Sequence record: PQ338057.1 | DNA length: 64,000 nt | Source: a phage | Reading direction: 5' to 3' (one strand) | Shown: positions 1 through 64,000 of the stretch, piece by piece | Layout of the letters: each line of letters begins with the position of its first letter | Position numbering within the stretch: the first letter of the stretch is position 1 | Position numbers and translations under genes: made by a program | Notes under the pieces: generated by a model | Told to the model about the DNA's origin: nothing | Databases searched by the model: none | What the model saw: the letters and a program-made list of their open reading frames with translations, nothing else

Positions 1-10187: not shown

Positions 10188-10789
10188 GGATTCACTCTCA
10201 TTGTGTCAATAACATGGACCGCCCCGCCTTCATGCGCGGTGCCACCGGAAATAATTGTTTCGTTGATATACGGATAGATCGTGATTTCTTCGCCAAGATA
10301 GCTGGCGGCTCCCACCCAATGCGGGCCGCTGGTCTGCAGGTTGATGGACATGCCGATCATGTGACGGCTGCATGGTTTGGCATCGCTTATCAGTCGCTCA
10401 AGTTCCAGATAGGTATCTTCAGTGATGCCCTGGTCCTGCACGCCGATATCCAGACGAAACGTGCCCGGTGTCTCTCCGGTCTGCCACCACTCAATAATGC
10501 GGATCAGAAAGCCGAACGGCTCCACCACCCGCCGCACGGCACTGGTGGTCCCTTTATGCTGATGAATATAAAAAGCATCCTTCACCACCTGGCGCTTGAC
10601 ACTTTCTGTCCAGTCCTCGTCCCAGCGATCCACAGAGAACGCCCAGGCGAGATAAGGCAGGAAACTGACCGGACAGGTTGCCGGATTCCACAAGTCACGA
10701 AGCGGCACCTGCAGATCAGAAATCCCGCTGCAGGTTTGCGCCAGTCGGCGCTCCAGTGGTGTTGAACCCGGTGGCAGCAGACTATTCAT
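10184..10789 (-). CDS. baseplate assembly protein gpI
   Basis: Similarity to P2 gpI (LWNPATCP...LPYLAWAFSVDRWDE); gene order J-I-H. Confidence 0.8.
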   Translation of the reverse strand: MNSLLPPGSTPLERRLAQTCSGISDLQVPLRDLWNPATCPVSFLPYLAWAFSVDRWDEDWTESVKRQVVKDAFYIHQHKGTTSAVRRVVEPFGFLIRIIEWWQTGETPGTFRLDIGVQDQGITEDTYLELERLISDAKPCSRHMIGMSINLQTSGPHWVGAASYLGEEITIYPYINETIISGGTAHEGGAVHVIDTMRVNP

Positions 10790-11690
10790 CCGTTCCTCCG
10801 TTGGTTACGCTCCACTGCGTACATGATGCCGCCTGTGTTTTGTTCAGGACCACATCCGCCAGAGGAGAAGCCAGCTCCACACGCTGCACACCCTCAACAT
10901 GCAAGGCGGCAAAGATGGCGCTACGGCGAATATCCCGACCAAGACGCGTCTGACTGGCGATGTACTTCTGCAGGCTGGCTTTTGCCGCTGCCATTACCGG
11001 CTCTGCTTCCGGTCCCGGATAGAGAAAAATGGTGGCTTCCACGCGATACGGGATGATTTCTGCGCTGCGAACCGTCAGACGGTCAGCCACCGGGCGGACG
11101 TTCTCACTGTTCAGGGCTTTTTCCACCACATCCAGCAGGTCTTTTTCTGCTGTTCCGTCGCCTTCACGGCTAAGGACAGTCAGTACCACCTCTGCAGGTG
11201 CCGGACTGGTTGCACTGGCATCCGCCACCCGACCGTCGGCGCTTCGGGCATGAAATTCATAGGCTGCAGTTGGCCCCGCAACTGAAAGCCCTTCAAAGGC
11301 TGCAGGCACACGCAGGCGTAACGCTTCATCGCTTTCCATCACAGCCGCAACGGGCGGCACAGCGTCATTATCAGCAGGCGTCACCGTCAGGCGTTTCACG
11401 TTGTAGTTGGCAGCGAGCTGGTCAAGATCGCCGCCCATCGCGTAAGCCACCATCACCGCCTGCGCGGCTTCGTTAATGCGCTGGCGCAGAAGCAACTCAC
11501 GGTAAGCATTCTCCTGCAGCAATTTGGTGACGGGTTCAGATTCCAGTTCCAGCGTGCGGATCACGGCTTCCTGCTCATCTTTCGGATGAAGCGCAACAAA
11601 TTCGGCCTTGCGTTCGGCAAGCAACGTCTCAAAGTCCGGCACATCGACAATCTGCGGCGCAGGCAACTGCGAAAGGTCAATCACTGCCAT
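10782..11690 (-). CDS. baseplate assembly protein gpJ (302 aa from MAVIDLSQL)
   Basis: Length and position match P2 gpJ; start at internal Met of track ORF. Confidence 0.8.
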   Translation of the reverse strand: MAVIDLSQLPAPQIVDVPDFETLLAERKAEFVALHPKDEQEAVIRTLELESEPVTKLLQENAYRELLLRQRINEAAQAVMVAYAMGGDLDQLAANYNVKRLTVTPADNDAVPPVAAVMESDEALRLRVPAAFEGLSVAGPTAAYEFHARSADGRVADASATSPAPAEVVLTVLSREGDGTAEKDLLDVVEKALNSENVRPVADRLTVRSAEIIPYRVEATIFLYPGPEAEPVMAAAKASLQKYIASQTRLGRDIRRSAIFAALHVEGVQRVELASPLADVVLNKTQAASCTQWSVTNGGTDE

Positions 11691-12036
11691 TCTCTGCTCC
11701 TGTTGATACGGAAAGGGAAACAGGCACACCGTTATTACGCCGCCCGGTCAGTCCCACCACCATTGAACCGTCAAAATTGCTGTTAATGGTGATGGAATCC
11801 AGCGTCAGCCGTGGCTCCCAGCGACTCAGCGCCACATACACTGCCGACATGACCTGCAGGCGTAACGCCGGATTTTGTGGCTGGTCTATCAGTGCCGACA
11901 GCAGGGAACCATATTCACGGCGAGCAATGCGGCTACCCTGCGGCGTCAGCAGAATGTCCCGCACCGACTGGCGCAGATGGTCAATATCAGTAATGACTTT
12001 GCCGCTGGTATTGTTCATCCCGCTATAAAGCGTCAT
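11677..12036 (-). CDS. baseplate wedge protein gpW
   Basis: 119-aa ORF between V and J; gpW-like. Confidence 0.75.
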   Translation of the reverse strand: MTLYSGMNNTSGKVITDIDHLRQSVRDILLTPQGSRIARREYGSLLSALIDQPQNPALRLQVMSAVYVALSRWEPRLTLDSITINSNFDGSMVVGLTGRRNNGVPVSLSVSTGAENGSD

Positions 12037-12611
12037 ACCGGGCCTCCGGTTGTATCGCCGCCTTTCAGGACGCCAGTATGCTGATGCGCATCAACCACGA
12101 TCCCGTTAGAACTCATCGCTCCGCCGCCCTGGGTAACGCCACCATTGATCACCACTTCGCTGTTAATGCGCGTGCGGTCAGCCTCCAGTACAAACTCACT
12201 GGTTTTCATGGTGATGTTATCAGCGGCCTCAATGACCATTGATTTGATGCCCCTGACATACCAGCGCCCGGTGGCGGGTTCGTATTCAAACCAGCCACCG
12301 TCAGGATGTTCTGTCACGCAGGCGTCCGCCGACGTCGACGGTGGTGCGAACTGATTCGAATAGACAGCGGGCAGCGCAAAGGCAGTCTCCAGATTGCCGC
12401 CCAGACTCAGCAGCACCACCTGCTCACCTTCCGATGGTCGCCACCATGTGCGGGCATTACCCGCGCGCAGCGTCAGCCAGCTGATCCAGTTGGTTTCAAG
12501 GTCGCCCGTTTTCACCCGACAAAGCCAGTTTTCCCGGTCCACTTCGGTGACTACACCTATGCGGATCAGATTGGTGATAAGGCGCATGATTTCGGTTAGT
12601 TGTGCGTTCAT
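12033..12611 (-). CDS. baseplate spike/assembly protein gpV (start at MNAQLTEIM)
   Basis: Position and similarity to P2 gpV; the N-terminal extension in the track ORF is likely spurious. Confidence 0.75.
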   Translation of the reverse strand: MNAQLTEIMRLITNLIRIGVVTEVDRENWLCRVKTGDLETNWISWLTLRAGNARTWWRPSEGEQVVLLSLGGNLETAFALPAVYSNQFAPPSTSADACVTEHPDGGWFEYEPATGRWYVRGIKSMVIEAADNITMKTSEFVLEADRTRINSEVVINGGVTQGGGAMSSNGIVVDAHQHTGVLKGGDTTGGPV

Positions 12612-12657
12612 AGATATATGATGACAGCTGAAAACTTGTTTATAACTTCTTGCAAAT

Positions 12658-12675
12658 TGTGGTATCGATGGTACA
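12658..12675. promoter_or_regulatory. TGT-N12-ACA dyad (Ogr/Delta-type late promoter element) upstream of V and of the divergent cargo ORF
   Basis: tgt ggtatcgatggt aca; P2-type late promoters carry this dyad (recall). Confidence 0.45.
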
Positions 12676-12714
12676 AATTGATAAAAGGATAAAAAACAAC
12701 CAATAGGTGGATAA

Positions 12715-13521
12715 ATGAGTGTTATGAATCCAATAAGTTCTAATATATTTAATGCTGAATTTTTAAACACCCCGGCAGCGGCACTTGCCGCATGGATTTC
12801 CATTATTGGAGCTGTTATAACTTTGGTGACGATAGTTATAAGAGCACTATTCAAATATAGAAAATCTCATGATGTAATTTTGAAAAAATCAGGAATACCT
12901 GCGTTTATATTAAATTTTTTTCTTATACGAATATCATTAAAAAGGCTGCCTACTATCACATGGGCTGAAAAATCAATCACGGTTCTCTTTTCACTTCTTT
13001 TTTTGTGTGCAATTTATATTTTTGGTCCAGTTTTCATCCAAGCCATTAGAACCCCACCAAATAGCACATTGCTTTATTGGATAAAGTCCGGTGAATCATT
13101 TTATATGTCAAAAAAACTGGCGACTGCAGCTACAATATTAACCACTCCTGATTGGGAAATATCAAAAGATGATTGCGAAGAGTCATCCTCTGCCAGTACA
13201 GAGAAGTACAAATCATTAACTATCGAACATAAAGAAATTCTTTGTAAACTACTAACCACTGATGAAGGGAATACTTACATTGATGAAGAAGTCAAGAATT
13301 TCGTTAAAGACAAATTCTTTATCTATTCCTTTGCCCCAACAACCATATTTATTCTATTATGGATTTCTTTGGGTTTTATACTGACCATTCACTATTCTAA
13401 AAAAGTTAGGAAATATATTCTGACTGAACAAAAAAATGCAATTCATTGGGCATATGGTGAATTCAAGACAGAAGGAATCTATTCAATATATCACGAGTTA
13501 GAACGTAAGACTCACCATTAA
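12715..13521 (+). CDS. AT-rich multi-pass membrane protein of unknown function (cargo gene between S and V)
   Basis: 268-aa ORF with GGTGG RBS; about four hydrophobic helices; markedly lower GC than flanking tail genes; opposite strand to the late operon. Confidence 0.7.
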   Translation: MSVMNPISSNIFNAEFLNTPAAALAAWISIIGAVITLVTIVIRALFKYRKSHDVILKKSGIPAFILNFFLIRISLKRLPTITWAEKSITVLFSLLFLCAIYIFGPVFIQAIRTPPNSTLLYWIKSGESFYMSKKLATAATILTTPDWEISKDDCEESSSASTEKYKSLTIEHKEILCKLLTTDEGNTYIDEEVKNFVKDKFFIYSFAPTTIFILLWISLGFILTIHYSKKVRKYILTEQKNAIHWAYGEFKTEGIYSIYHELERKTHH

Positions 13522-13909
13522 GACCCAACAAACGACGCTCTGCGTAACGCACTTCCGGTCCTTTGCGGCTGACGCGATCGCGCAGGCCATAATGGTGAAC
13601 GCGGGCAATGCGCTGCACCTTACTTTCAAACTGTACGCTGGCAGAGTCGGCGCTGGCGGCGGTTTTCAGGTATTTGGTGGTGCGCAGCTTTGCAAACATC
13701 TGACGTTTGATGCGGCCTTTTTTACTGCGCGCCGTGACCTTGCGCGGTTCATAACTGCTGCCATCTGGATTGCGCTGCATCCTGATATTCTGCTGCTGTG
13801 TCCGGCGCAGTTCCTGCGCCAGCTGGCGCATCATGCGGCTTCTTGCGACTGGTTCCAGATTCGCCAGTAAGGCACTAAGCCAGTCGTCCACCTTCTGCAG
13901 TTCAGCCAC
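13463..13909 (-). CDS. tail completion protein gpS
   Basis: 148-aa ORF; gene order R-S; P2 gpS-like. Confidence 0.7.
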   Translation of the reverse strand: MAELQKVDDWLSALLANLEPVARSRMMRQLAQELRRTQQQNIRMQRNPDGSSYEPRKVTARSKKGRIKRQMFAKLRTTKYLKTAASADSASVQFESKVQRIARVHHYGLRDRVSRKGPEVRYAERRLLGLNGESYVLTRDILNRFLLS

Positions 13910-14354
13910 GTTTCACCGTCCACATTTCTTCAGGTTCATCGGGTTCTGCTACAGCTTCAACGCTCGACACACTGCCGTCAGTGCTGACCAGCACACGTTC
14001 CGTCAGATGCAGGTTAAGGCTGATATCACAGACATCGTTGCGCAGAATATCCACCTCAAAGGTAAATAGTTTTTCCCGTAACGCCGGGTTATTGATGGCA
14101 TCGGGCTGGTTATCCCGCAGCCACAGCAAAACCGGGGCCATCAGCAGATTCTGGTCGCCGCTGAAATCCTCAATCACCGCGTTCAGGGTGTAACGGTACT
14201 CCCACGACATGGAGCTGGCCCCCGTGGCAACCAGCGAACCGTTATCCACAAACAGATGCAGTTTGTCCGGGTTATTGCGGACATAAGGCACCGCTTTATT
14301 GAGGGCGTGGCGCAGGGATTGTGGTTTGTTCACTGTTTCGCTCCTGACACGCAA
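13902..14354 (-). CDS. tail completion protein gpR
   Basis: 150-aa ORF; P2 gpR-like. Confidence 0.7.
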   Translation of the reverse strand: MRVRSETVNKPQSLRHALNKAVPYVRNNPDKLHLFVDNGSLVATGASSMSWEYRYTLNAVIEDFSGDQNLLMAPVLLWLRDNQPDAINNPALREKLFTFEVDILRNDVCDISLNLHLTERVLVSTDGSVSSVEAVAEPDEPEEMWTVKRG

Positions 14355-14586
14355 TAATCATGTCCACTTTGTCTGCACAGACCGCCCAGGCGGCCTCCGT
14401 TTCATCCAGCAACGCGTTCAGATCACCGTTAGTGCGCGGCGTTGCCTGATCCAGCCGACACGGCGTCACTCGCGGACAACCACTGACGGTAAGCTGTACC
14501 TCCGGTGAGTGCCGGACGTTCCCGCAGCCGGATAATGTCAGCAGGCAAAGGAGTATCAGCCCAGCGGCGTAAATCCTCGTTCTCAC
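14296..14586 (-). CDS. lysC: LysC (Rz1-like outer-membrane spanin lipoprotein), overlapping lysB and R
   Basis: Lipobox LLTLSGC; embedded out of frame in the lysB 3' end as in P2. Confidence 0.6.
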   Translation of the reverse strand: MRTRIYAAGLILLCLLTLSGCGNVRHSPEVQLTVSGCPRVTPCRLDQATPRTNGDLNALLDETEAAWAVCADKVDMIIACQERNSEQTTIPAPRPQ

Positions 14587-14857
14587 GTTTCAGTTCCTCG
14601 ATCCGGTGTTGTCGTTGTCTCAGCAGTGCACTGGTCTGTTCTGCTTCGGCATAGAGCCGCGCCTGCTCCCGGTTATTGGTTTCAGTCAGAATGGACAGGC
14701 TGATAAGCTGGCTGTTTTTCTTCGTCAGTTCCTGCGCTTTACTTTTCAGCGCCGCGCGCTGCGTTTCGATGGTGTGGCTGGCGCTGTTAAGCCGCCACGA
14801 CTGCCAGCCCAGCGCAACGAGTGCCAGCGCCACCACTACTGCCAGCGCACGCGTCAT
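14429..14857 (-). CDS. lysB: LysB (Rz-like inner-membrane spanin)
   Basis: N-terminal TM segment then coiled-coil-like region; 142 aa; P2 LysB-like. Confidence 0.7.
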   Translation of the reverse strand: MTRALAVVVALALVALGWQSWRLNSASHTIETQRAALKSKAQELTKKNSQLISLSILTETNNREQARLYAEAEQTSALLRQRQHRIEELKRENEDLRRWADTPLPADIIRLRERPALTGGTAYRQWLSASDAVSAGSGNAAH

Positions 14858-14993
14858 AGTCCAGCTCCTTTAAGGCACCAGGCCATCTCCCGCGCACGGC
14901 GGTTATCCAGCCCCTGATTAAACACACCTTTTACATAAACCCAGCGCGGCAACTGTCGGCACGCATCTGCCCAGCGCCGCTGATTGAGCAATT

Positions 14994-15746
14994 TCACCAG
15001 TGTGGAACTACAGGCATTGCCCGTTGCTGCTTCTGCAGAGCAGACTCCAGTTCAGACAGGCGTTCTTCCTGCTCAGACAGAGATTTTTCGGTTCGCGCGC
15101 TCAGGTTTTGCTGCTCAGTGGCGACCAGCTCCACGGCCTTATGCACATCAGAGAACCGGGCGTCATCGGACTGCTCTTTTTTGGTGAACAGCGCCGTGAC
15201 GCGGGAAAACAGGGACGGTTTGTCGTCCTGGACTTCCTCCAGTTCGATCACCGTTTCCTCTGCAGCGGTAAAGAGATTGGCAGGATTCTGCTTGCGGTTT
15301 GCCAGCGGGTTATGGGCTGCACTGGCGCTGAATGTCAGCATTTCAGTGCCCAGACTGGCAGGGTCATCAGTGGCAGCCAGGCCGACCAGGTAGGCTTTGC
15401 CCGTATCAGCGAACTTCGGGCTGACTTCCATAGAGGTGAATAATTTCTGGCCTTTTTTCACCAGTTCCACCAGGGACTCCGTTGGCTCAACGTCGGCATA
15501 CAGCGCCATCTTGCCTGCCAGCGGACCTTCCGTGATTTCCTCAGCAAACAGCGCCGTCACCTTGCCGTAGCGGTTAAAGGTGCTGTCCGGCAGATAAGAC
15601 TTGATGTGCTCAAGGTTAATCAGCGCGGTATACACCGCCGGGTTGTAGCTGGCTGCCATCTGTTCCAGCCATTCACGCTGGATTTCGCGTCCGTCGGTGG
15701 TGGCACCTTCCACCCCGATGCGAAAACGCTTTGCTTTCACTGTCAT
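14994..15746 (-). CDS. capsid scaffold protein gpO, probably 3'-truncated at a deletion junction
   Basis: N-terminal region resembles P2 gpO (FRIGVEG...INLEH...YLVGLAATDDPASLGTE); 250 aa against ~284 in P2 (recall); followed directly by lysB instead of N, M, L. Confidence 0.7.
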   Translation of the reverse strand: MTVKAKRFRIGVEGATTDGREIQREWLEQMAASYNPAVYTALINLEHIKSYLPDSTFNRYGKVTALFAEEITEGPLAGKMALYADVEPTESLVELVKKGQKLFTSMEVSPKFADTGKAYLVGLAATDDPASLGTEMLTFSASAAHNPLANRKQNPANLFTAAEETVIELEEVQDDKPSLFSRVTALFTKKEQSDDARFSDVHKAVELVATEQQNLSARTEKSLSEQEERLSELESALQKQQRAMPVVPHW

Positions 15747-15824
15747 GAGCCGTGCTCCGTTAAAAAAAACTTACTGGAGCCTTATGGTTGCGGTGATGGG
15801 GGTAGTGAAACAATGCGCGGTATT

Positions 15825-15842
15825 TGTACCGACAACCACACA
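15825..15842. promoter_or_regulatory. TGT-N12-ACA dyad in the divergent O / P intergenic region
   Basis: tgt accgacaaccac aca. Confidence 0.45.
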
Positions 15843-15888
15843 AACCGCAGGCGGGGAAAGCCTTCATTCAAGGCTGTAGGTTTGTGCC

Positions 15889-17655
15889 ATGAACACCACA
15901 CTGACACCCGCAGATCTCGATCCCCGTCGGCAGGCCATGCTGCTGTACTTTCAGGGATACCGCGTAGCCCGCATTGCTGAAATGCTGGGCGAGAAAGTTG
16001 CAACCGTTCACAGCTGGAAAAAACGCGACAAGTGGGGTGACTATGGGCCGCTGGATCAGATGCAGCTCACCACCGCCGCACGCTACTGCCAGCTCATTAT
16101 GAAGGAGCACAAAGAAGGGAAAGATTTCAAAGAGATTGACCTGCTGGCGCGCCAGTCGGAGCGCCATGCGCGGATCGGCAAGTTTAACAATGGCGGCAAC
16201 GAAGCCGACTTAAACCCTAACGTCGCCAACCGCAACAAAGGCCCGCGTCGTCAGCCGGAAAAGAACGTTTTCACCGATGAACAGATTGAGAAGCTGGAAG
16301 AAATCTTCCATTCCTCCATGTTCAACTACCAGCGCCACTGGTGGGAAGCCGGAAAAACCAACCGCATCCGCAACCTGCTGAAGTCACGCCAGATCGGCGC
16401 GACCTTCTATTTTGCCCGTGAAGCCCTGATTGACGCCCTGCTAACCGGGCGTAACCAGATTTTCCTTTCCGCCAGCAAGGCACAGGCCCACGTCTTTAAG
16501 CAGTACATCATCGACTTCGCCAAAGAAGTGGAGGTGGAGCTGAAAGGCGATCCGATAGTGCTTCCTAACGGGGCCACGCTGTACTTCCTCGGCACCAATG
16601 CCCGCACGGCCCAGAGTTACCACGGCAACCTGTATCTGGATGAATATTTCTGGATACCGAAATTCCAAGAGCTGCGCAAAGTGGCTTCCGGTATGGCTAT
16701 TCACAAAAAATGGCGACAAACCTATTTTTCCACGCCATCCAGCCTGACACACAGTGCTTATCCGTTCTGGTCCGGTGCGCTGTTCAACCGTGGGCGCAAC
16801 AAAGCCGACAAGGTGGACATCGACCTGTCCCACAGCAATCTGGCCCCCGGCCTGCTGTGCACAGACGGGCAATACCGCCAGATAGTCACCGTGGAAGATG
16901 CGGTGCGCGGCGGCTGTAACCTGTTCGACCTCGACCAGCTACGCATGGAGTACAGCCCGGACGAATACCAGAACCTGCTGATGTGCGAGTTCGTGGACGA
17001 TCTCGCGTCCGTGTTCCCGCTCAGCGAGCTGCAAGCGTGCATGGTGGACAGTTGGGAAATCTGGACCGACTTTCATGCACTGGCCCTGCGCCCGTTTGGC
17101 TGGCGCGAAGTGTGGATCGGTTATGACCCGGCAAAAGGTACGCAGAACGGCGACAGTGCCGGATGCGTGGTGGTGGCACCGCCAGCCGTGCCGGGTGGTA
17201 AGTTCCGCATTCTTGAGCGTCACCAGTGGCGCGGGATGGACTTCCGCGCCCAGGCTGACGCCATCAAAAAACTGACCGAGCAGTACAACGTGACCTACAT
17301 CGGCATCGACTCGACAGGTGTCGGCCACGGGGTTTACGAGAACGTGAAAGCGTTTTTTCCAGCCGTCCGGGAGTTTGTCTACAACCCCAACGTTAAAAAC
17401 GCCCTGGTACTCAAGGCCTACGACATTATCAGTCACCGTCGTCTGGAGTTTGACGCCGGACACACCGACATAGCGCAGTCATTTATGGCAATCCGTCGCG
17501 CCACCACCGCCAGCGGCAACCGCCCAACCTATGAAGCCAGCCGCAGCGAAGAAGCCAGCCATGCCGATCTGGCCTGGGCAACAATGCACGCACTGTTTAA
17601 CGAACCGCTGCAGGGCGAGTCCGCCAATACCAGCAATATTGTGGAGATTTTTTGA
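15889..17655 (+). CDS. terminase large (ATPase) subunit gpP
   Basis: 588-aa ORF; P2 gpP-like; precedes the portal gene. Confidence 0.85.
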   Translation: MNTTLTPADLDPRRQAMLLYFQGYRVARIAEMLGEKVATVHSWKKRDKWGDYGPLDQMQLTTAARYCQLIMKEHKEGKDFKEIDLLARQSERHARIGKFNNGGNEADLNPNVANRNKGPRRQPEKNVFTDEQIEKLEEIFHSSMFNYQRHWWEAGKTNRIRNLLKSRQIGATFYFAREALIDALLTGRNQIFLSASKAQAHVFKQYIIDFAKEVEVELKGDPIVLPNGATLYFLGTNARTAQSYHGNLYLDEYFWIPKFQELRKVASGMAIHKKWRQTYFSTPSSLTHSAYPFWSGALFNRGRNKADKVDIDLSHSNLAPGLLCTDGQYRQIVTVEDAVRGGCNLFDLDQLRMEYSPDEYQNLLMCEFVDDLASVFPLSELQACMVDSWEIWTDFHALALRPFGWREVWIGYDPAKGTQNGDSAGCVVVAPPAVPGGKFRILERHQWRGMDFRAQADAIKKLTEQYNVTYIGIDSTGVGHGVYENVKAFFPAVREFVYNPNVKNALVLKAYDIISHRRLEFDAGHTDIAQSFMAIRRATTASGNRPTYEASRSEEASHADLAWATMHALFNEPLQGESANTSNIVEIF

Positions 17656-18680
17656 TGGGAAAGAGTAAGAAAAACCGCGCTGCGGCGACGAACCAGATCC
17701 AGCATAAAAACCAAACTTCAGCCGAAGCATTCAGCTTCGGTGATCCCGTTCCTGTTCTGGACCGCCGCGAATTACTGGACTATGTGGAATGCGTAAAGAT
17801 GGACCGCTGGTATGAGCCACCCGTAAGTTTTGACGGACTGGCGCGAACATTCCGCGCCGCCGTACACCACAGTTCACCGATTGCAGTAAAGTGCAACATT
17901 CTGACCAGCACCTACATCCCTCACCCGCTGCTCAGCCAGCAGGCGTTTTCACGTTTTGTGCAGGACTATCTGGTTTTTGGTAACGCCTACCTGGAGAAAC
18001 GCACGAACCGATTCGGTGAAGTTATCGCCCTTGAGCCTGCGCTGGCAAAATACACCCGACGCGGATTAGACCTAGATACCTACTGGTTTGTGCAATACGG
18101 CATGACCACGCAGCCGTATCAGTTCACGAAAGGCAGCATTTTTCATCTGATGGAACCGGACATCAACCAGGAGATCTACGGCCTGCCCGGCTATCTTTCT
18201 GCCATCCCATCCGCCCTGCTCAACGAGTCCGCCACGCTGTTCCGCCGAAAGTATTACATTAACGGTAGTCATGCAGGCTTCATCATGTACATGACCGATG
18301 CCGCGCAGAACCAGGAAGATGTGAACAACCTCCGCAATGCGATGAAAAGTGCCAAAGGCCCTGGCAACTTCCGCAACCTGTTTATGTACTCGCCTAATGG
18401 TAAAAAAGACGGACTTCAGATTATCCCGTTGTCAGAAGTCACAGCGAAGGATGAGTTTCTGAATATCAAGAACGTGAGCCGTGATGACATGATGGCGGCA
18501 CACCGCGTGCCGCCGCAAATGATGGGAATTATGCCTAATAATGTCGGGGGGTTTGGGGATGTGGAGAAGGCTAGCAAGGTATTCGTAAGAAACGAATTGA
18601 TGCCCCTGCAGAAACGATTGCAGGAACTAAATAACTGGTTGGACGAAGAAGTGCTCAATTTTTCAACCTATGAGCTTTAG
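17652..18680 (+). CDS. portal protein gpQ
   Basis: 342-aa ORF; P2 gpQ-like. Confidence 0.85.
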   Translation: MMGKSKKNRAAATNQIQHKNQTSAEAFSFGDPVPVLDRRELLDYVECVKMDRWYEPPVSFDGLARTFRAAVHHSSPIAVKCNILTSTYIPHPLLSQQAFSRFVQDYLVFGNAYLEKRTNRFGEVIALEPALAKYTRRGLDLDTYWFVQYGMTTQPYQFTKGSIFHLMEPDINQEIYGLPGYLSAIPSALLNESATLFRRKYYINGSHAGFIMYMTDAAQNQEDVNNLRNAMKSAKGPGNFRNLFMYSPNGKKDGLQIIPLSEVTAKDEFLNIKNVSRDDMMAAHRVPPQMMGIMPNNVGGFGDVEKASKVFVRNELMPLQKRLQELNNWLDEEVLNFSTYEL

Positions 18681-18688
18681 TTTTAAAA

Positions 18689-18708
18689 CGAAGACCATTA
18701 GGTCTTCG
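18689..18708. terminator. hairpin cgaagacc-atta-ggtcttcg between convergent Q and the retron RT
   Basis: Perfect 8-bp inverted repeat overlapping the RT stop codon. Confidence 0.4.
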
Positions 18709-19660
18709 CTTTATTTAAAGGGTTCTTTCCATATTTTTTTTCTAATTTGCTAATATAAGTTATTAATCTCCTATGGCTTTTTGAATCCACACTTAAAATA
18801 AATGACAACCATCCCCTAACGTGTTCTATCTCAGAAGACTTACCGCAAAATATATGATGTATCTTTGCTCTAATTTCTTTATATTTTTCTCTACCTATCC
18901 CAACTTTCTCTTGTGAAATAACTAAACCTGTAACTTTCCTCTGACTACGAGGCCCACTAATACAAGTTTTTTTTGAGTTAATAACCAATCCTTCACTTGG
19001 GATTATAGAAAATAAAAAATCACGTGCTTTAACAACCTTTTTCATAGACTGTGCAGATAAGGTGAGATCATCGGCATATCTCGTATATATCAAGCCCCGA
19101 CTACCTGCATAACCCTGAATACGATAATCAAGTTTAGAACATATTAGATTAGCTAATTTAGGTGATGATGGAGCACCTTGTGGTAGCAGATTTTTATAAC
19201 AACATATTTTTGTCAAAACTGAAGATATTAGTCGATTATAACCAAGAGAATGGAACACTCCAAAAACTTTGTTAGCAGTTAAACTTGGGAAAAAATCCTC
19301 CAAATCAATATTCAGTATAAAGTTTGCCCCAATATGCGGGGTAGCATTATTCAAAATAGATTGGTGCTTTTCAAATCCAATAGAAAAAGGAGATGACGAC
19401 AGTTTATCTAAAATGTTACGTAGAACCCATCCTTGTAAGGCTTTAAGTTCTCGAGAAGGTTGGTAAATGGTTCTCATTCTCTTCTCTGGGCCTTTCTTTT
19501 CTACAGTGTAGATCCTATAGCGAAAATCAGCTGTATAGATTAACAACCGAAGTGTTTCAACAGATATGCGAGTCGCCTTAGACATGTCATGCAAATTGTT
19601 CATGACAGGTAGGCCGAGATTTCTCAATCTAAAAGTGTTCAAATATTCAGCGGATTTCAT
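18698..19660 (-). CDS. ret: retron reverse transcriptase (Retron-Eco1 / Ec86 RT), 320 aa
   Basis: YADD active-site motif (RYADDLTLS); sequence MKSAEYLNTFRLRNLGLPVMNNLHDMSKATRISVETLRLL recalled as the Ec86 RT; immediately downstream of msr-msd. Confidence 0.95.
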   Translation of the reverse strand: MKSAEYLNTFRLRNLGLPVMNNLHDMSKATRISVETLRLLIYTADFRYRIYTVEKKGPEKRMRTIYQPSRELKALQGWVLRNILDKLSSSPFSIGFEKHQSILNNATPHIGANFILNIDLEDFFPSLTANKVFGVFHSLGYNRLISSVLTKICCYKNLLPQGAPSSPKLANLICSKLDYRIQGYAGSRGLIYTRYADDLTLSAQSMKKVVKARDFLFSIIPSEGLVINSKKTCISGPRSQRKVTGLVISQEKVGIGREKYKEIRAKIHHIFCGKSSEIEHVRGWLSFILSVDSKSHRRLITYISKLEKKYGKNPLNKAKT

Positions 19661-19666
19661 GAAAGT

Positions 19667-19841
19667 TGCGCACCCTTACGTCAGAAAAAACGGGTTTCCT
19701 GGTTGGCTCGGAGAGCATCAGGCGATGCTCTCCGTTCCAACAAGGAAAACAGACAGTAACTCAGATTCAATGCAGGATGCCGAAACAACATCCAGAGGTT
19801 GACCTTAATGATAAACCTCTCGCTAAGGGTGCGCATACGGA
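19667..19841 (-). ncRNA. msr-msd: retron msr-msd non-coding RNA (Ec86): msr about 19749-19841, msd about 19681-19766, a1/a2 inverted repeats at 19824-19835 and 19667-19678
   Basis: Minus strand reads ATGCGCACCCTTAGCGAGAGGTTTATCATTAAGGTCAACC...; plus strand 19681-19766 reads TCAGAAAAAACGGGTTTCCTGGTTGGCTCGGAGAGCATCAGGCGATGCTCTCC..., the msDNA-Ec86 sequence as recalled. Confidence 0.9.
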
Positions 19842-20746
19842 ATCTTATCATAGTTAAATGTTGATTTTCTACGGTTTTCAAAATTCATAATCTCAAGCCG
19901 CAATCGGTCAAGTGTCTTTCTATCAAAGACGCTCCTAACATAGCTAGCCCCCAAAGCAGTGACCTGATAACCATCAGTCATTTGAAGTATTTTTCGTTCA
20001 TTTATTAGACGAGAAACAACGGATCTAACAATAATTTTAGATAAAACATCATCTTGCTTTATCGCTTTAAAAGCTAGTTCACACAGTGTGCGGTAGTTGA
20101 CACTATCCAGTAAATAGATACAAGGCAATAGAAACCGCTCTGCGTATAATATATTTCCAATATCTTTTGATACTTTATTTTCTTTCCTAACCTTCTTAAT
20201 AGATGCCATTAATTTTTTATATAATCGTAATTTTCTGGCAACATCAATAGATGAATCACACATTTCTTTTAGTTCATTTGAACTACAACGCAAAACAGAT
20301 TTTGAATTAAACTTACGCAACAGGCGAACAGGACCATAGTTAATAAAGCTACGTTTTGATTTAAATTTTGCATCTTGAATGCAAATCAACTTTCTCCTTA
20401 AGTTTTCATTATTAGAGAACGCACCAAGCTCTGTGAAAGACCCCGGACTTTCAGGAAATAAAATTATTACATCGACAGCTTCAGCCAGAATATTTTCTAA
20501 ACTTAAAAGGCTATGCTGCCCTTGACCAGCCAAAAGATCATCAAATAGATCTTCTGGATAAAATATATCAACATCACTGAACTTTGCTAAAAATTGTGAT
20601 AATTGATGACGCCAAGATTGATGATTAGCAACGTCACCACCACATAGAAAAATGGTTATTTTAATATTAGCTCCTCGATAGAAGCCTTTCTTTGTGAGAT
20701 GTCCTATAAGCTGTTGTTGCTGCTCATCGGTAAATTTTTTATTCAT
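19823..20746 (-). CDS. retron effector, nucleoside 2-deoxyribosyltransferase-like (NDT-like) protein, 307 aa
   Basis: Upstream of msr-msd on the same strand, stop codon inside the msr a1 region; Rossmann-like motifs (IFLCGGD, ILFPESPGSFTELG); AT-rich; NDT assignment from recall of Retron-Eco1, not verified. Confidence 0.75.
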   Translation of the reverse strand: MNKKFTDEQQQQLIGHLTKKGFYRGANIKITIFLCGGDVANHQSWRHQLSQFLAKFSDVDIFYPEDLFDDLLAGQGQHSLLSLENILAEAVDVIILFPESPGSFTELGAFSNNENLRRKLICIQDAKFKSKRSFINYGPVRLLRKFNSKSVLRCSSNELKEMCDSSIDVARKLRLYKKLMASIKKVRKENKVSKDIGNILYAERFLLPCIYLLDSVNYRTLCELAFKAIKQDDVLSKIIVRSVVSRLINERKILQMTDGYQVTALGASYVRSVFDRKTLDRLRLEIMNFENRRKSTFNYDKIPYAHP

Positions 20747-21218
20747 AATCTCCCCGCTTTTTTTTCTACTTTATACATCAAGTTATGAATAGATCCAATC
20801 TCCATACCACATGGCGCGCGCTCGTATCCCCGCCACGCCTGCCCGCTTTATGCAGTGGTTTTCATGCACATGCATAACATGAGCAAAAGCCCGCCAGTTC
20901 TGGCGGATCTGAGCAAAGACGATCCTCAATCGATCATGCGATTTCATGCAGCATAGTCATGCACTGTCAAGGAAGTGAAAATCCGTATCTGAATGGCCAC
21001 TTGAAAAACGGATCATACGGGTTTACAAAGATGAATGTTCGCTGTGAACGGGAAGCGGAAGTTAACTTTCAGATAACATAATCCATATGCACGAGAACCT
21101 CTAAAATAGAATGGGACACCTAAGCGGGGTACTTACAACGATTCTTTCCATATTCACAGTTAACACTCTGTTTGGCGTATTTTTATTCAAATAGCAAACA
21201 CCAATAAAAGGAGTTTCC

Positions 21219-21554
21219 ATGAACAATATTCCCCCTATACCACAGTTAGGAATTTATGTCTCAAAAATCGATCCCACCCTACGTATCACTGTAACCGATG
21301 TTGATATTGTTGATGGTGAGGATGATTCTCCTGATGATGAATTGTTTTATTTAGTCCACTGGATCGAGGGGGAAGATGAAAGTGATATGACAGCAATGGG
21401 ATTTGAGCTAGACCCAGTAGAGTGGCAGGCTTTCGTTGAATCTGAGCAATTAGTGTTTGAGCGTGATCCGTACATGGATTCAATCCCCGAAAATTCAAAC
21501 TTGGCAAAGATTCGGGATTTTCTCATGAAGACTAAACAGAATGATCATTCGTAA
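21219..21554 (+). CDS. small acidic protein of unknown function (111 aa)
   Basis: AAAGGAG RBS 7 nt upstream of ATG; very D/E-rich; located in the accessory slot next to the retron. Confidence 0.6.
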   Translation: MNNIPPIPQLGIYVSKIDPTLRITVTDVDIVDGEDDSPDDELFYLVHWIEGEDESDMTAMGFELDPVEWQAFVESEQLVFERDPYMDSIPENSNLAKIRDFLMKTKQNDHS

Positions 21555-21746
21555 GTGTAAGCATCCATCAGGAAAATGGTTTTGTAAGTGAATCATCAAC
21601 TTTTAGAGAGTCTCAGACACTCCCACTTCTGCTTCTGACACAAAGCGGACGATCACTTATCAAAATAACCGCCCACCTTACGCCTTATTTCACTCATTGC
21701 CCAAACTAGCCCCCATCAGAATGAATCCTCCTGGGGGCAACATTTC

Positions 21747-21980
21747 TTAATGCAGCCAGCTGTCGTCCTCCCACACCTTCTGCATAATTTTCATCACTTG
21801 TTTTCTTTCTTCATCCAGTTGCAGTCCGGTTAGTTCCACACCGTTAGAGCTACCTTTGCGAATGCGAATTACCGTTTTGGGATACAGGGGGCGCAGATTG
21901 CGGTAAAGCTCGGATTCAAGGGCGTCCAGGGTAGACTGGCTAATCTTCTGCTCTTTATCGATCATTATTTCAATGCGCAT
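21747..21980 (-). CDS. DinI-family protein (77 aa from MRIEIMIDKEQ)
   Basis: Resembles DinI (MRIEV...ALE.EL...QETWE..DW); GAGGTGA RBS; start at internal Met of track ORF 21747..22052. Confidence 0.7.
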   Translation of the reverse strand: MRIEIMIDKEQKISQSTLDALESELYRNLRPLYPKTVIRIRKGSSNGVELTGLQLDEERKQVMKIMQKVWEDDSWLH

Positions 21981-21990
21981 AAAAGTCACC

Positions 21991-22179
21991 TCAGCTGATG
22001 ACATCCATTGAGCGGTTGTATTCGTGGCTTCTGATTTTTGCCATGAGTTCATCAGTCAATTCAGAAACCCACTGCAGAGCCAGCCCCTTCTCTTCATCAC
22101 TACACTCACTAGCCGCTACAAGCTTAAGAAAAAAATCAATGCGCTGGAGCTTCAAAGACTCCAAAAAATAGTCCTGCAT
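21991..22179 (-). CDS. small protein (62 aa), first gene of SOS-controlled operon; possible Tum-like antirepressor N-terminal part
   Basis: AGGAGG RBS 6 nt upstream; LexA box overlaps the promoter; stop is 10 nt before the DinI-like start. Confidence 0.55.
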   Translation of the reverse strand: MQDYFLESLKLQRIDFFLKLVAASECSDEEKGLALQWVSELTDELMAKIRSHEYNRSMDVIS

Positions 22180-22219
22180 CTTTCCTCCTATGACACCAAA
22201 ACAATACTGTATACATAAC

Positions 22220-22239
22220 CACTGTTTATATTTACAGTA
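22220..22239. promoter_or_regulatory. LexA (SOS) box CACTGTTTATATTTACAGTA
   Basis: CTGT-N8-ACAG with AT-rich spacer, about 40 bp upstream of the 22179 start codon. Confidence 0.7.
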
Positions 22240-22331
22240 TATAATAATCTTACTGATGTAAAACGTTTTTTTACGTTCATCGGCCTGATATGCCTGGTAT
22301 TATTAAGAGCACGAATTGTCAACCCGCGTAA

Positions 22332-24752
22332 TTAATACAGGTTCCGCCACTTATCATCTTCCTTCAGACGCTGGTTCCGATAGAAGATACGCAGGCCTGC
22401 TCCTGACGGAATACTGCCGCCGCGAAGGAGCAAATCGACTTCTTTCTCGCTGCCATCAAATCCCCTGGACTTCAGTTCATAGACGAGCTGCTGTCGCTGA
22501 TGGTCTGTAATTCGCTGTTTGTAGTCTTTACGCCGTTTCGGTTTCACCTGGCGTAACCTTGCAGCCAGTTCCCGGCGCTCTTTTTTGCTCATACTGTGCA
22601 GGTAATTGTGCAACTCCTTGTCATTCATACGGGTAATATCCGTTCTGGAGTCCCCATCAGCTGATTTGTCTTTCCCTTGTTGGTTCAAATTTTCAGCAAG
22701 GGGACAGTTATTGCCACGAGTCCAAGGGGCGCAAGCGCCCTGGTCGGCTGCCGCCTCCTGAACGTCAACGGCCTTACGAACCATTTTCCACTTCACCGCA
22801 TGAGTGCAGATCTTGCCCTCTGCAATGGGTGACCAGATGCCATAAATACGAATACCGTGATCGCCATATGCGGTCGGTTCTTCGTTGATTTCATAAGCAG
22901 TTCTGATGAGGTGATATTTGCGGGGAACCAGTACGCCGCCCTGCTTCATGATGTAGGTGGCAAAACAACCAGCATCAGCAGCAGCCAGGATTGCATCAAG
23001 ACGCGGGTTATCCAGTACCGGCGCACCTGCTTTTTTGTCACCCTGTTGCCTTGCCGCCTGACCAGCCAGCAATCGCAGTTCACGGTAAGCCTGACGCCCC
23101 GGAATGCCAAAGAAGCGGAATTGCTGAACACGATGCAGAGACGCCCAGGCATTAACGTATTCAGCGTTATCACGCAGGGATTTACCCGTTTCCTTGCTGA
23201 TCTCCCCAGCCAGACCACGCCCGTCAATGTTCTTACTGATGTATTTCGCGATATAGCTTGTTGGCGTACCTTTGCGCGGGTTTATCAGCTCAGACTTAAA
23301 GCGTGGTCCCGTGTTATTGCCCAGCTCCTCGCGGTCTTCACGGATGGCAAACTTACGCAGTAATGCAGTGATGGCGCGGCGGTCTTTTTTACGCATGAAA
23401 CACATGAGATGCCAGTGCACAGTACCGTCATGATGCGGCTCAGCTACCCGCACGCCATACCAGCGCAACTCGGCTTTATGCATAGCCTTACGAAATGCAG
23501 CAAACATGCCGACCAGATAATCGCTACTTTGTCTTACCGTCGCGTTTGTCCAGGTCGGGTTTGGTCTGCCGTTATTGAGCGTGGAATGGAAACGCGACGG
23601 ACAGGTGATAGTGTAGAAAACGGCACAGTCACTGCGCATTTCCGCGATAAGCTCCAGACCTTTAACACAGGCCATCATCTCATTGCGGCGATGCGCCGGG
23701 TTGCTGCTGCTGGCGTTTACCACATCTTCCATATCCAGCGTGTCGCCGTCTTCGTTCACCAGTTCATGAGAACGAAAAAACTCCAGCGACTTACGGCGCT
23801 GCTCACGTTTATGCATCACGGCTTCATAGCTGACATAGGGGGATGCTTTTTTGCTGACCAGGCAGACAGCACGCAACTGCTCTTCCCGCCATTCGCAACG
23901 CATCTTCCATAATTTCCGATACCACCAGTCGGCACACAACATACGCGCCAGCGAACCCGGGATGAGTTCATAGAGCACTGGTTTGCGGCGGTTTATTTTC
24001 CGACGAAGTTTCTCAAACGCAGGCGGGATAACATCCAGACGCAGGGTTTCCGCTGCCACCTTTTCCCATGTCTTGCGGATTTCTTCTGGCTTAACGTCAT
24101 CGGTGGCATACAAATCACCACAAGCGTCCTCAAGACACATGCTCATATGCGCTGCTACCAGGGTGGACAGGCGTTTCACCTGATCCTGGCTCATTTCAGG
24201 CAGGATCAGCAGACCCTCCAGCCCTTGATGGCTTGCCATAAAACGGAAAGAAACAGATAGCTGACTGTCACGTACACAATCCAGTCGCTCCAGACATGGC
24301 TTAATCGTCTCACGCAAATAGCGGGAATAAGCCTTTGGCCTGCCCAGGCTGCTGAAGTATTCAATACGTTGCATCAGCGGCTTGCTGATATGGGAAGGCT
24401 GGGCGTTTACGTCCGCCAGAATGACCATGTCCGGATTAAAACGCTGCTGCTCATGCGCCAGCTTTGCCCGGCTAATGAGCTTATCCTGCTCCATTTCGCG
24501 CTGGACAGGATCACGGGATTCATTAAAGAAATAACGCTCCCAGACCTGCTCACTCAGTGCCTCGCGGCGCAGTTGTTCCTGCTCGTTATCGGCAGCGTAC
24601 AGAGTGATCAGGTTTGAAAGTGCAGACTCCGGCGCAACTTCCGCCGGGTCCAGATAAGGGTTAATGGCCTTTTTCGAGCCGTTCCATGAAAATGCTGCGG
24701 CGGCCTCGTTAAAGCCGCTGCAATAGTTCATATCGTCATGACTCATACACAC
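22332..24752 (-). CDS. replication initiation protein gpA (rolling-circle nicking endonuclease)
   Basis: 806-aa ORF; P2/186 A-like, with HUH-like motif (TVHWHLMCF) and tyrosine region ([13 protein letters not shown]). Confidence 0.85.
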
Positions 24753-25600
24753 ACTCCGTACACGGCAGAACTATCCACGCCACGCGAAGGATCAAATCCC
24801 AACCAGCAGCTCGGCCCGGAAACAGCAATGATTTCTGTTGCAGATTTACCCTCGCCAGCTGACACGCCGATGCTGCGTTTTGCCTTGATATAGTGGTGAG
24901 TAAAATTGCGATACAGCGAACGAATCAGGGATGTGTCATTGTTAGAAACAATGACCGGATGTCCTTCTGATGACCGATGTTCAAGAATGGATGCCAGGTG
25001 ATACTGGTCATCTTCAGTGAAACCATCAGTGTGATAGCCGGAAAACGTACCGTCATACGGCGGATCGCAATACACCACATCCCCCACCTGCAGCATCGCC
25101 AGCGTTTCATCAAAGCTCGCGCAGATAAACGTTGCCCGCTGGGCTTTCTCTGCAAATGCGCGAATTTCTTTTTCAGGGAAATACGGATTTTTATAATTAC
25201 CGTAGGGAATGTTGAAATACCCGCTCTTGTTATAGCGACATAAACCACGGTAACCGTGACGATTGAGATACAGGAAATATATCGCCTTCATGAAATCAGT
25301 AATTTCAGTTGAGTAATTAAACTCCTGTCTTATGTTGTAATAAGCCAGCTCACTGTTTGCTTCCTCAAATAAAACTTTGGCACGAGATATAAACGCTTCG
25401 CAATCAGCGGCAATCTTTTTATAGAGGTTGATTAAATCAGGATTAATATCCGCAACCAGATAGCTGGGGTAATCCGTCGCCATCATCACAGCACAAGAAC
25501 CCGCGAAAGGTTCAACCAGTCGCGGGCCAGCAGGAAGGTATTTTTTCAGTTCGGACATAATGGCGGTTTTATTACCCGCCCATTTCAGGATGGTGCTCAT
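24743..25600 (-). CDS. DNA adenine methyltransferase (Dam-like, N6-adenine MTase)
   Basis: [12 protein letters not shown]-terminus; DPPY catalytic motif; start overlaps upstream gene (ATGA), stop overlaps gene A start. Confidence 0.85.
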
Positions 25601-25824
25601 ACAGCACCTCCGTTGTAATGTTTGCCTTTCAGCTCTGCGATTTCCTGGCAGGTAATGCAAAGCTGCACTCCAGGAATGGCACGGCGGCGTGCTGGCGGAA
25701 TTGGCGCTTCACACTCAACGCAAAGCACGCGGGACACGCCCGGCGTTTTGGCACGGGCAGCACGGATATGGCGTTGGCGTTCTTCTTCAACGCGCTGCTG
25801 TACGAGATCCATTGCATCAGCCAT
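25597..25824 (-). CDS. DksA/TraR-family C4 zinc-finger protein
   Basis: CVECEAPIPPARRRAIPGVQLCITCQ C4 motif; 75 aa. Confidence 0.7.
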   Translation of the reverse strand: MADAMDLVQQRVEEERQRHIRAARAKTPGVSRVLCVECEAPIPPARRRAIPGVQLCITCQEIAELKGKHYNGGAV

Positions 25825-26063
25825 CAGTGGATCTCCTGCGCTTCGTTCTGGATTGCTTCAGCAGTCACACGCAGCAGTTCTGCCGCTTCGACGTGGTTTA
25901 GCTGGCGGGAGGTGATATGACACGCCAGGCTATCGAGGCGAGCAGCCATTGCTTCAGCCCTTGCCCGGCGTTCTTCCAGACGAGCCTCTGTCAGTAAAAG
26001 ATTAAGACCTGCATCATCCGGTCCGGTTTTGGTCGTGAGGGTTTCAATATTACGCATAAGCAA
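25824..26063 (-). CDS. hypothetical phage early protein (79 aa)
   Basis: ORF in early operon, overlapping start/stop arrangement. Confidence 0.4.
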   Translation of the reverse strand: MLMRNIETLTTKTGPDDAGLNLLLTEARLEERRARAEAMAARLDSLACHITSRQLNHVEAAELLRVTAEAIQNEAQEIH

Positions 26064-26124
26064 TTCTCCTGAATTTAGATAAAGGGATGCCCGGCGGGTT
26101 TACGCCATTAATTTCATTAGTTGG

Positions 26125-26466
26125 TTAATTCGGCATGGTTAGCCGTCTGGGAAATAAGCTCACCACTGCACGAAAATGATTCATTGCTTTAATCAACTCC
26201 CGCTTTTCGTCAGTGGTCAGCTCATTAATGCTGATGCTATGACGTTCAGCTGGAATTTTTGCCATAAAGAATATGGCAGCCAGTGCCCGTTTATTTTGTT
26301 CATTATTGATATCCCGTGGATCACGCATATCTTTAATAAACCGCTCAAGCTCTGACTCAATATTCAAACCAAAAACTTTCGCCCTTAACTCCGCAATATG
26401 ATTAAGTCCATTCAGGCGTTCACCGGGTCTTAATGGAACAGTCGCCGCAGCGCCTTCAATAGCCAT
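26125..26466 (-). CDS. hypothetical phage early protein (113 aa)
   Basis: ORF in early operon. Confidence 0.4.
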   Translation of the reverse strand: MAIEGAAATVPLRPGERLNGLNHIAELRAKVFGLNIESELERFIKDMRDPRDINNEQNKRALAAIFFMAKIPAERHSISINELTTDEKRELIKAMNHFRAVVSLFPRRLTMPN

Positions 26467-26630
26467 TTGTTCCCCCGTTTTTTCGTAGATAGTTCTGCCA
26501 GCAATTCATCTTGTGAACGGCACGGATGCCAGCGTTTTCCATCCTCACCCATGATCCAGCCGTGACCGTAGTGCATTGCCGGGCTTTGCTTTACCAGCAG
26601 CGATGCAAATGATGGTTCTTTCGTCAGCAT
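26430..26630 (-). CDS. hypothetical small phage protein
   Basis: ORF downstream of the CII-like gene; start uncertain. Confidence 0.3.
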   Translation of the reverse strand: MLTKEPSFASLLVKQSPAMHYGHGWIMGEDGKRWHPCRSQDELLAELSTKKRGNKWLLKALRRLFH

Positions 26631-26637
26631 AAGCACC

Positions 26638-27153
26638 TCACAGCAAACCGAATGAAGCACCGAGGCCAGTCACGGTATCAACTGCACTCGCCATCGCAGG
26701 GTTAGCCTGTAAACGGGCCTGCAATGAAACAGCAGCCAACGCCATCAGTCGTGTTACAGAGTTAATGCTGCTGATAGCATCACGACGACCTGCACTGGTT
26801 TTTACATCGCCAGATACCGCACCTGCAGCAACACGCCCGATCTCTGCGGTTGCACTCATGACGTAATGTGGCAGTTTCTCTTTTGCCACCTCATTAATCG
26901 GTACGCATGGCAGGCAGTGAATCTGAGCCAGAAAACCATCTACCAGCGTTGAATCTTCAGTCAGATCGGTAAGCAGCCAGATTTCTGGTGCGGTTAATAA
27001 ATGAGGTTGCGCTGGGTTCAACTTGTTCCGCAGAATCTGCACATTCATGCCAGCACGTTCTGCCAGTTGCACCAGGTTGTGGCGCAATGCGAATGCACGA
27101 CAGGCTTCATCAAAATGTGGATGTTTGGAAACTTGGTAATCAAACATGGTCAA
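26638..27153 (-). CDS. CII-like early regulator (186 CII-type)
   Basis: 171 aa, second gene of the early operon after the Apl-like gene; N-terminal HTH-like region. Confidence 0.55.
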
Positions 27154-27179
27154 TGCCTCTGATGTATTTCAGAATCGAA

Positions 27180-27401
27180 CTAATTAAGGTTTAGATTGCA
27201 TTCTGAAAGCGCATCAACGGTCATTGCTGCTATGTTGATCATCACTTTTTCGCGTTTTTTATCTTTGCGCAGTCGGTGACGGATAAGGCGTCCATCAGCC
27301 AACATGTCATTGATGGTATCGATGGATAGCCCTGTCAGCTCGCTATAGCGTTCAATAGTCACATGAGGGGTGGTAAGAGTGATTGAAATGTTAGGTCTCA
27401 T
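27180..27401 (-). CDS. Apl/Cox-like excisionase and regulator
   Basis: 73-aa HTH protein ([22 protein letters not shown]) divergent from the CI-like gene. Confidence 0.55.
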
Positions 27402-27520
27402 GATGCAACATTCCTCGTTTAATGATGATTAATCAGGACGAATACGGATCGTTTGTATTTTGTGAACACCATAAACATACGATCGCACAGTGAAATCGTC
27501 AAGATAAAAGTTCACTTGGA

Positions 27521-28096
27521 GTGACCATGAATTTGGAGAAAGGCGGACGAGGCGCTATAGAGCGCATGGTAGAAGCTTATGGATTCAAGACTCGACAGGC
27601 GTTGTGCGATCATTTAGGAATCTCTAAAAGTACACTCGCCACACGCTACATGCGTGACTCATTCCCAGCAGAATGGGTAATCCAGTGCGCCCTTGAAACA
27701 GGCACCTCGCTTAATTGGCTCACAACCGGGCATGGTTCAAAGCAAACTTCAGGTAATACAAATACTATGGAAGTTGCTAAATATGTATTATCTGATGGGG
27801 CCTTGTGTGAAGACGGTTTTTATATTTTCGATAGAGAATTTCTACCGTCGGCATTCAAGAATCTTTTTGTAATCACAGATAATAATTCTGAATTTATTTG
27901 TGATAAGGAATTTGATGATATACGTGATGGTAAATGGGTAATAAGTATTGATGGCGAAATAACGATCCGTGACATTACTCGTTTACCCGGTGGAAGAATC
28001 TTCGTCGAGGGTGGAAATAGAGCCTTCGAGTGCAAGATAGAAGATGTTGAAATAATTGGGAAAATTATAAGTTTAACAATTAAGTACGTTAGGTAA
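27521..28096 (+). CDS. CI-like immunity repressor (186 CI-type)
   Basis: 191 aa; N-terminal HTH (ALCDHLGISKSTLATRY); position upstream of int. Confidence 0.6.
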   Translation: MTMNLEKGGRGAIERMVEAYGFKTRQALCDHLGISKSTLATRYMRDSFPAEWVIQCALETGTSLNWLTTGHGSKQTSGNTNTMEVAKYVLSDGALCEDGFYIFDREFLPSAFKNLFVITDNNSEFICDKEFDDIRDGKWVISIDGEITIRDITRLPGGRIFVEGGNRAFECKIEDVEIIGKIISLTIKYVR

Positions 28097-28111
28097 TACC
28101 GGGAGGAAACT

Positions 28112-28303
28112 ATGCTTGGTAAGGTATTTTTTGTGGTTTTATCATGCTCTTTGTTATTAAACCCACTAACTACCTATGCTAAAAATTATCCTTGTTCTGG
28201 GAAAAAGGGAGGTGTCTCTCACTGTACCTCCGATGGAAAGTTCGTTTGCAATGATGGAACTATTAGTAAATCAAAAAAAATCTGTACTAAAAACTCGCGA
28301 TAA
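28112..28303 (+). CDS. small secreted cysteine-rich peptide (63 aa precursor)
   Basis: GGGAGG RBS; signal-peptide-like N-terminus; four Cys in the mature ~40 aa; AT-rich. Confidence 0.55.
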
Positions 28304-28489
28304 ATTTTGCTTTTATATCTGCGCCTAATATAACAATGAGCCGCAGGCTAACCGCAAAAGTCACATACTCACATAGCAAAAAATAGCTAACTTCATTATG
28401 GCTTCAGTGAGATGTATGGTCGCAGGATTTCATACATTGACACTGGTTATACATACAGTAAAAATGCTCTCTACTGGAGGGCATTTTTT

Positions 28490-29506
28490 ATGGCAGTACG
28501 AAAACTCACCACAGGAAAATGGCTTTGCGAATGTTACCCCGCCGGACGTAGTGGACGTCGTGTGCGTAAACAATTCGCCACCAAAGGCGAAGCTCTGGCT
28601 TTTGAGCGTCACACGATGGAAGAAACCGAAGCAAAGCCCTGGCTGGGCGAATCAGTGGATCGTCGGACATTGAAAGACGTGATTGAGCTATGGTTCAAAC
28701 TACATGGTAAATCTCTGACAGCTGGGCAGCATGTCTATGACAAACTGCTGTTGATGGTTGACGCTCTGGGCAATCCCCTTGCAACTGATCTAACCTCTAA
28801 AATGTTTGCCCACTATCGAGATAAACGCCTGACAGGTGAGATCTACTTCAGCGAGAAATGGAAGAAAGGAGCAAGCCCGGTCACCATTAACCTGGAGCAA
28901 AGCTATCTAAGTAGTGTTTTTAGCGAACTATCCCGCCTGGGCGAATGGTCGTATCCGAACCCACTGGAGAACATGCGAAAATTCACCATCGCAGAAAAAG
29001 AGATGGCATGGCTTACCCATGAGCAGATTGTTGAACTGCTGGCTGATTGCAAACGTCAGGACCCAATTCTGGCACTGGTAGTCAAGATATGCCTAAGCAC
29101 AGGCGCACGCTGGCGAGAAGCAATAAATCTTACCCGCTCGCAAGTGACCAAATACCGAATTACCTTTGTAAGAACGAAGGGGAAGAAAAACAGAAGCATC
29201 CCTATCAGTAAAGAGCTTTACGAAGAGATCATGGCGCTTGATGGGTTCAATTTCTTTACAGACTGCTATTTTCAATTTTTATCCGTGATGGAAAAAACGT
29301 CTATCGTGCTCCCTCGCGGTCAACTGACACACGTTCTGCGCCATACGTTTGCGGCGCACTTCATGATGTCGGGTGGAAATATCCTTGCTTTGCAAAAAAT
29401 CCTCGGACATCACGATATAAAAATGACTATGCGCTATGCCCATTTAGCACCCGATCATCTTGAGACGGCTCTGAGATTCAACCCCCTCGCAACGCTAGAA
29501 GTGTGA
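28490..29506 (+). CDS. int: tyrosine integrase (P2-type), 338 aa from MAVRKLTTGKW
   Basis: C-terminal R..HxxR..Y pattern (LRHTFAAH...MRYAHLAPDHL); GGAGGG RBS; adjacent to attR. Confidence 0.9.
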   Translation: MAVRKLTTGKWLCECYPAGRSGRRVRKQFATKGEALAFERHTMEETEAKPWLGESVDRRTLKDVIELWFKLHGKSLTAGQHVYDKLLLMVDALGNPLATDLTSKMFAHYRDKRLTGEIYFSEKWKKGASPVTINLEQSYLSSVFSELSRLGEWSYPNPLENMRKFTIAEKEMAWLTHEQIVELLADCKRQDPILALVVKICLSTGARWREAINLTRSQVTKYRITFVRTKGKKNRSIPISKELYEEIMALDGFNFFTDCYFQFLSVMEKTSIVLPRGQLTHVLRHTFAAHFMMSGGNILALQKILGHHDIKMTMRYAHLAPDHLETALRFNPLATLEV

Positions 29507-29614
29507 TCTACTGGTGCAAAAATAACATCATCCCCCACTAGCTGAGTTAATTGCGTCAGAGTAAACTTTTATCAGTATATAAGTTCACTTTTATTCAATA
29601 TATTAAGAGATTAC

Positions 29615-29947
29615 ATGGCTATCATTACCGTAAAAAAACATACTGTCAAAAAAGCATTATCGATGGGATTTGAAAAAGTACTTGACGATCGTGGTTATGA
29701 TTCTGGGGCGTACTACGTTAAAGATGGCAAAAAGTGGATTTTTGATATTGTTGCGCTTAAGCAAAAACAAGGAGCAACCTCAGATGATGAGTTAAAAATC
29801 CTTGGGTATGATGTTGATACATATAATCTTGTAAAAAATGAATCTAATGAACTGGCTGAACTTTATCAAGATATTGCAGTTGAAGATGGTGAGCCAATGT
29901 ATCTAGAGGGTGGCGTGTACTTATATCCTGATGGTTCTATCCGTTAG
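29615..29947 (+). CDS. hypothetical protein (110 aa) between int and attR
   Basis: AT-rich ORF; no recognisable family. Confidence 0.45.
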   Translation: MAIITVKKHTVKKALSMGFEKVLDDRGYDSGAYYVKDGKKWIFDIVALKQKQGATSDDELKILGYDVDTYNLVKNESNELAELYQDIAVEDGEPMYLEGGVYLYPDGSIR

Positions 29948-29981
29948 CATGCAAATTGGCAGCACAACCGGGTTGTTCCAA

Positions 29982-30004
29982 ATGGCGACAAAGTGGCGGC
30001 AGCG
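29982..30004. repeat. attR core: right copy of direct repeat atggcgacaaaGtggcggcagcg
   Basis: Matches 6010-6032 at 22 of 23 positions. Confidence 0.75.
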
Positions 30005-30126
30005 GTTGGCATTACCCCGTAATAACCACCACTGACCACCAACCCAACTTATTGTTTTTACTATAACTTATTGTTTTCATTAACCCGTTTACATAAATGG
30101 GTTTTTTGTTATCTAAAACTTATCTA

Positions 30127-30663
30127 CTACCCTGCAACCCTCTCAACCATCCTCAAAATCTCCTCGCGCGATAGCGGCTTACGGTCGGTGACAAAATGCA
30201 GCGTCATCCCCTCAATAAACGCATCAAGCGCGCGGGCGGTTCCGGGTTCAAACCATTGTTCGAGCGTTTGCTGACTGCGCTGCATCCAGTTTTGCATTAC
30301 CGTTTTTAATAGCGGTTTTCGGCTAGCCAGCGCGTAGAGCTGGTACATCAGCTCCATGTTATCCGGCGTTGCAACCTGTGAGCTGTAGATCATATCGGTG
30401 ATAGCCTGGCATGCGCCCGGAGCATCACTAACATCGCTAAAAAATGCCTGATATTGCCGGGACATGATCTCAGTAAAACTGCTGAACGCCTCCAGTAACA
30501 ACTCATCAATTCCTGAAAAATAGTAGGTCATCGATCCCAACGGTACCCCGGCAAGGGTAGCAATTTTGCGGTGCGTAACAGCATGTATTCCGTAAAGTTT
30601 CACCGCCTCCAGCGTGGCCTGGATAATTTTTTCTCGCCGTTGCGGATCGTTAGCGCGACGCAT
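30127..30663 (-). CDS. rcdA: TetR-family regulator RcdA (YbjK), 178 aa from [13 protein letters not shown]
   Basis: TetR HTH N-terminus; synteny. Confidence 0.85.
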
Positions 30664-30746
30664 GTCATTTCCTCTCTCTGCAATTGTGTACAAATGTACA
30701 CAACCTTGCTAATGTTGTCTTCCCTCTTCTTATTTTGACGTGATCT

Positions 30747-31955
30747 ATGACCGTAAATTCTTCACGTAATGCATTGAAACGCCGAACCTGGGCGCTGTTT
30801 ATGTTCTTCTTTTTGCCAGGCCTGTTAATGGCGTCCTGGGCAACCCGTACGCCTGCTATCCGCGATATTCTCTCTGTCTCGATCGCTGAAATGGGCGGTG
30901 TTCTCTTTGGTCTGTCGATCGGTTCGATGAGCGGTATTCTCTGCTCGGCGTGGTTAGTGAAACGCTTTGGGACACGTAATGTCATCCTGGTCACGATGTC
31001 CTGCGCATTGATCGGGATGATGATATTAAGTCTGGCACTCTGGCTGACATCGCCCCTGCTCTTTGCCGTTGGTCTCGGCGTCTTTGGGGCAAGTTTTGGT
31101 TCTGCGGAAGTGGCGATAAACGTTGAAGGTGCTGCCGTTGAGCGAGAAATGAATAAGACGGTTTTGCCGATGATGCACGGTTTTTATAGCCTGGGCACGC
31201 TGGCAGGCGCAGGTGTCGGGATGGCACTGACGGCCTTTGGCGTTCCGGCAACGGTGCACATTTTATTGGCGGCGCTGGTAGGTATCGCACCTATTTATAT
31301 CGCCATTCAGGCAATCCCTGACGGTACGGGCAAAAATGCTGCCGATGGCACCCAGCATGGCGAAAAAGGCGTACCTTTTTATCGCGATATCCAGTTGCTG
31401 CTGATAGGTGTTGTGGTGCTGGCGATGGCCTTTGCCGAAGGTTCTGCCAACGACTGGTTACCCTTATTAATGGTTGACGGTCACGGTTTTAGCCCTACTT
31501 CCGGCTCGCTGATTTATGCCGGTTTTACCCTGGGGATGACCGTTGGACGCTTCACCGGCGGTTGGTTCATCGACCGTTACAGTCGCGTTGCCGTGGTTCG
31601 GGCCAGTGCACTAATGGGGGCGTTGGGTATTGGGCTGATTATTTTTGTCGATAGCGCCTGGGTCGCTGGGGTGTCTGTTGTACTCTGGGGACTGGGTGCC
31701 TCGCTGGGCTTCCCGCTGACCATTTCTGCCGCCAGCGATACCGGCCCCGATGCACCAACCCGCGTCAGTGTGGTAGCAACGACCGGTTATCTGGCTTTCC
31801 TCGTCGGGCCGCCGCTGCTGGGCTATCTCGGCGAACATTATGGATTACGTAGTGCAATGCTGGTTGTACTGGCGCTGGTTATTCTCGCGGCTATTGTCGC
31901 GAAAGCCGTCGCCAAACCCGATACCAAAACGCAGACGGCGATGGAGAATAGTTGA
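30747..31955 (+). CDS. ybjJ: MFS transporter YbjJ, 402 aa
   Basis: Polytopic membrane ORF; synteny. Confidence 0.85.
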
Positions 31956-32770
31956 TGAGCATTAAATTAATTGCGGTAGACATGGATGGTACTTTCTTAA
32001 GCGATCAAAAAACCTATAACCGTGAGCGGTTTATGGCTCAGTATCAGCAAATGAAAGCACAAGGAATTCGCTTTGTAGTCGCCAGCGGGAATCAATATTA
32101 TCAGTTGATCTCTTTCTTCCCTGAAATTGCTAATGAAATTGCCTTTGTGGCTGAAAACGGCGGCTGGGTAGTGAGCGAAGGCAAAGATGTTTTTAATGGC
32201 GAGCTATCGAAGGATGCGTTTGCTACTGTCGTGGAACATTTGCTGACGCGCCCGGAAGTGGAAATTATTGCCTGCGGAAAAAATAGTGCCTATACACTCA
32301 AAAAATATGACGATGCCATGAAAACGGTGGCGGAAATGTATTATCACCGTCTGGAATACGTCGATAACTTTGACAACTTAGAGGATATCTTCTTTAAGTT
32401 TGGCCTGAATCTTTCCGATGAACTGATTCCACAAGTACAAAAAGCATTACATGAGGCCATCGGCGATATTATGGTGTCGGTCCACACCGGCAACGGCAGC
32501 ATCGATCTGATTATCCCCGGCGTACATAAAGCCAATGGCCTTCGCCAACTGCAGAAATTATGGGGAATAGACGACAGCGAAGTGGTGGTCTTTGGCGATG
32601 GCGGTAACGATATTGAGATGCTGCGTCAGGCAGGCTTTAGTTTTGCAATGGAAAATGCCGGTAGCGCGGTCGTCGCAGCGGCAAAATACCGCGCAGGCTC
32701 CAATAACCGTGAAGGCGTACTGGATGTGATCGATAAAGTTCTTAAACACGAAGCGCCATTTGACCAATAA
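31955..32770 (+). CDS. ybjI: HAD-family (Cof-type) phosphatase YbjI
   Basis: DMDGT motif near N-terminus; paralogue of 58058-58873; alternative ATG at 31952. Confidence 0.85.
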   Translation: MSIKLIAVDMDGTFLSDQKTYNRERFMAQYQQMKAQGIRFVVASGNQYYQLISFFPEIANEIAFVAENGGWVVSEGKDVFNGELSKDAFATVVEHLLTRPEVEIIACGKNSAYTLKKYDDAMKTVAEMYYHRLEYVDNFDNLEDIFFKFGLNLSDELIPQVQKALHEAIGDIMVSVHTGNGSIDLIIPGVHKANGLRQLQKLWGIDDSEVVVFGDGGNDIEMLRQAGFSFAMENAGSAVVAAAKYRAGSNNREGVLDVIDKVLKHEAPFDQ

Positions 32771-32855
32771 AAACGGCAGCACGCCCGGCAACACAATGCC
32801 TGAATGAAGGCTGCATAATTCGCGGAAATTAACCCGCTGCATTATTTCAGGCGAA

Positions 32856-33140
32856 ATGATTATGAAAAATTGTCTACTGTTGGGCGCGCTTTTAATGGGC
32901 TTTACTGGTGTGGCGATGGCGCAAAGTGTCACCGTCGATGTGCCGAGTGGATACAAAGTGGTTGTGGTTCCTGATTCAGTCAGCGTTCCACAAGCGGTCA
33001 GCGTCGCGACTGTGCCGCAAACCGTCTATGTGGCTCCTGCGCCAGCTCCGGCTTACCGCCCGCATCCTTATGTTCGCCATCTTGCCAGCGTAGGTGAAGG
33101 GATGGTTATCGAACACCAGATTGACGACCATCACCATTAA
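32856..33140 (+). CDS. ybjH: small secreted protein YbjH, 94 aa
   Basis: Signal peptide; synteny. Confidence 0.75.
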   Translation: MIMKNCLLLGALLMGFTGVAMAQSVTVDVPSGYKVVVVPDSVSVPQAVSVATVPQTVYVAPAPAPAYRPHPYVRHLASVGEGMVIEHQIDDHHH

Positions 33141-33180
33141 TTCGAGAATGCCTGATCGCACAAAGCAGTCAGGCATTTTT

Positions 33181-34413
33181 TTACCCTTCGTGAGAATTTC
33201 CCATCTGTTTATCTTTTAAAAAGATAACCATCAGCGACAGCCACAAAATTCCGTTGACAAGGTTGAAGAGATTAAACAGTCCGTTGCCCCCGTTCAGCCA
33301 GGCATGTTTGCTGATTTCAATACCAACGGTAAAGATCAGCATTTGCAGCATTCCCATCGCGGCAGAAACCGTACCTTTACTCATATCGCTGGCAAACAGG
33401 GTTAATCGCACCAGTCCCGCATTCGCCAGACCAATACCGAAAGCATAAATACTTAACCCGGCAGTCATCCATAAATACGCGTGCGATGAGATAACCGTTG
33501 CCGCAGCAGCGACCAATAGACCAATCATAATCGGCCAGCCGCCCATAATAATCAGCGAACGTACGGTGCGGCGCGAGGTCAGACGCGCTAACAGCAAGTT
33601 ACCCGCAATTAACGCCCCGAAAATAGGCACTTGCAGCAAGCCATATTCATAGCTGCTCAACTGCTCGCCGGTAATGATGATAATCGGCGACTGGGCGATC
33701 CACGCCAGCAACGGCAGACTAACGAATCCCAGCGCCAGCGCCCCCGCCACAAAGCGGCCGTTCTTCAGCACCAGCTTATAGTCACGACCGAGTTCTTTCA
33801 GTGACAGTTTCTCGCCTATACGCGTGGCGGTTTCAGGCATGGCTCGTTGCAGACCGAAAAAGGAGATCGCTGCCAATGCGGCAAACAAAACAAACATCCC
33901 CTCCCAGGGCAGCACATGGATCCACGCCGCGCCCACCAGCGGACCAAGTAGCGGAGCAATCAGCGCCACGTTCGCCATCAGCGCGGTGATCTTGATACAA
34001 ACCGCCTCTTCGAAGGATTCCTGAATTGCGGCGTATCCCACAGCGCCAATGAAACAGAGGCTTATGCCCTGCAAGAAGCGCAACAGGGTGAATTGTTCAA
34101 TGTTTTGCGCCAGCAATATTGCCAGACAGGTGACGATAAACCACACCACTCCCGCCAGCATCACCGGACGGCGACCAATACGATCCGACAGCGGCCCCAG
34201 CAGCCATTGTAAAAACATCCCGCCCGCCAGATACGCGGTCATCGAAGTAGGAACCCAATCAATGCCCGCCTGATATTGTTCCACCACGGCCAACATACCG
34301 GGTTGAATCATATCGTTGCCGATATAGGTTGAAAATTCGTAAAGCACCAGACAGAGAGGGAAAAGTAACGCCTGACGTCCAAGCCTGGCACCGGAAGCTA
34401 ATTTATTTTGCAT
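33181..34413 (-). CDS. mdfA: MFS multidrug efflux transporter MdfA (Cmr), 410 aa
   Basis: 410-aa 12-TM ORF; synteny. Confidence 0.9.
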
Positions 34414-34697
34414 GCAATTTCTTCGCCAATAATAATCGCGCAGAGTTTAATAAAAGCGCAGCTAACGAGAAAGCGAATTTTGTAGCTGAAACCACGGTTA
34501 AGCACATTCTTACATTATTGCGAGTATAGCTACGCTTTCTTTAAGTTTTATTTAACCTATGCCCGTTACAATCACCCACCGTAAACAGGCCGCTTGAGGG
34601 AAATAAGACGATGCCGCTTTACCCAGTTTAACCTGCACTTTATTCTCAACGACTTGCCTGTATTGGCTCCCTTTTAATCACTTTGCGTCGGGAAGTT

Positions 34698-35294
34698 ATG
34701 CTGGAAAATTTGAATCTCTCTCTATTCTCTCTTATTAACGCGACGCCAGACTCGGCTCCGTGGATGATCTCGTTGGCGATTTTTATTGCTAAAGATTTGA
34801 TTACCGTGGTGCCGTTGCTGGCCGTGGTACTTTGGTTGTGGGGGCTTACAGCACAACGGCAACTGGTGATAAAAATCGCTATCGCGCTGGCGGTCAGCCT
34901 GTTTGTGTCCTGGACGATGGGACATCTTTTTCCGCACGACCGACCCTTTGTCGAAAATATCGGCTATAACTTCCTGCATCATGCGGCGGATGACTCATTC
35001 CCAAGCGATCACGGTACGGTGATTTTCACCTTTGCACTGGCATTTTTATGCTGGCATCGCCTGTGGTCCGGCTCACTTTTAATGGTGCTGGCCGTCGTCA
35101 TTGCCTGGTCGCGCGTTTATCTTGGCGTCCACTGGCCGCTGGATATGCTCGGTGGATTGCTGGCAGGTATGATTGGCTGCCTTAGTGCCCAGATTATCTG
35201 GCAAGCGATGGGGCATAAACTCTATCAACGTCTGCAATCGTGGTATCGCGTCTGTTTTGCATTACCGATCCGCAAAGGCTGGGTGCGTGACTGA
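34698..35294 (+). CDS. ybjG: undecaprenyl-pyrophosphate phosphatase YbjG (PAP2 family), 198 aa
   Basis: PAP2 motifs (PSDH...SRVYLGVHWPLD); start at MLENLNLS. Confidence 0.85.
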   Translation: MLENLNLSLFSLINATPDSAPWMISLAIFIAKDLITVVPLLAVVLWLWGLTAQRQLVIKIAIALAVSLFVSWTMGHLFPHDRPFVENIGYNFLHHAADDSFPSDHGTVIFTFALAFLCWHRLWSGSLLMVLAVVIAWSRVYLGVHWPLDMLGGLLAGMIGCLSAQIIWQAMGHKLYQRLQSWYRVCFALPIRKGWVRD

Positions 35295-35351
35295 TCTCTG
35301 CTAAAAAGTGTAGTATTGAGCGGCTCGCTTCAATAACTATTCAGAGGGATT

Positions 35352-36110
35352 ATGGAAACACGTCGCGAAGAGCGTATCGGGCAGCTGCTGCAAGAATTAA
35401 AACGCAGCGATAAGTTACATCTTAAAGACGCCGCCGCCCTGCTTGGGGTTTCGGAGATGACGATTCGTCGCGATCTGAACAACCACAGTGCGCCCGTCGT
35501 TTTGCTCGGCGGCTATATTGTTCTGGAACCGCGCAGTGCCAGCCATTACCTGTTAAGCGATCAAAAATCCCGCCTGGTGGAAGAAAAACGCCGGGCGGCA
35601 AAACTGGCTGCGACGCTGGTAGAACCCGATCAGACCCTCTTTTTTGACTGTGGCACCACCACGCCGTGGATTATTGAAGCGATTGATAATGAAATCCCTT
35701 TTACCGCCGTTTGTTATTCGCTAAATACCTTTCTGGCGCTGAAAGAGAAACCCCATTGCCGCGCGTTTCTTTGCGGTGGTGAATTTCACGCCAGCAACGC
35801 CATTTTCAAACCCATCGATTTTCAGCAAACGCTGAATAATTTTTGCCCGGATATCGCTTTTTATTCTGCGGCGGGCGTGCATGTCAGTAAAGGCGCTACC
35901 TGTTTTAATCTTGAAGAGTTGCCGGTAAAACACTGGGCCATGTCGATGGCGCAAAAGCATGTGCTGGTTGTCGACCACAGTAAATTTGGCAAGGTGCGTC
36001 CGGCGCGCATGGGTGACCTGAAACGCTTTGATATTGTGGTGAGCGATTGTTGCCCGGAAGATGAGTATGTGAAGTACGCGCAGACGCAGCGCATTAAGTT
36101 GATGTATTAA
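35352..36110 (+). CDS. deoR: DeoR transcriptional repressor, 252 aa
   Basis: DeoR-family HTH N-terminus; synteny. Confidence 0.85.
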   Translation: METRREERIGQLLQELKRSDKLHLKDAAALLGVSEMTIRRDLNNHSAPVVLLGGYIVLEPRSASHYLLSDQKSRLVEEKRRAAKLAATLVEPDQTLFFDCGTTTPWIIEAIDNEIPFTAVCYSLNTFLALKEKPHCRAFLCGGEFHASNAIFKPIDFQQTLNNFCPDIAFYSAAGVHVSKGATCFNLEELPVKHWAMSMAQKHVLVVDHSKFGKVRPARMGDLKRFDIVVSDCCPEDEYVKYAQTQRIKLMY

Positions 36111-36156
36111 TGACGTATAACCGGATGACGTTTCGCGCCATCCGGTTATCAGAAGA

Positions 36157-37359
36157 TTAAGAGAACCAGCTGCCGAACCACTGATGGAATTTCATCATCA
36201 CGAAATCCCACACCCGACCAAAGAATCCGCCCTCTTCCACATTTTCCATCACGATCAGCGGACGCTGCTCAATGGATTTACCGTTAAGCTGGAAATCAAT
36301 GGTCCCGACAACCTGACCTTTTTTCAGCGGTGCGGTAAGCTGCGGTTCCGTTAACGTATAACTCGCTTTCAGGTTTTTCAGCTGCCCACGCGGTATGGTC
36401 ACTGAGCCCGCTTCACCTGCCCCGAGATTCACTTCGCTCTTATCACCAAACCAGACGCGCTGAGTCACAAAGGTGGCATCAGGTTTAATTGGCGTCACGG
36501 TTTCAAAGAAGCGGAAACCCCAGGTCAATAATTTCTCAGACTCATTAAAACGGATACGGTCAGTTTTCGCCCCCAGCACTACGGAGATTAAACGCATATC
36601 ACCCTGGGTAGCCGAAGCAACCAGATTATATCCCGCACCTGCCGTGGTTCCTGTCTTCATGCCATCAACATTCAGATTGCTGCTCCACAGCAGACGGTTA
36701 CGGTTAGGCTGACGAATTTTGTTGAAGGTGAACTCTTTCTCTTTATGAATGGCGTACTCTTCCGGCACATCGTGGATCAATGCTTTACCCAGCAATGCCA
36801 TATCGCGCGCGGTACTGAACTGCCCCGGCGCATCCAGACCGTGCACCGTCTGGAAGGTAGTGTTGGTCAGCCCCAGTTTTTTGGCATAACCATTCATCAG
36901 ACCAATAAATGACTCCTGGCTCCCGGCAACGTAATCGGCCAGCGCAATACAGGCGTCATTACCGGACTGGATAATCACACCTTTGTTCAAGTCTGCCACC
37001 GAAACCTGATCGCCCGGTTTGAGGAACATTACCGATGAACCACGCAGTGCCGGATTTCCCGTCGCCCAGGCATCTTTACCGACCGTCACCATATCGGTGA
37101 GTTTAATCTTATCGGCCTTAAGCGCCTGCCCAACCACATAGCTGGTCATGATTTTAGTCAGGCTCGCGGGATCCAGTTTCTCATCCGCATTGCCTTCTGC
37201 CAGCACTTTACCGCTGGCGTAATCCATTAAAATCCATGCACGCGCATCCACGCTCGGCGCTTCAACGGTTTGTTCGGCCGCGAATGCCGTTGGGGCAAAA
37301 AGGAATAAAAATGCAGAACCCGCTGCAAGACCACGAAGGAGAGAGGAGTATTGCGTCAT
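36157..37359 (-). CDS. dacC: D-alanyl-D-alanine carboxypeptidase DacC (PBP6), 400 aa
   Basis: SLTK active-site motif; start at [10 protein letters not shown]. Confidence 0.9.
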
Positions 37360-37605
37360 AAATGCCACCCGAGTATCCATTCAAAAAAAATACGTTATAT
37401 CGCCGTATGATAAGTTCGGTGATTAATAACGCACACACAAACTTAAAGAAACCGTAAGTTGGTAAAGTTTTTAAAGTTTATGCAATATCCTGCCGCTTCG
37501 CTGCTTCTGGTGTCATTTTTTTGCCAGCTGTTGCTTAAAAGTTAACTTTACTTCACCATCGGAGTCCTGTTCAGCCTGTGGCTGCCTGTCGGAAAAGGGG
37601 TGAGT

Positions 37606-38232
37606 ATGATTACGCTGTGGGGTCGGAATAATTCAACCAACGTAAAAAAAGTATTGCTGACGCTCGAAGAACTGGAACTACCTTATGAGCAAATTCTCGC
37701 GGGCCGTGAGTTTGGGATAAATCACGATGCTGATTTTCTGGCGATGAACCCTAACGGGCTGGTGCCGTTGTTGCGTGACGACGAAAGTGATCTCATTCTT
37801 TGGGAATCAAACGCCATTGTCCGCTATCTGGCGGCACAGTACGGGCAAAAACGCCTGTGGATCGACTCACCGGCACGTCGTGCGGAAGCAGAAAAATGGA
37901 TGGACTGGGCAAACCAGACGCTCAGTAATGCTCATCGCGGGATCCTGATGGGATTAGTCAGAACACCACCCGAAGAGCGCGATCAGGCCGCCATTGATGC
38001 CAGTTGCAAAGAGTGCGACGCCCTGTTTGCCCTGCTCGATGCGGAACTGGCAAAAGTAAAATGGTTCTCTGGCGACGAGTTTGGTGTGGGCGATATCGCT
38101 ATCGCACCGTTCATCTACAATTTGTTTAACGTTGGCCTGACCTGGACACCGCGTCCAAATCTGCAACGCTGGTATCAGCAACTCACTGAACGCCCCGCAG
38201 TGCGCAAAGTGGTGATGATTCCCGTTAGCTAA
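37606..38232 (+). CDS. gstB: glutathione S-transferase GstB (YliJ), 208 aa
   Basis: GST fold sequence; synteny. Confidence 0.85.
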
Positions 38233-39344
38233 TTGCGTGGGCTAACTTTAAGTAATTCCCCACTGGACTCGTCGGTGAGAACGTATAAATAACCGTCGGG
38301 TCCAGTGCGAACATCACGAATTCGCTGCCCTCTGTCCGTTAAAATACGGCCATCTTCTGTCACTTTGTCGCCGTTGACGCTCATCACAATGACATCTTTA
38401 TCTTTCAGCGCGCCAATAAATAATTTTTGCTGCCACTGGGGGAATTTATCGCTGTTATAGAAGGCCATGCCGCTCACAGCGGGCGAATCTTTCCAGTAAA
38501 AAACAGGTTGCTCGGTCCCGGCGACGATCTCCCCTTTCGCTTCCGGTATCTTAAAGCCTGAATAGTTGATTCCCCAGGTTGCCAGCGGCCAGCCGTAGTT
38601 TTTGCCTTTTTGCGGGATATTAATTTCATCACCACCGCGCGGGCCATGTTCATTCAGCCACAGTGCATTACTCCACGGATTCATCGCCATTCCTTGCGGA
38701 TTACGAATGCCATAAGACCAGATCTCGGCGCGCGCACCGGATTCCTTTATAAAAGGATTATCATCCGGGATTTCGCCCTGATCGGTCAGACGCACCAGTT
38801 TGCCCTGTAATTTATCCAGATCCTGCGCCGTCGGGCGCTGATTGTTTTCGCCCAGAGCAATAAAAAGATAACCTTTACCGTCGAATACCAGCCGCCCGCC
38901 AAAATGGTTGCCGGTAGACAGTTTTGGCATCTGGCGGAAGACGGTGCGGAAGTCGGTCACTTTTGAGAGATCATCACTTAAGCGGCCATAACCCACAGCA
39001 GTTCCGGCTTTGCCATCATCGCCAACTTCGGAATAACTTAACCAGATGCGGCGAGACTGAGCAAAATCAGGCGCTAAAACCACGTCCAGCAGGCCGCCCT
39101 GCCCGTGCGCCCAAACGTCCGGAACTCCGGAAAGCGGCGCAGATAATCCTTTTCCTGCTTGCCAGTGACGCAACTCGCCGCCGCGCAGAGTGATTAACAT
39201 ACCGTGATTGTCGGGTAAAAAGGCCAGCGCCCAGGGATGGTCAAGTTTGTCTTGCAGCACTTCGACATTTACCGTTGCAGGAGCCGCCCAGAGAGCGGAA
39301 GAAAGACAAATAAGGGGCACAAGGAAAAAGAATTGTCGATGCAT
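38229..39344 (-). CDS. yliI: soluble aldose sugar dehydrogenase YliI, 371 aa
   Basis: Signal peptide; beta-propeller dehydrogenase-like; synteny. Confidence 0.85.
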
Positions 39345-39454
39345 AACGCCTCCGGATTGACTCTGGCTTAAAGCGTAGTCAGTGGAGGAGATAACAAATT
39401 CATTTTTACAAAAACTTAAACATGAAGGGGGAGACGCTTTCTCCCCCTTAGTTT

Positions 39455-39838
39455 TCAGGCCTTCTCAAGCATGGCGTGCTTCTGCAGGCTCTGGATACTC
39501 AGCGTTAAGCTCATCAGACAATTTTCAAGCTTATCGGCGTTGACGGTAATAACAGTCGGGCAATCATGGTGCCCACTCATCAAACATACTGCGGCTGTCG
39601 CTAATGCTTCTTCAGCATGATGAAGAGCACTCCACTCTTCCTGATCCAGATGAAGATTCAACCGCAGCGATTTATCGTGCAGTTCGCGATTCAGTTTAAA
39701 AAAGTTATCTCGTAGATGATTGCTTTCGCTGACGGACATGTATCCTTTTGCCTTCCTCAGTTGCACGTATGCGGCGAGGTCAACGCGTGCGTCGATCAAC
39801 CGGTTCAGCAGATCGATTCGCTGTCTGTCAACGAACAT
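39455..39838 (-). CDS. bssR: biofilm regulator BssR (YliH), 127 aa from MFVDRQRIDLL
   Basis: Length and synteny. Confidence 0.8.
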   Translation of the reverse strand: MFVDRQRIDLLNRLIDARVDLAAYVQLRKAKGYMSVSESNHLRDNFFKLNRELHDKSLRLNLHLDQEEWSALHHAEEALATAAVCLMSGHHDCPTVITVNADKLENCLMSLTLSIQSLQKHAMLEKA

Positions 39839-40050
39839 ACTTCGATCCTCCTCTTTCCAGCCTTGTTGCAATTAAATAGTATGGCTATTTTTTGAGCAAA
39901 ATGCTGTCCAGGATCAATTCTTCACGCCGAATTAACAAAATTTACATTTCCTTCGCCTCCGCCAGCGAATGAGATTGCGATACAAATTTTATCCAGAACT
40001 CTGTAGAATCCCTGCCCTGACCTTTCCTGTAACTGAATATTTTTTAAGCT

Positions 40051-41376
40051 ATGAGCAAAGTAACTCCCCAGCCGAAAATCGGCTTTGTTTCCCTTGGCTG
40101 TCCGAAAAACCTTGTTGATTCAGAGCGTATTCTCACCGAACTCCGCACTGAAGGTTATGACGTGGTACCGAGCTATGACGATGCGGACATGGTGATCGTC
40201 AACACCTGCGGCTTTATTGACAGCGCGGTACAAGAATCACTGGAAGCCATTGGTGAAGCGTTGAATGAAAACGGCAAGGTTATTGTGACCGGTTGTCTGG
40301 GGGCAAAAGAAGATCAGATCCGCGAAGTCCACCCGAAAGTGCTGGAAATCACCGGGCCTCATAGCTATGAGCAGGTTCTGGAGCACGTTCATCACTACGT
40401 GCCGAAACCGAAACACAACCCATTCCTGAGCCTGGTGCCAGAACAAGGTGTGAAACTGACGCCGCGTCATTATGCCTATCTGAAAATTTCTGAAGGCTGT
40501 AATCACCGCTGCACCTTCTGCATTATTCCGTCTATGCGCGGCGACCTGGTGAGCCGTCCGATTGGCGAAGTGTTAAGTGAAGCGAAACGTCTGGTAGATG
40601 CGGGCGTTAAAGAGATTCTGGTGATCTCGCAGGATACTTCCGCCTATGGCGTTGATGTTAAACATCGTACTGGCTTCCACAACGGCGAGCCGGTAAAAAC
40701 CAGCATGGTCAGCCTGTGCGAACAGTTATCGAAACTGGGGATCTGGACACGTCTGCACTACGTTTACCCTTATCCGCATGTGGACGACGTCATCCCACTG
40801 ATGGCAGAAGGCAAAATCCTGCCGTATCTGGACATTCCGTTGCAGCACGCCAGCCCGCGCATTCTCAAACTGATGAAGCGTCCGGGTTCTGTAGATCGCC
40901 AACTGGCGCGCATCAAACAGTGGCGCGAAATCTGCCCGGAACTGACCCTACGCTCAACCTTTATTGTCGGCTTCCCTGGCGAGACGGAAGAAGATTTCCA
41001 GATGCTACTCGACTTCCTGAAAGAAGCGCGTCTGGATCGCGTTGGCTGCTTTAAATACAGCCCGGTTGAAGGTGCAGACGCCAATGCCCTGCCTGACCAG
41101 GTTCCGGAAGAAGTGAAAGAAGAACGCTGGAACCGTTTCATGCAGCTGCAGCAGCAGATTTCCGCCGAGCGCCTGCAAGAGAAAGTGGGCCGTGAAATTC
41201 TGGTGATTATCGACGAAGTGGACGAAGAAGGCGCAATTGGTCGCAGCATGGCAGATGCACCGGAAATCGACGGCGCGGTTTATCTCAATGGTGAAACCAA
41301 CGTTAAGCCGGGTGATATCCTGCGTGTGAAAGTCGAGCACGCCGATGAGTACGATTTGTGGGGTAGCCGGGTTTAA
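40051..41376 (+). CDS. rimO: ribosomal protein S12 methylthiotransferase RimO (radical SAM), 441 aa
   Basis: CxxxCxxC radical-SAM motif (CNHRCTFC); MTTase N-terminal cysteines. Confidence 0.9.
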
Positions 41377-41422
41377 TTAATTCAGGCCGGGCAAAATCAT
41401 TTGTCCGGCCTGCGAATAATGA

Positions 41423-42751
41423 TTACTGCCAGCTAATCTGTGCCCTGCCGTTTTTCTTACTCTTATACAGCCGCTCATCCGCCAGCATTTTCAAGCGTTC
41501 GACGGTAGGACATTCATTTGAATGTGCTACACCGATACTGGTACTTAAATTAATGCTTCCCACCTGGAAATGAACGATTTCTTTTAGAATCGATAGCAAC
41601 TCTTCCAGCGTTCCACCCGTATAAATCACCGCAAATTCGTCACCGCCGAAGCGGTAGACTTTACCTTTATCTACCGGGATCTGTGATTTAAGGATTTTCA
41701 CCACTTTCATCAACACTTCATCGCCCAGCAAATGACCGAAGGTGTCGTTAATGTTTTTGAATTTATCGACGTCAAACAGGCACAAATAACCGCCTTTTTC
41801 CGGCAGCGCTTTTAAATCTTCGTCAAAGGATTTTCTGCCCATTGCTTTGGTCAGGTCGTCCAGGAACGCCGAGTTATACATACTGTAGAGTTTTTTGACA
41901 TCGGCAGCCGAAAAGAAAAGCCCGCCATCCAGTACGCGTTCAAAATGGTTATTAATGATGGCTTCTTTCTCCACAATACCACGATTAATCACTCTGCGTA
42001 CCAGATAGAGGCAACTGGCACCCGATATCACTGCCACCAATGCGGCAAAGAAAATAATCAATGTACAAACCCGCAAATAAACATCTTTTTTATACGCAAA
42101 TACATACAATCCGGTCGGCAAATAGGCGAAGTGCTCCATCGCTTCCGAAACGGTGAAGATGGCGTTTTTAGCATTATATTCATCACCGGTCACCGGTTTA
42201 CCGTTCTTAAATAGAGAGAACATCAGGTTCTCGCTGTCCATCGCCAGCGATTTTGACAGTAAAGAAAAACGCTCCAGACCAAGCAAAAATATCAGACTAC
42301 GATTGTGAGTTACCGGATAGAGGTAATAGACGAAGGTTTTACCGTCAAAAGAGATAAACCCTGTATTTTTGACATGTCGATACTTCACAACCTGCATAAT
42401 ATCTGCACAATAATTTTTCTCGAACTCCTTTACCTGAATACATTCGTCACTGGAAATCAGATAAGGACCGACATCGTACAAATAAGAGGGGGAAACCGAG
42501 TCGGCGTAAGCTGTGCGCAAACCAACCAACAGCTGTTCCTCCGTGGGATTTAGCGTGTTGATAAGATCAATTGCCACGCTACGCCGATATTCAGCAATAT
42601 TTGCCACCGCAAAAGCAGTATCAATAACGGACTGTTTCAGGCTATACACCCGTTCCTTTACCATTTGAGTGTAGATCCCGCAGGCAACTGCTGAAATCAT
42701 GATAAAAATCAGCAGACTGACTGTAAGTACGAACTTATTGATTCTGGACAT
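41423..42751 (-). CDS. dgcI: diguanylate cyclase DgcI (YliF), GGDEF domain, 442 aa
   Basis: RFGGDEF motif; N-terminal membrane/periplasmic region. Confidence 0.85.
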
Positions 42752-42758
42752 ACGTAAA

Positions 42759-45107
42759 CTACTCTTTTACTAATTTTCCACTTTTATCCCAGGCGGAGAA
42801 TGGCATGGGTTTCTGGTACAGATACCCCTGAGCCTGAACACATCCTAATTTAATTAATTCGCGCGCAACGTCTTCGCTCTCTACGCCTTCCGCAATCACC
42901 GGGATCCGGTTATAGCGTGCCAGATCGAAAATAATGCGCACAATTTTTCCCGCAGTACCGAAAATATCGCCGGTAAATTGCGAGTCCACCTTTATGCTGT
43001 CTGGATTAATTTCATAAAAACGTTTCAGGTTTGACAAACCGGTGCCAAAGTCATCAATCGATATCCGTACCCCTTGTTTACGCAGTTGTTCAATATTGAG
43101 ATAAAAATGTTCATTAATTCGCTCGATCACGGTTTCAGTGATCTCAACACAGAGGCTGTTCGCCTTCAGGCCATTTTCTTTCATGATGGTGGTAAAACAC
43201 TCATGAAAGTGCGGTTCGTTTAACTGCCAGGGCGAAACATTAATATGCAGTAAGAAATCATCCTTCAGCGACGCACGCTGACTAAAATGTCTGAATTCAC
43301 CCATTGCCGTTTTAATAATCTGATAACCCAGCTCATTGATAAACCCGATATCTTCAGCAATGGTAATGAACTTCAGCGGTGAAATGATCCCCCGCTCCGC
43401 AGAAACCCAACGGCACAACGCCTCCGCGCCCAGAATGGCGCGGGTGTTAATATCAACGATCGGTTGATAGACGAGGAATAGTTCGCCAATTTCCATTGCA
43501 TGGCGAATATTACGCGCAATCCAGATATTCTCTTCTATTTCGTTGAGTTTCGCGTCATCACAGAAAATAAACTCGGAGAACATATGGTCACGGATACTGG
43601 AAATCGCCAGTTTCAGTTTTTCTGCGTAACTCCAGGCGTTTTCCCCCTGCAAAGGTTCACAAATGGCAGACTTATGGATGCGCAGATTGCGGTAGCCAAA
43701 GCTGCTGTCAAAATCGTTTACCATCGCTATTTTACGGGTAAATGTCTGTACATTTTCCCGACACAGAAGTAAATAGAGATCGGCATTGAATGTCACGATA
43801 TCGCAGCATTGCGCATATTTCTCGGCAATTCGCTGACACAATTTCCTGACGATTTTATTGCGTTCATCAACACCAAACACCGCTTCCACGGCTTCCAGAC
43901 CACACAGTTTGATGATCCCCACAGCCAGATACTGATTATTGTTGGACTCAATAATCGCCATATTTTTAATAAAACCGCTTTCCTGATCGTAAGAGATCAG
44001 TGAGAGCAATTTATTTGACCGTTCAATTTCGGCATCTTTCATTTCCGCGATCGAATTTTTAATGCTGATAATCTCTTTCGCATCGCCTTCGCGAATTTTC
44101 AGAGCCTCGATTTGATCCGTTGAGTCGGGCAAAAATGCCAGCGTATTAACCAGCTCTGTCATTTCAGAAAATTGCCGACGGAACACACGAGTGGTCATTA
44201 AATAAACCACCAGCAATACGATAATAATGAACGCAAACGGCAGATAAAAAAGTTTATCTGATGCGTTCAATAAATTACCGCCAGGATAATAAAAATAGAT
44301 TTCGAATAATGCGTTGTTTGGCACCGCTGATGTTTTTTCGATATATTCAGTATCGACAGAATCAATAATATTATAATTACCTTCGCTATTATAAATAATC
44401 AGTTTTTCACGAGCGAGTTGATTCTTGGCAATGATCTCATGGCCTTGTTTCAAAAATAGAACTTCATCATTAGCGCTGATTTGATCAAGATACTCGTTCA
44501 GATATCGCCAGTTTAAATCGACATGAATTTTATCCACCGCTAACAAATCGTGATCTTTGCCGTTGATGTGTAGCGTAAAAGAGATACATTTTTTACCCGG
44601 ACGATCAAAGCAATTGTATGCCGGATTCCAGCTGTTGTTAGAGTCATCTGAAGCCACCGACCACGGTCGTTTCGATGGGTTAAAATCGGCAAAAATAACC
44701 CGCCCTGACTCGTCGACAAGCGGTCCATTTACTTGTTCCTGATGATAAACAACGATTTTATCATTCGCCCTCCGCGAAAAAAGATAATATTTATTATCAT
44801 CAAGTACCAGTCCCACCGAGTCTAAAAATGGCATCATTTCCATTTTAAGAATCACGGCGCGTTGAATCTCCTCTGTATTTTTTAATAAATACAGTGAGTC
44901 CTTTAATGTCAGGGCCGAACGTTCAATATCTTTAAAGAAATAGCCAACGTTTTTCTAAATAAGTTCAAAGCGGCTATCGGCACGTTTTACCGCGCGCTCC
45001 GATACCAGTTGATAGTTAATGATGAAAAAAAGACCAATAAATGACAGTGCTGCCAATAAAAATAAAATTATCAGCCTTATCTTTATCTTTTCGTATAAAC
45101 TCAGCAT
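42759..45107 (-). pseudogene. pdeI: c-di-GMP phosphodiesterase PdeI (YliE), interrupted by an in-frame TAG at codon 51 (44955-44957)
   Basis: 782-codon frame from MLSLYEKIKIRL continuous except one amber codon (ELI*KNVGYFF); EAL domain downstream. Confidence 0.7.
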
Positions 45108-45284
45108 GTTAATACATTTAACAAAATAACTATCTGAACGCTGTGCCGCTGCAAAAATTGTCCCTTGCTGCGGCTTTTTAACCAAATTACCCGATTCTAC
45201 AAAATCAGCAGAAAGTTACAACACTTGCTTAGGGCAATAATTTCCTGTGAGGTGATTACCCTTTCAAGCAATATTCAAACGTAA

Positions 45285-46196
45285 CTATCCTTTAATTTTC
45301 GGATCCAGCGCATCGCGTAAACCATCGCCCAACAAATTGAACGCCAGTACGGTCAGAAAAATAGCCAGGGCCGGAAAAACAGCGACATGCGGCGCGATAA
45401 CCATATCCGCTCGAGCCTCATTGAGCATTGCTCCCCACTCTGGTGTCGGCGGCTGCGCACCGAGGCCGAGAAATGAGAGGCTGGCGGCAGAGATAATCGA
45501 GGTACCAATGCGCATGGTGAAAAACACCACGATAGAAGAGACGGTCCCAGGCAGGATATGACGCAACAAAACGGTCATATCGCTGGCACCAATACTGCGT
45601 GCTGACTCAATAAAGGTTTGCTGTTTCAACACCAGCGTGTTGCCGCGCACCAGGCGGGCAAACGCGGGGATGGAAAAAATGGCGACTGCAATAATCACGT
45701 TAGCAATGCCGCTTCCCAACACCGCAACAACAGCGATCGCCAGTAAAATACCCGGGAAGGCAAACAGCACATCGCAAATGCGCATGATCAGCCGATCCCA
45801 CCAGCCTTCATAATATCCAGCGAGCAAGCCCAGCAACGTCCCGATCGCCGCACCGATAAACACGGCAAACACGCCCGCCGCCAGCGAGATTTGCGCACCA
45901 ACCAGGACACGGCTGAAAATGTCACGCCCCAGTGAATCGACGCCAAACCAGTGCTGCAAAGAAGGTCCGTTATTCAGATTGTCATAATCAAAATAATTTT
46001 CGGCGTCATAGGGAGCGATCCAGCGTGCAAAAATGGCCACCACAATCAATAAAATAACGAATAATGCGGCGGTCATCGCCATATGCTGACGGCGAAATCG
46101 TCGCCAGAATTCATGCCACGGTGTACGTACCTGGTCAGGTTTGACCAGTGGCATGGCGTTTAACACCGCCTGACGTCGCCAGTTAAATAGTCGCAT
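45285..46196 (-). CDS. gsiD: glutathione ABC transporter permease GsiD, 303 aa
   Basis: ABC permease; synteny. Confidence 0.85.
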
Positions 46197-46198
46197 CC

Positions 46199-47119
46199 TT
46201 ACTTGTACCTGATAGCCGGGTTAATGGCGGCGTAAAGCACATCCACCACTAAGTTGATAAGAATAAATTCCAGCGAGAAAAGCAGAATTTCCGCCTGAAT
46301 CACCGGGTAATCACGCATTTCTACGGAGTCAACGAGTAAGCGTCCAAGTCCCGGCCAGTTGAAAACTTTCTCCACAACGATGGAACCACCGAGCAAAAAG
46401 CCAAACTGTAAGCCCATCATGGTCACTACCGGGATCATCGCGTTACGTAGCCCGTGTTTGAGGACAACCCAGGTTTCGCTCACCCCTTTCGCCCTCGCGG
46501 TACGCATATAATCTTCGCTTAAAACATCGACAAACGACGCGCGGGTAAAGCGCGCCATCACGGCGGCCACTGCCGCGCCGAGCGTCAGGGAGGGTAAAAT
46601 GTAGTGCTGCCAACTGTCTGCTCCCACGGTAGGCAGCCAGCCCAGTTCAACGGAGAATACCTGAATTAAAAGCATCCCCAGAGCAAATGCCGGAAACGAG
46701 ATCCCCGACACCGCAATGGTCATACTCAATCGATCCGGCCAACGGTTACGCCAGACGGCGGCGATAATTCCCGCCGCCATACCAAATATAACCGCCCAGA
46801 CCATACTGGTTATGGTCAGCCACAGCGTTGGCATAAAGCGGCTGGCAATCTCATCGGCAACCGGACGACGCGACACCATCGACAGGCCAAAATCCCCCTG
46901 CACAGCATTGCTGATATAGTGCCAGAACTGGTGATACAGCGGCTGATCCAACCCCAGCTGCTGACGCACCAGTTCTATAACCTGCGCATCAGCTTCGGGC
47001 CCGGCAATCAATCGCGCCGGATCGCCGGGCAGCATATGGACAAATAAAAACACCAGCACCGAGACGATAAACAGCGTCGGAATCAACCCCAGTAAGCGTT
47101 TGATAACGTAATTAAGCAT
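46199..47119 (-). CDS. gsiC: glutathione ABC transporter permease GsiC, 306 aa
   Basis: ABC permease; synteny. Confidence 0.85.
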
Positions 47120-47136
47120 TCCACTCCCTGCGTTGC

Positions 47137-48675
47137 TTATTGCAAATCCGCGTCTTCAAAGCTGAAGCCGGTGTCTGGCATGATCCAAAAACCGGTCAGG
47201 TTTTTACTGTGTGCCGACACCAGTTTTTCTACCACCAGCGGGATCCACGGCGATTCTTGCCAGATGATATCCTGCGCCGCCTTATATAAGCGGGTCTTTT
47301 CCGCCGGATCATTAGTTTTCAGTGCCTGAGCCAGGAAGTCATCCACCTGTTTATTGCTGTAAAACGCGGTATTAAACAGCGTCGGTGGCCAGTTCTGCGA
47401 GGCAAACAGCGGCGATAGTGCCCAGTCCGCTTCGCCGGTTGAAGCCGACCAGCCAGTGTAGAACATCCGCACGCCGCTCTCTTTTTGCCCTTTACCTTCA
47501 ACTTCTGCCGCCCGCTGTCCGGCATCCATCGCAGTCACCTGGGCTTTAATCCCGACCTGCGCTAACTGCTGCTGGGTAAATTGCAGCACTTTCTGCGCGG
47601 TGCTGTGGTTATGTGACGACCACAGCGTGGTACTGAAACCGTTGGGATATCCCGCCTCTTTCAGTAATTCGCGCGCTTTCACTGGATCGTAAGGCCACGG
47701 TTTATAACTTTGCGCGTAGGCGATACTTGGCGGTACCACACCAGTAGCTGGCGTTGCATAGCCCGCAAAGGCAACTTTCACCAGCGCCGGACGGTTAATG
47801 GCGTAATTCAGCGCCTCACGGACCTTCGGGTTATCGAACGGCTTTTGCGTCACGTTCATACTGATATAACGCTGCATAATTGACGGACTGGCCATCAACT
47901 CGATATTTTTGTTTTTCTCCAGCAGTGTGGCCTGCTCGTAAGGAATGGGGAAAGCAAACTGCGCTTCACCGGTTTGCAGCATTGCCGCGCGGGTGTTGTT
48001 ATCCGCCACCGGACGCCAGGTTATGCTGTCCAGTTTGGGCAATCCTGGCTGCCAGTAACCCGCGAATTTTTTCACCTTCACAAAATCGGTCTGATTCCAG
48101 GTATCCAGTTCATACGGTCCGGTTCCCACCGGATAAAAACCAATCTCCTTGCCATATTTTTCCAGCGCTGCCGGTGAAATCATCGCGGTCGCCGGATGGG
48201 CAAGAATATTAATAAACGCTGAGAACGGCTGTTTGAGGGTAATCTTTACCGTTGTCGGATCGATCGCTTCCGTTTTAGCAATATTCTTATACAGGTTATA
48301 GCGTTTAAGATGATTCGCCGGATCGCTGGCCCGGTCCAGATTCGCTTTCACCGCCGCGGCGTTGAAATCGGTGCCATCCTGGAATTTAATGCCTTCCCGC
48401 AATTTCACGGTGTAAGTAATGCCGTCATCGGAAACGGTATAACTCTCCGCCAGCACGTTTTTCAGTTTCATCTCTTTATCCAGACCGAACAGCCCCTGGT
48501 AAAACGATTTCGCTACGGCCTGAGATAACGTGTCATTTGCGTCATACGGATCGAGCGTGGTGAAATTCGATCCTACCGCCACCACCACATCTTTGGCAGC
48601 GAATGCACAAGATGCCATCAACGCTGTCGCAATGCCCAGCGCCACTAACCCACTACGGTGTACAGCTCTTGCCAT
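47137..48675 (-). CDS. gsiB: glutathione-binding periplasmic protein GsiB, 512 aa from [14 protein letters not shown]
   Basis: Signal peptide; family-5 solute-binding protein; the N-terminal extension of the track ORF is rejected. Confidence 0.85.
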
Positions 48676-48694
48676 TTTATTCTCCGCCTGAATG

Positions 48695-50566
48695 TTATCT
48701 ACGCATGAATGCGTATTCTGATTGTGGTTGTGCGACGTAATGCCCCGGCCCGACGCATTGCAACGAGACGGCTGCCACCTCTTCGCCACGCAGATGAATA
48801 TTGCTGGGAAGATCGTCCGACAGCAGTACACGCTGCGGTCGTTGTCGGGACGGTTCAGCGACCGGAACTGCCGCCAGTAATTTACGCGTATAAGGATGCT
48901 GCGGGTTTTCGAAGACCGCGCGCCGTGGACCAATTTCAACAATTTGCCCGAGATACATCACCGCCACACGATGACTAATCCGCTCTACCACCGCCATATC
49001 GTGGGAGATAAACAGATACGCAATGCCGAAATCACGCTGGAGATCGAGCAACAAGTTGATAATCTGCCCGCGAATAGAAACATCCAGCGCCGAAACGGCT
49101 TCGTCGGCAATGATCACTTTTGGATTCAATGCCAACGCGCGAGCAATGCAGATGCGCTGGCGCTGACCGCCGGAAAACTCATGCGGGTAACGCCAGGCAT
49201 GTTCAGGTAACAGGCCCACGCGCTCCAGCAACCACGCAACGCGTGCAGCCGCGTCTTTACCTGGCAATAAACCGTGTACACGCAGCGGTTCGATAATCGA
49301 ATCACCGATGGTCTGACGTGGGTCCAGCGAAGCGTAAGGGTCCTGAAAAATAAACTGAATATCCCGGCGTAATGCCTGAAGTTTGCCGGGTGACAAGGTA
49401 TCGATTCGCTGACCGTTAAAGATAATTTCGCCGCCCTGCGATTCGACCAGGCGCAGCAACGCCCGCCCGGTAGTGGATTTACCGCTGCCAGACTCGCCCA
49501 CCAGCGATAGCGTTTCGCCAGGCCAGAGATCAAAACTGACTTTCTCAACGGCATGCACTTCCCGCGTTACGCGATTCAACAAACCGCTGCGCAAAGGGAA
49601 ACGGGTGACAAGATTACGCACTCGTAAAACAGGTTCGCCATCCACCACCGTTTTCTGCTCGATGGGGGGGGCCTGTTTCGCTGGATGTTCAAGCGATATC
49701 AACGGGAAACGTCGGGGATAATCTAACCCTTTCATCGCACCAAGTTGCGGAACAGCAGCTAACAGCGCACGGGTGTAAGGATGTTGCGGTGCATGAAAAA
49801 TCTGTTCGACGGTACCCGTTTCCACCGCCTCGCCCTGATACATCACCAGTACCCGATCGGCAATCTCTGCCACCACGCCCATATCGTGAGTGATAAAGAT
49901 AACGCCCATCGACATCTCTTTTTGCAATACTTTGATTAATTGCAGGATCTGCGCCTGAATAGTGACATCCAGCGCGGTGGTTGGCTCATCGGCAATCAGC
50001 ACCGCCGGGCGGCATGACAGCGCCATCGCAATCATCACTCGCTGGCGCATCCCGCCAGAGAGTTGATGCGGATAACGTGAAAGAATGGTTTGTGCCTCAG
50101 GAATGCGTACCTGATCCAGCATCCGCTTCGCCTCGACCATCGCTTCTTCACGACTGGCGTTCTGATGCAGACGAATTGATTCGGCAATCTGTTCACCCAC
50201 AGTAAATACCGGGTTCAGCGATGTCATCGGCTCCTGAAATATCATCGCCATATCCGCACCGCGAACATGGCGCATTTGTGCAGCGTTCTGCTCGCTAAGT
50301 TCAATCACTTCGCGACTGCGCCGCTGCAACAGCATTTTATCGCACTGTACTAAACCGCCCGCCTGTTCCAACAGGCGCATCAATGCCAACGCAGTCACTG
50401 ACTTACCGGAGCCGGATTCGCCAACAATTGCCAGCGTCTCACCGCGTTGCAGACTAAAAGAGAGATTGCGGACCGCAGCTATTTTCTGCTGGTCCTGCAT
50501 AAAGGCAATATTCAGATTTTCAACCGCCAGCACATTACCGGCATCAAGTTCATCACTGTGTGGCAA
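48695..50566 (-). CDS. gsiA: glutathione ABC transporter ATP-binding protein GsiA (two ABC domains), 623 aa, probable TTG start
   Basis: Two Walker A motifs (GESGSGKS); 623 codons measured back from the stop land on a TTG. Confidence 0.8.
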
Positions 50567-51518
50567 CGGTGTCCCCTTTTTCACGGTAGATACCGGTGGT
50601 TGGCGTATCGCCTGCGTAGCCCCAGGCGCGATACATTCCTTCGGTGTTAAACGGTAGCGCGACATTCCCTTCATGGTCGATAGCGATTAAGCCACCGCTA
50701 CCGCCAAGCGCAGGGAGTTTTTCCATTACTACCCGCTCGCAGGCTTCCGCGAGACTTAATCCGCCGTAATCCATTAACGCGGCGATGTCATATGCCGCCA
50801 GCGCGCGGATGAAGACTTCGCCCGTGCCGGTACAAGAAACCGCCACACTGGCGTTATTGGCGTAGCATCCGGCACCCACTAAGGGACTATCGCCAACTCG
50901 TCCGGGTAATTTATTGGTCATTCCGCCTGTGGACGTGGCTGCCGCCAAATTGCCGTCTAAATCCAACGCCACGGCCCCCACGGTGCCCATTTTCTGTTTT
51001 TCATCCAGTGGCGCACCGCTATGGTCGAGGACGGTTGCCCCTTCCTTGCGCGCTGCCAGTAGTTGTTCATAACGCAAAGGCGTGGAGAAAATCTCCGGCG
51101 AGACGCGCTCCATGCCACGAGCAAACGCAAAATTTTCTGCCCCTTCGCCAATCATCATCACATGCGGGCTTTGCTCCATCACCAGCCGGGCGGCAAGAAC
51201 CGGATTACGCAGATGACTAACGCCCGCCACCGCACCGGCTTTCAGGGTGTTACCATCCATCACACAGGCGTCCAGTTCATGGGTTTCATCACGCGTAAAG
51301 ACAGCGCCAATTCCGGCGTTAAACAGTGGACACTCTTCCAGCAGACGCACCGCTTCCGTCACCACATCTAGCGCACTTTCGCCCGCTTCCAGCATTTTCT
51401 GCCCGGTTTCAACAATGGCAGACAACGCCTCGATGTAGCGTAATTCCTGTTGCAGACTCATCTGCGCGCGGCTAATTGCACCTGCGCCACCATGAATTGC
51501 AATGACTGCTTTGCCCAT
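50553..51518 (-). CDS. iaaA: isoaspartyl dipeptidase / L-asparaginase IaaA (Ntn hydrolase), 321 aa
   Basis: Asparaginase-2 family sequence; overlaps gsiA start. Confidence 0.85.
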
Positions 51519-51721
51519 AGTATTCGTCCATTAAGGGTGGCTCGCCACTTTTGCTATAAATATCAGAATTTTTATGAATTACTCATTCAATTTTTGAATA
51601 TAGAAAGATGGATATGGCATGTAAAGGCAGGACCCAGCGCTACGCCCGAGGTGGCATACAGTCTGTGGCGTTTTTCTGACATAATAGGCAAATTCGATTT
51701 TGCCTCCGCAGGAGTGTTTTC

Positions 51722-52957
51722 ATGGAATTTACCACCGGATTGATGTCGCTCGACACCGCGCTTAATGAGATGCTTTCTCGCGTCACCCCACTGACCGCCC
51801 AGGAAACGCTGCCACTGGTACAGTGTTTTGGTCGTATTCTGGCGAGCGATGTCGTTTCGCCACTGGATGTCCCGGGGTTTGATAACTCCGCTATGGACGG
51901 CTACGCGGTGCGTTTAGCCGATATTGCCTCCGGGCAACCGCTGCCCGTTGCCGGGAAATCGTTTGCCGGTCAGCCGTATCATGGTGAATGGCCTGCGGGC
52001 ACCTGCATTCGTATTATGACCGGTGCGCCGGTGCCGGAAGTCTGCGAAGCGGTGGTGATGCAGGAGCAGACTGAACAAACGGACAATGGCGTGCGTTTTA
52101 CTGTTGAAGTGCGTAGCGGGCAAAATATTCGCCGTCGCGGTGAAGATATCTCTGCGGGTGCGGTTGTTTTCCCGGCGGGAACTCGCCTGACTACCGCAGA
52201 GCTGCCAGTAATTGCTTCACTGGGGATTGCCGAAGTTCCGGTGATTCGTAAAGTGCGTGTAGCGCTTTTTTCTACCGGTGATGAACTCCAGTTGCCAGGC
52301 CAGCCGCTGGGCGACGGCCAAATCTACGATACCAACCGTCTCGCCGTACACCTGATGTTAGAACAGCTGGGATGCGAGGTAATCAACTTAGGGATTATCC
52401 GCGACGATCCACATGCCCTGCGCGCCGCATTTATTGAAGCCGACAGCCAGGCGGATGTGGTGATCAGTTCCGGTGGTGTTTCGGTTGGTGAGGCGGATTA
52501 CACCAAAACCATTCTCGAAGAACTGGGCGAAATTGCTTTCTGGAAACTGGCGATTAAACCGGGCAAACCGTTCGCGTTTGGTAAACTCAGCAATAGCTGG
52601 TTCTGCGGCCTGCCGGGCAACCCGGTTTCAGCGACGCTGACCTTCTATCAACTGGTACAGCCTTTGCTGGCAAAACTAAGCGGTAACACCGCCAGCGGCC
52701 TGCCCGCGCGCCAGCGCGTACGCACAGCGTCCCGCCTGAAAAAAACGCCAGGACGTCTTGATTTCCAGCGCGGCGTGCTGCAACGCAACGCCGATGGCGA
52801 ACTGGAAGTGACGACCACCGGACATCAGGGTTCACATATATTCAGCTCCTTTAGCCTCGGCAACTGCTTTATCGTGCTGGAACGCGATCGCGGCAATGTG
52901 GACGTGGGCGAATGGGTGGAAGTAGAACCGTTTAACGCGTTGTTCGGAGGCCGGTAA
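51722..52957 (+). CDS. moeA: molybdopterin molybdenumtransferase MoeA, 411 aa
   Basis: Length and family; followed by moeB with overlapping stop/start. Confidence 0.9.
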
Positions 52958-53706
52958 TGGCGGAACTCAGCGATCAGGAGATGCTGCGCTACAACCGGCA
53001 AATCATTCTGCGCGGTTTTGATTTTGACGGTCAGGAGGCACTAAAAGATTCTCGTGTGCTGGTAGTCGGCCTCGGTGGACTCGGCTGCGCAGCCTCGCAG
53101 TATCTGGCAAGCGCCGGTGTCGGCAACCTGACGCTGCTCGACTTCGACACGGTTTCGCTCTCGAATCTGCAACGCCAGACGCTGCACAGTGATGCTACGG
53201 TCGGGCAACCGAAGGTGGAATCCGCCCGTGACGCCCTGGCGCGGATCAACCCACATATCGCGATTACGCCAGTCAATGCACTGCTGGATGACGCAGAACT
53301 TGCAGCATTGATTGCTGAACACGATCTGGTGCTCGACTGTACGGATAACGTTGCGGTACGTAATCAACTGAACGCAGGCTGTTTTGCCGCGAAGGTGCCG
53401 CTGGTTTCCGGCGCGGCAATTCGTATGGAAGGTCAAATCACGGTCTTCACTTATCAGGACGGCGAGCCTTGCTATCGCTGCCTCAGCCGTTTGTTTGGCG
53501 AGAACGCGTTAACCTGCGTAGAAGCAGGCGTGATGGCACCGTTGATCGGCGTAATTGGTTCGTTGCAGGCAATGGAAGCGATCAAACTGCTGGCAGGTTA
53601 TGGCAAACCGGCCAGCGGGAAAATCGTCATGTACGATGCGATGACCTGTCAGTTTCGCGAAATGAAACTGATGCGCAATCCGGGGTGTGAGGTGTGCGGG
53701 CAGTAA
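52957..53706 (+). CDS. moeB: molybdopterin-synthase adenylyltransferase MoeB, 249 aa
   Basis: ThiF/MoeB fold (GLGGLG); C-terminal CxxC pairs. Confidence 0.9.
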   Translation: MAELSDQEMLRYNRQIILRGFDFDGQEALKDSRVLVVGLGGLGCAASQYLASAGVGNLTLLDFDTVSLSNLQRQTLHSDATVGQPKVESARDALARINPHIAITPVNALLDDAELAALIAEHDLVLDCTDNVAVRNQLNAGCFAAKVPLVSGAAIRMEGQITVFTYQDGEPCYRCLSRLFGENALTCVEAGVMAPLIGVIGSLQAMEAIKLLAGYGKPASGKIVMYDAMTCQFREMKLMRNPGCEVCGQ

Positions 53707-53781
53707 TTGCCACCTCCAGGCCTGATAAGACGCGGCACTCCGCCACGTCATCAGCAATTTATGAGGATGCAGAACGTCCGG

Positions 53782-54444
53782 TTAAATCGACGTTCTGCCA
53801 AACGCCCCCAGCCAGTCCTGCTCAAACTTCGCCACCGCGGCATCGACAGCCGGATAGCTAATCATCTGTTGTGCCACATCCAGTGGCAGAGTAATTGATT
53901 CACATCCTGCCAGTAAGCAGTCCAGCGCCTGACGCGGGGTTTTGAAACTCGCTGCCAGCACTTTCGCCTGCGGCGCATGCATTTTCAATAACTGGTGTAA
54001 GTCGGTCACAGTCTGAATGCCGCTACCGCCCTGAGCATCAATACGGTTGACGTAAGGCGCAACATATTCCGCACCTGCCAGCGCCGACAGCAGCCCTTGT
54101 GCCGCGCCATATACCGCGGTTCCCAGCGTCGTAATCCCTTCCGCTTTTAACATCTTAATCGCTGCCAGCCCCTCGGCGGTCACCGGAACTTTCACCACGA
54201 TATCCGCAATAATAGAACGCAGCTTAAGCGCGTCATTAACCATCCCTTCGGCAGTGGTAGCCATTACCTGGGCAAACAGACGCCCCTGACCGCCCATCGC
54301 TTCATGAAGTTCCGGAAGCACAACATCCAGCGGTTTTTTACCCGCGGCGATAATGCTTGGGTTAGTGGTCACACCCGCCAGCGGAAAAATACGTGACAGC
54401 GCCTTCACCGCAACAACGTCTGAAGTATCCAGATACAGTTCCAT
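53782..54444 (-). CDS. fsaA: fructose-6-phosphate aldolase 1 (FsaA/MipB), 220 aa from [10 protein letters not shown]
   Basis: Transaldolase-like sequence; start at internal Met of track ORF. Confidence 0.85.
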
Positions 54445-54574
54445 AACCATCCTCAAAATGTACTTTTTGTCTGAATGTAGACTATCACGGGAAAACTCTC
54501 TGAACAGTTGACGCACATCAATCTAACCTTCATTCGAAAGTATTTTAATGTTTGAACGAAACAGAGAGGCAACT

Positions 54575-55474
54575 ATGATTTTCAATATTCAGCGCTACTC
54601 GACCCATGATGGCCCCGGTATCCGCACGGTCGTATTTCTTAAAGGCTGTTCGCTGGGCTGCCGCTGGTGTCAGAACCCGGAAAGCCGCGCCCGCACGCAG
54701 GATCTGCTGTATGACGCACGACTGTGTCTGGAAGGCTGCGAGCTGTGCGCTAAGGCCGCGCCGGAAGTGATTGAGCGCGCGCTGAATGGTTTGCTTATTC
54801 ATCGGGAAAAGTTAACCCCGGAGCATCTGACGGCGTTAACCGACTGCTGTCCGACACAGGCGTTAACCGTGTGTGGTGAAGTGAAAAGCGTTGAGGAGAT
54901 CATGGCGACCGTTTTGCGCGATAAACCGTTTTACGATCGCAGCGGCGGCGGCTTAACGCTTTCGGGTGGTGAACCCTTTATGCAGCCGGAGATGGCGACG
55001 GCGCTACTGCAAGCCAGCCACGAGGCAGGCATTCATACTGCAGTAGAAACCTGTCTGCATGTGCCGTGGAAATATATCGCCCCTTCTCTGCCCTATATCG
55101 ATCTGTTTCTTGCCGATTTAAAACACGTTGCCGACGCGCCGTTTAAACAGTGGACCGACGGTAACGCCGCCAGAGTGCTGGATAACCTGAAAAAACTCGC
55201 CGCAGCGGGCAAAAAAATCATTATCCGCGTGCCGCTGATTCAGGGCTTTAATGCCGACGAAACCTCTGTAAAAGCCATTACCGATTTTGCCGCCGACGAG
55301 CTGCACGTTGGCGAAATTCATTTCCTGCCCTACCACACGCTGGGCATCAACAAATATCACTTACTTAATCTGCCCTATGACGCCCCGGAAAAACCGCTTG
55401 ATGCGCCAGAACTGCTCGATTTTGCCCAGCAGTATGCCTGCCAGAAAGGGTTAACCGCGACCTTACGAGGATAA
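54575..55474 (+). CDS. ybiY: glycyl-radical enzyme activating protein YbiY (PflE)
   Basis: CxxxCxxC radical-SAM motif (CSLGCRWC); precedes glycyl-radical enzyme gene; start uncertain (54548 or 54575). Confidence 0.8.
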
Positions 55475-55479
55475 CAACC

Positions 55480-57912
55480 ATGACCACACTGAAACTGGAC
55501 ACGCTCAGCGACCGCATTAAAGCGCACAAAAATGCGCTGGTGCATATTGTGAAACCGCCAGTCTGTACCGAGCGCGCGCAGCACTATACCGAGATGTATC
55601 AACAACATCTCGATAAGCCGATCCCGGTACGTCGCGCGCTGGCACTGGCGCATCACCTGGCGAATCGCACTATCTGGATCAAGCACGATGAGTTGATCAT
55701 TGGCAACCAGGCAAGCGAAGTTCGCGCCGCGCCGATCTTCCCGGAATATACCGTCTCCTGGATCGAAAAAGAGATTGATGATCTGGCAGATCGTCCGGGT
55801 GCTGGTTTTGCGGTGAGCGAAGAGAACAAACGTGTTCTGCATGAAGTGTGCCCTTGGTGGCGCGGTCAGACGGTACAGGATCGTTGCTACGGCATGTTTA
55901 CCGATGAGCAAAAAGGTCTGCTGGCGACCGGAATCATTAAAGCGGAGGGCAATATGACTTCCGGCGATGCGCACCTGGCGGTGAATTTCCCGCTGCTGCT
56001 GGAAAAAGGGCTTGATGGTCTGCGCGAGAAAGTAGCGGAACGTCGCTCGCGCATCAACCTGACGGTGCTGGAAGATTTACACGGTGAGCAATTCCTGAAA
56101 GCGATTGATATCGTGCTGGTGGCAGTCAGTGAACACATTGAACGTTTCGCTGCCCTGGCGCGTGAAATGGCCGCGACCGAAACCCGCGAAAGCCGTCGCG
56201 ATGAACTGCTGGCGATGGCAGAAAACTGCGATCTTATCGCCCACCAGCCGCCGCAGACTTTCTGGCAGGCGCTGCAACTGTGTTACTTCATCCAGTTGAT
56301 TTTGCAGATCGAATCTAACGGTCACTCAGTATCGTTTGGTCGTATGGACCAGTATCTCTACCCGTACTATCGCCGCGACGTTGAACTCAACCAGACGCTG
56401 GATCGCGAACACGCCATCGAGATGCTGCATAGCTGCTGGCTGAAACTGCTGGAAGTGAACAAGATCCGCTCCGGCTCACACTCAAAAGCCTCTGCGGGAA
56501 GTCCGCTGTATCAGAACGTCACTATTGGCGGGCAAAATCTGGTTGATGGTCAACCAATGGACGCGGTGAATCCACTCTCTTACGCGATCCTCGAATCCTG
56601 CGGTCGCCTGCGTTCCACTCAGCCTAACCTCAGCGTGCGTTACCATGCAGGAATGAGCAACGATTTCCTCGACGCCTGCGTACAGGTGATCCGTTGCGGC
56701 TTCGGGATGCCGGCATTCAACAACGACGAAATCGTGATCCCGGAATTTATTAAACTCGGTATTGAACCGCAGGACGCTTACGACTACGCAGCGATTGGTT
56801 GTATCGAAACCGCCGTCGGTGGCAAATGGGGCTATCGCTGTACCGGCATGAGCTTTATCAACTTCGCCCGCGTGATGCTGGCTGCGCTGGAAGGCGGTCG
56901 TGATGCCACCAGCGGCAAAGTGTTCCTGGCACAAGAAAAAGCGTTGTCGGCAGGTAACTTCAACAACTTCGATGAAGTAATGGACGCGTGGGATACGCAA
57001 ATCCGTTACTACACCCGCAAATCAATCGAAATCGAATATGTCGTCGACACCATGCTGGAAGAGAACGTGCACGATATTCTCTGCTCGGCGCTGGTGGATG
57101 ACTGTATTGAGCGAGCAAAAAGTATCAAGCAAGGCGGCGCGAAATATGACTGGGTTTCTGGCCTGCAGGTCGGCATTGCCAACCTCGGCAACAGCCTGGC
57201 GGCAGTGAAGAAACTGGTGTTTGAACAGGGCGCGATTGGTCAGCAACAGCTGGCTGCCGCACTGGCGGATGACTTCGACGGCCTGACTCATGAGCAACTG
57301 CGTCAGCGGCTGATTAACGGTGCGCCGAAGTACGGTAACGACGATGATACTGTCGATACGCTGCTGGCTCGCGCTTATCAGACCTATATCGACGAACTGA
57401 AACAGTACCATAATCCGCGCTACGGTCGTGGTCCGGTTGGCGGCAACTATTACGCGGGTACGTCATCAATCTCCGCTAACGTACCGTTTGGCGCGCAGAC
57501 TATGGCAACACCGGACGGGCGTAAAGCCCACACCCCGCTGGCAGAAGGCGCAAGCCCGGCCTCCGGTACTGACCATCTTGGCCCTACTGCGGTCATTGGC
57601 TCAGTGGGTAAACTGCCTACGGCAGCGATTCTCGGCGGCGTGTTGCTCAACCAGAAACTGAATCCGGCAACGCTGGAGAACGAATCTGACAAGCAGAAAC
57701 TGATGATCCTGCTGCGTACCTTCTTTGAAGTGCATAAAGGCTGGCATATTCAGTACAACATCGTTTCCCGCGAAACGCTGCTGGATGCGAAAAAACATCC
57801 CGATCAGTATCGCGATCTGGTAGTGCGTGTCGCGGGCTATTCCGCGTTCTTCACCGCGCTCTCTCCAGACGCTCAGGACGATATCATCGCCCGTACTGAA
57901 CATATGCTGTAA
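55480..57912 (+). CDS. ybiW: PFL-like glycyl radical enzyme YbiW (PflF), 810 aa
   Basis: 810-aa ORF with C-terminal glycyl radical motif (RVAGYSA). Confidence 0.9.
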   Translation: MTTLKLDTLSDRIKAHKNALVHIVKPPVCTERAQHYTEMYQQHLDKPIPVRRALALAHHLANRTIWIKHDELIIGNQASEVRAAPIFPEYTVSWIEKEIDDLADRPGAGFAVSEENKRVLHEVCPWWRGQTVQDRCYGMFTDEQKGLLATGIIKAEGNMTSGDAHLAVNFPLLLEKGLDGLREKVAERRSRINLTVLEDLHGEQFLKAIDIVLVAVSEHIERFAALAREMAATETRESRRDELLAMAENCDLIAHQPPQTFWQALQLCYFIQLILQIESNGHSVSFGRMDQYLYPYYRRDVELNQTLDREHAIEMLHSCWLKLLEVNKIRSGSHSKASAGSPLYQNVTIGGQNLVDGQPMDAVNPLSYAILESCGRLRSTQPNLSVRYHAGMSNDFLDACVQVIRCGFGMPAFNNDEIVIPEFIKLGIEPQDAYDYAAIGCIETAVGGKWGYRCTGMSFINFARVMLAALEGGRDATSGKVFLAQEKALSAGNFNNFDEVMDAWDTQIRYYTRKSIEIEYVVDTMLEENVHDILCSALVDDCIERAKSIKQGGAKYDWVSGLQVGIANLGNSLAAVKKLVFEQGAIGQQQLAAALADDFDGLTHEQLRQRLINGAPKYGNDDDTVDTLLARAYQTYIDELKQYHNPRYGRGPVGGNYYAGTSSISANVPFGAQTMATPDGRKAHTPLAEGASPASGTDHLGPTAVIGSVGKLPTAAILGGVLLNQKLNPATLENESDKQKLMILLRTFFEVHKGWHIQYNIVSRETLLDAKKHPDQYRDLVVRVAGYSAFFTALSPDAQDDIIARTEHML

Positions 57913-58057
57913 TCTCCTCGGCCCGGCGGCGTCGTCGCCGGGCTAAATCATTCACATCATCAATTTCATCCTTACTTTCATTCGAAATATAATTTGTGCT
58001 CTGCGTCACATTGTTATTACACTGTTACGGTTTCATTTTCGAGCCAGGAGCACACCT

Positions 58058-58873
58058 ATGAGCGTAAAAGTTATCGTCACAGACATGGACGGTACTTTTC
58101 TTAACGACGCCAAAACGTACAACCAACCACGTTTTATGGCGCAATATCAGGAACTGAAAAAGCGCGGCATTAAGTTCGTTGTTGCCAGCGGTAATCAGTA
58201 TTACCAGCTTATTTCATTCTTTCCTGAGCTAAAGGATGAGATCTCTTTTGTCGCGGAAAACGGCGCACTGGTTTACGAACATGGCAAGCAGTTGTTCCAC
58301 GGCGAACTGACCCGACATGAATCGCGGATTGTTATTGGCGAGTTGCTAAAAGATAAGCAACTCAATTTTGTCGCCTGCGGTCTGCAAAGTGCATATGTCA
58401 GCGAAAATGCCCCCGAAGCATTTGTCGCACTGATGGCAAAACACTACCATCGCCTGAAACCTGTAAAAGATTATCAGGAGATTGACGACGTACTGTTCAA
58501 GTTTTCGCTCAACCTGCCGGATGAACAAATCCCGTTAGTGATCGACAAACTGCACGTAGCGCTCGATGGCATTATGAAACCCGTTACCAGTGGTTTTGGC
58601 TTTATCGACCTGATTATTCCCGGTCTACATAAAGCAAACGGTATTTCGCGGTTACTGAAACGCTGGGATCTGTCACCGCAAAATGTGGTAGCGATTGGCG
58701 ACAGCGGTAACGATGCGGAGATGCTGAAAATGGCGCGTTATTCCTTTGCGATGGGCAATGCTGCGGAAAACATTAAACAAATCGCCCGTTACGCTACCGA
58801 TGATAATAATCATGAAGGCGCGCTGAATGTGATTCAGGCGGTGCTGGATAACACATCCCCTTTTAACAGCTGA
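58058..58873 (+). CDS. ybiV: HAD-family sugar phosphatase YbiV (SupH), 271 aa
   Basis: DMDGT motif; paralogue of ybjI. Confidence 0.85.
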
Positions 58874-59024
58874 CCTCTCTACCGGAGCCGTGCGCTCCGG
58901 TTTTCCCTTCTTTTTACATCCTGTACATCACATCAAATCATTAAACTTGCATTAACTTATTTATAACTTATATTGTCACATGCAAATCAGAATGGTTTCG
59001 AATGAAAGTTAATGAGAGGTGGTT

Positions 59025-60290
59025 ATGGCTTCTACTTTTACCAGCGACACATTGCCTGCCGATCACAAAGCAGCTATCCGTCAGATGAAGCACGCGCTGC
59101 GGGCGCAGCTTGGCGACGTCCAGCAGATCTTTAATCAGCTAAGCGATGACATTGCCACGCGAGTGGCTGAAATCAACGCACTCAAAGCACAGGGCGATGC
59201 CGTCTGGCCGGTGCTGTCTTATGCCGATATCAAAGCAGGTCATGTTACTGCAGAGCAGCGCGAACAGATTAAACGTCGCGGTTGTGCGGTGATAAAAGGC
59301 CATTTCCCCCGCGAACAAGCGCTAGGCTGGGATCAGTCGATGCTGGACTATCTGGACCGCAACCGCTTTGACGAGGTCTACAAAGGCCCCGGCGATAATT
59401 TCTTCGGGACGCTCAGCGCTTCACGTCCCGAGATTTACCCCATCTACTGGTCGCAGGCGCAAATGCAGGCCCGCCAGAGTGAAGAAATGGCGAATGCGCA
59501 GTCGTTTCTCAATCGTCTGTGGACATTTGAAAGTGATGGAAAGCAATGGTTTAACCCGGATGTGAGCGTCATCTACCCTGACCGTATCCGCCGCCGTCCG
59601 CCCGGAACGACCTCCAAAGGTCTTGGAGCGCATACCGACTCCGGGGCACTGGAACGCTGGCTGCTTCCAGCGTATCAGCGCGTTTTCGCCAACGTCTTTA
59701 ATGGCAATCTGGCGCAATATGATCCCTGGCATGCGGCACATCGTACGGAAGTTGAAGAGTACACGGTGGACAACACCACCAAATGTTCCGTGTTTCGGAC
59801 ATTCCAGGGCTGGACAGCGCTCTCTGATATGCTGCCTGGTCAGGGGCTGCTGCACGTCGTGCCCATTCCTGAAGCTATGGCGTACGTACTGTTACGTCCG
59901 CTGCTTGATGATGTGCCGGAGGATGAACTGTGCGGCGTAGCGCCCGGAAGAGTATTGCCGGTATCAGAGCAATGGCATCCACTGTTGATTGAGGCGTTAA
60001 CCAGCATTCCAAAACTCGAAGCCGGAGACTCCGTCTGGTGGCACTGCGACGTCATCCATTCCGTTGCCCCCGTTGAAAATCAACAAGGTTGGGGCAACGT
60101 GATGTACATTCCTGCGGCACCGATGTGCGAGAAAAATCTTGCCTACGCGCACAAGGTGAAGGCCGCACTGGAAAAAGGCGCATCGCCGGGCGACTTCCCG
60201 CGCGAGGACTATGAAACAAACTGGGAAGGACGCTTTACGCTTGCCGACCTCAACATTCACGGTAAGCGAGCGTTGGGCATGGATGTTTGA
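59025..60290 (+). CDS. ybiU: DUF1479-family protein YbiU, 421 aa
   Basis: Length and synteny. Confidence 0.75.
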   Translation: MASTFTSDTLPADHKAAIRQMKHALRAQLGDVQQIFNQLSDDIATRVAEINALKAQGDAVWPVLSYADIKAGHVTAEQREQIKRRGCAVIKGHFPREQALGWDQSMLDYLDRNRFDEVYKGPGDNFFGTLSASRPEIYPIYWSQAQMQARQSEEMANAQSFLNRLWTFESDGKQWFNPDVSVIYPDRIRRRPPGTTSKGLGAHTDSGALERWLLPAYQRVFANVFNGNLAQYDPWHAAHRTEVEEYTVDNTTKCSVFRTFQGWTALSDMLPGQGLLHVVPIPEAMAYVLLRPLLDDVPEDELCGVAPGRVLPVSEQWHPLLIEALTSIPKLEAGDSVWWHCDVIHSVAPVENQQGWGNVMYIPAAPMCEKNLAYAHKVKAALEKGASPGDFPREDYETNWEGRFTLADLNIHGKRALGMDV

Positions 60291-60372
60291 GAATTAATGG
60301 AAGTGAATTGATGTGGGATTAAGAAAATCGATTCGACGTTACTCAGATTGCTGACAAATGCGCTTTGTTAAT

Positions 60373-60397
60373 GCCTGATAAGCGTAGCGCATCAGGC
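60373..60397. repeat. REP-like palindromic element between convergent ybiU and ybiT
   Basis: gcctgataagcgtagcgcatcaggc; a second 10-bp perfect inverted repeat lies at 60411-60439. Confidence 0.5.
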
Positions 60398-60457
60398 TAT
60401 TTTGCATTTGTCATCAGCCGCCGTCACCCCGACAGTATCGGGGTGACGGATAATCAC

Positions 60458-62050
60458 TTACTCGATCCCTTTACTACGCAGGTAATCTTCGTAATTACCG
60501 CTAAAGTCGATCACGCGTTCCGGGGTGATTTCCAGAATGCGGGTCGCCAGGGAGCTTACGAACTCACGGTCGTGTGAAACAAAGATCAGCGTGCCCTGAT
60601 ACAGTTCCAGTGCCATGTTCAGCGACTCAATGGATTCCATATCCAGGTGGTTGGTCGGTTCGTCCATGATCAGAATGTTCGGCTTCTGCATCATTAACTT
60701 ACCAAACAGCATCCGCCCTTTTTCCCCACCGGAAAGCACTTTAGCTGGCTTTTTGATGTCGTCCTGGCTGAACAGCAAACGACCGAGAATGCTGCGTACC
60801 GCCTGCTCGTCATCGCCTTCCTGCTTCCACTGGCTCATCCATTCGAACACGGTCAGATCATTTTCAAACTCATATTCGTGGTCCTGAGCATAGTAACCAA
60901 TGCGCGCGTTTTCAGACCATTTTACGGTGCCGCTGTCCGGTTGCAGATCGCCCACCAGCGTTTTCAGCAGCGTTGATTTACCGACGCCGTTGGTACCCAG
61001 TACCGCCAGTTTTTCACCGACCTCCAGCAGCAGGTTGAGATTTTTAAACAGTGGACCGTTATCAAACCCTTTGGTCAGACCTTCCACTTCCAGCGCGTTA
61101 CGGAACAGTTTCTTATCCTGTTCAAAACGGATGAACGGGTTCTGACGGCTGGAGGCTTTCACCTCTTCCAGTTTGATTTTATCAATCTGGCGCGCGCGCG
61201 AAGTTGCCTGGCGAGATTTCGAGGCGTTGGCGCTAAAGCGGCTAACGAAAGATTGCAACTCAGCAATCTGCGCTTTCTTCTTGGCGTTATCGGCCAGCAG
61301 ACGTTCACGCGCCTGGGTCGCCGCCGTCATGTACTCATCGTAGTTACCCGGATAAACGCGCAGCTCGCCGTAATCCAGATCCGCCATGTGGGTACAAACC
61401 ATGTTAAGGAAGTGACGGTCGTGCGAGATGATGATCATGGTGCTGTCACGCTCGTTCAGCACCTGTTCCAGCCAGCGAATGGTGTCGATGTCGAGGTTAT
61501 TGGTCGGTTCGTCGAGCAGGAGAATATCCGGATCAGCAAACAGCGCCTGCGCCAGAAGCACACGCAGCTTCCAGCCAGGAGCAACTTCACTCATCGGGCC
61601 GTAGTGCTGTTCCACTGGAATTCCCACGCCAAGCAACAATTCACCGGCGCGAGCTTCCGCAGAGTAACCGTCCATTTCGCCGTATTTAACTTCCAGATCG
61701 GCCACTTTATAGCCGTCTTCCTCACTCATTTCCGGCAAAGCATAGATGCGGTCACGCTCCTGCTTCACTTCCCACAACTCTTTATGCCCCATGATCACCG
61801 TATCCAGCACAGTGAACTCTTCAAAGGCAAACTGATCCTGACGCAGCTTACCAATGCGCTCGTTGGGATCGAGGGAAACGTTACCCAAAGTCGGCTCTAA
61901 GTCGCCGCCGAGGATCTTCATAAAGGTGGATTTACCACTACCGTTCGCGCCAATCAGGCCGTAACGGTTGCCGCCGCCAAATTTGACGGAAATGTTTTCA
62001 AACAACGGCTTACTGCCGAACTGCATGGTGACGTTACTGGAAACTAACAC
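60458..62050 (-). CDS. ybiT: ABC-F family ATPase YbiT (two ABC domains), 530 aa
   Basis: Two Walker A motifs ([18 protein letters not shown]). Confidence 0.9.
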
Positions 62051-62268
62051 AGGCGTATCCTGAAAAGAGATATGACAAACCGCGCATTATGCCATAAGTC
62101 TGAAAGAAGATCCTGCTCCTCGTTTAAGGTCTACACTCAAGCCAAAGGCAAAAAATGTGATTTCGTACACATCTGATTTCACTGTGAGCTGGAATGAACT
62201 TATAATGCGCTTCCAATACTCTAATATTCTCAACCCAATGGCCTGCCAGGCACAAAATCTCGCTTAAC

Positions 62269-63189
62269 ATGAATATGAAATTGAAAACATTATTCGCAGC
62301 GGCCTTCGCTGTTGTCGGCTTTTGCAGTACCGCCTCTGCGGTAACTTATCCTCTGCCAACCGACGGGAGTCGCCTGGTTGGTCAGAATCAGGTGATCACC
62401 ATTCCTGAAGGTAACACTCAGCCGCTGGAGTATTTTGCCGCCGAGTACCAGATGGGGCTTTCCAATATGATGGAAGCGAACCCGGGTGTGGATACCTTCC
62501 TGCCGAAAGGCGGTACTGTACTGAACATTCCGCAGCAGCTGATCCTGCCGGATACCGTTCATGAAGGCATCGTCATTAACAGTGCTGAGATGCGTCTTTA
62601 TTACTATCCGAAAGGGACCAACACCGTTATCGTGCTGCCGATCGGCATTGGTCAGTTAGGCAAAGATACGCCTATCAACTGGACCACCAAAGTTGAGCGT
62701 AAAAAAGCAGGCCCGACCTGGACGCCGACCGCCAAAATGCACGCAGAGTACCGCGCTGCGGGCGAACCGCTTCCGGCTGTCGTTCCGGCAGGTCCGGATA
62801 ACCCGATGGGACTGTATGCACTCTATATCGGTCGCCTGTATGCTATCCATGGCACCAACGCCAACTTCGGTATCGGCCTGCGTGTAAGTCATGGTTGTGT
62901 GCGTCTGCGTAACGAAGACATCAAATTCCTGTTCGAGAAAGTACCGGTCGGTACCCGCGTACAGTTTATTGATGAGCCGGTAAAAGCGACCACCGAGCCA
63001 GACGGCAGCCGTTATATTGAAGTCCATAACCCGCTGTCTACCACCGAAGCCCAGTTTGAAGGTCAGGAAATTGTGCCAATTACCCTGACGAAGAGCGTGC
63101 AGACAGTGACCGGTCAGCCAGATGTTGACCAGGTTGTTCTTGATGAAGCGATTAAAAACCGCTCCGGGATGCCGGTTCGTCTGAATTAA
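62269..63189 (+). CDS. ldtB: L,D-transpeptidase LdtB (YbiS), 306 aa
   Basis: Signal peptide; YkuD catalytic region (HGT...SHGCVRL). Confidence 0.9.
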
Positions 63190-63211
63190 TCTTCAAAACT
63201 TAAAGCAAAAG

Positions 63212-63239
63212 GCGGACTCATAATCCGCCTTTTTTATTT
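63212..63239. terminator. bidirectional hairpin terminator between ybiS and ybiR
   Basis: ggcggactcataatccgcc followed by ttttttatttg. Confidence 0.55.
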
Positions 63240-63247
63240 GCCAGACC

Positions 63248-64000
63248 CTAGTTGGCCGGGAGTATAACTAACAAAACATATCCCACCAACGCCGCCCACA
63301 ACAGCATCGGTATTGAATAGAGATGGAAACGCCACCAGATGCGGCGATCGTTCGCCATACGTAGCGCAATCAAATTTGCCAGCGATCCGGGTAATAACCC
63401 AAAGCCACCTACGTTTACCGCCCATACCAGTAATAAAGACGGCGGCACATAGTTCAGCAACAATATGGTACTCGGCACGTTACTGATCACCTGCGATAAA
63501 CCGATTGCCGTTAACCATAACCCGGGTTCAGATAGATGACTCACGTTACCCAACACGCCTTGCAACGCTGGAAGCTGGGTCAGTAAATGGACGTCGATAA
63601 ACATCGCCATAAACACCAGCAGCAGCGTCCAGTCCACACTGAGCACCACGCGACGTGCCAGCAGCGCAAAGCCTGCCGCCACAATCACCAGTCCCCACAG
63701 CTCTTGTTTGAACTCCAGCGCCGTCAGAAAGACGATATACAGCCCCAGACAACTCCACACCAGCCGCGGTTTCCACTCCGGTGTTTGCACCCCCGTATGG
63801 TATTGCATCGCCTTTCCAGGGAAACAACACCAGCACAGGAGCAGGAGCGTCAGCATCATTGCGCCAGCCAGCGGTGCCATTTGGGCAATAAATCCGGCAA
63901 ACGAAAGACCAGAACGTCCCCAGATAAGAATATTTTGCGGGTTGCCAATTGGCGTCAGTAGCGAACCAGCGTTGACTGCCAGCGCCTCAAAAATAATCAG
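63248..64000 (-). CDS. ybiR: putative transporter YbiR, C-terminal part (gene continues beyond the window end)
   Basis: Hydrophobic ORF in frame to the window edge; synteny. Confidence 0.7.
   Translation of the reverse strand: MIIFEALAVNAGSLLTPIGNPQNILIWGRSGLSFAGFIAQMAPLAGAMMLTLLLLCWCCFPGKAMQYHTGVQTPEWKPRLVWSCLGLYIVFLTALEFKQELWGLVIVAAGFALLARRVVLSVDWTLLLVFMAMFIDVHLLTQLPALQGVLGNVSHLSEPGLWLTAIGLSQVISNVPSTILLLNYVPPSLLLVWAVNVGGFGLLPGSLANLIALRMANDRRIWWRFHLYSIPMLLWAALVGYVLLVILPAN

Follow-up and report, generated by a model that had tools for sequence, protein, structure and literature searches.

In the defective P2/186-like prophage of Escherichia coli B (REL606/BL21), from which capsid and tail genes are deleted, an AT-rich open reading frame (ORF) lies between the genes for the baseplate spike gpV and the tail completion protein gpS, on the strand opposite to both. 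The locus raises the question of what this cargo gene encodes and what it does for the prophage or its host. Few E. coli strains are in wider use than BL21 and REL606, and a factor that altered their phage sensitivity or envelope would have practical consequences. We analyzed the locus in a window of 64,000 nucleotides (sequence record PQ338057.1), combining homologue searches, estimates of selection, comparison of upstream regions and structure prediction. All positions refer to this window.

A single-gene cargo between V and S

The cargo ORF starts with ATG and encodes 268 amino acids (Table 1). Its GC content is 0.33 (GC3 0.27) versus 0.55–0.59 in the flanks on both sides, and the AT-rich island extends from ~12612 to 13521. 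A preliminary description of this DNA had reported an ORF with its own ribosome-binding site, far richer in AT than the late genes, inserted between tail genes S and V, transcribed against them and overlapping the 3′ end of gpS by ~58 bp. Each of these points was borne out, the overlap amounting to 59 bp with both stop codons counted. The last 19 cargo-gene codons are antisense to the final gpS codons; the AT-rich module also encodes the last ~19 residues of gpS, which differ by cargo type. The overlap is also seen in homologous prophages. Most homologues carry GGAGG or GGTGG as the Shine–Dalgarno sequence, and some a weaker form. No flanking direct or inverted repeats indicating transposition were found around the cargo module, nor was an intrinsic terminator found at the locus on either strand.

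Table 1. Features of the cargo locus, with positions in the window and the evidence for each
Feature	Position	Strand	Evidence or remarks
gpV (baseplate spike), left slot anchor	12033..12611	-	
Putative sigma-70 cargo promoter (extended -10)	12650..12677	+	inferred from conservation; -35 TTGCAA 12650-12655, 16-nt spacer, TGn 12669-12671, -10 TACAAA 12672-12677
TGT-N12-ACA dyad, Ogr/Delta-type late-activator site of the V promoter	12658..12675		
Shine–Dalgarno AGGTGG	12705..12710	+	4 nt 5′ of ATG
Cargo CDS, DUF6216-family membrane protein	12715..13521	+	ORF, Pfam PF19723, RefSeq WP_000115390.1 / ECB_RS04445, homologues, dN/dS
N-terminal 19 aa, predicted periplasmic			no K or R
TM1, aa 20-44	12772..12846	+	hydropathy, charge count; AF2 helix 20-58
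Predicted cytoplasmic loop, aa 45-87	12847..12975	+	9 K/R; amphipathic helix aa 61-76
TM2, aa 88-110	12976..13044	+	hydropathy; AF2 helix 83-112, pLDDT ~90
Predicted periplasmic domain, aa 111-200	13045..13314	+	four short strands then helices; pLDDT 85-94
Invariant codons W147, C154, C177	13153-13155, 13174-13176, 13243-13245	+	
TM3, aa 201-226	13315..13392	+	hydropathy; within long AF2 helix 183-247
Predicted cytoplasmic C-terminal tail, aa 227-268	13393..13518	+	8 K/R
gpS (tail completion), right slot anchor	13463..13909	-	
Tail-to-tail overlap, cargo gene / gpS	13463..13521		59 bp, both stop codons counted

The gene occupies a recognized site of variation. The orf30 site is listed as one of three variable regions in P2-like phages (PMC3091744), in agreement with the earlier proposal that the ORF fills a third variable slot where P2 carries orf30, and P2 Orf30 indeed matches the cargo gene in location and relative orientation. 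Like other occupants of this slot, the cargo gene is flanked by S and V, and the V-promoter activator site lies upstream of it. Close relatives differ both in the presence of a cargo and in its identity: we found an empty site (a 68-bp spacer in 500465-1) and four other cargos, namely a 176-aa protein (Cartapus), FRG/PDC-S15 (SEN8), a 283-aa protein (RE2010) and Orf30 (P2). ORF16 of R18C was rejected as a related slot cargo, being an unrelated soluble Cys/His-rich protein encoded on the late strand. The cargo protein is a single-gene "moron" in the S-V slot of P2/186-like prophages; the module always consists of one gene between V and S. It resembles the old/tin, Z/fun and neaT morons in being AT-rich, non-essential, variably present and placed at an operon boundary, often on the opposite strand (PMC3091744, PMC3573123, PMC9122126). 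Those morons differ in lying in the cos-proximal TO or Z region, and their proteins are unrelated. The two classic P2 hotspots have already been mined for defence systems, and the hotspot screens consulted, PMC9122126 among them, did not extend to the S-V slot.

Conservation and selection

In P2-like prophages, the V-S slot contains alleles of the cargo gene that are 21–100% identical. The order V-cargo-S recurs in IMG/VR prophages of 31–38 kb, also in Buttiauxella, and the 21% identical member (P0059) resides in the same slot and on the same strand of an intact prophage. Close homologues formed 32 clusters, at least 31 of which carry PF19723, and full-length homologues are spread across genera. 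The gene is present in 111 E. coli genomes and this type of V in 1041. A tblastn search with the cargo protein against 50,697 phage records gave no match, and the gene is known so far from prophages only.

The dN/dS ratio ranged from 0.11 to 0.27 at dS of 0.25–0.75, including "lone" copies that have lost their prophage. Purifying selection acts on the cargo ORF, which is a genuine gene. The defective state of the E. coli B prophage, with its deleted capsid and tail genes, would also suit a non-functional ORF in decay, but this explanation is effectively refuted. At this base composition ~7.5% of random codons are stops (arithmetic from composition), so that an open frame of 268 codons at 33% GC has a probability of ~1e-9 by chance. 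The genuineness of the ORF is settled independently by the full-length homologues in several genera and their dN/dS, and its promoter is conserved as well.

Peripheral membership in the DUF6216 family

The protein had been described as not assignable to any family, a statement superseded by its match to Pfam DUF6216 (PF19723), which scores 44.5 bits against a gathering threshold of 27.3 (E 1.5e-11). RefSeq already names it "DUF6216 family protein" (WP_000115390.1). The match is limited to aa 72–237 (profile positions 114–265 of 270), and by this profile evidence the cargo protein is a peripheral member. In an HMMER search of 1.84 billion representatives, DUF6216 amounted to 50 clusters at 50% identity, which marks it as a rare family, and the search reached a canonical member (P0081) that, in contrast to the partial match of the cargo protein, scores 271 bits on PF19723 over its full length. 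Common to all recovered members are a length of ~234–296 aa, the three-TM layout and a W...C...C loop. Canonical members are chromosomal, whereas P2-like prophages carry the cargo subfamily in their S-V slot. The chromosomal surroundings of canonical and other distant members are ordinary, with metabolic or regulatory genes alongside and no phage or defence genes, which indicates that DUF6216 is not intrinsically phage-linked. One distant member shares an integrase island with an MmeI-type RM system, Mrr, T5orf172 and SymE. We know of no DUF6216 member with a known function, and the present locus provides the family with a testable hypothesis.

Further searches with the cargo protein returned 0 families from PADLOC-DB 2.0 at E values up to 10, no significant match from PHROGs and NCBIfam, only noise from a PDB sequence-profile search and, using the structural model, no match from Foldseek against BFVD. 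Homology to a characterised exclusion or defence protein was not found at the level of sequence or fold. Nor did the protein prove clearly homologous to any housekeeping membrane protein, an outcome that the preliminary description had named as evidence against its proposal; the family found instead is a rare one. A holin was considered and rejected: the holin resemblance of TM1 remained sub-threshold (PF16080, 14.5 bits versus 28.8; phrog_4237, E 0.26), and the gene lies outside the lysis cassette, the lysis genes of the prophage being located elsewhere and on the other strand. A 1199-aa protein (P0079) was likewise discarded as a clue to the loop domain, since it is a SpaA/prealbumin repeat protein whose six weak W..C motif matches are spurious.

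Predicted topology and invariant residues

Three hydrophobic segments, the distribution of positive charges (positive-inside) and the AF2 helices together predict an integral inner-membrane protein with three passes, its N-terminus outside, a K/R-rich cytoplasmic loop, a periplasmic domain of ~90 aa and a short cytoplasmic tail. The soluble loop of ~90 aa that had been noted before corresponds to this predicted periplasmic domain, whereas the accompanying count of about four hydrophobic helices has to be corrected to three strong TM segments and one weaker, amphipathic helix by hydropathy. The loop of aa 45–87 is the most constrained region within the subfamily (regional dN/dS 0.05–0.21; family consensus KKAG...F.I.I.LK..P). 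Across the family (22-sequence alignment), W147, C154 and C177 are the only invariant residues, all three within the predicted periplasmic domain, with F129 nearly invariant. C154 and C177 probably form a disulfide. The family has no invariant polar residue, a pattern that makes enzymatic activity unlikely and a role in binding, blocking or gating more likely.

A putative promoter beneath a late-activator site

The region upstream of the cargo gene contains a putative sigma-70 promoter of the extended -10 type. Its core (12646–12700, 55 bp) is 98% identical in a homologous locus (L035), where protein identity is down to 50% and dS is 1.25 (synonymous sites saturated). The -35 and -10 elements are retained in lone genes without gene V, in which the TGT half-site decays to TAT. 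A strict consensus promoter scan upstream of the cargo gene called no promoter, because TACAAA lacks the final T. This pattern of conservation suggests that the cargo gene has a promoter of its own for transcription in the lysogen, with a transcript start predicted near 12684.

The TGT-N12-ACA dyad overlies the spacer and -10 of this putative promoter and is present in 5/5 aligned S-V variants. From its centre to the first base of V is a distance of 55.5 nt. The P2 record, in which the activator site is annotated and V transcription is marked as starting at the V initiation codon, shows an identical distance. Relative to the cargo promoter, the dyad lies at about -17, not -55. We hypothesize that the extended -10 promoter drives the cargo gene in the lysogen, that during lytic growth an activator bound to the dyad would switch V on and the cargo gene off, and that transcripts reading through from the late O operon would cross the cargo gene in antisense. 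If true, the overlap of promoter and activator site would constitute a compact lysogeny-on, lysis-off switch. The AT-rich island is likely an H-NS target, and H-NS may silence expression in the lysogen. A preprint from 2026, which uses BL21 and deals with the silencing of immunity loci by H-NS, names a "DUF6216 gene" once (10.64898/2026.09.05.749240).

Retention after prophage decay

In several Enterobacterales, the cargo gene has persisted longer than its prophage. Heavily decayed remnants in Klebsiella aerogenes, Citrobacter youngae and Scandinavium still carry it intact, and another locus (L036) keeps it although S, R and the lysis genes are lost. At the ybjL-rcdA attachment site, it is the only remaining prophage gene in three Enterobacterales lineages. 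Traces of the V start can still be aligned 5′ of the lone genes. The breadth of allelic identity of one family within the slot, together with this retention after decay, makes the locus a clear example of cargo domestication.

Candidate function and alternative explanations

Our best guess for the function, to which we assign a probability of about 0.4, is phage exclusion at the envelope. Facing the periplasm from the inner membrane, the protein would hinder superinfecting phages from delivering their genomes, in the manner of T4 Imm or P22 SieA, to the benefit of the lysogen. T4 Imm, P22 SieA and HK97 gp15 are inner-membrane superinfection-exclusion proteins. The cargo protein resembles them as a single-gene inner-membrane protein of a phage or prophage with no enzymatic signature, and its gene is plausibly expressed in the lysogen. 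It differs in being larger and in having a structured, cysteine-bearing periplasmic domain, and no sequence or fold relationship to the three was found. The earlier suggestion of a superinfection-exclusion or abortive-infection gene fits the circumstantial evidence, which comprises retention after prophage decay, the partnerless single gene, the conserved core predicted to face the periplasm and the distant member in a restriction/toxin island. Points against exclusion are the lack of a match in deposited phage genomes and among known defence proteins, the ordinary chromosomal setting of distant family members and the non-consensus sequence of the promoter.

Lysogenic conversion unrelated to phages is a possible but rather unlikely alternative, in which hosts would keep the protein for its effect on envelope physiology, such as stress tolerance, transport, the cell surface or niche fitness. 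Persistence as a lone chromosomal gene, the metabolic and regulatory neighbours of distant family members and the lack of any defence-family match would all suit such an envelope factor, and there is a precedent in neaT, an AT-rich moron on the opposite strand that occupies the Z/fun slot of a P2-like prophage of CFT073 and has a virulence phenotype (PMC3573123). However, DUF6216 is very rare, another occupant of the slot (in SEN8) is a PADLOC candidate defence gene, and the slot alleles have diverged to 21–50% identity while their flanks remain 80–90% identical, a contrast more typical of conflict genes. We consider an abortive-infection effector less probable still. Such a protein would be inert in the inner membrane and, upon infection, would oligomerise or open and depolarise the cell, comparable to RexB. 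A multi-pass membrane protein on a prophage invites this interpretation, given the view that transmembrane proteins are often suicide effectors (PMC9122126); the strong conservation of the cytoplasmic loop is in line with it, and H-NS silencing would suit a toxic gene. Yet no conserved partner or sensor gene was found in the cargo module, which is always single and survives alone, the two predicted cytoplasmic stretches, of only 43 and 42 aa, contain no recognisable sensor domain, the invariant residues are predicted to face the periplasm, and the holin-like matches are far below threshold.

Least probable among the roles considered for a functional protein, and improbable in itself, is an auxiliary function in the life cycle of the phage itself, with no expression in the lysogen, such as lysis timing, control over delivery of its genome or a block of re-adsorption. 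The location within the late region and the regulatory region in common with the V late promoter speak for such a role, as does P2 Orf30, which is annotated as nonessential yet persists. But the cargo gene is transcribed against both late operons, the dyad lies at about -17 of its promoter and not at -55, the slot is empty in many viable relatives, and the gene is retained after the loss of every structural gene.

Relation to P2 Orf30

P2 Orf30 (NP_046770.1) shares with the cargo gene not only the slot and the strand relative to S and V but also composition and size (GC 0.34, 261 aa), three TM segments and a loop of ~86 aa with two cysteines. The predicted order of elements is the same in both proteins: TM2, four strands, a short helix with the first Cys, a helix with the second Cys and the long TM3 helix. 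Orf30 and the cargo family gave no tblastn match and no significant hmmsearch result, and Orf30 has no Pfam match. Profile alignment by hhalign related the cargo family to Orf30 with a probability of 65.8% (E 5.7e-5), over 51 columns around the Cys pair only. The score of 39.3 compares with at most 22.5 in 64 shuffles (~10 SD above), and 3/4 sub-alignments gave the same register. In a control search of BFVD with the Orf30 model, Orf30 itself was not returned, which makes the BFVD negative uninformative on this relationship. P2 Orf30 may be a remote homologue of the cargo protein.

A broader reading is also conceivable, which we consider rather unlikely. DUF6216 and Orf30 would form one old, fast-diverging superfamily of habitual residents of the Peduoviridae S-V slot, representing an unrecognised class of periplasm-facing, disulfide-stabilised phage-exclusion proteins. 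Its members would be expressed in the lysogen, repressed by the late activator through promoter overlap and domesticated repeatedly by Enterobacterales, surviving as the sole prophage gene at ybjL-rcdA. The two proteins and their loci also differ: Orf30 has a longer cytoplasmic region between TM1 and TM2, and in P2 the S and Orf30 genes do not overlap and are separated by an annotated terminator.

Gene and insertion site

The cargo gene between S and V is genuine and evolves under purifying selection; it is a member of DUF6216 (Pfam PF19723) and a single-gene cargo kept after prophage decay. Its RefSeq annotation and the slot were already known; added here are the family assignment, the persistence after prophage decay, a putative promoter lying over an activator site and a possible link to P2 Orf30 (NP_046770.1). 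The preliminary description of an AT-rich open reading frame with its own ribosome-binding site, inserted against the late genes, proved accurate: GC is 0.33 (GC3 0.27) vs 0.55–0.59 in flanking DNA, the frame lies in an AT-rich island from ~12612 to 13521, and it overlaps the S 3' end on the opposite strand by 59 bp (~58 bp had been given). The chance of a 268-codon open frame at this composition is ~1e-9.

Features of the S–V region in the window, and occupants of the same slot in relatives
Feature	Position	Strand	Remarks
gpV (one flank)	12033–12611	−	
Putative −35, TTGCAA	12650–12655	+	16-nt spacer follows
TGT-N12-ACA dyad	12658–12675		putative late-activator site; overlaps cargo promoter
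Putative extended −10, TGn then TACAAA	12669–12671, 12672–12677	+	
Ribosome-binding site, AGGTGG	4 nt before cargo ATG	+	
Cargo CDS	12715–13521	+	ATG start, 268 codons
gpS (other flank)	13463–13909	−	
Phage 500465-1			empty site, 68-bp S–V spacer
Cartapus, 176-aa protein	S–V slot	opposite late genes	
SEN8 (Salmonella phage), FRG-domain protein	L004 1097–2032	opposite late genes	PADLOC candidate PDC-S15, E 3e-31
RE2010, 283-aa protein	S–V slot	opposite late genes	
P2, 261-aa Orf30	S–V slot	opposite late genes	terminator after S, activator site before V
R18C (MN016939), ORF16	L050 581–1321	same as late genes	soluble, 246 aa, Cys/His-rich

Close relatives of the flanking genes exhibited several slot states, all at one insertion point. 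Among P2-type phages, Orf30 was present in 20 records and most others have an empty slot. The orf30 site has already been listed among three regions that vary between P2-like phages (PMC3091744; PMC6823313), and the published hotspot studies that we examined covered the cos-proximal and Z/fun sites, not the S–V slot. R18C ORF16, considered as a relative of the cargo protein, was rejected as unrelated. The R18C paper gives P2 ORF30 as "261-bp-long"; the P2 record has 786 bp, i.e. 261 aa. Homology to the empty site ends directly after the V start codon and, at the other side, ~19 codons before the S stop, indicating that the module brings its own version of the V-promoter region and its own gpS C-terminal tail. 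The last ~19 gpS residues (window 13463–13521) vary between phages by slot cargo (phage loci L002–L005), and in the window they are specified by the AT-rich module, on the strand antisense to the C-terminal end of the cargo gene. No flanking repeats were found around the module.

Protein family and topology

The preliminary description could assign the protein to no family, a point corrected here: DUF6216 matches aa 72–237 at 44.5 bits (threshold 27.3). The PHROGs, PADLOC and NCBIfam profile libraries gave no match. Close relatives form 32 clusters (90% identity) from Escherichia, Salmonella, Klebsiella, Citrobacter and Serratia, 31 of them with PF19723. When 1.84 billion representatives were searched exhaustively with HMMER, just 50 clusters had E ≤1e-3, so the family is rare. 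Canonical members such as P0081 reach 271 bits on the Pfam model, and the cargo-gene subfamily is peripheral within DUF6216. Six loop-profile matches to a 1199-aa SpaA/prealbumin-repeat surface protein (P0079), made through its recurring GW.LSDL.C...C motif, were judged spurious; the motif is still a recurrent W...C...C pattern.

Hydropathy revealed three strong hydrophobic segments (TM1–TM3; aa 20–44, 88–110 and 201–226), a weaker amphipathic one (aa 61–76) and a polar 90-aa loop (aa 111–200); the loop proposed earlier thus stands, whereas the proposed four or so helices reduce to three. Lysine and arginine are absent from the first 19 aa but number 9 in aa 45–87 and 8 in aa 227–268, a distribution that places the N-terminus outside, aa 45–87 and the C-terminal tail in the cytoplasm and aa 111–200 in the periplasm. 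The protein is accordingly predicted to be a three-pass inner-membrane protein. In an alignment of 22 sequences spanning DUF6216 (17–57% identity to the cargo protein), only W147, C154 and C177 were invariant besides Met1, with F129 nearly so, and all four lie within the TM2–TM3 loop. The conserved cysteine pair suggests a disulfide in the periplasmic domain, and no polar residue is invariant, so the protein is predicted not to be an enzyme. AlphaFold2 (mean pLDDT 75; about 85–94 across aa 83–150 and 170–230) ordered the elements as TM2, four short strands, a short helix (C154), a helix (C177) and a long helix including TM3. Nothing among solved structures and predicted viral structures resembled the model.

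P2 Orf30 likewise has three TM segments (~aa 4–31, 106–132 and 219–241) and an 86-aa loop with two cysteines; its GC is 0.34, and it sits on the same strand in the same slot. Profile–profile comparison matched the stretch from one Cys to the other, together with the juxtamembrane helix (probability 65.8%, E 5.7e-5, score 39.3). Column shuffles of the Orf30 alignment averaged 14.6 (SD 2.5, max 22.5; 0/64 reached the real score), and its reversal scored 15.2. Three of four separate DUF6216 sub-alignments gave the same register, at low hhalign probability (4–19%), and the element order in an AlphaFold2 model of the Orf30 family (pLDDT 72) agrees with that in the window model. BLAST and HMM-to-sequence searches detected no cargo–Orf30 similarity, and P2 Orf30 had no match in Pfam. 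We consider Orf30 a likely, candidate remote homolog.

Persistence after prophage decay

The order V, DUF6216, S, R, lysis genes, capsid genes recurs in IMG/VR prophages (31–38 kb) and a Buttiauxella genome, whose late regions are apparently intact. Alleles with 50% identity (loci L035, L036 and L014) and a 21%-identical protein (P0059, locus L053) occupy this slot in the same orientation, overlapping S here too; V and S beside the diverged alleles retain 80–90% identity (measured for L014, L035 and L036). The cargo gene survives decay of the prophage. It remains in L036, from which S, R and the lysis genes have gone; Citrobacter youngae carries an intact copy amid V, S and R fragments, and a Klebsiella aerogenes remnant comprises 23 codons of V, the cargo gene, S-like sequence and an R fragment, adjoining an IS. 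In a Scandinavium remnant between ybjL and rcdA (L009 4836–9849), every structural gene is gone, leaving a GIY-YIG protein, the DUF6216 gene, a CI-type repressor and a 662-aa AAA_15/AAA_21 ATPase. In three genomes (one Citrobacter sedlakii-like, one from an uncultured Enterobacteriaceae and one whose copy, P0034, is 35% identical), it is the sole gene between ybjL and rcdA. Traces of the V start-codon region still align upstream of these lone copies, which points to decay from a prophage, not capture by one. Pairs with unsaturated dS, lone copies among them, gave dN/dS of 0.11–0.27, with the cytoplasmic loop most constrained, and AT-richness is kept in all copies (GC 0.32–0.39).

Putative promoter and late-activator site

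Conservation across the 103 bp separating V from the cargo ATG far exceeds that of the coding sequence: in L035, where dS vs the window copy is 1.25, the core (12646–12700) is 98% identical. A strict promoter scan missed 12650–12677 because TACAAA ends in a non-T base. Lone copies keep both hexamers, while the TGT half of the dyad has decayed to TAT. The dyad centre and the first base of V are 55.5 nt apart, a geometry identical in P2, whose record marks the activator site and places a transcription start for V on the gene's start codon. The dyad would thereby sit at about −17 of the cargo promoter. The cargo gene would be transcribed in the lysogen from its own putative promoter, and during late development activator binding would induce V and shut down the cargo gene. 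Downstream of S in the window, no terminator was predicted, so late O-operon transcription would run antisense through the cargo gene. Silencing of immunity loci by H-NS is the subject of a 2026 preprint ([quoted passage not shown], bioRxiv 10.64898/2026.09.05.749240) that mentions BL21 29 times, "P2-like" 4 times and "DUF6216 gene" once and may bear directly on cargo-gene expression or function.

Functional interpretation

We infer that the protein functions at the envelope. Our leading, tentative reading (probability about 0.4) is that it excludes superinfecting phages at the genome-entry step; the PDC-S15 match in SEN8 independently supports that the S–V slot can carry defence-type cargo. 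An envelope or fitness factor unrelated to phages is a rather unlikely alternative. The contexts of distant DUF6216 members are mixed: some are ordinary chromosomal ones, one member adjoins PAAR and an immunity-like array, and the distant DUF6216-like P0084 (L043 1–14256) belongs to an island bounded by an integrase that also carries an MmeI-type RM enzyme, a DEAD helicase, T5orf172, an Mrr-type nuclease and a SymE toxin.

An abortive-infection membrane effector would share the predicted membrane topology, and we regard it as less probable still. An accessory of the phage's own cycle, compatible with a position among late genes, seems improbable for a gene retained alone between host genes, and non-functional junk is scarcely credible at the dN/dS observed.

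Host prophage

E. coli B strains (REL606, BL21 and derivatives) match the region at 100% identity; in them it forms part of a defective P2/186-like prophage between ybjL and rcdA and the cargo gene is already named "DUF6216 family protein" (WP_000115390.1, ECB_RS04445). The gene is carried by 111 of the 5426 complete E. coli genomes, many of the carriers being laboratory B derivatives; V of the window type occurs in 1041 E. coli genomes. The prophage in the window is defective. At 14854–15746, a 250-aa gpO-family scaffold gene adjoins a lysozyme (gpK-like) fragment without its N-terminus, indicating deletion of the capsid N, terminase M, L, X and holin genes; the lysB–O distance is ~3.3 kb in intact relatives. 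At 6033–6982, ogr is followed by a C-terminal gpD/VgrG-type tail-gene fragment fused to a recombinase (invertase) fragment, and the absence there of the tail sheath, tube, tape-measure and U genes marks a second large deletion. In the same prophage, the cos-proximal cargo slot (18698–20746) holds a retron St85-family reverse transcriptase and effector, which we take to be retron Ec86, well known from E. coli B.

Follow-up and report, generated by a model that had tools for sequence, protein, structure and literature searches.

Results

A complete retron locus between the portal gene and gene A

We analyzed a window of 64,000 nucleotides of phage DNA (sequence record PQ338057.1), and all positions given below refer to that whole stretch. 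Between the portal gene and replication gene A, the window carries two protein-coding genes and one noncoding RNA (ncRNA), which together make up a retron locus.

17652-18680, plus strand: portal gene (open reading frame and annotation)
18698-19660, minus strand: retron reverse transcriptase (RT) gene, 320 aa (open reading frame and sequence identity)
19667-19835, minus strand: msr-msd ncRNA of Retron-Eco1, 169 nt (exact match to the published wild type)
19823-20746, minus strand: effector gene, 307 aa, NDT-like, STIR-type N-glycosidase with a C-terminal DNA-binding domain (open reading frame and sequence identity)
22332-24752, minus strand: replication gene A (open reading frame and annotation)

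A preliminary description, made from the sequence alone, had placed effector, ncRNA and RT in this order on the minus strand, and the open reading frames (ORFs) at 20746-19823 (307 aa) and 19660-18698 (320 aa) bear it out. All three components lie on one strand with the effector upstream, matching the architecture of type II-A3 retrons, the type named "Nuc_deoxy+Retron" to which Ec86 is assigned (PMC7736814); "effector-ncRNA-rrt" is also the order given for Ec86 in a recent preprint (10.1101/2023.08.16.553469). The locus had further been described as more AT-rich than the flanking phage genes. Indeed, the GC content of the retron (18698-20746) is 0.355, compared with 0.548 in the terminase-portal region, 0.539 in the cos block and 0.506 in the DinI-A region, while the stretch between the two ORFs is structured and comparatively GC-rich.

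Comparison with structures in the Protein Data Bank (PDB) identified both proteins exactly. The RT was 100% identical over residues 1-320 to chain 7v9u_A ("RNA-directed DNA polymerase from retron EC86"), and the effector was 100% identical over residues 1-307 to chain 7v9x_C ("Retron Ec86 putative ribosyltransferase/DNA-binding protein"), both of which come from cryo-EM work. The next-best PDB relative of the RT was the Ec67 RT (4.5e-34), followed by other retron RTs. The RT carries the YADD motif reported earlier, at residues 195-198 (window 19078-19067), and it matched Pfam RVT_1 (2.9e-25), PADLOC RT_II-A (7e-128) and the NCBIfam model retron_St85_RT (287.6 bits, cutoff 235); its best PADLOC matches were all retron RT models. 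The effector retains the catalytic residue E106, and it matched the PADLOC model NDT_II-A best (2.7e-94) and NCBIfam NF038232 with 176.6 bits (cutoff 100). The best PADLOC models for the locus as a whole were PDLC02941 and PDLC02930.

RefSeq labels both proteins as members of the "retron St85 family" and places the start of the RT 25 codons too far downstream, so that 25 N-terminal residues are missing. These are annotation conventions and do not conflict with the identification as Ec86. An N-terminal helix of the Eco1 RT is reported to be required for Eco1 dimerization (PMC12673091), and the shortening by 25 residues may be of use to annotators.

The ncRNA is identical to the published Retron-Eco1 ncRNA

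As a reference for the ncRNA we used the sequence in supplement file 5 of PMC11754653, which has 169 nt and is divided into msr, msd and a2. The preliminary description had recognized the msr-msd of Ec86 in this region; the published wild-type sequence was found at 19667-19835 on the minus strand, with 169 of 169 positions matching, no mismatches, and 0 matches expected in shuffled sequences. Within it, the following elements were located, all on the minus strand.

19824-19835: a1 inverted repeat (TGCGCACCCTTA), a perfect 12-nt repeat with 19667-19678
19823: priming (branching) G in UAGC, directly after a1 (position from the sequence)
19775-19793: msr P3 hairpin with a UUU loop and an 8-bp stem (predicted fold)
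19680-19765: msd template for the 85/86-nt msDNA (5'-GTCAGAAAAAACGGG...), located by means of the published "msd" segment
19698-19702: CCAGG in the RNA sense, CCTGG in the msDNA stem; Dcm site and sole CCWGG of the ncRNA
19667-19678: a2 inverted repeat (TAAGGGTGCGCA), pairing with a1

The a1/a2 repeats, the UAGC priming G, the P3 hairpin with its UUU loop and the msd hairpin were taken as retron RNA hallmarks from PMC11754653, in which P3 is described as the element recognized by the RT. A minimum free energy fold of the ncRNA reached -81.5 kcal/mol (z = -8.0 relative to shuffled sequences) and contains the a1/a2 stem, hairpins P2 and P3, and a long msd hairpin, the arms of which form an imperfect pairing of 25 nt each (19695-19719 and 19724-19748).

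Of the limits proposed earlier for the ncRNA (19841 to 19667), the 3′ end was exact, but the 5′ end had been set 6 nt upstream of where a1 begins in the published sequence. The overlap between effector and ncRNA that those limits implied is nonetheless real, and amounts to 13 nt: the final 13 nt of the effector ORF, stop codon included, are the initial 13 nt of the ncRNA. The stop codon TAG occupies 19825-19823, and its last base is the priming G, a small point that is possibly useful to annotators.

A scan of 18000-22500 with the covariance models of Rfam release 15 returned no match, even at E <= 1. We attribute this result to the coverage of the library, because the exact published ncRNA sequence is present. 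Full-text literature searches returned no match for a 21-nt msr string, and primers only for the 12-nt a1 string.

The names used by RefSeq and NCBIfam for the "retron St85 family" could be read as pointing to a retron of the St85 (Retron-Sen2) kind, type II-A1, whose RT belongs to the same broad clade and whose effector is likewise NDT-like with a DNA-binding domain. However, protein and RNA are 100% identical to those of Ec86, the order effector-ncRNA-RT is that of II-A3, and the St85 name is a family-level label. The comparison with a type II-A retron in the related Klebsiella phage 4LV2017, which we group with the type II-A1 retrons, points the same way. The best PADLOC models for that retron are PDLC02939 and PDLC02928, which differ from the two found for the present locus. 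Moreover, its effector and RT genes abut (2546/2548), and an ncRNA therefore cannot separate them as it does in Ec86. On the strength of exact identity and gene order we rejected an St85-type retron, for which we see practically no chance.

Both proteins and the ncRNA are thus identical to published Ec86 (Retron-Eco1) sequences, and nothing in the sequence counts against this identity. The preliminary description had taken the locus for a known system rather than a new one, and that judgment was correct: the Ec86 locus was already known, and nothing in the retron itself is new. The recognition of a known defense system from raw sequence, with near-exact coordinates, provides a calibration point.

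Candidate promoter and terminator sequences

Signals that might delimit transcription of the retron were found on both sides of it.

20770-20798, minus strand: candidate sigma-70 promoter, TTGGAT / 17-nt spacer / TATAAA (found by eye)
18689-18708, both strands: GC-rich, terminator-like hairpin between the convergent portal and RT genes, including the RT stop codon

The candidate promoter lies within the AT-rich 67 bp that separate the cos block from the ATG of the effector gene, and may drive the retron operon. A scan for consensus promoters found 7 sites, compared with 9.0 expected from shuffled sequences, and left 20770-20798 unlisted because its rule demands that the -10 hexamer end in T. 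The Ec86 unit cloned in published work included its native promoter ahead of the effector gene (10.1101/2023.08.16.553469), which is consistent with the site of the candidate. We infer that effector, ncRNA and RT are co-transcribed as a single operon.

At the other end of the retron, the hairpin at 18689-18708 is followed by CTTTATTTAA on the plus strand, where the scan listed it, and by TTTTAAAA on the minus strand. It could terminate both the RT transcript and the convergent portal transcript. The equivalent site after the portal gene in P2 and 186 has the tQ/tW terminators.

The retron sits between cos and the portal gene

Rousset et al. (2022) described a defense hotspot of the P2 family between gpA and gpQ homologues, close to cos (PMC9122126). 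The assignment of the retron to the slot between portal gene Q and gene A held, with the portal gene at 17652-18680 and gene A at 22332-24752, and fits the definition of this hotspot (PMC9122126). Three further features describe the surroundings of cos.

20814-20965, minus strand: conserved cos block, upstream limit of the retron cargo (comparison with related phages)
20839-20821, minus strand: cohesive-end homologue within the cos block
21219-21554: acidic 111-aa ORF in the other variable interval, on the gene A side

The position of cos was supported by several observations. The single match to the P2/186 cohesive-end consensus in the window is at 20825-20839 on the minus strand, the 13-mer GGCGTGGCGGGGA at this site is identical to the start of phage 186 cos, and an alignment places the P2 cos region at 20877-20814 (E = 9e-7). 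In the window, the space between cos and the portal stop codon is taken up by the retron; in P2 and 186 this space measures about 170-180 bp and holds only a terminator.

The retron had also been said to occupy the position where P2 carries tin/old. This is right insofar as published work regards the whole cos-proximal region between gpA and gpQ as a single hotspot, with retrons among the cargo (PMC9122126), but it does not hold as a literal position. In P2, old and tin lie between gene A/orf91 and cosR, on the gene A side of cos; the retron shares their hotspot but differs in position, because it lies on the portal side. Like the retron, old and tin are accessory anti-phage cargo, but their proteins and mechanisms are unrelated to it.

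Three related phages, whose flanking genes are 92-95% identical, match the window up to about 18610-18650, at 20814-20965 and again from about 21740. The cos block is 85-90% conserved in them and both of its flanks are not. Because these relatives match only outside and at the cos block, we distinguish two variable intervals flanking cos, with the retron in the portal-side one. Klebsiella phage 4LV2017 has its different type II-A retron in the portal-side interval, and the other relatives have a Hypoth_Ymh/HEPN-like or an AIPR/AbiU protein there. The placement between cos and the portal gene, not on the old/tin side, is possibly useful for mapping phage defense hotspots.

The window matches E. 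coli B and includes its prophage

The retron and its flanks are 100% identical to those of BL21(DE3), REL606, E. coli B and derivatives. Retron-Eco1 of E. coli B/BL21 agrees with the present locus in the RT (320/320 aa), the effector (307/307 aa), the ncRNA (169/169 nt), the gene order, the flanking portal gene and the genomic DNA (100%). When window positions 1-45000 were compared with E. coli B strains, the segments 1-18600 and 20900-45000 were 100% identical to REL606, B and ATCC 11303. BL21(DE3) has a deletion that reduces gene A to a fragment and removes the segment from gene A through cII, whereas the window keeps this segment and has an intact gene A ORF of 806 aa, as in REL606. Because gene A through cII is intact, we assign the window to the REL606/B/ATCC 11303 type and not to BL21.

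When complete E. coli genomes were queried for the retron alone, 48 of 5426 carried it, at 99.6-100% identity; 44 of these are laboratory strains of the B lineage and four are natural isolates. E. coli B is the native host lineage of Ec86, and finding the retron there again adds nothing new.

The RefSeq annotation of REL606 puts the retron in a 186/P2-like prophage, which lies between ybjL and rcdA and, in window coordinates, has ogr (about 6030) at one end and the integrase (about 29500) at the other. One natural isolate, 20A24 from wastewater, has this retron with a single substitution over 2.4 kb; there it belongs to an apparently complete prophage at the same chromosomal site. Relative to 20A24, the prophage in the window lacks the genes for capsid, small terminase, head completion, holin and lysozyme, as well as those from tail sheath to D. 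The prophage setting of the preliminary description is correct as to the 186/P2-like element, but that element is a deletion-riddled remnant rather than an intact phage. Portal gene, cos and gene A are intact, and the deletions of the prophage end outside the retron.

Proposed mechanism and activity of the locus

Ec86 is among the best-characterized retrons, with published cryo-EM structures, trigger and effector chemistry, and is a standard genome-editing tool. The present analysis established which three components make up the locus and how they are ordered, together with its RNA hallmarks, Dcm site and genomic context; for the synthesis of msDNA, the formation of filaments, the triggering by Dcm and the hydrolysis of NAD(P)+ we rely on the literature on exactly this sequence.

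On this basis, one minus-strand transcription unit starting upstream of 20746 would give rise to mRNAs for effector and RT and to the 169-nt msr-msd RNA. Folding of the RNA would pair a1 (19835-19824) with a2 (19678-19667). The RT would bind the P3 hairpin with its UUU loop, prime from the 2′-OH of G 19823 and use the msd template (19680-19765) to make an 85/86-nt hairpin DNA, which would stay joined to the msr RNA as msDNA. The complex of RT and msDNA would then bind the N-glycosidase effector in filaments and keep it at low activity. Upon infection, a phage-encoded Dcm would methylate CCTGG in the msDNA stem, and the freed effector would hydrolyze NAD(P)+ and related nucleoside derivatives, such that the infected cell would no longer support phage growth.

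Production of msDNA has been reported for this exact sequence (PMC11754653; PMC12673091; 10.1101/2023.08.16.553469), as has expression from the chromosomal locus in B strains (PMC11754653; 10.1101/2023.08.16.553469), and the literature on II-A3 describes anti-phage activity that depends on all three parts (PMC7736814; 10.1101/2023.08.16.553469). Filaments of RT-msDNA and effector, and NAD(P)+ hydrolysis following Dcm methylation, are described in two papers that summarize Wang 2022, Carabias 2024 and Wang 2024 (PMC12673091; PMC13376987). The downstream chemistry is debated, with NAD(P)+ hydrolysis, possible DNA ADP-ribosylation and depletion of adenine derivatives put forward in PMC12673091 and 10.1101/2023.08.16.553469. 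In the same preprint, the effector-ncRNA-rrt unit with its native promoter was cloned from BL21(DE3) and conferred defense, escape mutants of phage K42 mapped to dcm, which identified the K42 Dcm as the trigger, and changing 5′-CCTGG-3′ of the msDNA to AATGG abolished defense; expression of Dcm affected native BL21(DE3) but not an Ec86 deletion strain (10.1101/2023.08.16.553469).

The decayed state of the prophage raises the question of whether the retron is a silent relic, that is, a non-expressed leftover of a heavily deleted element. Many genes of the 20A24 prophage, which is otherwise nearly identical, are indeed missing from it, and AT-rich cargo (GC 0.355) has a composition that is often silenced by H-NS, as is generally known and as the abstract of 10.64898/2026.09.05.749240 indicates. 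Against this stand the intactness of the three components and their identity to the sequences used in functional work, the deletions that stop outside the retron and leave portal gene, cos and gene A intact, and the activity of both the native-promoter unit and the native BL21(DE3) locus, the latter as judged from its Dcm sensitivity and the loss of that sensitivity in the deletion strain (10.1101/2023.08.16.553469). Because the sequence is intact and identical and activity of the native locus has been published, we consider a silent relic highly improbable. We are instead nearly certain that retron Ec86 (Retron-Eco1, type II-A3) is present here at its native position in a defective 186/P2-like prophage of E. 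coli B, as a three-part abortive-infection system that resembles toxin-antitoxin systems.

E. coli MG1655 is dcm+. We considered and dropped the notion that only dcm-negative hosts, E. coli B among them, tolerate Ec86, as MG1655 was not reported to be harmed until phage Dcm was induced (10.1101/2023.08.16.553469).

Organization of the hotspot and spread of the retron

The retron may chiefly serve either the phage or the host. If the phage is the beneficiary, the retron would be superinfection-exclusion cargo of an intact P2/186-like prophage against competing phages, and E. coli B would have it by chance, through decay of the prophage, and not as an adaptation of the host. The same retron, in the same slot and at the same chromosomal site, occurs in the apparently complete prophage of 20A24; the slot carries other defense cargo in related phages; and the hotspot literature reads such cargo likewise (PMC9122126). 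Among the 48 retron-positive genomes of the 5426 searched, the retron was always in this type of prophage in the cases inspected (two of the four natural isolates). We give this reading an even chance. It is no exclusive alternative to the identification of the locus as a defense system of E. coli B, because protecting the lysogen protects both parties, and the two are compatible.

Retrons as cargo beside cos are also known from other members of the P2/P4 family, namely the Ec67 and Ec73 retronphages, the latter on P4-like phiR73 (PMC9122126). These differ from Ec86 in retron type, effector and host element: Ec67 is an RT-Toprim fusion, and Ec73 resides on a P4-like satellite.

The 111-aa ORF at 21219-21554 had no match in Pfam, PADLOC, NCBIfam or the PDB; its sole match was phrog_17127, a family of unknown function. 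A single-sequence AlphaFold model of this ORF reached a pLDDT of 63, a quality insufficient for a fold search. FDAARGOS_433 retains both retron and cos block but has three different genes in the other interval, and this arrangement suggests that the two intervals flanking cos may change independently. We tentatively propose, as a possibility that we rate below even, that the gpA-gpQ hotspot of 186-like phages consists of two independently exchangeable slots flanking a cos block of about 150 bp, with Ec86 as cargo of the cos-portal slot, a prophage of the 20A24 type as an active "retronphage" that spreads Ec86, and the 111-aa ORF as an independent accessory gene, possibly of counter-defense function.

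A conserved cos block between two variable slots

The cos site of the prophage lies with retron Ec86 (Retron-Eco1, type II-A3) to one side and the gene-A side to the other, and Ec86 therefore fills the interval between cos and the portal gene.

20814-20965, cos block; cohesive-end homologue at 20839-20821, minus strand

Whereas this interval measures ~170-180 bp in P2 and 186, in the window it is occupied by the retron. P2 differs further in that its old and tin genes are located across cos from the interval that holds Ec86 in the window. The conserved cos block is flanked by two variable slots. In a related phage, Klebsiella phage 4LV2017 (L006), the same cos-portal slot carries a type II-A retron other than Ec86.

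L006 1617-3600, type II-A retron of Klebsiella phage 4LV2017, in the cos-portal slot

The NDT-like effector gene of this retron directly abuts its RT gene, and the best PADLOC models for the two are PDLC02928 (NDT-like effector) and PDLC02939 (RT).

The second variable slot of the window contains a small ORF.

21219-21554, plus strand, AT-rich ORF of 111 aa

The encoded protein is strongly acidic, with a pI of 4.05 and a net charge of about -19, and matches phrog_17127, a family without assigned function, while searches of Pfam, PADLOC, NCBIfam and PDB yielded no match. AlphaFold prediction from the single sequence gave a poor model (pLDDT 63). A role as a DNA mimic or in anti-defence is only a guess. 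The ORF accompanies Ec86 in both E. coli B and E. coli strain 20A24; in FDAARGOS_433, which has Ec86 and the cos block, three other genes are found in its place.

Gene boundaries within the Ec86 locus

The effector ORF and the ncRNA have 13 nt in common (19823-19835), and the priming (branching) guanosine of the msr is the G of the effector TAG stop codon (19823). No Rfam release 15 model detected the Ec86 msr-msd in window 18000-22500, even at E <= 1. In RefSeq the RT begins at an internal Met and is 295 aa long (18698-19585), in contrast to the 320 aa of the published and PDB Ec86 RT. The omitted N-terminus corresponds to 19586-19660; according to the literature, this region contains a helix that Eco1 dimerisation requires. 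At the other end of the RT gene, its stop codon falls inside a hairpin.

18689-18708, GC-rich hairpin of 8 bp where the portal and RT genes converge

T-runs follow the hairpin on both strands, and by sequence it looks like a candidate bidirectional terminator.

Prophage state and other carriers of Ec86

The 186/P2-like prophage of the window (~6000-29600) is defective. Several genes of the 20A24 prophage are missing from it: those for capsid, small terminase, head completion, holin and lysozyme, and the tail sheath-to-D genes. An extra deletion in BL21(DE3), from the 5' part of gene A through cII, is not present in the window. NZ_CP029371.1, deposited as "Escherichia coli strain C, cow's milk", matches the window at 100% identity over the 45 kb tested, a stretch that takes in both the B-specific defective prophage and Ec86. 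The strain may belong to the B lineage and not be E. coli C.

Strain 20A24 (NZ_CP147044.1; prophage region at locus 1-32600) is a natural wastewater isolate whose Ec86 shows 1 substitution in 2.4 kb and occupies the same slot, at the same ybjL/rcdA site, as in the window. The prophage holding it is apparently complete and may be a still-active Ec86 "retronphage". Both prophages also carry a gene inserted on the strand opposite its neighbours.

~12715-13521, plus strand, DUF6216-family gene flanked by the baseplate V and virion-morphogenesis genes

Since this gene is present in 20A24 and absent from FDAARGOS_433, its site is probably a further accessory (moron) slot.

Follow-up and report, generated by a model that had tools for sequence, protein, structure and literature searches.

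Overlap of the retron Ec86 effector gene with the msr, and a candidate extended -10 promoter in its last codons

Introduction

In the classical retron operon, as known from Ec67, Ec73 and Mx162, a promoter located immediately upstream of msr drives msr-msd-ret. In toxin-first toxin-antitoxin operons, a second promoter, placed in or after the toxin gene, allows the neutralising partner to be produced independently. The type II-A1 retrons (Retron-Sen2/St85 and Retron-Eco3/Ec73) possess an NDT-like effector homologous to that of Ec86, and their retron reverse transcriptases (RTs) are broadly of one type with the Ec86 enzyme (Mestre et al. 2020, PMC7736814). Their gene order, according to the literature, is msr-msd, effector, RT; because the effector is downstream of the non-coding RNA (ncRNA), there is no overlap between effector and msr in type II-A1, and an intragenic promoter would be unneeded. 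The name used by NCBI for the Ec86 effector is 'retron St85 family effector'.

Retron Ec86, or Eco1, is listed as II-A3, 'Nuc_deoxy+Retron' (Mestre et al. 2020, PMC7736814). It is the main genome-editing retron and also a model anti-phage system, so that knowledge of its native expression is of practical value.

We propose here that Ec86 resembles the classical operon in having a -10 element a few bases before the a1 repeat, and in carrying the ncRNA and the RT gene on one transcript. It would differ from the classical operon in that its effector is upstream, with a reading frame that has grown over both the promoter and a1, and in that the promoter is intragenic and nested in a longer unit. 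As for toxin-first operons, the likeness is an analogy only: the 'antitoxin' of Ec86 consists of the RT and the reverse-transcribed ncRNA, and the proposed promoter overlaps the last codons of the toxin.

Results and discussion

The locus is retron Ec86

Coordinates are those of the window, i.e. the whole stretch of phage DNA that was analysed (64,000 nt, record PQ338057.1). Two protein-coding genes of the retron are located on its minus strand:

20746..19823, minus strand: effector gene of 307 codons, encoding an NDT-like N-glycosidase that has a C-terminal DNA-binding domain (ORF list, PADLOC, PDB match)
19660..18698, minus strand: retron Ec86 reverse transcriptase, 320 aa (ORF list, PADLOC, Pfam, motifs)

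Together they identify the locus as Ec86 (Retron-Eco1), the type II-A3 retron of E. coli B and BL21. Comparison with the Ec86 sequence revealed no difference at all, and both msDNA production and anti-phage activity have been published for Ec86. The effector matches PDB entry 7v9x_C over residues 1-307 of 307 (E = 1.2e-203) and the PADLOC profile NDT_II-A (E = 2.7e-94), and its best database cluster in the protein search, P0001, shows 100% identity. The title of the PDB entry reads 'Retron Ec86 putative ribosyltransferase/DNA-binding protein'. The RT is recognised by PADLOC RT_II-A (E = 7.1e-128) and by Pfam RVT_1 (E = 2.9e-25), and its ORF carries the Y[ACV]DD and VTG motifs.

The order of elements on the minus strand is effector, ncRNA and RT, with a gap of 162 nt between the two ORFs, and the same order is found in the loci of relatives. 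The retron is located next to the genes for portal and terminase in a P2-like prophage. A block of 2351 bp shows 100% identity with E. coli chromosomes, whose annotation reads 'retron St85 family effector protein / RNA-directed DNA polymerase', and most of this block is present in 48 of 5426 complete genomes.

Homologues of the effector were gathered from a protein search, species-representative genomes, viral contigs and metagenomes. In almost all of these relatives the RT gene is found downstream of the effector, on the same strand and 150-250 nt on. Positions of the effector stop were compared in 40 loci of the Ec86 type, a non-redundant set in which the effectors range from 100% to about 38% identity.

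The effector stop codon lies in the msr and matches the UAG of the priming motif

The region between and across the two genes contains the following features:

about 19836..19667, minus strand: retron ncRNA (msr-msd), beginning with the 5' A and including all of a2 as its last part (canonical fold)
19835..19824, minus strand: a1 inverted repeat, TGCGCACCCTTA, a perfect 12-nt pair with a2 (inverted-repeat search)
19825..19823, minus strand: effector stop codon TAG, corresponding to the UAG of the UAGC priming motif (sequence)
19748..19695, minus strand: msd stem-loop with 25-nt arms and a perfect 10-nt core, GGAGAGCATC/GATGCTCTCC (inverted-repeat search and fold)
19678..19667, minus strand: a2 inverted repeat, TAAGGGTGCGCA, 12/12 paired with a1, with 6 nt between it and the RT start codon

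The 170-nt RNA from 19836 to 19667 folds into a canonical retron structure, which is closed by the a1/a2 stem and has two hairpins in the msr and a long one in the msd. The minimum free energy of this fold is -80.6 kcal/mol (z = -8.67), and none of 200 shuffled sequences was equally stable. We take A19836 to be the ncRNA 5' end used in the literature, and this assignment fits the position of the candidate -10 described below; the msd template presumably spans about 19765..19680, as derived from the 86-nt length of msDNA. The msd was claimed in an earlier note on this DNA to contain an internal perfect palindrome. It is real, and it forms the core of two arms (19695-19719 and 19724-19748) which are 88% complementary. 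A search of Rfam gave no retron ncRNA match at either gathering or permissive thresholds. With the msd hairpin, only chance, miRNA-like matches were obtained from this database.

The same note had placed the effector stop in the msr 5' region and had described a1 as overlapping the last effector codons. The first of these statements is confirmed by the sequence together with the ORF list, and the second holds as well, with a1 forming its perfect pair with a2. The gene ends with ...CCG TAT GCG CAC CCT TAG, and a1 overlaps codons 304-307, taking in the final 10 coding bases and the first two bases (TA) of the stop codon. Directly after a1 there is TAGC at 19825..19822 (TTAGCG at 19826..19821). 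The a1/a2 repeats, the UAGC priming site and the msd stem are all those of the Retron-Eco1 literature.

In Retron-Eco1, the priming guanosine sits immediately 3' of a1, in a UAGC that tolerates no substitution (PMC11754653). As this motif corresponds here to TAGC at 19825..19822, the effector stop is predicted to be the priming UAG itself, and G19823, the last base of the stop codon, is on this sequence match the priming (branching) guanosine.

The effector C-terminus is plastic, whereas the RNA signals are fixed

In 20 of the 40 loci the effector stop coincides with the branch-site UAG. In 15 of them it occurs 13-19 nt earlier, so that the tail is absent, and in 5 it occurs either 5 or 38 nt later. 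Beyond these 40 loci, the stop is 59 nt later in L012, L013 and L015, where 19 codons of the ORF reach into the msr. Conservation of the a1 core, GCGCACCYTTAGCGAG, holds in either frame; it is read as A-H-P-stop in most loci and as R-T-F-S-E in L018, L012, L013 and L015. Moreover, the two repeats co-vary, as TGTGCACCCTTA/TAAGGGTGCACA in L087 and as GAGCCGTGCCAATTTA/TAAATTGGCACGGCTC in L048. In L087, an Ala-to-Val substitution in the protein results from a change in a1 for which a2 compensates, and in L048, a distant Elusimicrobia locus, a1 is an unrelated 16-nt sequence whose last two bases are once more the TA of a TAG stop codon.

One could assume that conservation of the 3' end, i.e. of the AHP tail and of the Y-D-K-I codons, reflects a function of the effector C-terminus, and that the overlap with msr is merely incidental tight packing. 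Endings of the AHP, VHP or AHL type do recur down to 45% identity, and Y299 is nearly invariant in the protein alignment, which would be in line with such an assumption. However, the a1 core is kept whatever the frame, the tail is missing from more than a third of the loci and read on for 5-38 nt in others, and the L087 substitution is compensatory at the level of the repeats; we thus find a protein-level explanation hard to credit. Frame changes, truncations and extensions in the relatives led us to reject selection on the AHP tail as part of the protein. As a1 is either read in two frames or removed by earlier stops, the recurring AHP tail is, judged by the comparison of loci, imposed by the RNA rather than selected in the protein, and is dispensable.

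This bears on a mutual constraint that had been suggested to act between the effector C-terminus and expression of the ncRNA. The RNA and DNA signals are indeed fixed, but the effector tail is plastic, so the constraint would operate in one direction only, from RNA and DNA to protein.

A candidate extended -10 promoter is conserved in effector codons 299-302

Two elements upstream of a1 are relevant to expression of the ncRNA:

19850..19842, minus strand: candidate extended -10, TGaTAAGAT (TG at 19850..19849, hexamer TAAGAT at 19847..19842), recognised by conservation in relatives, with putative promoter activity
19871..19866, minus strand: weak -35-like hexamer TAGAAA, a 4/6 match to TTGACA placed 18 nt before the -10 hexamer (sequence; weak evidence)

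The sequence TGaTAAGAT lies inside effector codons 299-302 (TAT GAT AAG ATT) and ends 5 nt before the msr 5' A. It follows the extended -10 pattern, with TG at -15/-14, one base and then TAnnnT. A start at a purine about 6-8 nt after the hexamer would be expected of such a promoter, and the candidate starts A19836 and G19834 are the 6th and 8th bases after TAAGAT. In an extended -10, sigma-70 makes contacts with T-15, G-14, T-12, A-11 and T-7, and the fixed bases of the motif coincide with these contact positions, positions -10 to -8 being variable.

One motif, TGnTAnnnT, emerged both when the loci were anchored on the branch G and when they were aligned by codon. At the codon-aligned place, it was found in all 25 non-redundant effector genes (38%-86% protein identity to Ec86), as well as in Ec86 itself; its runner-up occurrence anywhere in the effector gene was found in 3 of the 25. 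Of the 40 non-redundant relatives (to about 38% protein identity), 38 have the pattern, with its end 17-22 nt upstream of the branch G, at a chance background of 0.064 per 45-nt window, though the compared sequences are phylogenetically related and raw counts like these overstate independence. Both exceptions retain TAATTT. The distance from the end of the hexamer to the start of the a1/a2 helix is 5-8 nt in 20 of 23 loci.

Conservation is also evident at the nucleotide level within codons. An invariant third base was found in just 2 of 296 scored codon columns, namely codons 299 and 300, of which the former provides the T of TG and the latter the first T of the hexamer. When the 40-sequence set was used, third-base conservation of at least 95% was found at columns 290, 299 and 300 only. 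Residue 300 may be D, A, G or V among the relatives, yet its codon is always GnT, and this is another point at which a function of the effector C-terminus fails to account for the pattern. In column 301, Arg is encoded by AGR (AGA/AGG) in 15 of 15 cases, which gives A-11, AGR making up 52% elsewhere in these genes. Across the motif, the gene encodes a moderately conserved peptide, Y-D-K/R-I/V, so that the conservation is partly at the protein level.

A TAnnnT element is found 6-9 nt before a1 also in clades in which msr is intergenic (L038, L041, L174, L176, L049, L037 and L167). Four of these loci, from Serratia (L038), Dickeya (L041), Photobacterium (L049) and Enterobacter (L037), with 33-38% effector identity, share the Ec86 gene order, but their effectors stop 44-53 nt before the branch G, leaving both the -10 and a1 outside the coding sequence. 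Since the intergenic-msr clades keep TAnnnT before a1, the element goes with msr and not with the coding sequence.

A different hexamer, TATGAT, had been proposed as the -10 in the earlier note. It does end 10 nt before A19836, but its actual position is 19852..19847, and the place assigned to it (19849-19854) is 2 nt off and reads ACTATG. The conserved element is TGaTAAGAT, which overlaps TATGAT but has its hexamer in a register 5 nt further downstream. We rejected TATGAT as the -10 because its TAnnnT register occurs in 22 of 25 genes, against 25 of 25 for TAAGAT, and because a distance of 10 nt to the RNA 5' end exceeds that of typical sigma-70 starts.

The -35 region is less well defined. 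The string CGT AGA AAn, around the -35-like hexamer, is common in relatives and not invariant. Another string, TTGAAA at 19881..19876, was considered as the -35 and rejected, as it is 28 nt from the hexamer. A two-hexamer promoter scan gave no promoter beside msr or upstream of the effector, and before msr this result is explained by the weakness of the -35 (TAGAAA); both candidate promoters, the one here and the one upstream of the effector, score 8/12, which is under the threshold of the scan, and the scan thus neither supports nor excludes either of them.

It might be argued that TGnTAnnnT is not a DNA promoter but rather an RNA-level signal on a long transcript, where an RNase might cut, ribosomes might pause or the RT might bind. 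The motif is A/U-rich and is found just 5' of the a1 stem, which would be a cleavable place for a processing enzyme. On the other hand, constructs used in ncRNA variant libraries, as we understand them, have no native upstream sequence and yet yield msDNA, so the motif would be unneeded as RNA. Furthermore, its pattern of fixed and free positions fits sigma-70 recognition, and we know of no RNase consensus that corresponds to it. The ncRNA in these libraries is expressed from heterologous promoters (PMC11754653), which also speaks against a signal of this type, and we regard the idea as highly improbable. The comparative evidence thus makes a promoter within the effector 3' coding region the likely reading, its activity being what we infer from the conservation described above.

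Long transcripts are also likely to read through from upstream of the effector

A second candidate promoter is located before the effector gene:

20798..20770, minus strand: candidate effector promoter, TTGGAT (20798..20793), 17-nt spacer, TATAAA (20775..20770), putative, from the conserved upstream alignment

In relatives at 72-100% identity, TTGGA and TGTATAAAG are conserved upstream of the effector. A terminator scan gave no terminator-like site between effector and msr, nor up to the RT. As the upstream promoter candidate is conserved and no terminator-like site precedes msr, long read-through transcripts are likely to be produced as well. For the same reasons, the claim of the earlier note that the ncRNA promoter 'must' lie in the effector 3' region is too strong, as read-through combined with processing is logically possible, even though the comparative evidence does favour this location.

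One may go further and assume that the promoter upstream of the effector is the only one, with the msr 5' end generated purely by processing of the long transcript and with the -10-like motif being non-working. Besides the conserved upstream candidate and the junction of effector and msr being free of terminator-like sites, this would agree with the best -35 at msr reaching only 4/6 and with the lack of a match in the scan. Mestre et al. (2020, PMC7736814) also describe the retron and its effector as an operon under one promoter, citing transcriptional work in which a single promoter drives both. However, processing leaves unexplained why the sigma-70 contact bases TG-T-A---T are invariant, why synonymous third positions are kept and why AGR is chosen for Arg. 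It also does not explain the presence of the same hexamer, at the same distance before a1, in the clades with an intergenic msr. A single upstream promoter is therefore, in our opinion, an improbable arrangement, although less so than a protein-level or an RNA-level explanation of the motif.

Neither a transcription start of the Ec86 msr nor an explicit description of its overlap with the effector was found in the searchable literature, including the Ec86 structure preprint, Millman 2020, Mestre 2020 and a T4/E. coli NAD-cap dRNA-seq preprint; in the BL21(DE3) transcriptome paper there is no mention of the retron.

Proposed model: nested transcription units

The arrangement that we consider quite probable, on the basis of sequence comparisons, is one of nested units, with an upstream promoter for the effector and an internal extended -10 promoter for the ncRNA and the RT. 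In this model, the upstream promoter (about 20798..20770) would give rise to effector mRNA, which could also read through into msr-msd-RT. The second promoter, a sigma-70 promoter with the extended -10 TGaTAAGAT, would start transcription at about A19836-G19834, i.e. at the first bases of the a1 stem, and the internal transcript would carry the ncRNA and the RT gene without the effector. The effector frame would run on over the internal promoter and a1 to the UAG of UAGC. As this frame crosses a1 until the priming UAG, the Ala-His-Pro end of the effector would be dictated by the RNA. A likely benefit of such nesting would be separate expression of the toxic effector and of its neutralising RT-msDNA partner, with the latter in no smaller amount.

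A more far-reaching version of the nested model is also conceivable, though we find it rather doubtful. In this scenario, the ncRNA and the RT would come mainly from the internal promoter, and ribosomes terminating on the long mRNA, where the effector stop is the priming UAG, would occupy a1 and block a1/a2 pairing, so that only transcripts started internally would become templates for msDNA. The overlap might then be more than tight packing, namely a device which separates the toxin mRNA from the antitoxin template and sets the ratio between them.

Implications for work with native Ec86 cassettes

The retron system is already known and the overlap is implicit in its published sequence; these results do not change the definition of a retron. 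In the literature that we could search, we found no statement of the effector stop as the priming UAG, of the effector tail as an imprint of the RNA, or of the clade-wide conservation of an extended -10 in the effector gene. These three points are modest additions, useful for cloning or truncating native Ec86 cassettes.

If the internal promoter is real, any deletion or truncation of the effector 3' end would also take away the promoter from which the ncRNA and RT are naturally expressed, and clones described as having the 'native promoter' would in fact have two. Promoter strengths, and not translation alone, would then determine how much neutralising RT-msDNA is made relative to the toxic effector. 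For Ec86-type retrons, a simple rule might be used to place the ncRNA 5' end, at about 6-8 nt after TGnTAnnnT. The AHP C-terminus, if seen as an imprint of an overlapping RNA, also calls for caution when protein alignments are read.

Effector and msr are adjacent in a Bacteroidota-type clade

In a Bacteroidota-type clade, the effector stop is located 4-7 nt before a1, and the branch site is TTTTTAGAC. A search of this clade for a promoter box of the TAnnTTTG type revealed a TAAATTTG-like string about 34 nt before a1, which lies in a conserved E-I-L-N-L-K peptide and is not invariant.

The effector end and the msr start in relatives
In the Vibrio and Pseudoalteromonas loci L012, L013 and L015, the effector frame across the a1 repeat, where msr begins, differs from that of Ec86, and the effector ORF extends 19 codons into msr (...RTFSELFFEKS.IQLGSDSLSFN*), so that effector and msr share about 60 nt beyond the branch G, the priming guanosine directly 3' of a1. 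The Bacteroidota-type loci (L019-L045 and many of L126-L175) form a large sister clade, in which the effectors end in ...LKNRKKKLKV*, the stop codon stands 4-7 nt ahead of a strongly conserved a1 (AAGTTCTTTTTA), and the branch site reads TTTTTAGAC. A TAAATTTG-like string, at most a possible element of a host-specific promoter because it falls within a conserved peptide, occurs about 34 nt ahead of a1 in these loci.

A fixed third base in effector codon 290
Besides the codons of the candidate extended -10 motif, codon 290 (GAA/CAA) is the only strongly fixed synonymous-type position in the effector gene, its third base being identical in 39 of the 40 non-redundant Ec86-type relatives. It belongs to a TTGAAA string:
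19876-19881, minus strand: TTGAAA including codon 290, with the -10 hexamer 28 nt further downstream
This string was ruled out as a -35 element because such a distance is excessive.

The RT gene starts directly past a2
The RT start codon (ATG, 19660..19658, minus strand) lies just 6 nt past a2, the repeat that pairs with a1, and the corresponding distance among relatives is 2-8 nt. Any RT ribosome-binding site must therefore lie within a2, and thus RT translation and a1/a2 pairing may compete on one and the same RNA. The full RT ORF beginning there (18698-19660) encodes 320 aa. In the RefSeq (PGAP) annotation of E. coli C (locus L001), the gene for the retron RT is only 888 nt long (6099-6986), with an internal Met as its start, and there is no ncRNA feature between the effector and RT genes.

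Flanks of the retron cassette
The portal and RT genes converge, ending at 18680 and 18698, respectively, and are separated by a 17-nt gap, at which a hairpin is found:
18689-18708: GC-rich hairpin CGAAGACCATTAGGTCTTCG, at the gap between the portal and RT stop codons
It looks like a bidirectional terminator common to both genes. On the other side of the cassette, upstream of the effector, a block at about 20815-20860 shows almost no variation among the P2-like prophage relatives (L083-L096), and two elements were noted in this region:
20821-20839, minus strand: GGCGTGGCGGGGATACGAG, inside the conserved block
20890-20907, minus strand: terminator-like hairpin TCCGCCAGAACTGGCGGG followed by CTTTTGCTC, upstream of the block
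The former is cos-like, being similar to the 19-nt cohesive ends (cos) that phages P2 and 186 carry; this would place the retron cassette between cos and the portal gene. The latter, kept among relatives, would insulate the effector promoter against transcription from upstream.

Elsewhere in the window, a full-length small RNA gene was found:
5877-5955, plus strand: RybB (Rfam RF00110, 105 bits, E = 1.3e-20)
This gene is a chromosomal marker for the location of the prophage-bearing window.

Follow-up and report, generated by a model that had tools for sequence, protein, structure and literature searches.

The prophage of E. coli B that carries retron Ec86/Eco1 also encodes, next to the retron, a small and strongly acidic protein, and this locus raises the question of what the protein does and whether it belongs to the retron at all. 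We analyzed the gene within a stretch of phage DNA of 64,000 nucleotides (sequence record PQ338057.1), which we refer to as the window. The window represents a P2/186-like prophage of E. coli B and is 100% identical to the corresponding DNA of REL606, BL21 derivatives, and E. coli C. Its genes are arranged in the order of terminase, portal, retron Ec86/Eco1, the acidic ORF, a DinI-like gene, a 62-aa ORF, the replication endonuclease gene gpA, and Dam, and on to CII and CI, with gpA on the minus strand and the acidic ORF on the plus strand. The coordinates of the features under discussion are collected in Table 1.

Table 1. Positions of the acidic ORF and of the features around it, in window numbering.
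Feature	Position	Strand	Remarks
Retron RT	18698-19660	-	Ec86/Eco1
Retron NDT-like effector	19823-20746	-	Ec86/Eco1
cos cohesive-end site	20821-20839	-	outside the cassette; boundary between the retron slot and the DUF8087 slot
Mobile cassette (upstream region, gene, and int relic)	21056-21630	+	cos-proximal right-end slot; approximate limits
Upstream region moving with the gene	21056-21218	+	about 160 nt; presumed promoter site
Candidate promoter	TTCACA 21153-21158, 19 nt, TATTTT 21178-21183	+	non-canonical; picked by eye
Ribosome-binding site AAGGAG	21208-21213	+	5 nt ahead of the ATG; read from the sequence
DUF8087 gene (acidic ORF)	21219-21554	+	111 codons and stop, ATG start; WP_001059831.1; ECB_00828 of REL606
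int relic, 5' end of a P2-family integrase gene	21541-21591	+	51 nt, 17 codons; overlaps the DUF8087 stop

The original prediction had described a 111-aa ORF with a consensus ribosome-binding site and a product very rich in Asp and Glu, and both statements agree with what we found. The A/G-rich ribosome-binding site is conserved at the equivalent position in eight cassette copies from other genera. The product has a pI of 4.05 and a net charge of −19, with 15 Asp and 11 Glu residues (23.4%) against 7 Lys/Arg, and the two acidic runs quoted at the outset, DGEDDSPDDE and EGEDESD, occupy residues 32 to 41 and 50 to 56, respectively. The G+C content of the gene is 40.5%, compared with about 50% for the window and 53 to 57% for the adjoining phage backbone genes. 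The adjoining retron genes have a G+C content of 34 to 35%. Comparison of 12 orthologues of different genera (from E. coli, Morganella, Klebsiella, Serratia, Symbiopectobacterium, Lonsdalea, Proteus, Buttiauxella, Enterobacter, Xenorhabdus, and Raoultella) gave a median pairwise dN/dS of 0.154 and a maximum of 0.328 over 59 pairs, values that indicate purifying selection on the gene. Because of these ratios, the annotation of an identical protein in RefSeq, and the transcription detected by RNA-seq as described below, we conclude that the acidic ORF is a genuine gene, more than a chance ORF.

No family had been recognized at first, but the protein is covered by Pfam PF26332 (DUF8087) and by PHROG 17127. 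RefSeq entry WP_001059831.1 is identical to the acidic ORF product, and recent PGAP annotation names it 'DUF8087 domain-containing protein'. PF26332 is precomputed on 61 of 61 homologues, including one (P0001) at 98% identity, and the match to PHROG 17127 ('unknown function'; E = 2e-70) pairs residues 1 to 111 with profile positions 1 to 111. The acidic ORF is a full-length member of both families with no differing feature. Scanning of the product with a Pfam copy, NCBIfam, and PADLOC gave no match at E values up to 1, and a Pfam scan of 36 relatives one by one gave scattered single matches only, the best with an E value of 0.02. A literature search retrieved no paper on 'DUF8087' or WP_001059831, and no described function, structure, or characterized member of the family was found. 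In Rousset et al. 2022, the protein is labelled 'hypothetical' in the supplementary table of P2 hotspot locus genes, and it is absent from the eight other supplementary files available there as text. The general picture drawn by the original prediction, that of a small acidic protein without characterized relative in the accessory region of a P2-like prophage, was therefore upheld.

A profile search of 1.84 billion representatives retrieved only 34 relatives, and the distant ones, of 68 to 127 aa, share a common core that corresponds to residues 5 to 80. The acidity is maintained throughout, with a net charge between −8 and −22 in all 36 aligned members down to 25% identity. Residues P8, G11, Y13, S15, V25, V28, L45, V46, D56, E63, W69, and L78 are invariant or nearly so.

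We then considered the position of the gene in the phage genome. A cos site is located between the retron and the acidic ORF. Its reverse complement, GGCGTGGCGGGGATACGAG, shares 13 of 19 positions with the cos annotated in P2, GGCGAGGCGGGGAAAGCAC, and its flanks are conserved relative to P2 (75% over 64 nt). About 1,290 of the 5,426 E. coli genomes contain the 260-nt segment that holds cos (20806 to 21065), as do the records of Fels-2, SopEPhi, and Klebsiella P2-like phages. Since cos lies between the two, the retron is situated at the left end of the packaged genome (cos to Q), and the acidic gene at its extreme right end (from the DinI/gpA side to cos). In the P2 reference annotation, the old and tin genes lie between A and cosR on the strand opposite to A, and the old/tin mRNA starts about 150 bp from cosR. 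The acidic ORF occupies the old/tin position in the old/tin orientation. In common with this 'TO region' of P2, it fills a slot between the replication gene side and cos, is transcribed from the cos side toward gene A and convergently with the early operon, is low in G+C content, and is expressed from the prophage. However, there is no sequence or domain likeness to either gene: P2 Old is an ATPase/nuclease of 586 aa and Tin has 253 aa, whereas the DUF8087 protein is a predicted 111-aa acidic barrel without enzymatic motif. In its placement, in the gene A-cosR slot and antisense to the early operon, the gene agrees with the lysogenic-conversion morons of P2. The gene is found in the two P2 regions in which defence genes accumulate, one from gpA to gpQ and the other between int and primase.

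We also considered whether the acidic protein is part of the retron. The gene and the retron had been assigned to one accessory slot with divergent transcription. They do lie on opposite strands, 472 bp apart, but cos divides the region into two slots. A component or regulator of Ec86/Eco1, for instance a sensor or a protein that buffers the NDT effector in the manner of an antitoxin, might be expected from this closeness and divergent orientation, and the cassette also accompanies Ec67-type retrons in some prophages. The distribution of the gene argues strongly in the other direction. The cassette was found in a comparable setting in 132 of 5,426 complete E. coli genomes, of which only 46 contain Ec86, and among 32 examined P2-like loci with the cassette the interval from portal to cos carries 22 different cargoes, with Ec86 in three of the loci. 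Across cos, the identical protein is also accompanied by an Ec67 retron, a DprA-like gene, or other genes, and other genera carry the gene without a nearby retron. PADLOC classified the RT as RT_II-A and the effector as NDT_II-A, but returned no match for the acidic ORF. Because cos intervenes, the cargoes vary, and Ec86 is present in a minority of the cassette genomes, we conclude that the acidic ORF is independent of the retron and does not travel with it. A role specific to the retron is largely refuted by this distribution; it is extremely improbable and essentially excluded. The acidic ORF should not be taken as a part of the retron when Ec86 is cloned with its flanks.

To define the unit that does travel, we compared the window with loci that lack the gene and with copies elsewhere. 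In L028, a P2-like prophage that lacks the cassette, the match to the window breaks off at position 21065 and picks up again at 21631; the slot of L028 contains a gene for a P-loop (KAP-type) NTPase instead. On the left side, homology with island copies from E. coli, Morganella, Serratia, Lonsdalea, Proteus, and Raoultella begins at about 21056 to 21098. The upstream region that moves with the gene is 88.6% identical, compared with 86.6% identity at third codon positions, and hence there is no sign of extra constraint upstream. It presumably holds the promoter, and a scan for a canonical sigma-70 promoter or an intrinsic terminator of the DUF8087 gene gave neither. A structured RNA or leader in this region was also considered and rejected: there was no Rfam match between 18600 and 22400 and no covariation by alifold, and the divergence equals that of synonymous positions.

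The downstream end of the cassette carries information on its origin. The translation of the int relic reads MIIRKCKHPSGKWFCK up to a stop and can be aligned with VTVRKLPSGKWLCQCFPYG, the N-terminus of Int in Klebsiella prophages (P2-family Int N-terminus, VTVRKLPSGKWLCQCF...). The int gene of these prophages overlaps the stop of DUF8087 just as the relic does in the window. There are also intermediate forms: in island copies and P2-like copies (L064 to L066 and L070), the gene is followed by longer int fragments of about 56 to 62 aa, and in islands and three P2-like cos slots the fragment is followed by a 127-aa ORF with a hydrophobic N-terminus. A lysogeny operon of the order cI, FlkN-like gene, DUF8087, and int was found in prophages of Klebsiella spp., Enterobacter kobei, and E. 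coli, and also in five IMG/VR contigs. In the lysogeny operon copies, the start of int overlaps the stop of DUF8087, and the FlkN-like protein has 210 to 215 aa and a C-terminal membrane anchor. Prophages of this type adjoin pgsA-uvrC wherever the flank was recovered, and Buttiauxella has a looser variant with a 247-aa ORF, DUF8087, an ORF on the opposite strand, and int. Because the cassette ends in a relic of the int start, these sequences firmly place its origin in related 186-like prophages, within their cI-int lysogeny operon. The cI-int region of the window itself has no DUF8087 gene, and no remnant of a FlkN-like gene was found in the window by tblastn. The FlkN-like family is much larger, with at least 195 clusters as compared with about 60 for DUF8087, and DUF8087 is therefore an optional insert in the lysogeny operon, too. 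A paper on the P2 regulatory region (PMC3448106) contains nothing on genes between the repressor and int.

Beyond P2-like prophages, the gene recurs in small elements and, in enterobacteria, in integrative islands beside genes of defence type. In a Morganella/Providencia island, it is found next to a 1,169-aa helicase-PLD protein, and the same island also carries ArdB/KlcA. In an E. coli island at ychF, its neighbors encode a 1,590-aa DEAD/DEAH helicase, an AAA ATPase, and a NACHT protein. Lamassu operons adjoin it in Raoultella and Serratia fonticola, and in Lonsdalea it stands beside a DUF4365-TPR protein. Distant homologues on usable contigs adjoin, in three of three cases, the integrase of small int-AlpA-GPA elements, whose cargo includes SRA-HNH, SMEK, TIR-STAND, a BglII restriction-modification system, and Gabija. 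A solitary copy was observed in Pantoea at the pgsA-uvrC attachment region. A locus search in the genomes of species with a narrow alignment gave five loci. A tblastn search with the window protein gave no match in 50,697 deposited phage records, virulent and many P2-like phages included, and one match in 72,556 plasmid records, in a record that itself looks like a P2-like phage genome.

The repeated proximity to int raises the possibility of an element-internal accessory of integration or lysogeny control, which would modulate the repressor, the integrase, or the GPA-type replication module of its own element; it might, for example, assist or inhibit Int or buffer an antirepressor. Such a role would account for the finding that, in over 10 divergent 186-like prophages, the gene directly precedes int and its stop codon overlaps the int start, for the neighborhood of the distant homologues in all three int-AlpA-GPA elements, for the int relic that travels with the cassette, and for the Pantoea copy at the same attachment region. 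Yet solo cassettes far from an intact int, in the cos slot and in islands, are still under purifying selection, with dN/dS relative to the window of about 0.2. The gene is also optional. A match to the window protein was found by tblastn in 0 of the 50,697 phage records, which include many P2-like phages, the FlkN-like family is far larger, and the cI-int region of the window does without the gene. In addition, acidic proteins are unlikely as DNA-binding directionality factors. On balance, we consider an element-internal role unlikely.

Expression in the lysogen was examined in published RNA-seq data, the kallisto tables of Blount et al. 2020 (PMC7299349), obtained from REL606-derived clones at mid-log phase in citrate minimal medium. 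Genes ECB_00824 to ECB_00833 have lengths of 858, 2415, 189, 306, 336, 165, 924, 963, 1029, and 1767 nt and correspond to Dam, gpA, the 62-aa ORF, the DinI-like gene, the acidic ORF, a 54-aa ORF, the NDT effector, RT, portal, and terminase, respectively. This run of lengths matches the window exactly and identifies ECB_00828 as the acidic ORF. Its transcript level ranged from 22.8 to 381 TPM with a median of 166.5 (15 samples; modest counts of 1 to 172 reads per sample, library strandedness not stated). In the same 15 samples, the neighbors had medians of 0.87 TPM (gpA), 33.6 TPM (retron effector), and 7.4 TPM (RT), and the 54-aa ORF on the cos side had 0 TPM in 12 of them. The LexA-controlled pair ECB_00826/27 varied from 0 to 414 TPM, and ECB_00828 did not follow it. 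A perfect CTGT-N8-ACAG box is present at 22222 to 22237, upstream of the pair of the 62-aa ORF and the DinI-like gene. LexA control of the DUF8087 gene was considered and rejected, as this box, the only one in the window, belongs to the ECB_00826/27 pair. The gene is constitutively transcribed in the lysogen, independently of the lytic genes, the SOS operon, and the retron. The absence of expression, which the original prediction had named as a refutation, does not hold. Expression from the prophage, a property of morons of the old/tin class, is evident from a median of 166 TPM against 0.87 TPM for gpA, in libraries of unstated strandedness.

These levels also bear on the view that the ORF is a functionless hitch-hiker, left over from the lysogeny operon and carried along with the int relic. 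The cassette does contain an evident pseudogene fragment in the form of this relic, and its upstream region evolves at approximately the synonymous rate. The ORF, on the other hand, is intact with a strong ribosome-binding site in every context and reaches high transcript levels, its dN/dS stays at about 0.15 to 0.2 across genera and contexts, and its acidity and key residues are kept down to 25 to 30% identity. We regard the absence of a function as very unlikely.

For clues to how the protein may act, its structure was predicted by AlphaFold. The five models obtained with 28 close homologues did not agree with one another (pLDDT of 78.8). Once distant relatives were added, for a total of 70 sequences, all five reached 80 to 84 with a pTM of 0.71 and converged on a single topology, consisting of strands at residues 11-15, 22-31, 43-50, and 60-64, a helix at 66-75, a strand at 78-82, and helices at 84-87 and 94-109. 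The protein is thus predicted with confidence to form a five-stranded beta-barrel with additional helices. The distant relatives lack the C-terminal 30 residues. In the model, the acidic runs form the loops between strands 2 and 3 and between strands 3 and 4, and the length of these loops varies in the family. A family profile search of PDB sequences gave no match at E values up to 10, and Foldseek searches of BFVD and PDB gave nothing below E = 0.04. The best, though weak, structural matches were DUF1653 (PDB 3be3) and other small SH3/Tudor/KOW-like barrels, namely FeoA, EF-P domain I, and the Tudor domains of CarD/CdnL and UvrD. These are small barrels that serve in protein or nucleic-acid binding. 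The predicted fold has no close solved relative and is unlike that of Ocr or ArdA. No enzymatic signature is present in the DUF8087 protein.

The acidity had suggested an Ocr-like logic, that is, DNA mimicry in the service of anti-defence. Ocr (T7 gp0.3) and ArdA are likewise small, very acidic, and encoded by mobile elements. They are, however, elongated and largely helical dimers that imitate bent B-DNA, whereas the DUF8087 model is a beta-barrel with acidic loops and shows no elongated, helical, or DNA-shaped fold of the Ocr/ArdA/KlcA type. They are expressed at the start of infection or transfer, in contrast to the lysogenic expression of the DUF8087 gene. Searches of Pfam, NCBIfam, and PADLOC (E up to 1) provided no match to the Ocr, ArdA, or KlcA families, and neither sequence nor fold matched a known anti-restriction or anti-defence protein. 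An analogy, as distinct from a homology, may be drawn with CarS of Myxococcus xanthus, an acidic SH3-like antirepressor that mimics operator DNA and sequesters a repressor (PMC2926617). CarS and the DUF8087 protein have in common the size class (about 86 to 111 aa) and the acidity, and the five-stranded antiparallel beta fold of SH3 type seen in CarS may be shared by the DUF8087 model. CarS acts purely by protein-protein binding, a mode that is only proposed for DUF8087. By this precedent, charge mimicry is a possible mode of action.

If so, the protein could be an anti-defence DNA mimic that inhibits a defence of the host or of a rival element, such as type I restriction, BREX, RecBCD, or Lamassu, and its activity would aid the establishment of the prophage or island, or its survival of induction. 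The small size, the strong acidity, and the confinement to mobile elements fit this possibility. Mobile elements cluster anti-defence genes beside defence genes. Defence genes are often adjacent to DUF8087, one island contains the ArdB/KlcA anti-restriction gene as well, and CarS demonstrates that an acidic SH3-like barrel is able to mimic DNA (PMC2926617). Several observations argue against it. No anti-restriction match was obtained in Pfam, NCBIfam, PADLOC, or PDB sequences, and the predicted fold resembles neither Ocr nor ArdA. The gene is missing from all 50,697 deposited phage records and present in one of 72,556 plasmid records, itself a P2-like genome, and P2-like phages seldom carry known anti-defence genes (28 of 1,511). 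Its place in the cI-int operon and its constitutive transcription in the lysogen, instead of a place among early lytic genes, likewise lean away from a gene that acts early in infection. We judge an anti-defence mimic to be rather improbable.

Taken together, the reading we prefer, although we hold it tentatively as a whole, is that of a moron expressed in the lysogen whose product binds a basic protein as a decoy. The genomic part of this reading is shown: a self-contained and horizontally mobile moron cassette, cut out of a cI-int lysogeny operon with the first int codons retained, sits in the cos-proximal right-end slot of a P2/186-like prophage and is constitutively transcribed in the lysogen. 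Its product would be a cytoplasmic and strongly acidic five-strand barrel with helices, as predicted, carrying Asp and Glu on two loops. It would lack enzymatic activity and act stoichiometrically. We infer that the acidic surface around the conserved aromatic residues Y13 and W69 binds a basic, probably nucleic-acid-binding protein, and that the bound partner would be sequestered or blocked. The product, encoded by a prophage or an island, would thereby take part in conflicts between mobile elements, which appears to be the most likely biological role of DUF8087. Within this role, exclusion of other phages or satellites, following a tin-like logic, seems somewhat more likely than counter-defence. 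We lean to a conflict function on the side of the lysogen because the gene is expressed in the prophage state, because it is placed in the two P2 regions that collect defence genes, because it occurs in 0 of 50,697 phage genomes and only one plasmid, and because six of eight randomly picked loci of previously unknown function in P4 hotspots conferred phage resistance (PMC13586616). On the opposite side, a single non-enzymatic protein of 111 aa is atypical as a stand-alone defence, the close neighborhood of int in many elements could instead speak for a role within the element, and the promoter scan produced no canonical site.

The sequence itself is already known, being catalogued in RefSeq, as DUF8087, and as PHROG 17127; the hotspot has been described; and the gene does not constitute a new kind of system. 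New are the separation from the retron by cos, the origin indicated by the int relic, the breadth of genomic contexts, the high lysogenic expression, and a confidently predicted fold without close relative. E. coli B derivatives such as BL21 and REL606 are among the most heavily used laboratory bacteria, and no gene in this stretch of their prophage is transcribed more strongly than that for DUF8087, whose level far exceeds that of the much-studied retron Eco1. It represents a conserved acidic family with no solved structural relative, which recurs beside many different defence systems, and it is located in a hotspot where untested genes frequently prove antiviral. The locus may therefore yield a new small-protein inhibitor together with its target, in a ubiquitous laboratory strain in which the gene is easy to test. 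A bolder version of the decoy proposal, which we consider doubtful, is that acidic decoys encoded by integrated P2/186 and int-AlpA-GPA elements would constitute a new structural class with DUF8087 as its first member. Expressed in the lysogen, either by itself or together with the tail-anchored FlkN-like protein encoded just ahead of it in the cI-int operon, such a decoy would neutralize a basic protein that binds DNA and belongs to an invading phage or satellite or else to a defence system of the host. If this is true, E. coli BL21 would harbor a previously unrecognized single-gene conflict module.

The prophage cos site separates retron Ec86 from the acidic DUF8087 gene. Therefore, in the virion the retron lies at the left DNA end, in the interval from cos to Q, where phage P2, in contrast, carries no cargo. 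The 54-aa ORF annotated as ECB_00829 in REL606, which overlaps the cos region, had 0 TPM in 12 of 15 RNA-seq samples, and is probably not a gene.

Inspection of the retron itself revealed a conflict over the start codon of its RT. PGAP gives a protein of 295 aa (888 nt; in comparison locus L001), whereas reading from the first ATG gives 320 aa (963 nt), in agreement with the older REL606 annotation. Searched against Rfam at E values up to 1 and with permissive filters, the msr/msd region that separates the RT from the effector yielded no match.

The 64-kb window contains a single perfect LexA-type box (CTGT-N8-ACAG). It lies upstream of a 62-aa ORF, at a distance of 43 bp, and a DinI-like gene follows this ORF. 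The layout of these three elements resembles that of the 186 tum operon. The ORF and the DinI-like gene form the pair ECB_00826/27, which was reported to be up-regulated alongside SOS genes (Blount et al. 2020, PMC7299349).

Coordinates of features in the window and in comparison loci (L) from other genomes
Feature	Location	Strand	Remark
Ec86 RT, first ATG	window 18698-19660	-	
Ec86 RT, PGAP	L001 3599-4486		
Ec86 msr/msd region	window 19661-19822		
54-aa ORF	window 20783-20947	-	
cos site	window 20821-20839		inside conserved segment 20806-21065
DinI-like gene	window 21747-22052	-	
62-aa ORF	window 21991-22179	-	
LexA-type box	window 22222-22237		
DUF8087-Lamassu islands	L023 6804-10488; L038 7395-11536		
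Lone DUF8087 gene	L026 7001-7309		Pantoea sp.
Unannotated stretch	L002 4027-4715		E. coli E2348/69
127-aa ORF	L003 5657-6040; L016 and L017 8538-8921; L064-L066 7538-7918; L070 538-918		
Flk_N protein	L009 7343-7990; L019 5341-5976; L036 5344-5976; also L072-L076		

In two independent islands, of Raoultella and Serratia fonticola, DUF8087 is convergent with Lamassu-family operons, which differ from each other; the pairing may be a coincidence or hint at a functional link. A lone, divergent DUF8087 gene (33% identity) in Pantoea sp. adjoins pgsA-uvrC, the integration region of DUF8087-carrying 186-like prophages in Klebsiella, Enterobacter, and E. coli. Since no prophage genes were called within 7 kb on each side, this gene looks like a remnant.

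In E. coli E2348/69, about 700 bp free of annotation separate a DprA-like gene from the cos segment. Because the effector of DprA-like hotspot systems has been discussed as probably being a PRTase (Rousset et al. 2022), this stretch may hold an overlooked or decayed partner of the DprA-like gene.

In islands, as well as some P2-like cos slots, DUF8087 and an int fragment are followed by an ORF of 127 aa whose N-terminus is hydrophobic; this ORF matched no family and is absent from the window. In many 186-like prophages of Klebsiella, Enterobacter, and E. coli, cI is followed by the gene for the "Flk_N" protein (210-215 aa), which carries a transmembrane anchor at its C-terminus and falls into at least 195 clusters at 90% identity. 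It is presumably expressed in lysogens, and is a candidate for superinfection exclusion.

Follow-up and report, generated by a model that had tools for sequence, protein, structure and literature searches.

The closest described relatives of the locus reported here are the tum genes of phages 186, PSP3 and Fels-2. The 186 antirepressor Tum acts on a CI repressor that is non-cleavable (PMC3121763) and has been found to bind CI and block its binding to the operators (Shearwin et al. 1998, cited in PMC3121763). In the 186 record a promoter, p95, lies after gene A and has a putative LexA site starting with the -10 hexamer, tum carries both halves of the protein fused in 146 aa with DinI-like truncated products from internal starts, and orf97 follows tum; the truncated Tum is annotated there as 'modulates SOS induction'. 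In both Fels-2 and PSP3 tum is split in two, and according to a personal communication the antirepressor activity resides in the upstream PSP3 gene (cited in PMC3121763). The PSP3 record describes the product of tumA as 'UV induction of prophage' and that of tumB as 'similar to dinI'. A study of Salmonella TA100, which carries Fels-2, revealed a change in expression of the operon STM2726-STM2727-STM2728 upon exposure to the mutagen MX, with STM2727 up 5.5-, 11.1- and 14.8-fold and showing the lowest p-value in its table of LexA-regulon genes (PMC2225428). A LexA-controlled DinI homologue paired with a small antirepressor directed against a non-cleavable repressor is also known from the dinI-gfoA operons of Gifsy-1 and Gifsy-3 (PMC3121763), but these are lambdoid phages and the gene order is the reverse, with dinI first.

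The window analysed here, by which is meant the whole 64,000-nt stretch of phage DNA in record PQ338057.1, corresponds to a region of E. coli B of the REL606 type with 100% identity. It holds a defective P2/186-like prophage inserted between rcdA and ybjL, which was named Rybb*B in a comparative genomics study and is the carrier of retron Ec86 (PMC3032704). Past the stop codon of the gpA-like replication gene a gap of 152 nt leads into two small ORFs on the minus strand, which very probably form the SOS induction operon (tumA-tumB) of this defective 186/Fels-2-type P2-like prophage of E. coli B. The module is an orthologue of the described 186/Fels-2-type induction switch and is therefore already known. 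What can be added is modest: a colicin-type double operator (leaving aside priority with respect to the primary Fels-2 literature), a split that is ancestral and under selection, the 'hypothetical protein' labels under which tumA is filed and, as one mildly novel lead, a mismatch between the divergence of TumA and that of CI. Neither the double operator nor the occurrence of a single TumA alongside many types of CI changes the 186 paradigm, to which both are small additions. The features of the operon and its upstream neighbour are as follows.

24752 to 22332, minus strand: gene for a gpA-like replication protein of 806 aa
22257 to 22262, minus strand: putative -35 hexamer TTTACA, counterpart of that of 186 p95, with conserved spacing
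22220 to 22239, minus strand: distal LexA box, reading CACTGTTTATATTTACAGTA on the plus strand and TACTGTAAATATAAACAGTG on the coding strand
22224 to 22205, minus strand: second, weaker LexA box (proximal), CAGTGGTTATGTATACAGTA, which shares 5 nt with the distal box
22184 to 22189, minus strand: AGGAGG, the ribosome-binding site of tumA, separated from the ATG by 4 nt and kept in relatives
21991 to 22179, minus strand: tumA-like gene (ORF1), 62 aa, predicted antirepressor
21988 to 21992, minus strand: GAGGT, the ribosome-binding site of tumB, which overlaps the stop codon of tumA and lies in the 3' arm of a hairpin at 22002 to 21985
21747 to 21980, minus strand: tumB-like gene (ORF2), 77 aa, DinI family
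21709 to 21738, minus strand: GC-rich hairpin after tumB with a 7-bp stem, GCCCCCA/UGGGGGC

LexA operators in Enterobacteria are 20-bp palindromes of the form TACTG(TA)5CAGTA with an invariant CTG-N10-CAG. The distal box has CTG-N10-CAG and differs from the consensus TACTGTATATATATACAGTA at three positions; it is the sole match with three or fewer mismatches in the 64 kb, there was none in 100 dinucleotide-preserving shuffles, and the stricter pattern CTGT-W8-ACAG also occurs just once in the window. The proximal box, with GTG-N10-CAG and five mismatches to the consensus, resembles the proximal boxes of colicin operators and is kept in all five of the Fels-2-type promoters. The sequence-only reading of this locus had put a near-consensus SOS box at 22220-22239, which is confirmed; it had overlooked the second, overlapping box at 22205-22224. 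Its description of a 62-aa ORF with a strong ribosome-binding site, followed after 10 nt by an ORF of the DinI family, is correct (22179 to 21991 and 21980 to 21747), and the same can be said of its comparison of the whole with Tum, given the relation of ORF1 to the N-terminal half of Tum and of ORF2 to the DinI-like half, the position after gene A and the presence of a 186-type CI.

The putative -10 hexamer, TACTGT, makes up the opening six bases of the distal box and is a poor match, and a generic scan for sigma-70 promoters detected none at the locus. A TTTACA hexamer precedes TACTGT by exactly 17 nt in five promoters whose spacers are divergent in sequence, those of the window, Fels-2, SopEPhi, Yersinia MLG42 and Klebsiella phi4.1, while 186, PSP3 and ESSI-2 have TTCACA, TTCCCA and TTTACA, respectively, at 18 nt and ESSI2_ev015 has TTCACA at 17 nt. 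This conserved spacing, together with the annotated layout of 186 p95, which that of the window resembles, suggests a putative SOS promoter overlapping the LexA box. When the 170-nt regions preceding tumA homologues were compared among nine phages from several Peduoviridae genera, each had a LexA box with one to four mismatches to the consensus at the same position, and all nine also had TT(T/C)(A/C)CA 17-18 nt ahead of the TACTGT with which the box starts. The spacer and flanks were divergent, and the CTG-N10-CAG register was held across all nine of these diverged promoters.

Double operators were defined as pairs of boxes overlapping in such a way that their 16-mers share one base and their 20-mers five. 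The corresponding pattern, CTGT-N9-CAGTGG-N8-ACAG, was found at the module in both BL21(DE3) and REL606 and in four Fels-2-type phages, and it also occurred at the loci of ColE1, colicin Y, colicin R, a ColE1-like plasmid and pesticin. It was absent from the 186, PSP3 and ESSI-2 types; both 186 and PSP3 have a single LexA box where the window has a double one. A search of plasmids with the 56-nt operator region recovered small Col-type plasmids and Yersinia pPCP1, and the matches immediately precede the genes for colicin Y, colicin R and pesticin, an arrangement that is the same at ColE1 cea. The proximal box of the window is identical to that of colicin Y at 20/20 positions and the proximal box of Fels-2 is identical to that of ColE1 cea, again at 20/20. 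The two overlapping boxes at 22205-22239 are a predicted double LexA operator of the colicin type, and the 35-nt layout is common to the double boxes of ColE1 cea, colicin Y, colicin R and pesticin and to the Fels-2-type tumA promoters. In colicin genes such double boxes hold two LexA dimers, and the lethal function is very tightly repressed and induced late (PMC2994835). The colicin operators control a bacteriocin, whereas the operator in the window precedes a prophage antirepressor gene, and the boxes of ColE1 lie downstream of the -10 hexamer, whereas in the window the distal box appears to contain it.

A separate observation is that the 35-nt operator has nearly the same sequence as the operators of pesticin (on pPCP1), colicin Y, colicin R and ColE1 cea, even in the spacer that is not contacted (loci compared: L014 1501-1546, L015 1501-1543, L016 1501-1548 and L018 5063-5093). 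This likeness between tumA, colicin and pesticin operators may reflect either shared ancestry or convergence.

The start of ORF1 lies 40 nt downstream of the distal LexA box. Pairwise BLASTP of ORF1 against 186 Tum gave no alignment, so homology is seen at the profile level only, and ORF1 falls into none of the Pfam families. When 1.8 billion representative proteins were scanned in full with HMMER, a family of stand-alone proteins of 50-75 aa emerged, and hhalign matched the profile of this family to a profile of homologues of the N-terminal part of 186 Tum with a probability of 96.2% and an E-value of 2.5e-9, pairing residues 2-44 with residues 2-44 over 43 columns. ORF1 belongs to phrog_698, which 186 Tum itself matches at 2.4e-5, and it also matches phrog_8554 and phrog_1993, the families of 186 Tum and PSP3 TumA. 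Judged from these profiles, ORF1 is a remote homologue of the antirepressor N-terminal half of 186 Tum. An AlphaFold2 model (mean pLDDT 88) predicts a two-helix hairpin with helices at residues 2-23 and 28-61; Foldseek matched the model to nothing in the PDB beyond generic helical hairpins (best E 0.83), and PDB sequences searched by profile with ORF1 gave no hit. In all RefSeq and E. coli records among those listed, tumA is labelled 'hypothetical protein'. The gene is the likely induction trigger of a prophage type that is present in about one fifth of complete E. coli genomes.

ORF2 covers the whole of the Pfam DinI profile (PF06183, positions 1-63 of 63) with an E-value of 6.6e-23 and 81.3 bits against a cut-off of 24.2, and it matches the structure of E. 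coli DinI, 1GHH, at 2.7e-6. It is 41% identical to residues 71-145 of 186 Tum, the DinI-like half, and 100% identical to the DinI-family protein of Fels-2, for which the Fels-2 record notes similarity to 'TumB [PsP3]'. By analogy with E. coli DinI and with the annotation of truncated Tum in the 186 record, TumB would bind RecA filaments and modulate the SOS response. The gap between the two ORFs is 10 nt (21990 to 21981). A small hairpin at 21985-22002 on the minus strand, GTCATC...GGTGAC followed by TTTT, spans the tumA stop codon and the Shine-Dalgarno sequence of tumB; this hairpin is also present in Fels-2 and is absent from the corresponding junctions of SopEPhi and Klebsiella phi4.1. It was the single terminator-like site found in a terminator scan, and could serve either to couple translation of tumB to that of tumA or as a weak attenuator. 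The hairpin after tumB has a T-poor tail, UAGUUUGGG, and folding of the 71-nt stretch 21690-21760 was not significant (z -1.3). Its position is that of the partial terminator t95a of 186, and a weak or partial terminator is a possible reading of the sequence.

The Fels-2 module is a near relative of that in the window. The 590 bp comprising the promoter and both genes (STM2728/STM2727, the latter appearing as STM2726.1 in the phage record) are 96.8% identical to the window, with TumA 96.8% and TumB 100% identical at the protein level. The two modules have the distal LexA box in identical form, the double-box arrangement and the location behind gene A in common, and their proximal boxes differ at two positions. 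Differences from Fels-2 are the CI, which is only 42% identical, the downstream region, where the orf97-like STM2726 of Fels-2 is replaced in the window by a convergent ORF (phrog_17127) and the retron Ec86 cassette, and the setting of the window module in a defective prophage of E. coli B. The Fels-2 prophage has reportedly been blamed for the lethality of lexA-null mutations (the title of Bunny et al. 2002). PSP3 shares with the window the two-gene split behind a LexA box and, by its annotation, the order of A followed by tum, and PSP3 TumB aligned over its full length with much of ORF2. Its TumA belongs to the 186-like subfamily phrog_1993, whereas that of the window belongs to phrog_698, and tumA and tumB of PSP3 are in the same frame with a stop codon between them, whereas the genes in the window are offset by +1.

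That the palindrome should be a chance or structural feature, such as a terminator of gene A or a site for a phage protein, is extremely unlikely. A small A/T-rich hairpin does lie just upstream of it, but a match with three mismatches never arose in the shuffles, the register is common to nine diverged promoters, the proximal box is identical to experimentally defined colicin operators and the Fels-2 orthologue is induced by DNA damage. It is also very unlikely that the two ORFs are a decaying pseudogene, the remains of a 186-like tum broken by a frameshift or a stop codon. Such a history is suggested by 186 Tum being one 146-aa protein containing both halves, by the otherwise defective state of the prophage and by the frame of ORF2, which is open for 25 codons upstream of its ATG. 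Against it, neither ORF lacks a start codon or a Shine-Dalgarno sequence of its own, and both are under purifying selection, with dN/dS of 0.06-0.11 for ORF1 against four relatives and about 0.07 for ORF2 at dS of up to 1.3. Among relatives the two start codons are offset by 1, 0 or 2 (mod 3), and the open extension upstream of the ORF2 ATG is not conserved, varying from 1 to 25 codons with the 25 being that of the window. This purifying selection and the variable offset rule out a frameshifted tum. Viable phages carry the two-gene form (Fels-2, PSP3, SopEPhi and many Klebsiella phages), and the module was found in 1125 of 5426 complete E. coli genomes (about 21%), in 1083 of them at a coverage of at least 80%. 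No protein fusing the ORF1 subfamily to DinI was apparent in 67 representative clusters, as judged from hit lengths and matched regions. On this comparative evidence the two ORFs are the natural two-gene form of tum. The sequence-only reading had offered this form and a frameshifted tum side by side; the former is upheld, also by the tumA and tumB annotation of PSP3, and the latter is contradicted by the comparison of reading frames with relatives, in which the window has the offset of +1. A further candidate, a TumA-TumB fusion made by programmed frameshifting, was rejected on the same comparisons of dN/dS, frame offset and extension.

Two phages of the ESSI-2 type, Escherichia phage ESSI2_ev015 (L006 1030-1420) and Cronobacter phage ESSI-2 (L007 1030-1400), also have a LexA box and a tumA homologue after gene A, the homologues being 41-49% identical. 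No DinI-like gene is annotated in either, and none fits the short gap before the next gene, which is on the opposite strand. The occurrence of tumA without a DinI gene in these two phages indicates that the antirepressor half can stand alone.

The sequence of events expected for the tumA-tumB operon as an SOS induction switch is the following. In an undamaged cell LexA would occupy the double operator at 22205-22239, covering the -10 hexamer and the start of transcription past gene A. Upon DNA damage, cleavage of LexA stimulated by RecA would free the promoter, and a single transcript would give two proteins. TumA, as a 62-aa helical hairpin, would bind the 186-type CI, which does not cleave itself, and take it off its operators, and loss of CI would derepress the early lytic operon (apl/excisionase, cII, fil, dam and A). 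TumB, the 77-aa product, would meanwhile bind RecA filaments and modulate the SOS signal. The prophage would then be derepressed and might excise and replicate, but no virions would follow, as the genes for capsid and tail sheath are absent. In this scheme LexA binding, antirepression of the CI in the window and interaction with RecA are expected by analogy with 186, PSP3, Fels-2 and E. coli DinI. The Fels-2 operon, which is induced by damage, has an identical distal LexA box, so transcription that responds to damage is well supported, and it is for transcription of the operon alone that the earlier suggestion of a cryptic prophage still sensing DNA damage holds good. The literature searched yielded no experiment on the operon in E. 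coli B, and neither TumA/TumB nor the accessions of the RefSeq proteins led to anything further.

The presumed target of TumA is the following.

27527 to 28096, plus strand: 186-type CI immunity repressor

This protein has both domains of the 186-type repressors, Phage_CI_repr (PF07022, 2.8e-33) and Phage_CI_C (PF16452, 8.5e-27), and no S24 autocleavage domain above threshold (Peptidase_S24 at 16.7 bits against a cut-off of 23.3). It is 32% identical to 186 CI and 42% to that of Fels-2. With TumA 97% identical to that of Fels-2 and CI only 42%, the pairing of TumA with the CI of the window is an assumption. The repressors were compared among six phages and prophages in which TumA is at least 96.8% identical (the window, L012 and L019-L022), and identity within this group was 58-81% for the HTH domain and 26-56% for the C-terminal domain. 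Near-identical TumA proteins thus accompany strongly diverged CI proteins, which indicates that the tum module and the immunity region reassort. In view of such reassortment, a rival reading is that recombination left the tum module and the immunity region mismatched, with an SOS-regulated operon whose one remaining role is to modulate the SOS response of the host, its action on CI having been lost. This is unlikely: every phage with a tumA homologue that was examined has a 186-type CI, the HTH domains are 58-81% identical within the group having the Fels-2-type TumA compared with about 40% to the HTH domain of 186 CI, which fits a conserved surface for contact with TumA, and the strong purifying selection on tumA across different CI backgrounds argues for continued function. 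Possible explanations of the pattern are that TumA recognises a conserved CI surface, most plausibly on the HTH domain, or that some of the pairings are non-functional. In broader terms the pattern implies an antirepressor of broad specificity or else frequent exchange between induction and immunity modules.

An extension of the preferred reading, that of an SOS induction switch acting on CI, is that a nearly invariant TumA acts on many diverged 186-type CI repressors through the HTH domain and can induce P2-like prophages in trans, with the double operator serving to restrain it. This is tentative and should be regarded as rather doubtful. If true, the SOS response in E. coli B would drive a prophage that lacks a capsid and carries retron Ec86 into derepression, excision or replication, the copy number of the retron or the fate of the cell would be tied to DNA damage, and the deletion from cII to A in BL21 would have abolished this hazard. 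In REL606 and BL21, both derivatives of E. coli B, the module is intact beside retron Ec86, so DNA-damaging treatments could derepress the defective prophage.

In the annotation of REL606, which is identical in sequence, the integrase, the 186-type CI, an apl-like gene, cII, fil, dam and A are intact. The late region has fared differently: the scaffold gene is followed directly by a lysozyme fragment and lysB, the usual capsid and holin genes are missing there, the tail sheath and tube genes are absent from the prophage and gene D is truncated. The absence of the capsid and tail-sheath genes means that the prophage cannot make virions. Comparison of BL21(DE3) (L004, 29859-31304) with REL606 (L005, 12492-17307) revealed a deletion of ~3.7 kb in the former, extending from inside cII to inside replication gene A (window region 24743-27153). 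It takes out fil, dam and other early genes that are present in the window and in REL606, and both strains retain CI and the tumA-tumB operon.

The genes downstream of tumB and one gene further into the late region are the following.

21219 to 21554, plus strand: ORF of 111 aa convergent with tumB, matching phrog_17127, a family without an assigned function, at 2e-70, and a hypothetical protein in REL606
20746 to 19823, minus strand: NDT-like effector with an HTH domain, 307 aa, of the retron Ec86/Eco1 cassette
19660 to 18698, minus strand: reverse transcriptase, 320 aa, of the same cassette
12715 to 13521, plus strand: gene of the DUF6216 family (REL606 annotation)

The 111-aa ORF has no match in Pfam, and a search of 18000-23000 with Rfam gave no match at all, that is, not to the msr/msd RNA of the retron either. 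The retron cassette (18698-20746, minus strand) occupies a variable slot between tumB and the portal gene, which in 186 holds orf97 and in Fels-2 STM2726. The DUF6216-family gene lies in the opposite orientation between a virion morphogenesis gene and baseplate gene V, and represents further cargo of the late region.

What the first reader, a model, noticed from the sequence alone, without database searches (positions are those of the whole stretch)
28112..28303. Small secreted cysteine-rich peptide gene between cI and int
This 63-aa ORF has a strong RBS (GGGAGG), a signal-peptide-like N-terminus and four cysteines in a ~40-aa mature region. It lies on the lysogenic transcript between the repressor and integrase, so it would be expressed in the lysogen. 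That placement is typical of lysogenic-conversion or exclusion factors. It is AT-rich and I recognise no family.
Basis: inference. Interest (0 to 1): 0.45.

Follow-up and report, generated by a model that had tools for sequence, protein, structure and literature searches.

The report
Prophage copy of periplasmic mini-protein YdcA
The small ORF is a real, well-conserved gene for an exported, cysteine-knotted 40-residue protein of the already catalogued YdcA family, carried as cargo behind the repressor gene of a P2/186-like prophage of E. coli B; nobody has shown what it does.

Summary
Window 28112..28303 (+) is a 63-aa ORF with a GGGAGG ribosome-binding site, a Sec-type signal peptide and four conserved cysteines. 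It starts 15 nt after the cI stop in the 186-like prophage of E. coli B (REL606/BL21).

It does belong to a known family. It passes the curated NCBIfam model NF007463, and it matches phrog_6000 and Pfam PF27300 (YdcA). RefSeq now names it "YdcA family protein". It is a 57%-identical second copy of the core E. coli gene ydcA.

The gene is under strong purifying selection (11 synonymous against 2 non-synonymous changes).

The cI–int junction is a cargo slot. Phage 186 has nothing there. One relative carries the defence gene PD-Lambda-1, and others carry YdcA plus a KAP NTPase. Haemophilus phage HP2 has an unannotated YdcA gene overlapping its cI stop.

Two results go beyond the existing annotation. 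The only structural relative is a lobe of Legionella Dis2, an outer-membrane-cap subunit of a type IV secretion system. The domain is also fused to several unrelated exported nucleases.

Function is unproven. My best guess is a cationic periplasmic binder of DNA or envelope that gives the lysogen an exclusion-like barrier. The entity is ordinary and already known, and interest is modest.

The parts
27527..28096 (+). 186-type CI repressor gene, the first gene of the lysogenic operon. RefSeq starts it at 27527; the longest ORF starts at GTG 27521.
   Evidence: Pfam Phage_CI_repr 2.8e-33 and Phage_CI_C 8.7e-27. RefSeq annotation 'phage repressor protein CI' in REL606.
28101..28106 (+). Shine-Dalgarno GGGAGG, 5 nt upstream of the ATG.
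   Evidence: Read directly from the sequence. Conserved, with GGGAGA in one variant, among E. coli variants.
28112..28303 (+). YdcA-family gene: 63 aa including the signal peptide, stop codon included. RefSeq WP_001321204.1.
   Evidence: NCBIfam NF007463 116.1 bits (cutoff 93). phrog_6000 4.6e-34. Precomputed Pfam PF27300 YdcA on homologues. pN/pS about 0.05.
28112..28180 (+). Signal peptide coding part (residues 1-23). Predicted SPase I cleavage is TYA|KN.
   Evidence: All 35 family members parsed in the script (the frame-disrupted P0008 could not be placed) have a variable hydrophobic leader ending in A at -1, followed by the invariant domain. Cleavage itself is inferred.
28181..28300 (+). 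Mature 40-aa YdcA domain [40 protein letters not shown] (4 Cys, net +7).
   Evidence: Nearly invariant across Gamma- and Beta-proteobacteria. AF2 pLDDT 80, small beta-hairpin fold. The only structural match is a Dis2 lobe, 7muc_AN, prob 0.94-0.97.
28437..28465 (+). Sigma-70-like promoter candidate (TTGACA-17-AAAAAT) in front of int. This is roughly where the conserved int module begins.
   Evidence: 10/12 consensus match; the scan found no more sites than shuffles give, so this is weak. Homology to phages with other cargo starts at about 28430.
28460..28488 (+). 13-bp hairpin AAAAAUGCUCUCU-ACU-GGAGGGCAUUUUU, whose U-rich 3' arm plus one further U form a 6-U run. It sequesters the int Shine-Dalgarno and is a candidate terminator and/or translational block at the end of the cI-ydcA unit.
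   Evidence: dG -17.5 kcal/mol, z -5.75, 0 of 200 shuffles fold as well. Nearly invariant among variants: one C/U change in the loop. Function inferred.
28490..29506 (+). P2-type tyrosine integrase.
   Evidence: Pfam Int_N 2.6e-32 and Phage_integrase 8e-22. RefSeq annotation.

Best explanation
The ORF encodes a prophage-borne paralogue of the E. coli periplasmic protein YdcA.

Shown:
- It is a conserved coding gene of the YdcA family under purifying selection.
- It is placed 15 nt behind cI in a variable cargo slot of a 186-like prophage.

Inferred with good support:
- It is co-transcribed and translated with cI from the lysogenic promoter, so it is made continuously in the lysogen.
- Its leader is cut by signal peptidase I after Ala23.
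- The 40-residue domain is oxidised in the periplasm to a two-disulfide, strongly cationic knot, like one lobe of Legionella Dis2.

Inferred, tentative:
- The domain binds a conserved polyanionic ligend in the periplasm. DNA is favoured because the same domain is the N-terminal module of several unrelated exported nucleases. The inner face of the outer membrane is the alternative, because that is where Dis2 sits.
- By that binding it gives the lysogen a barrier against incoming foreign DNA, that is, a superinfection-exclusion-like moron function.
For: Identity:
- NF007463 116 bits against a cutoff of 93, and phrog_6000 4.6e-34.
- PF27300 'YdcA' on homologues.
- RefSeq name 'YdcA family protein'.
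- 57% identity to K-12 YdcA b1419, which is present in 5416 of 5426 E. coli genomes.

A real, selected gene:
- 11 synonymous against 2 non-synonymous differences.
- Variable leader and nearly invariant mature part.

Operon placement:
- 15-nt gap after cI and no terminator on the + strand before the ORF.
- In HP2 the homologue's ATG overlaps the cI stop (TAATG), although the two CIs are only 32% identical.
- The same cI-YdcA order occurs in Yersinia and Buttiauxella prophages with 34-38% identical CI. It also occurs behind HTH+S24 repressors in Comamonas, Iodobacter, Aquabacterium and Thorsellia. Together that is 14 of the 80 best species-level loci.
- The annotated lysogenic operons of 186 and K139 run cI to int.

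Cargo slot:
- 186 has cI and int overlapping.
- vB_EcoM-813R9 has PD-Lambda-1 there, 3e-120.
- Relatives have cI-YdcA-KAP NTPase-int.
- K139 has the periplasmic exclusion protein Glo there (PMC3952083).
- The gene after YdcA in HP2 hits a Sie-like PHROG, 8.6e-9.
- PMC13586616 lists integrase-primase as a minor P2 defence hotspot.

Fold and ligand:
- A PDB profile search hits Dis2, 4.6e-5.
- Dis2 is the top Foldseek hit, prob 0.97 and 0.94, TM 0.64, 38% identity.
- A Dis2 homologue carries PF27300.
- Dis2 lies next to the outer membrane and is held by disulfides (PMC8486379).
- The domain is fused to Endonuclease_NS (three proteins), SNase and PLD-type nuclease domains, and weakly to HNH.
Against: - No experiment in the held literature gives YdcA a function. 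The only phenotype is 3-hydroxypropionate sensitivity of an E. coli W ydcA mutant, plus reported acid induction (PMC7642389). That points to stress physiology rather than exclusion.
- There is no PADLOC hit and no homology to Glo.
- Most family members lie outside prophage lysogeny modules. Examples are the core Escherichia locus, Citrobacter/Atlantibacter chromosomal loci, and the tail-gene region of a Moraxella phage and a poorly annotated region of an Acinetobacter phage.
- A domain this conserved across classes is unlikely to target fast-evolving phage parts.
- DNA binding is deduced from fusions only. The same fusions would fit an envelope-anchoring role.
- Dis2 itself has no known function and is dispensable (PMC12716638).
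- Transcription, cleavage and disulfides were not measured.
Confidence: 0.35

Rival explanations
1. Host-fitness moron. The prophage simply adds an extra, constitutively expressed dose of a YdcA-type periplasmic protein. This strengthens the envelope under acid or organic-acid or other stress and benefits the lysogen without acting on phages or DNA.
For: The core ydcA is kept in 5416 of 5426 E. coli genomes. A ydcA deletion made E. coli W sensitive to 300 mM 3-hydroxypropionate, and ydcA is reported as acid-induced under YdcI (PMC7642389). Extreme conservation of the mature domain across classes fits a conserved host ligand. Dis2 sits at the outer membrane (PMC8486379).
Against: The 3-HP phenotype is a single report and was overridden by a yieP deletion. 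Nuclease fusions are not explained by a stress-protection role. Neighbours in the same slot are defence or exclusion genes.
Confidence: 0.3
2. Accessory of trans-envelope DNA or protein transport machines. A YdcA domain docks onto outer-membrane lipoprotein or secretin-like assemblies (as Dis2 docks on DotC/DotD/DotK) and modulates conjugation, type IV secretion or competence pores.
For: Dis2 homology and its contacts with DotK, DotC and DotD (PMC12716638). UniRef labels some identical proteins 'Conjugal transfer protein' (an unverified automatic name). Phage-borne copies are frequent in naturally competent genera: Haemophilus, Moraxella, Acinetobacter, Neisseria.
Against: No T4SS or competence genes lie next to the gene in the window or in the loci examined. 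Dis2 is dispensable, and those papers call it Legionella-specific. E. coli B has no such machine near this locus.
Confidence: 0.1
3. Selfish or neutral passenger. The gene is maintained only because it is wedged between two essential lysogeny genes, and it gives the lysogen no phenotype.
For: It is absent from 186, P2 and almost all sequenced Peduoviridae isolates: 140 phage records have this CI type but only HP2 and S2 carry YdcA. Sister phages function without it.
Against: There is strong purifying selection on the protein. The domain is conserved across classes. It has been placed independently behind different repressor types.
Confidence: 0.1
4. Secreted antimicrobial peptide or bacteriocin: a cationic, defensin-like disulfide peptide released to kill competitors.
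For: It is small, cationic (+7) and has four cysteines. A YdcA-family gene was listed among genes associated with antimicrobial activity in Pseudomonas protegens (PMC13541209).
Against: It has only a Sec leader, which ends in the periplasm. There is no dedicated exporter, immunity or lysis gene beside it. A core-genome paralogue is present in nearly every E. coli. Fusions to nucleases and the tandem structural form in Dis2 argue for a binding module.
Confidence: 0.04

Closest known systems
E. coli K-12 YdcA (b1419), 57-aa predicted periplasmic protein of unknown function (Pfam PF27300; NCBIfam PRK10040 group)
   Same: Same architecture: Sec leader plus a ~36-40 aa domain with the motif PCSG-KGG-[VI]SHC...KFVCNDG-[ST]-IS-x-SKK-x-C and four Cys. 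57% identity, E 1e-19. Same Pfam family.
   Different: The window gene matches a different NCBIfam equivalog (NF007463, passed) from the K-12 type (NF007462, 68 bits, below its cutoff of 118). It is prophage cargo behind cI in about 11% of E. coli genomes rather than a core gene between rydC and hokB. Its expression signal is presumably the phage lysogenic promoter, not YdcI/YieP-linked regulation (PMC7642389).
[quoted passage not shown]
   Same: Each Dis2 lobe carries the motif CS-K-GG-[IV]-x-x-C ... G-x-x-VCN[DN]G and a similar small disulfide-pinned fold. It is the only significant sequence hit (4.6e-5) and fold hit (prob 0.94-0.97, TM 0.64) in the PDB. A Dis2 homologue carries PF27300.
   Different: Dis2 is a two-lobe protein with five disulfides, built into a 13-fold T4SS ring and contacting DotK/DotC/DotD (PMC8486379, PMC12716638). 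The window protein is a single lobe with four Cys, and no T4SS genes are nearby. The statistical support is modest.
Vibrio phage K139 Glo, soluble periplasmic superinfection-exclusion protein
   Same: It is also in a Peduoviridae lysogenic operon between cI and int (PL-cI-orf2-glo-int). It is exported to the periplasm and expressed in the lysogen (PMC3952083 citing Nesper et al. 1999).
   Different: There is no sequence similarity (E 0.18). Glo is 137 aa and not cysteine-knotted. An exclusion phenotype is shown for Glo and not tested for YdcA.
Unannotated 60-aa ORF of Haemophilus phages HP2/S2 (NC_003315 2489-2668 region; L002:2920..3102)
   Same: True homologue (mature part about 74% identical). 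It lies directly after a 186-type cI, with its ATG overlapping the cI stop, and upstream of int.
   Different: It is followed by an extra exported Sie-like gene, orf1(S), before int. The host is a naturally competent Pasteurellaceae species. It is not annotated in the GenBank record.

Membership tests
YdcA family (Pfam PF27300; NCBIfam NF007463 = PRK10040.1-2) | Whole-protein HMM score above the curated cutoff | tested here: met
   NF007463 116.1 bits against a cutoff of 93, covering residues 5-63 and model positions 1-58 of 58. phrog_6000 4.6e-34. PF27300 is absent from the local Pfam copy but is precomputed on nearly all homologues and named YdcA.
YdcA family (Pfam PF27300; NCBIfam NF007463 = PRK10040.1-2) | Conserved motif with four cysteines: PCSG-K-GG-V-x-H-C ... 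F-V-C-x-D-G-x-x-S-x-S-K ... C | tested here: met
   Invariant K32 G33 G34 C38 F44 C46 G49 S52 S54 K55. At least 90% conserved: P27 C28 S29 G30 K31 V35 H37 D48 C58. Based on 36 sequences.
YdcA family (Pfam PF27300; NCBIfam NF007463 = PRK10040.1-2) | N-terminal Sec signal peptide with a small residue at -1/-3, giving a 36-41 aa basic mature product | tested here: met
   Script on the A1 alignment, 35 sequences parsed (the frame-disrupted P0008 could not be placed). A at -1 is set by the script's cleavage rule. Hydrophobic core KD at least 2.4. For the 28 single-domain members, mature length 33-52 aa (mostly 36-41) and, P0043 apart, net charge +4 to +9. SignalP itself was not available.
YdcA family (Pfam PF27300; NCBIfam NF007463 = PRK10040.1-2) | Actual periplasmic location and disulfide bonding | not testable with these tools
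   Needs PhoA fusions, fractionation and mass spectrometry. Disulfides are only seen in the homologous Dis2 lobes (PMC8486379).
Dis2 / Lpg0823 (Dot/Icm T4SS outer-membrane-cap subunit) | Two tandem lobes pinned by five disulfides | tested here: not met
   The window protein has a single domain with four Cys in the mature part. Tandem YdcA proteins do exist elsewhere (P0079-P0083).
Dis2 / Lpg0823 (Dot/Icm T4SS outer-membrane-cap subunit) | Lobe fold and sequence motif | tested here: inconclusive
   [not shown]
Dis2 / Lpg0823 (Dot/Icm T4SS outer-membrane-cap subunit) | Encoded in a genome with, and assembled into, a Dot/Icm-type T4SS | tested here: not met
   The neighbourhood is a P2/186-like prophage and rcdA-ybjJ-ybjI. 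No T4SS genes appear in the loci inspected.
Prophage superinfection-exclusion proteins of the lysogenic operon (K139 Glo type) | Gene in the repressor operon between cI and int, exported product | tested here: met
   Position. K139 layout. Export is predicted only.
Prophage superinfection-exclusion proteins of the lysogenic operon (K139 Glo type) | Sequence relatedness to a proven exclusion protein | tested here: not met
   BLASTP against Glo, E 0.18. The PHROG hit is to an 'unknown function' family.
Prophage superinfection-exclusion proteins of the lysogenic operon (K139 Glo type) | Exclusion phenotype against superinfecting phage | not testable with these tools
   Requires plating, adsorption and DNA-injection assays.
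Catalogued anti-phage defence systems (PADLOC-DB 2.0) | Match to a defence-system protein model | tested here: not met
   No hit at E <= 0.01. The occupant of the same slot in vB_EcoM-813R9 hits PD-Lambda-1 at 3e-120 in the same call.
Bacterial lipoproteins (SPase II substrates) | Lipobox [LVI][ASTVI][GAS]C placed after a full-length leader | tested here: not met
   VLSC occurs at residues 9-12. That is too early, since the hydrophobic core continues after it. In homologues the residue before this Cys is F, I or V, or the Cys is absent. The conserved cleavage motif is x-[ST]-[FY]-A|[KR]-N.

The most novel reading that the evidence does not exclude
The YdcA domain is a previously unrecognised periplasmic DNA-binding (or DNA-conduit-docking) knot. 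Exported nucleases use it as their substrate- or site-targeting module. Legionella Dis2 is a tandem YdcA protein. P2-like prophages from Enterobacteria, Pasteurellaceae and Betaproteobacteria have repeatedly wired a stand-alone copy to their repressor gene. Every lysogen therefore carries a periplasmic first-line block to incoming foreign DNA, whether by superinfection, transformation or conjugation.
Probability: 0.2. Interest if true: 0.6.

Novelty: already known. Interest (0 to 1): 0.3.

Why it matters
As an entity it is ordinary. It is an annotated member of a curated family, present in roughly one E. coli genome in nine, including the laboratory strains BL21 and REL606.

It matters modestly for three reasons.
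- YdcA is a near-universal E. coli gene with no known function. A phage-borne, repressor-linked copy in BL21 offers an easy genetic handle.
- The links found here give the first testable hypotheses for what the domain binds. These links are Dis2 as a tandem YdcA protein and the fusions to four nuclease families. The Dis2 papers describe Dis2 as Legionella-specific and without structural relatives.
- It adds a case to the picture of the cI-int junction of P2/186-like phages as a slot for lysogen-expressed cargo.

Tried and rejected
- Local Pfam-A gave no real hit for the ORF (only GULLO2-like, E 0.068), because PF27300 is newer than the local copy.
- PADLOC gave no hit.
- Rfam at a permissive threshold found nothing in 27000-30200, so there is no known RNA element in the spacer.
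- BLASTP against K139 Glo showed no similarity.
- Lipoprotein reading rejected: the lipobox is too early and not conserved.
- The overlapping +1-frame ORF 28176..28328 (50 aa) and the antisense 30-aa ORF were rejected. The substitution pattern fits the annotated frame.
- The 'ydcA' of F-like plasmids and of the gonococcal genetic island is a different gene, a DNA methylase or merely a naming coincidence.
- Literature searches for the RefSeq accessions and for 'YdcA family' found no functional study.
- Nesper et al. 1999 on K139 could not be read and is cited second-hand.
- The IMG/VR scan returned 80 near-identical E. coli prophage copies and so added no diversity.
- The promoter scan found no more sites than shuffles give. 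pL was not located.

Full report
**Where the window comes from**

The region is 100% identical to E. coli B strains (REL606, BL21(DE3) and derivatives) and a few others. In REL606 the annotated order is replication endonuclease, Dam methylase, TraR/DksA, DUF2732, DUF5347, Fil, CII and a Cox/Apl-like gene on one strand. On the other strand it is CI, a 63-aa 'hypothetical protein' (WP_001321204.1), integrase and a 110-aa hypothetical. The host genes rcdA-ybjJ-ybjI follow. This is a P2/186-like (Peduoviridae) prophage integrated beside rcdA.

**Checking the observation**

The ORF is exactly at 28112..28303 on the + strand and encodes 63 aa. GGGAGG lies at 28101-28106, 5 nt from the ATG. The cI stop is at 28094-28096.

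The leader [23 protein letters not shown] has the n-, h- and c-regions of a Sec signal peptide, with T at -3 and A at -1. The remaining 40 residues carry four cysteines, have net charge +7 and pI 9.6.

GC is 0.35-0.37 here, against about 0.5 in int. The low-GC tract also includes the C-terminal half of cI.

The ORF is not a chance frame. Between the window and E. coli variants whose spacer is 93-96% identical, the ORF differs at 11 synonymous but only 1-2 non-synonymous sites (pS 0.257, pN 0.007-0.014). In the mature part the count is 9 synonymous against one K-to-R change.

**What it is**

The protein passes the curated NCBIfam equivalog NF007463 (PRK10040.1-2; 116.1 bits, cutoff 93). It also matches phrog_6000 at 4.6e-34. 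Its homologues carry precomputed Pfam PF27300, named YdcA. Newer RefSeq annotations of the same sequence read 'YdcA family protein'.

It is 57% identical to K-12 YdcA (b1419). YdcA is a 57-aa predicted periplasmic protein of unknown function between rydC and hokB (PMC11340327). It is present in 5416 of 5426 complete E. coli genomes.

The prophage version is therefore a second, diverged copy. The whole cI-int spacer that carries it is found in 590 of 5426 genomes.

An alignment of 36 relatives shows the classic signature of an exported protein. The leader is freely variable and the mature domain is nearly invariant: [34 protein letters not shown].

An exhaustive HMM search finds 458 clusters (at 50% identity) with E <= 1e-3. 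A scan of one genome per species finds 185 species with a relative, and the 80 best loci fetched span Gamma-, Beta- and Alpha-proteobacteria.

**Genomic logic**

In phage 186 the cI stop overlaps the int start. The annotated lysogenic operon is pL-cI-int-orf69. In the window, about 335 bp (28097 to roughly 28430) are inserted at that junction. Homology to phages with different cargo resumes at about 28430.

Other phages and prophages fill the same junction differently:
- Sister phage vB_EcoM-813R9 has the same attachment site and a 94% identical int. It carries a 558-aa protein that hits the defence system PD-Lambda-1 at 3e-120.
- E. coli relatives, including NC101, carry cI-YdcA(60-61 aa)-KAP NTPase-int.
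- Klebsiella phage 4LV2017 carries a 348-aa unknown protein.
- Vibrio phage K139 carries orf2 and glo. Glo is annotated, and cited, as a soluble periplasmic protein involved in phage exclusion (PMC3952083).

PMC13586616 lists 'between integrase and primase' as a minor defence hotspot of P2-like phages. The slot is therefore a recognised place for lysogen-expressed cargo.

**Linkage to repressor genes**

The YdcA gene tends to stay glued to the repressor.
- In Haemophilus phages HP2 and S2, an unannotated 60-aa homologue starts at the last base of the cI stop codon (TAATG). The CIs of HP2 and the window are only 32% identical, while the mature peptides are about 74% identical.
- Yersinia and Buttiauxella prophages with 34-38% identical CI have the same order.
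- In Comamonas, Iodobacter, Aquabacterium, Hydrogenophilales and Thorsellia the gene follows an HTH or HTH+S24 repressor, sometimes with one lipoprotein gene in between, in P2-like prophages.

Together that is 14 of the 80 best species-level loci.

The family is not confined to that setting.
- Six loci are the core Escherichia/Shigella ydcA locus.
- Several are chromosomal in Citrobacter and Atlantibacter.
- Neisseria copies lie in Mu-like prophages.
- A Moraxella phage copy lies between head genes and the tail gene, and an Acinetobacter phage copy lies in a poorly annotated region upstream of a large gene.

It behaves as a mobile moron with several landing sites.

**Downstream signals**

No + strand terminator lies between cI and the ORF.

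Immediately before the int ATG (28490) there is a 13-bp hairpin at 28460-28488, whose U-rich 3' arm plus one further U form a 6-U run (dG -17.5 kcal/mol, z -5.75). Its 3' arm contains the int Shine-Dalgarno GGAGGG. A TTGACA-17-AAAAAT promoter-like site overlaps its 5' side.

This suggests the constitutive unit is cI-ydcA and that int is attenuated or separately controlled. That is inference only, and the scan statistics for promoters are not above background.

**Structure and remote relatives**

AlphaFold models, both full-length and mature-only, have mean pLDDT about 80 and show a short helix plus a beta-hairpin.

The only meaningful PDB relative is chain AN of 7MUC/7MUD. This is Legionella Dis2 (Lpg0823).
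- Sequence profile search: E 4.6e-5, with both Dis2 lobes aligning to the motif.
- Foldseek: top hit, prob 0.97 and 0.94, query-normalised TM 0.64, 38% identity.
- A Dis2 homologue carries PF27300.
- hhalign gives only 46% probability.

I therefore call the homology probable.

Dis2 is a two-lobed protein pinned by five disulfides. It sits next to the outer membrane in the Dot/Icm outer-membrane cap and contacts DotK, DotC and DotD. It is dispensable and has no known function. The papers describe it as Legionella-specific and without structural relatives (PMC8486379, PMC12716638).

**Domain architectures**

Among the 150 best representatives, some proteins have two or three tandem YdcA domains. 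Many Beta- and Alpha-proteobacterial forms add a second small cysteine domain that hits PBCV_basic_adap.

Of 29 longer members, three are fused to Endonuclease_NS, one to SNase, one to a PLD-type nuclease domain and one weakly to HNH. The YdcA domain always comes directly after the signal peptide.

An N-terminal module shared by unrelated exported nucleases is most simply a substrate-binding (DNA) or site-targeting (envelope) module. The strong positive charge fits either.

**Mechanism, with confidence by step**

| Step | Basis | Confidence |
|---|---|---|
| Real YdcA-family gene | shown | near certain |
| Co-expression with cI in the lysogen | inferred from spacing, from the HP2 overlap and from annotated operons in 186 and K139 | about 0.8 |
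| Sec export and cleavage after A23 | inferred from sequence features conserved across the family | about 0.85 |
| Two disulfides | inferred by analogy to Dis2 | not scored |
| Binding of a conserved polyanionic periplasmic ligand | inferred from charge, nuclease fusions and Dis2 position | about 0.5 |
| Exclusion-like barrier to incoming DNA | inferred from the slot's other occupants and repressor linkage | about 0.3 |

The main rival is an envelope or stress-fitness role, as suggested by the 3-hydroxypropionate sensitivity of a ydcA mutant and its reported acid induction (PMC7642389). A bacteriocin reading is unlikely. The protein has only a Sec leader, no exporter or immunity gene, and a paralogue in the core genome.

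**Verdict**

The gene is an already catalogued family member, and no function is established. The added value here is:
- the family assignment;
- the cargo-slot comparison;
- the unannotated HP2 homologue;
- the probable Dis2 relationship;
- the nuclease fusions, which turn 'unknown' into testable hypotheses.

Noticed in passing
window 28460-28488 (+), just upstream of the int ATG at 28490: A 13-bp A-run/U-run hairpin (dG -17.5 kcal/mol, z -5.75) whose 3' arm contains the int Shine-Dalgarno GGAGGG. It looks like a terminator and/or a translational lock on int. A TTGACA-17-AAAAAT promoter-like site (28437-28465) overlaps its 5' side. The element belongs to the conserved int module shared with Klebsiella and E. 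coli phages that carry other cargo.
   Followed up: partly
window 29615-29947 (+): A 110-aa ORF of about 34% GC lies between int and the host gene rcdA and is annotated hypothetical in REL606. It is absent from sister prophages, where int and rcdA are about 105 bp apart (813R9, L009). It has no Pfam, PHROG or PADLOC hit. It sits in the 'integrase-att' minor hotspot described for P2-like phages (PMC13586616), so it is possibly a second cargo gene.
   Followed up: partly
[not shown]
   Followed up: yes
L008:1291-2967 (Escherichia phage vB_EcoM-813R9) and L009:5198-6529 / L097:2712-4043: The same cI-int slot holds PD-Lambda-1 (annotated 'chromosome segregation ATPase') in one relative and a KAP-family NTPase downstream of YdcA in others. 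The junction is therefore a swap site for defence-type cargo.
   Followed up: yes
proteins P0201, P0186, P0224, P0122, P0212, P0205: The YdcA domain occurs as the N-terminal module of exported Endonuclease_NS, SNase, PLD-type and (weakly) HNH nucleases. It also occurs in 2-3 tandem copies (P0079-P0083). I found no mention of this in the papers searched.
   Followed up: partly
PDB 7MUC/7MUD chain AN (Legionella Dis2) versus the YdcA profile: The literature describes Dis2 as Legionella-specific with no structural relatives. Here it appears to be a tandem duplication of the widespread YdcA domain.
   Followed up: partly
window 27700-28400: The low-GC tract is not limited to the small ORF. It begins inside cI, in its C-terminal domain, which is also the part that diverges between immunity types: the N-terminal 60 residues are identical and the rest about 55% identical in L009. 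This suggests the module exchanged by recombination is 'cI C-terminal half + ydcA'.
   Followed up: no
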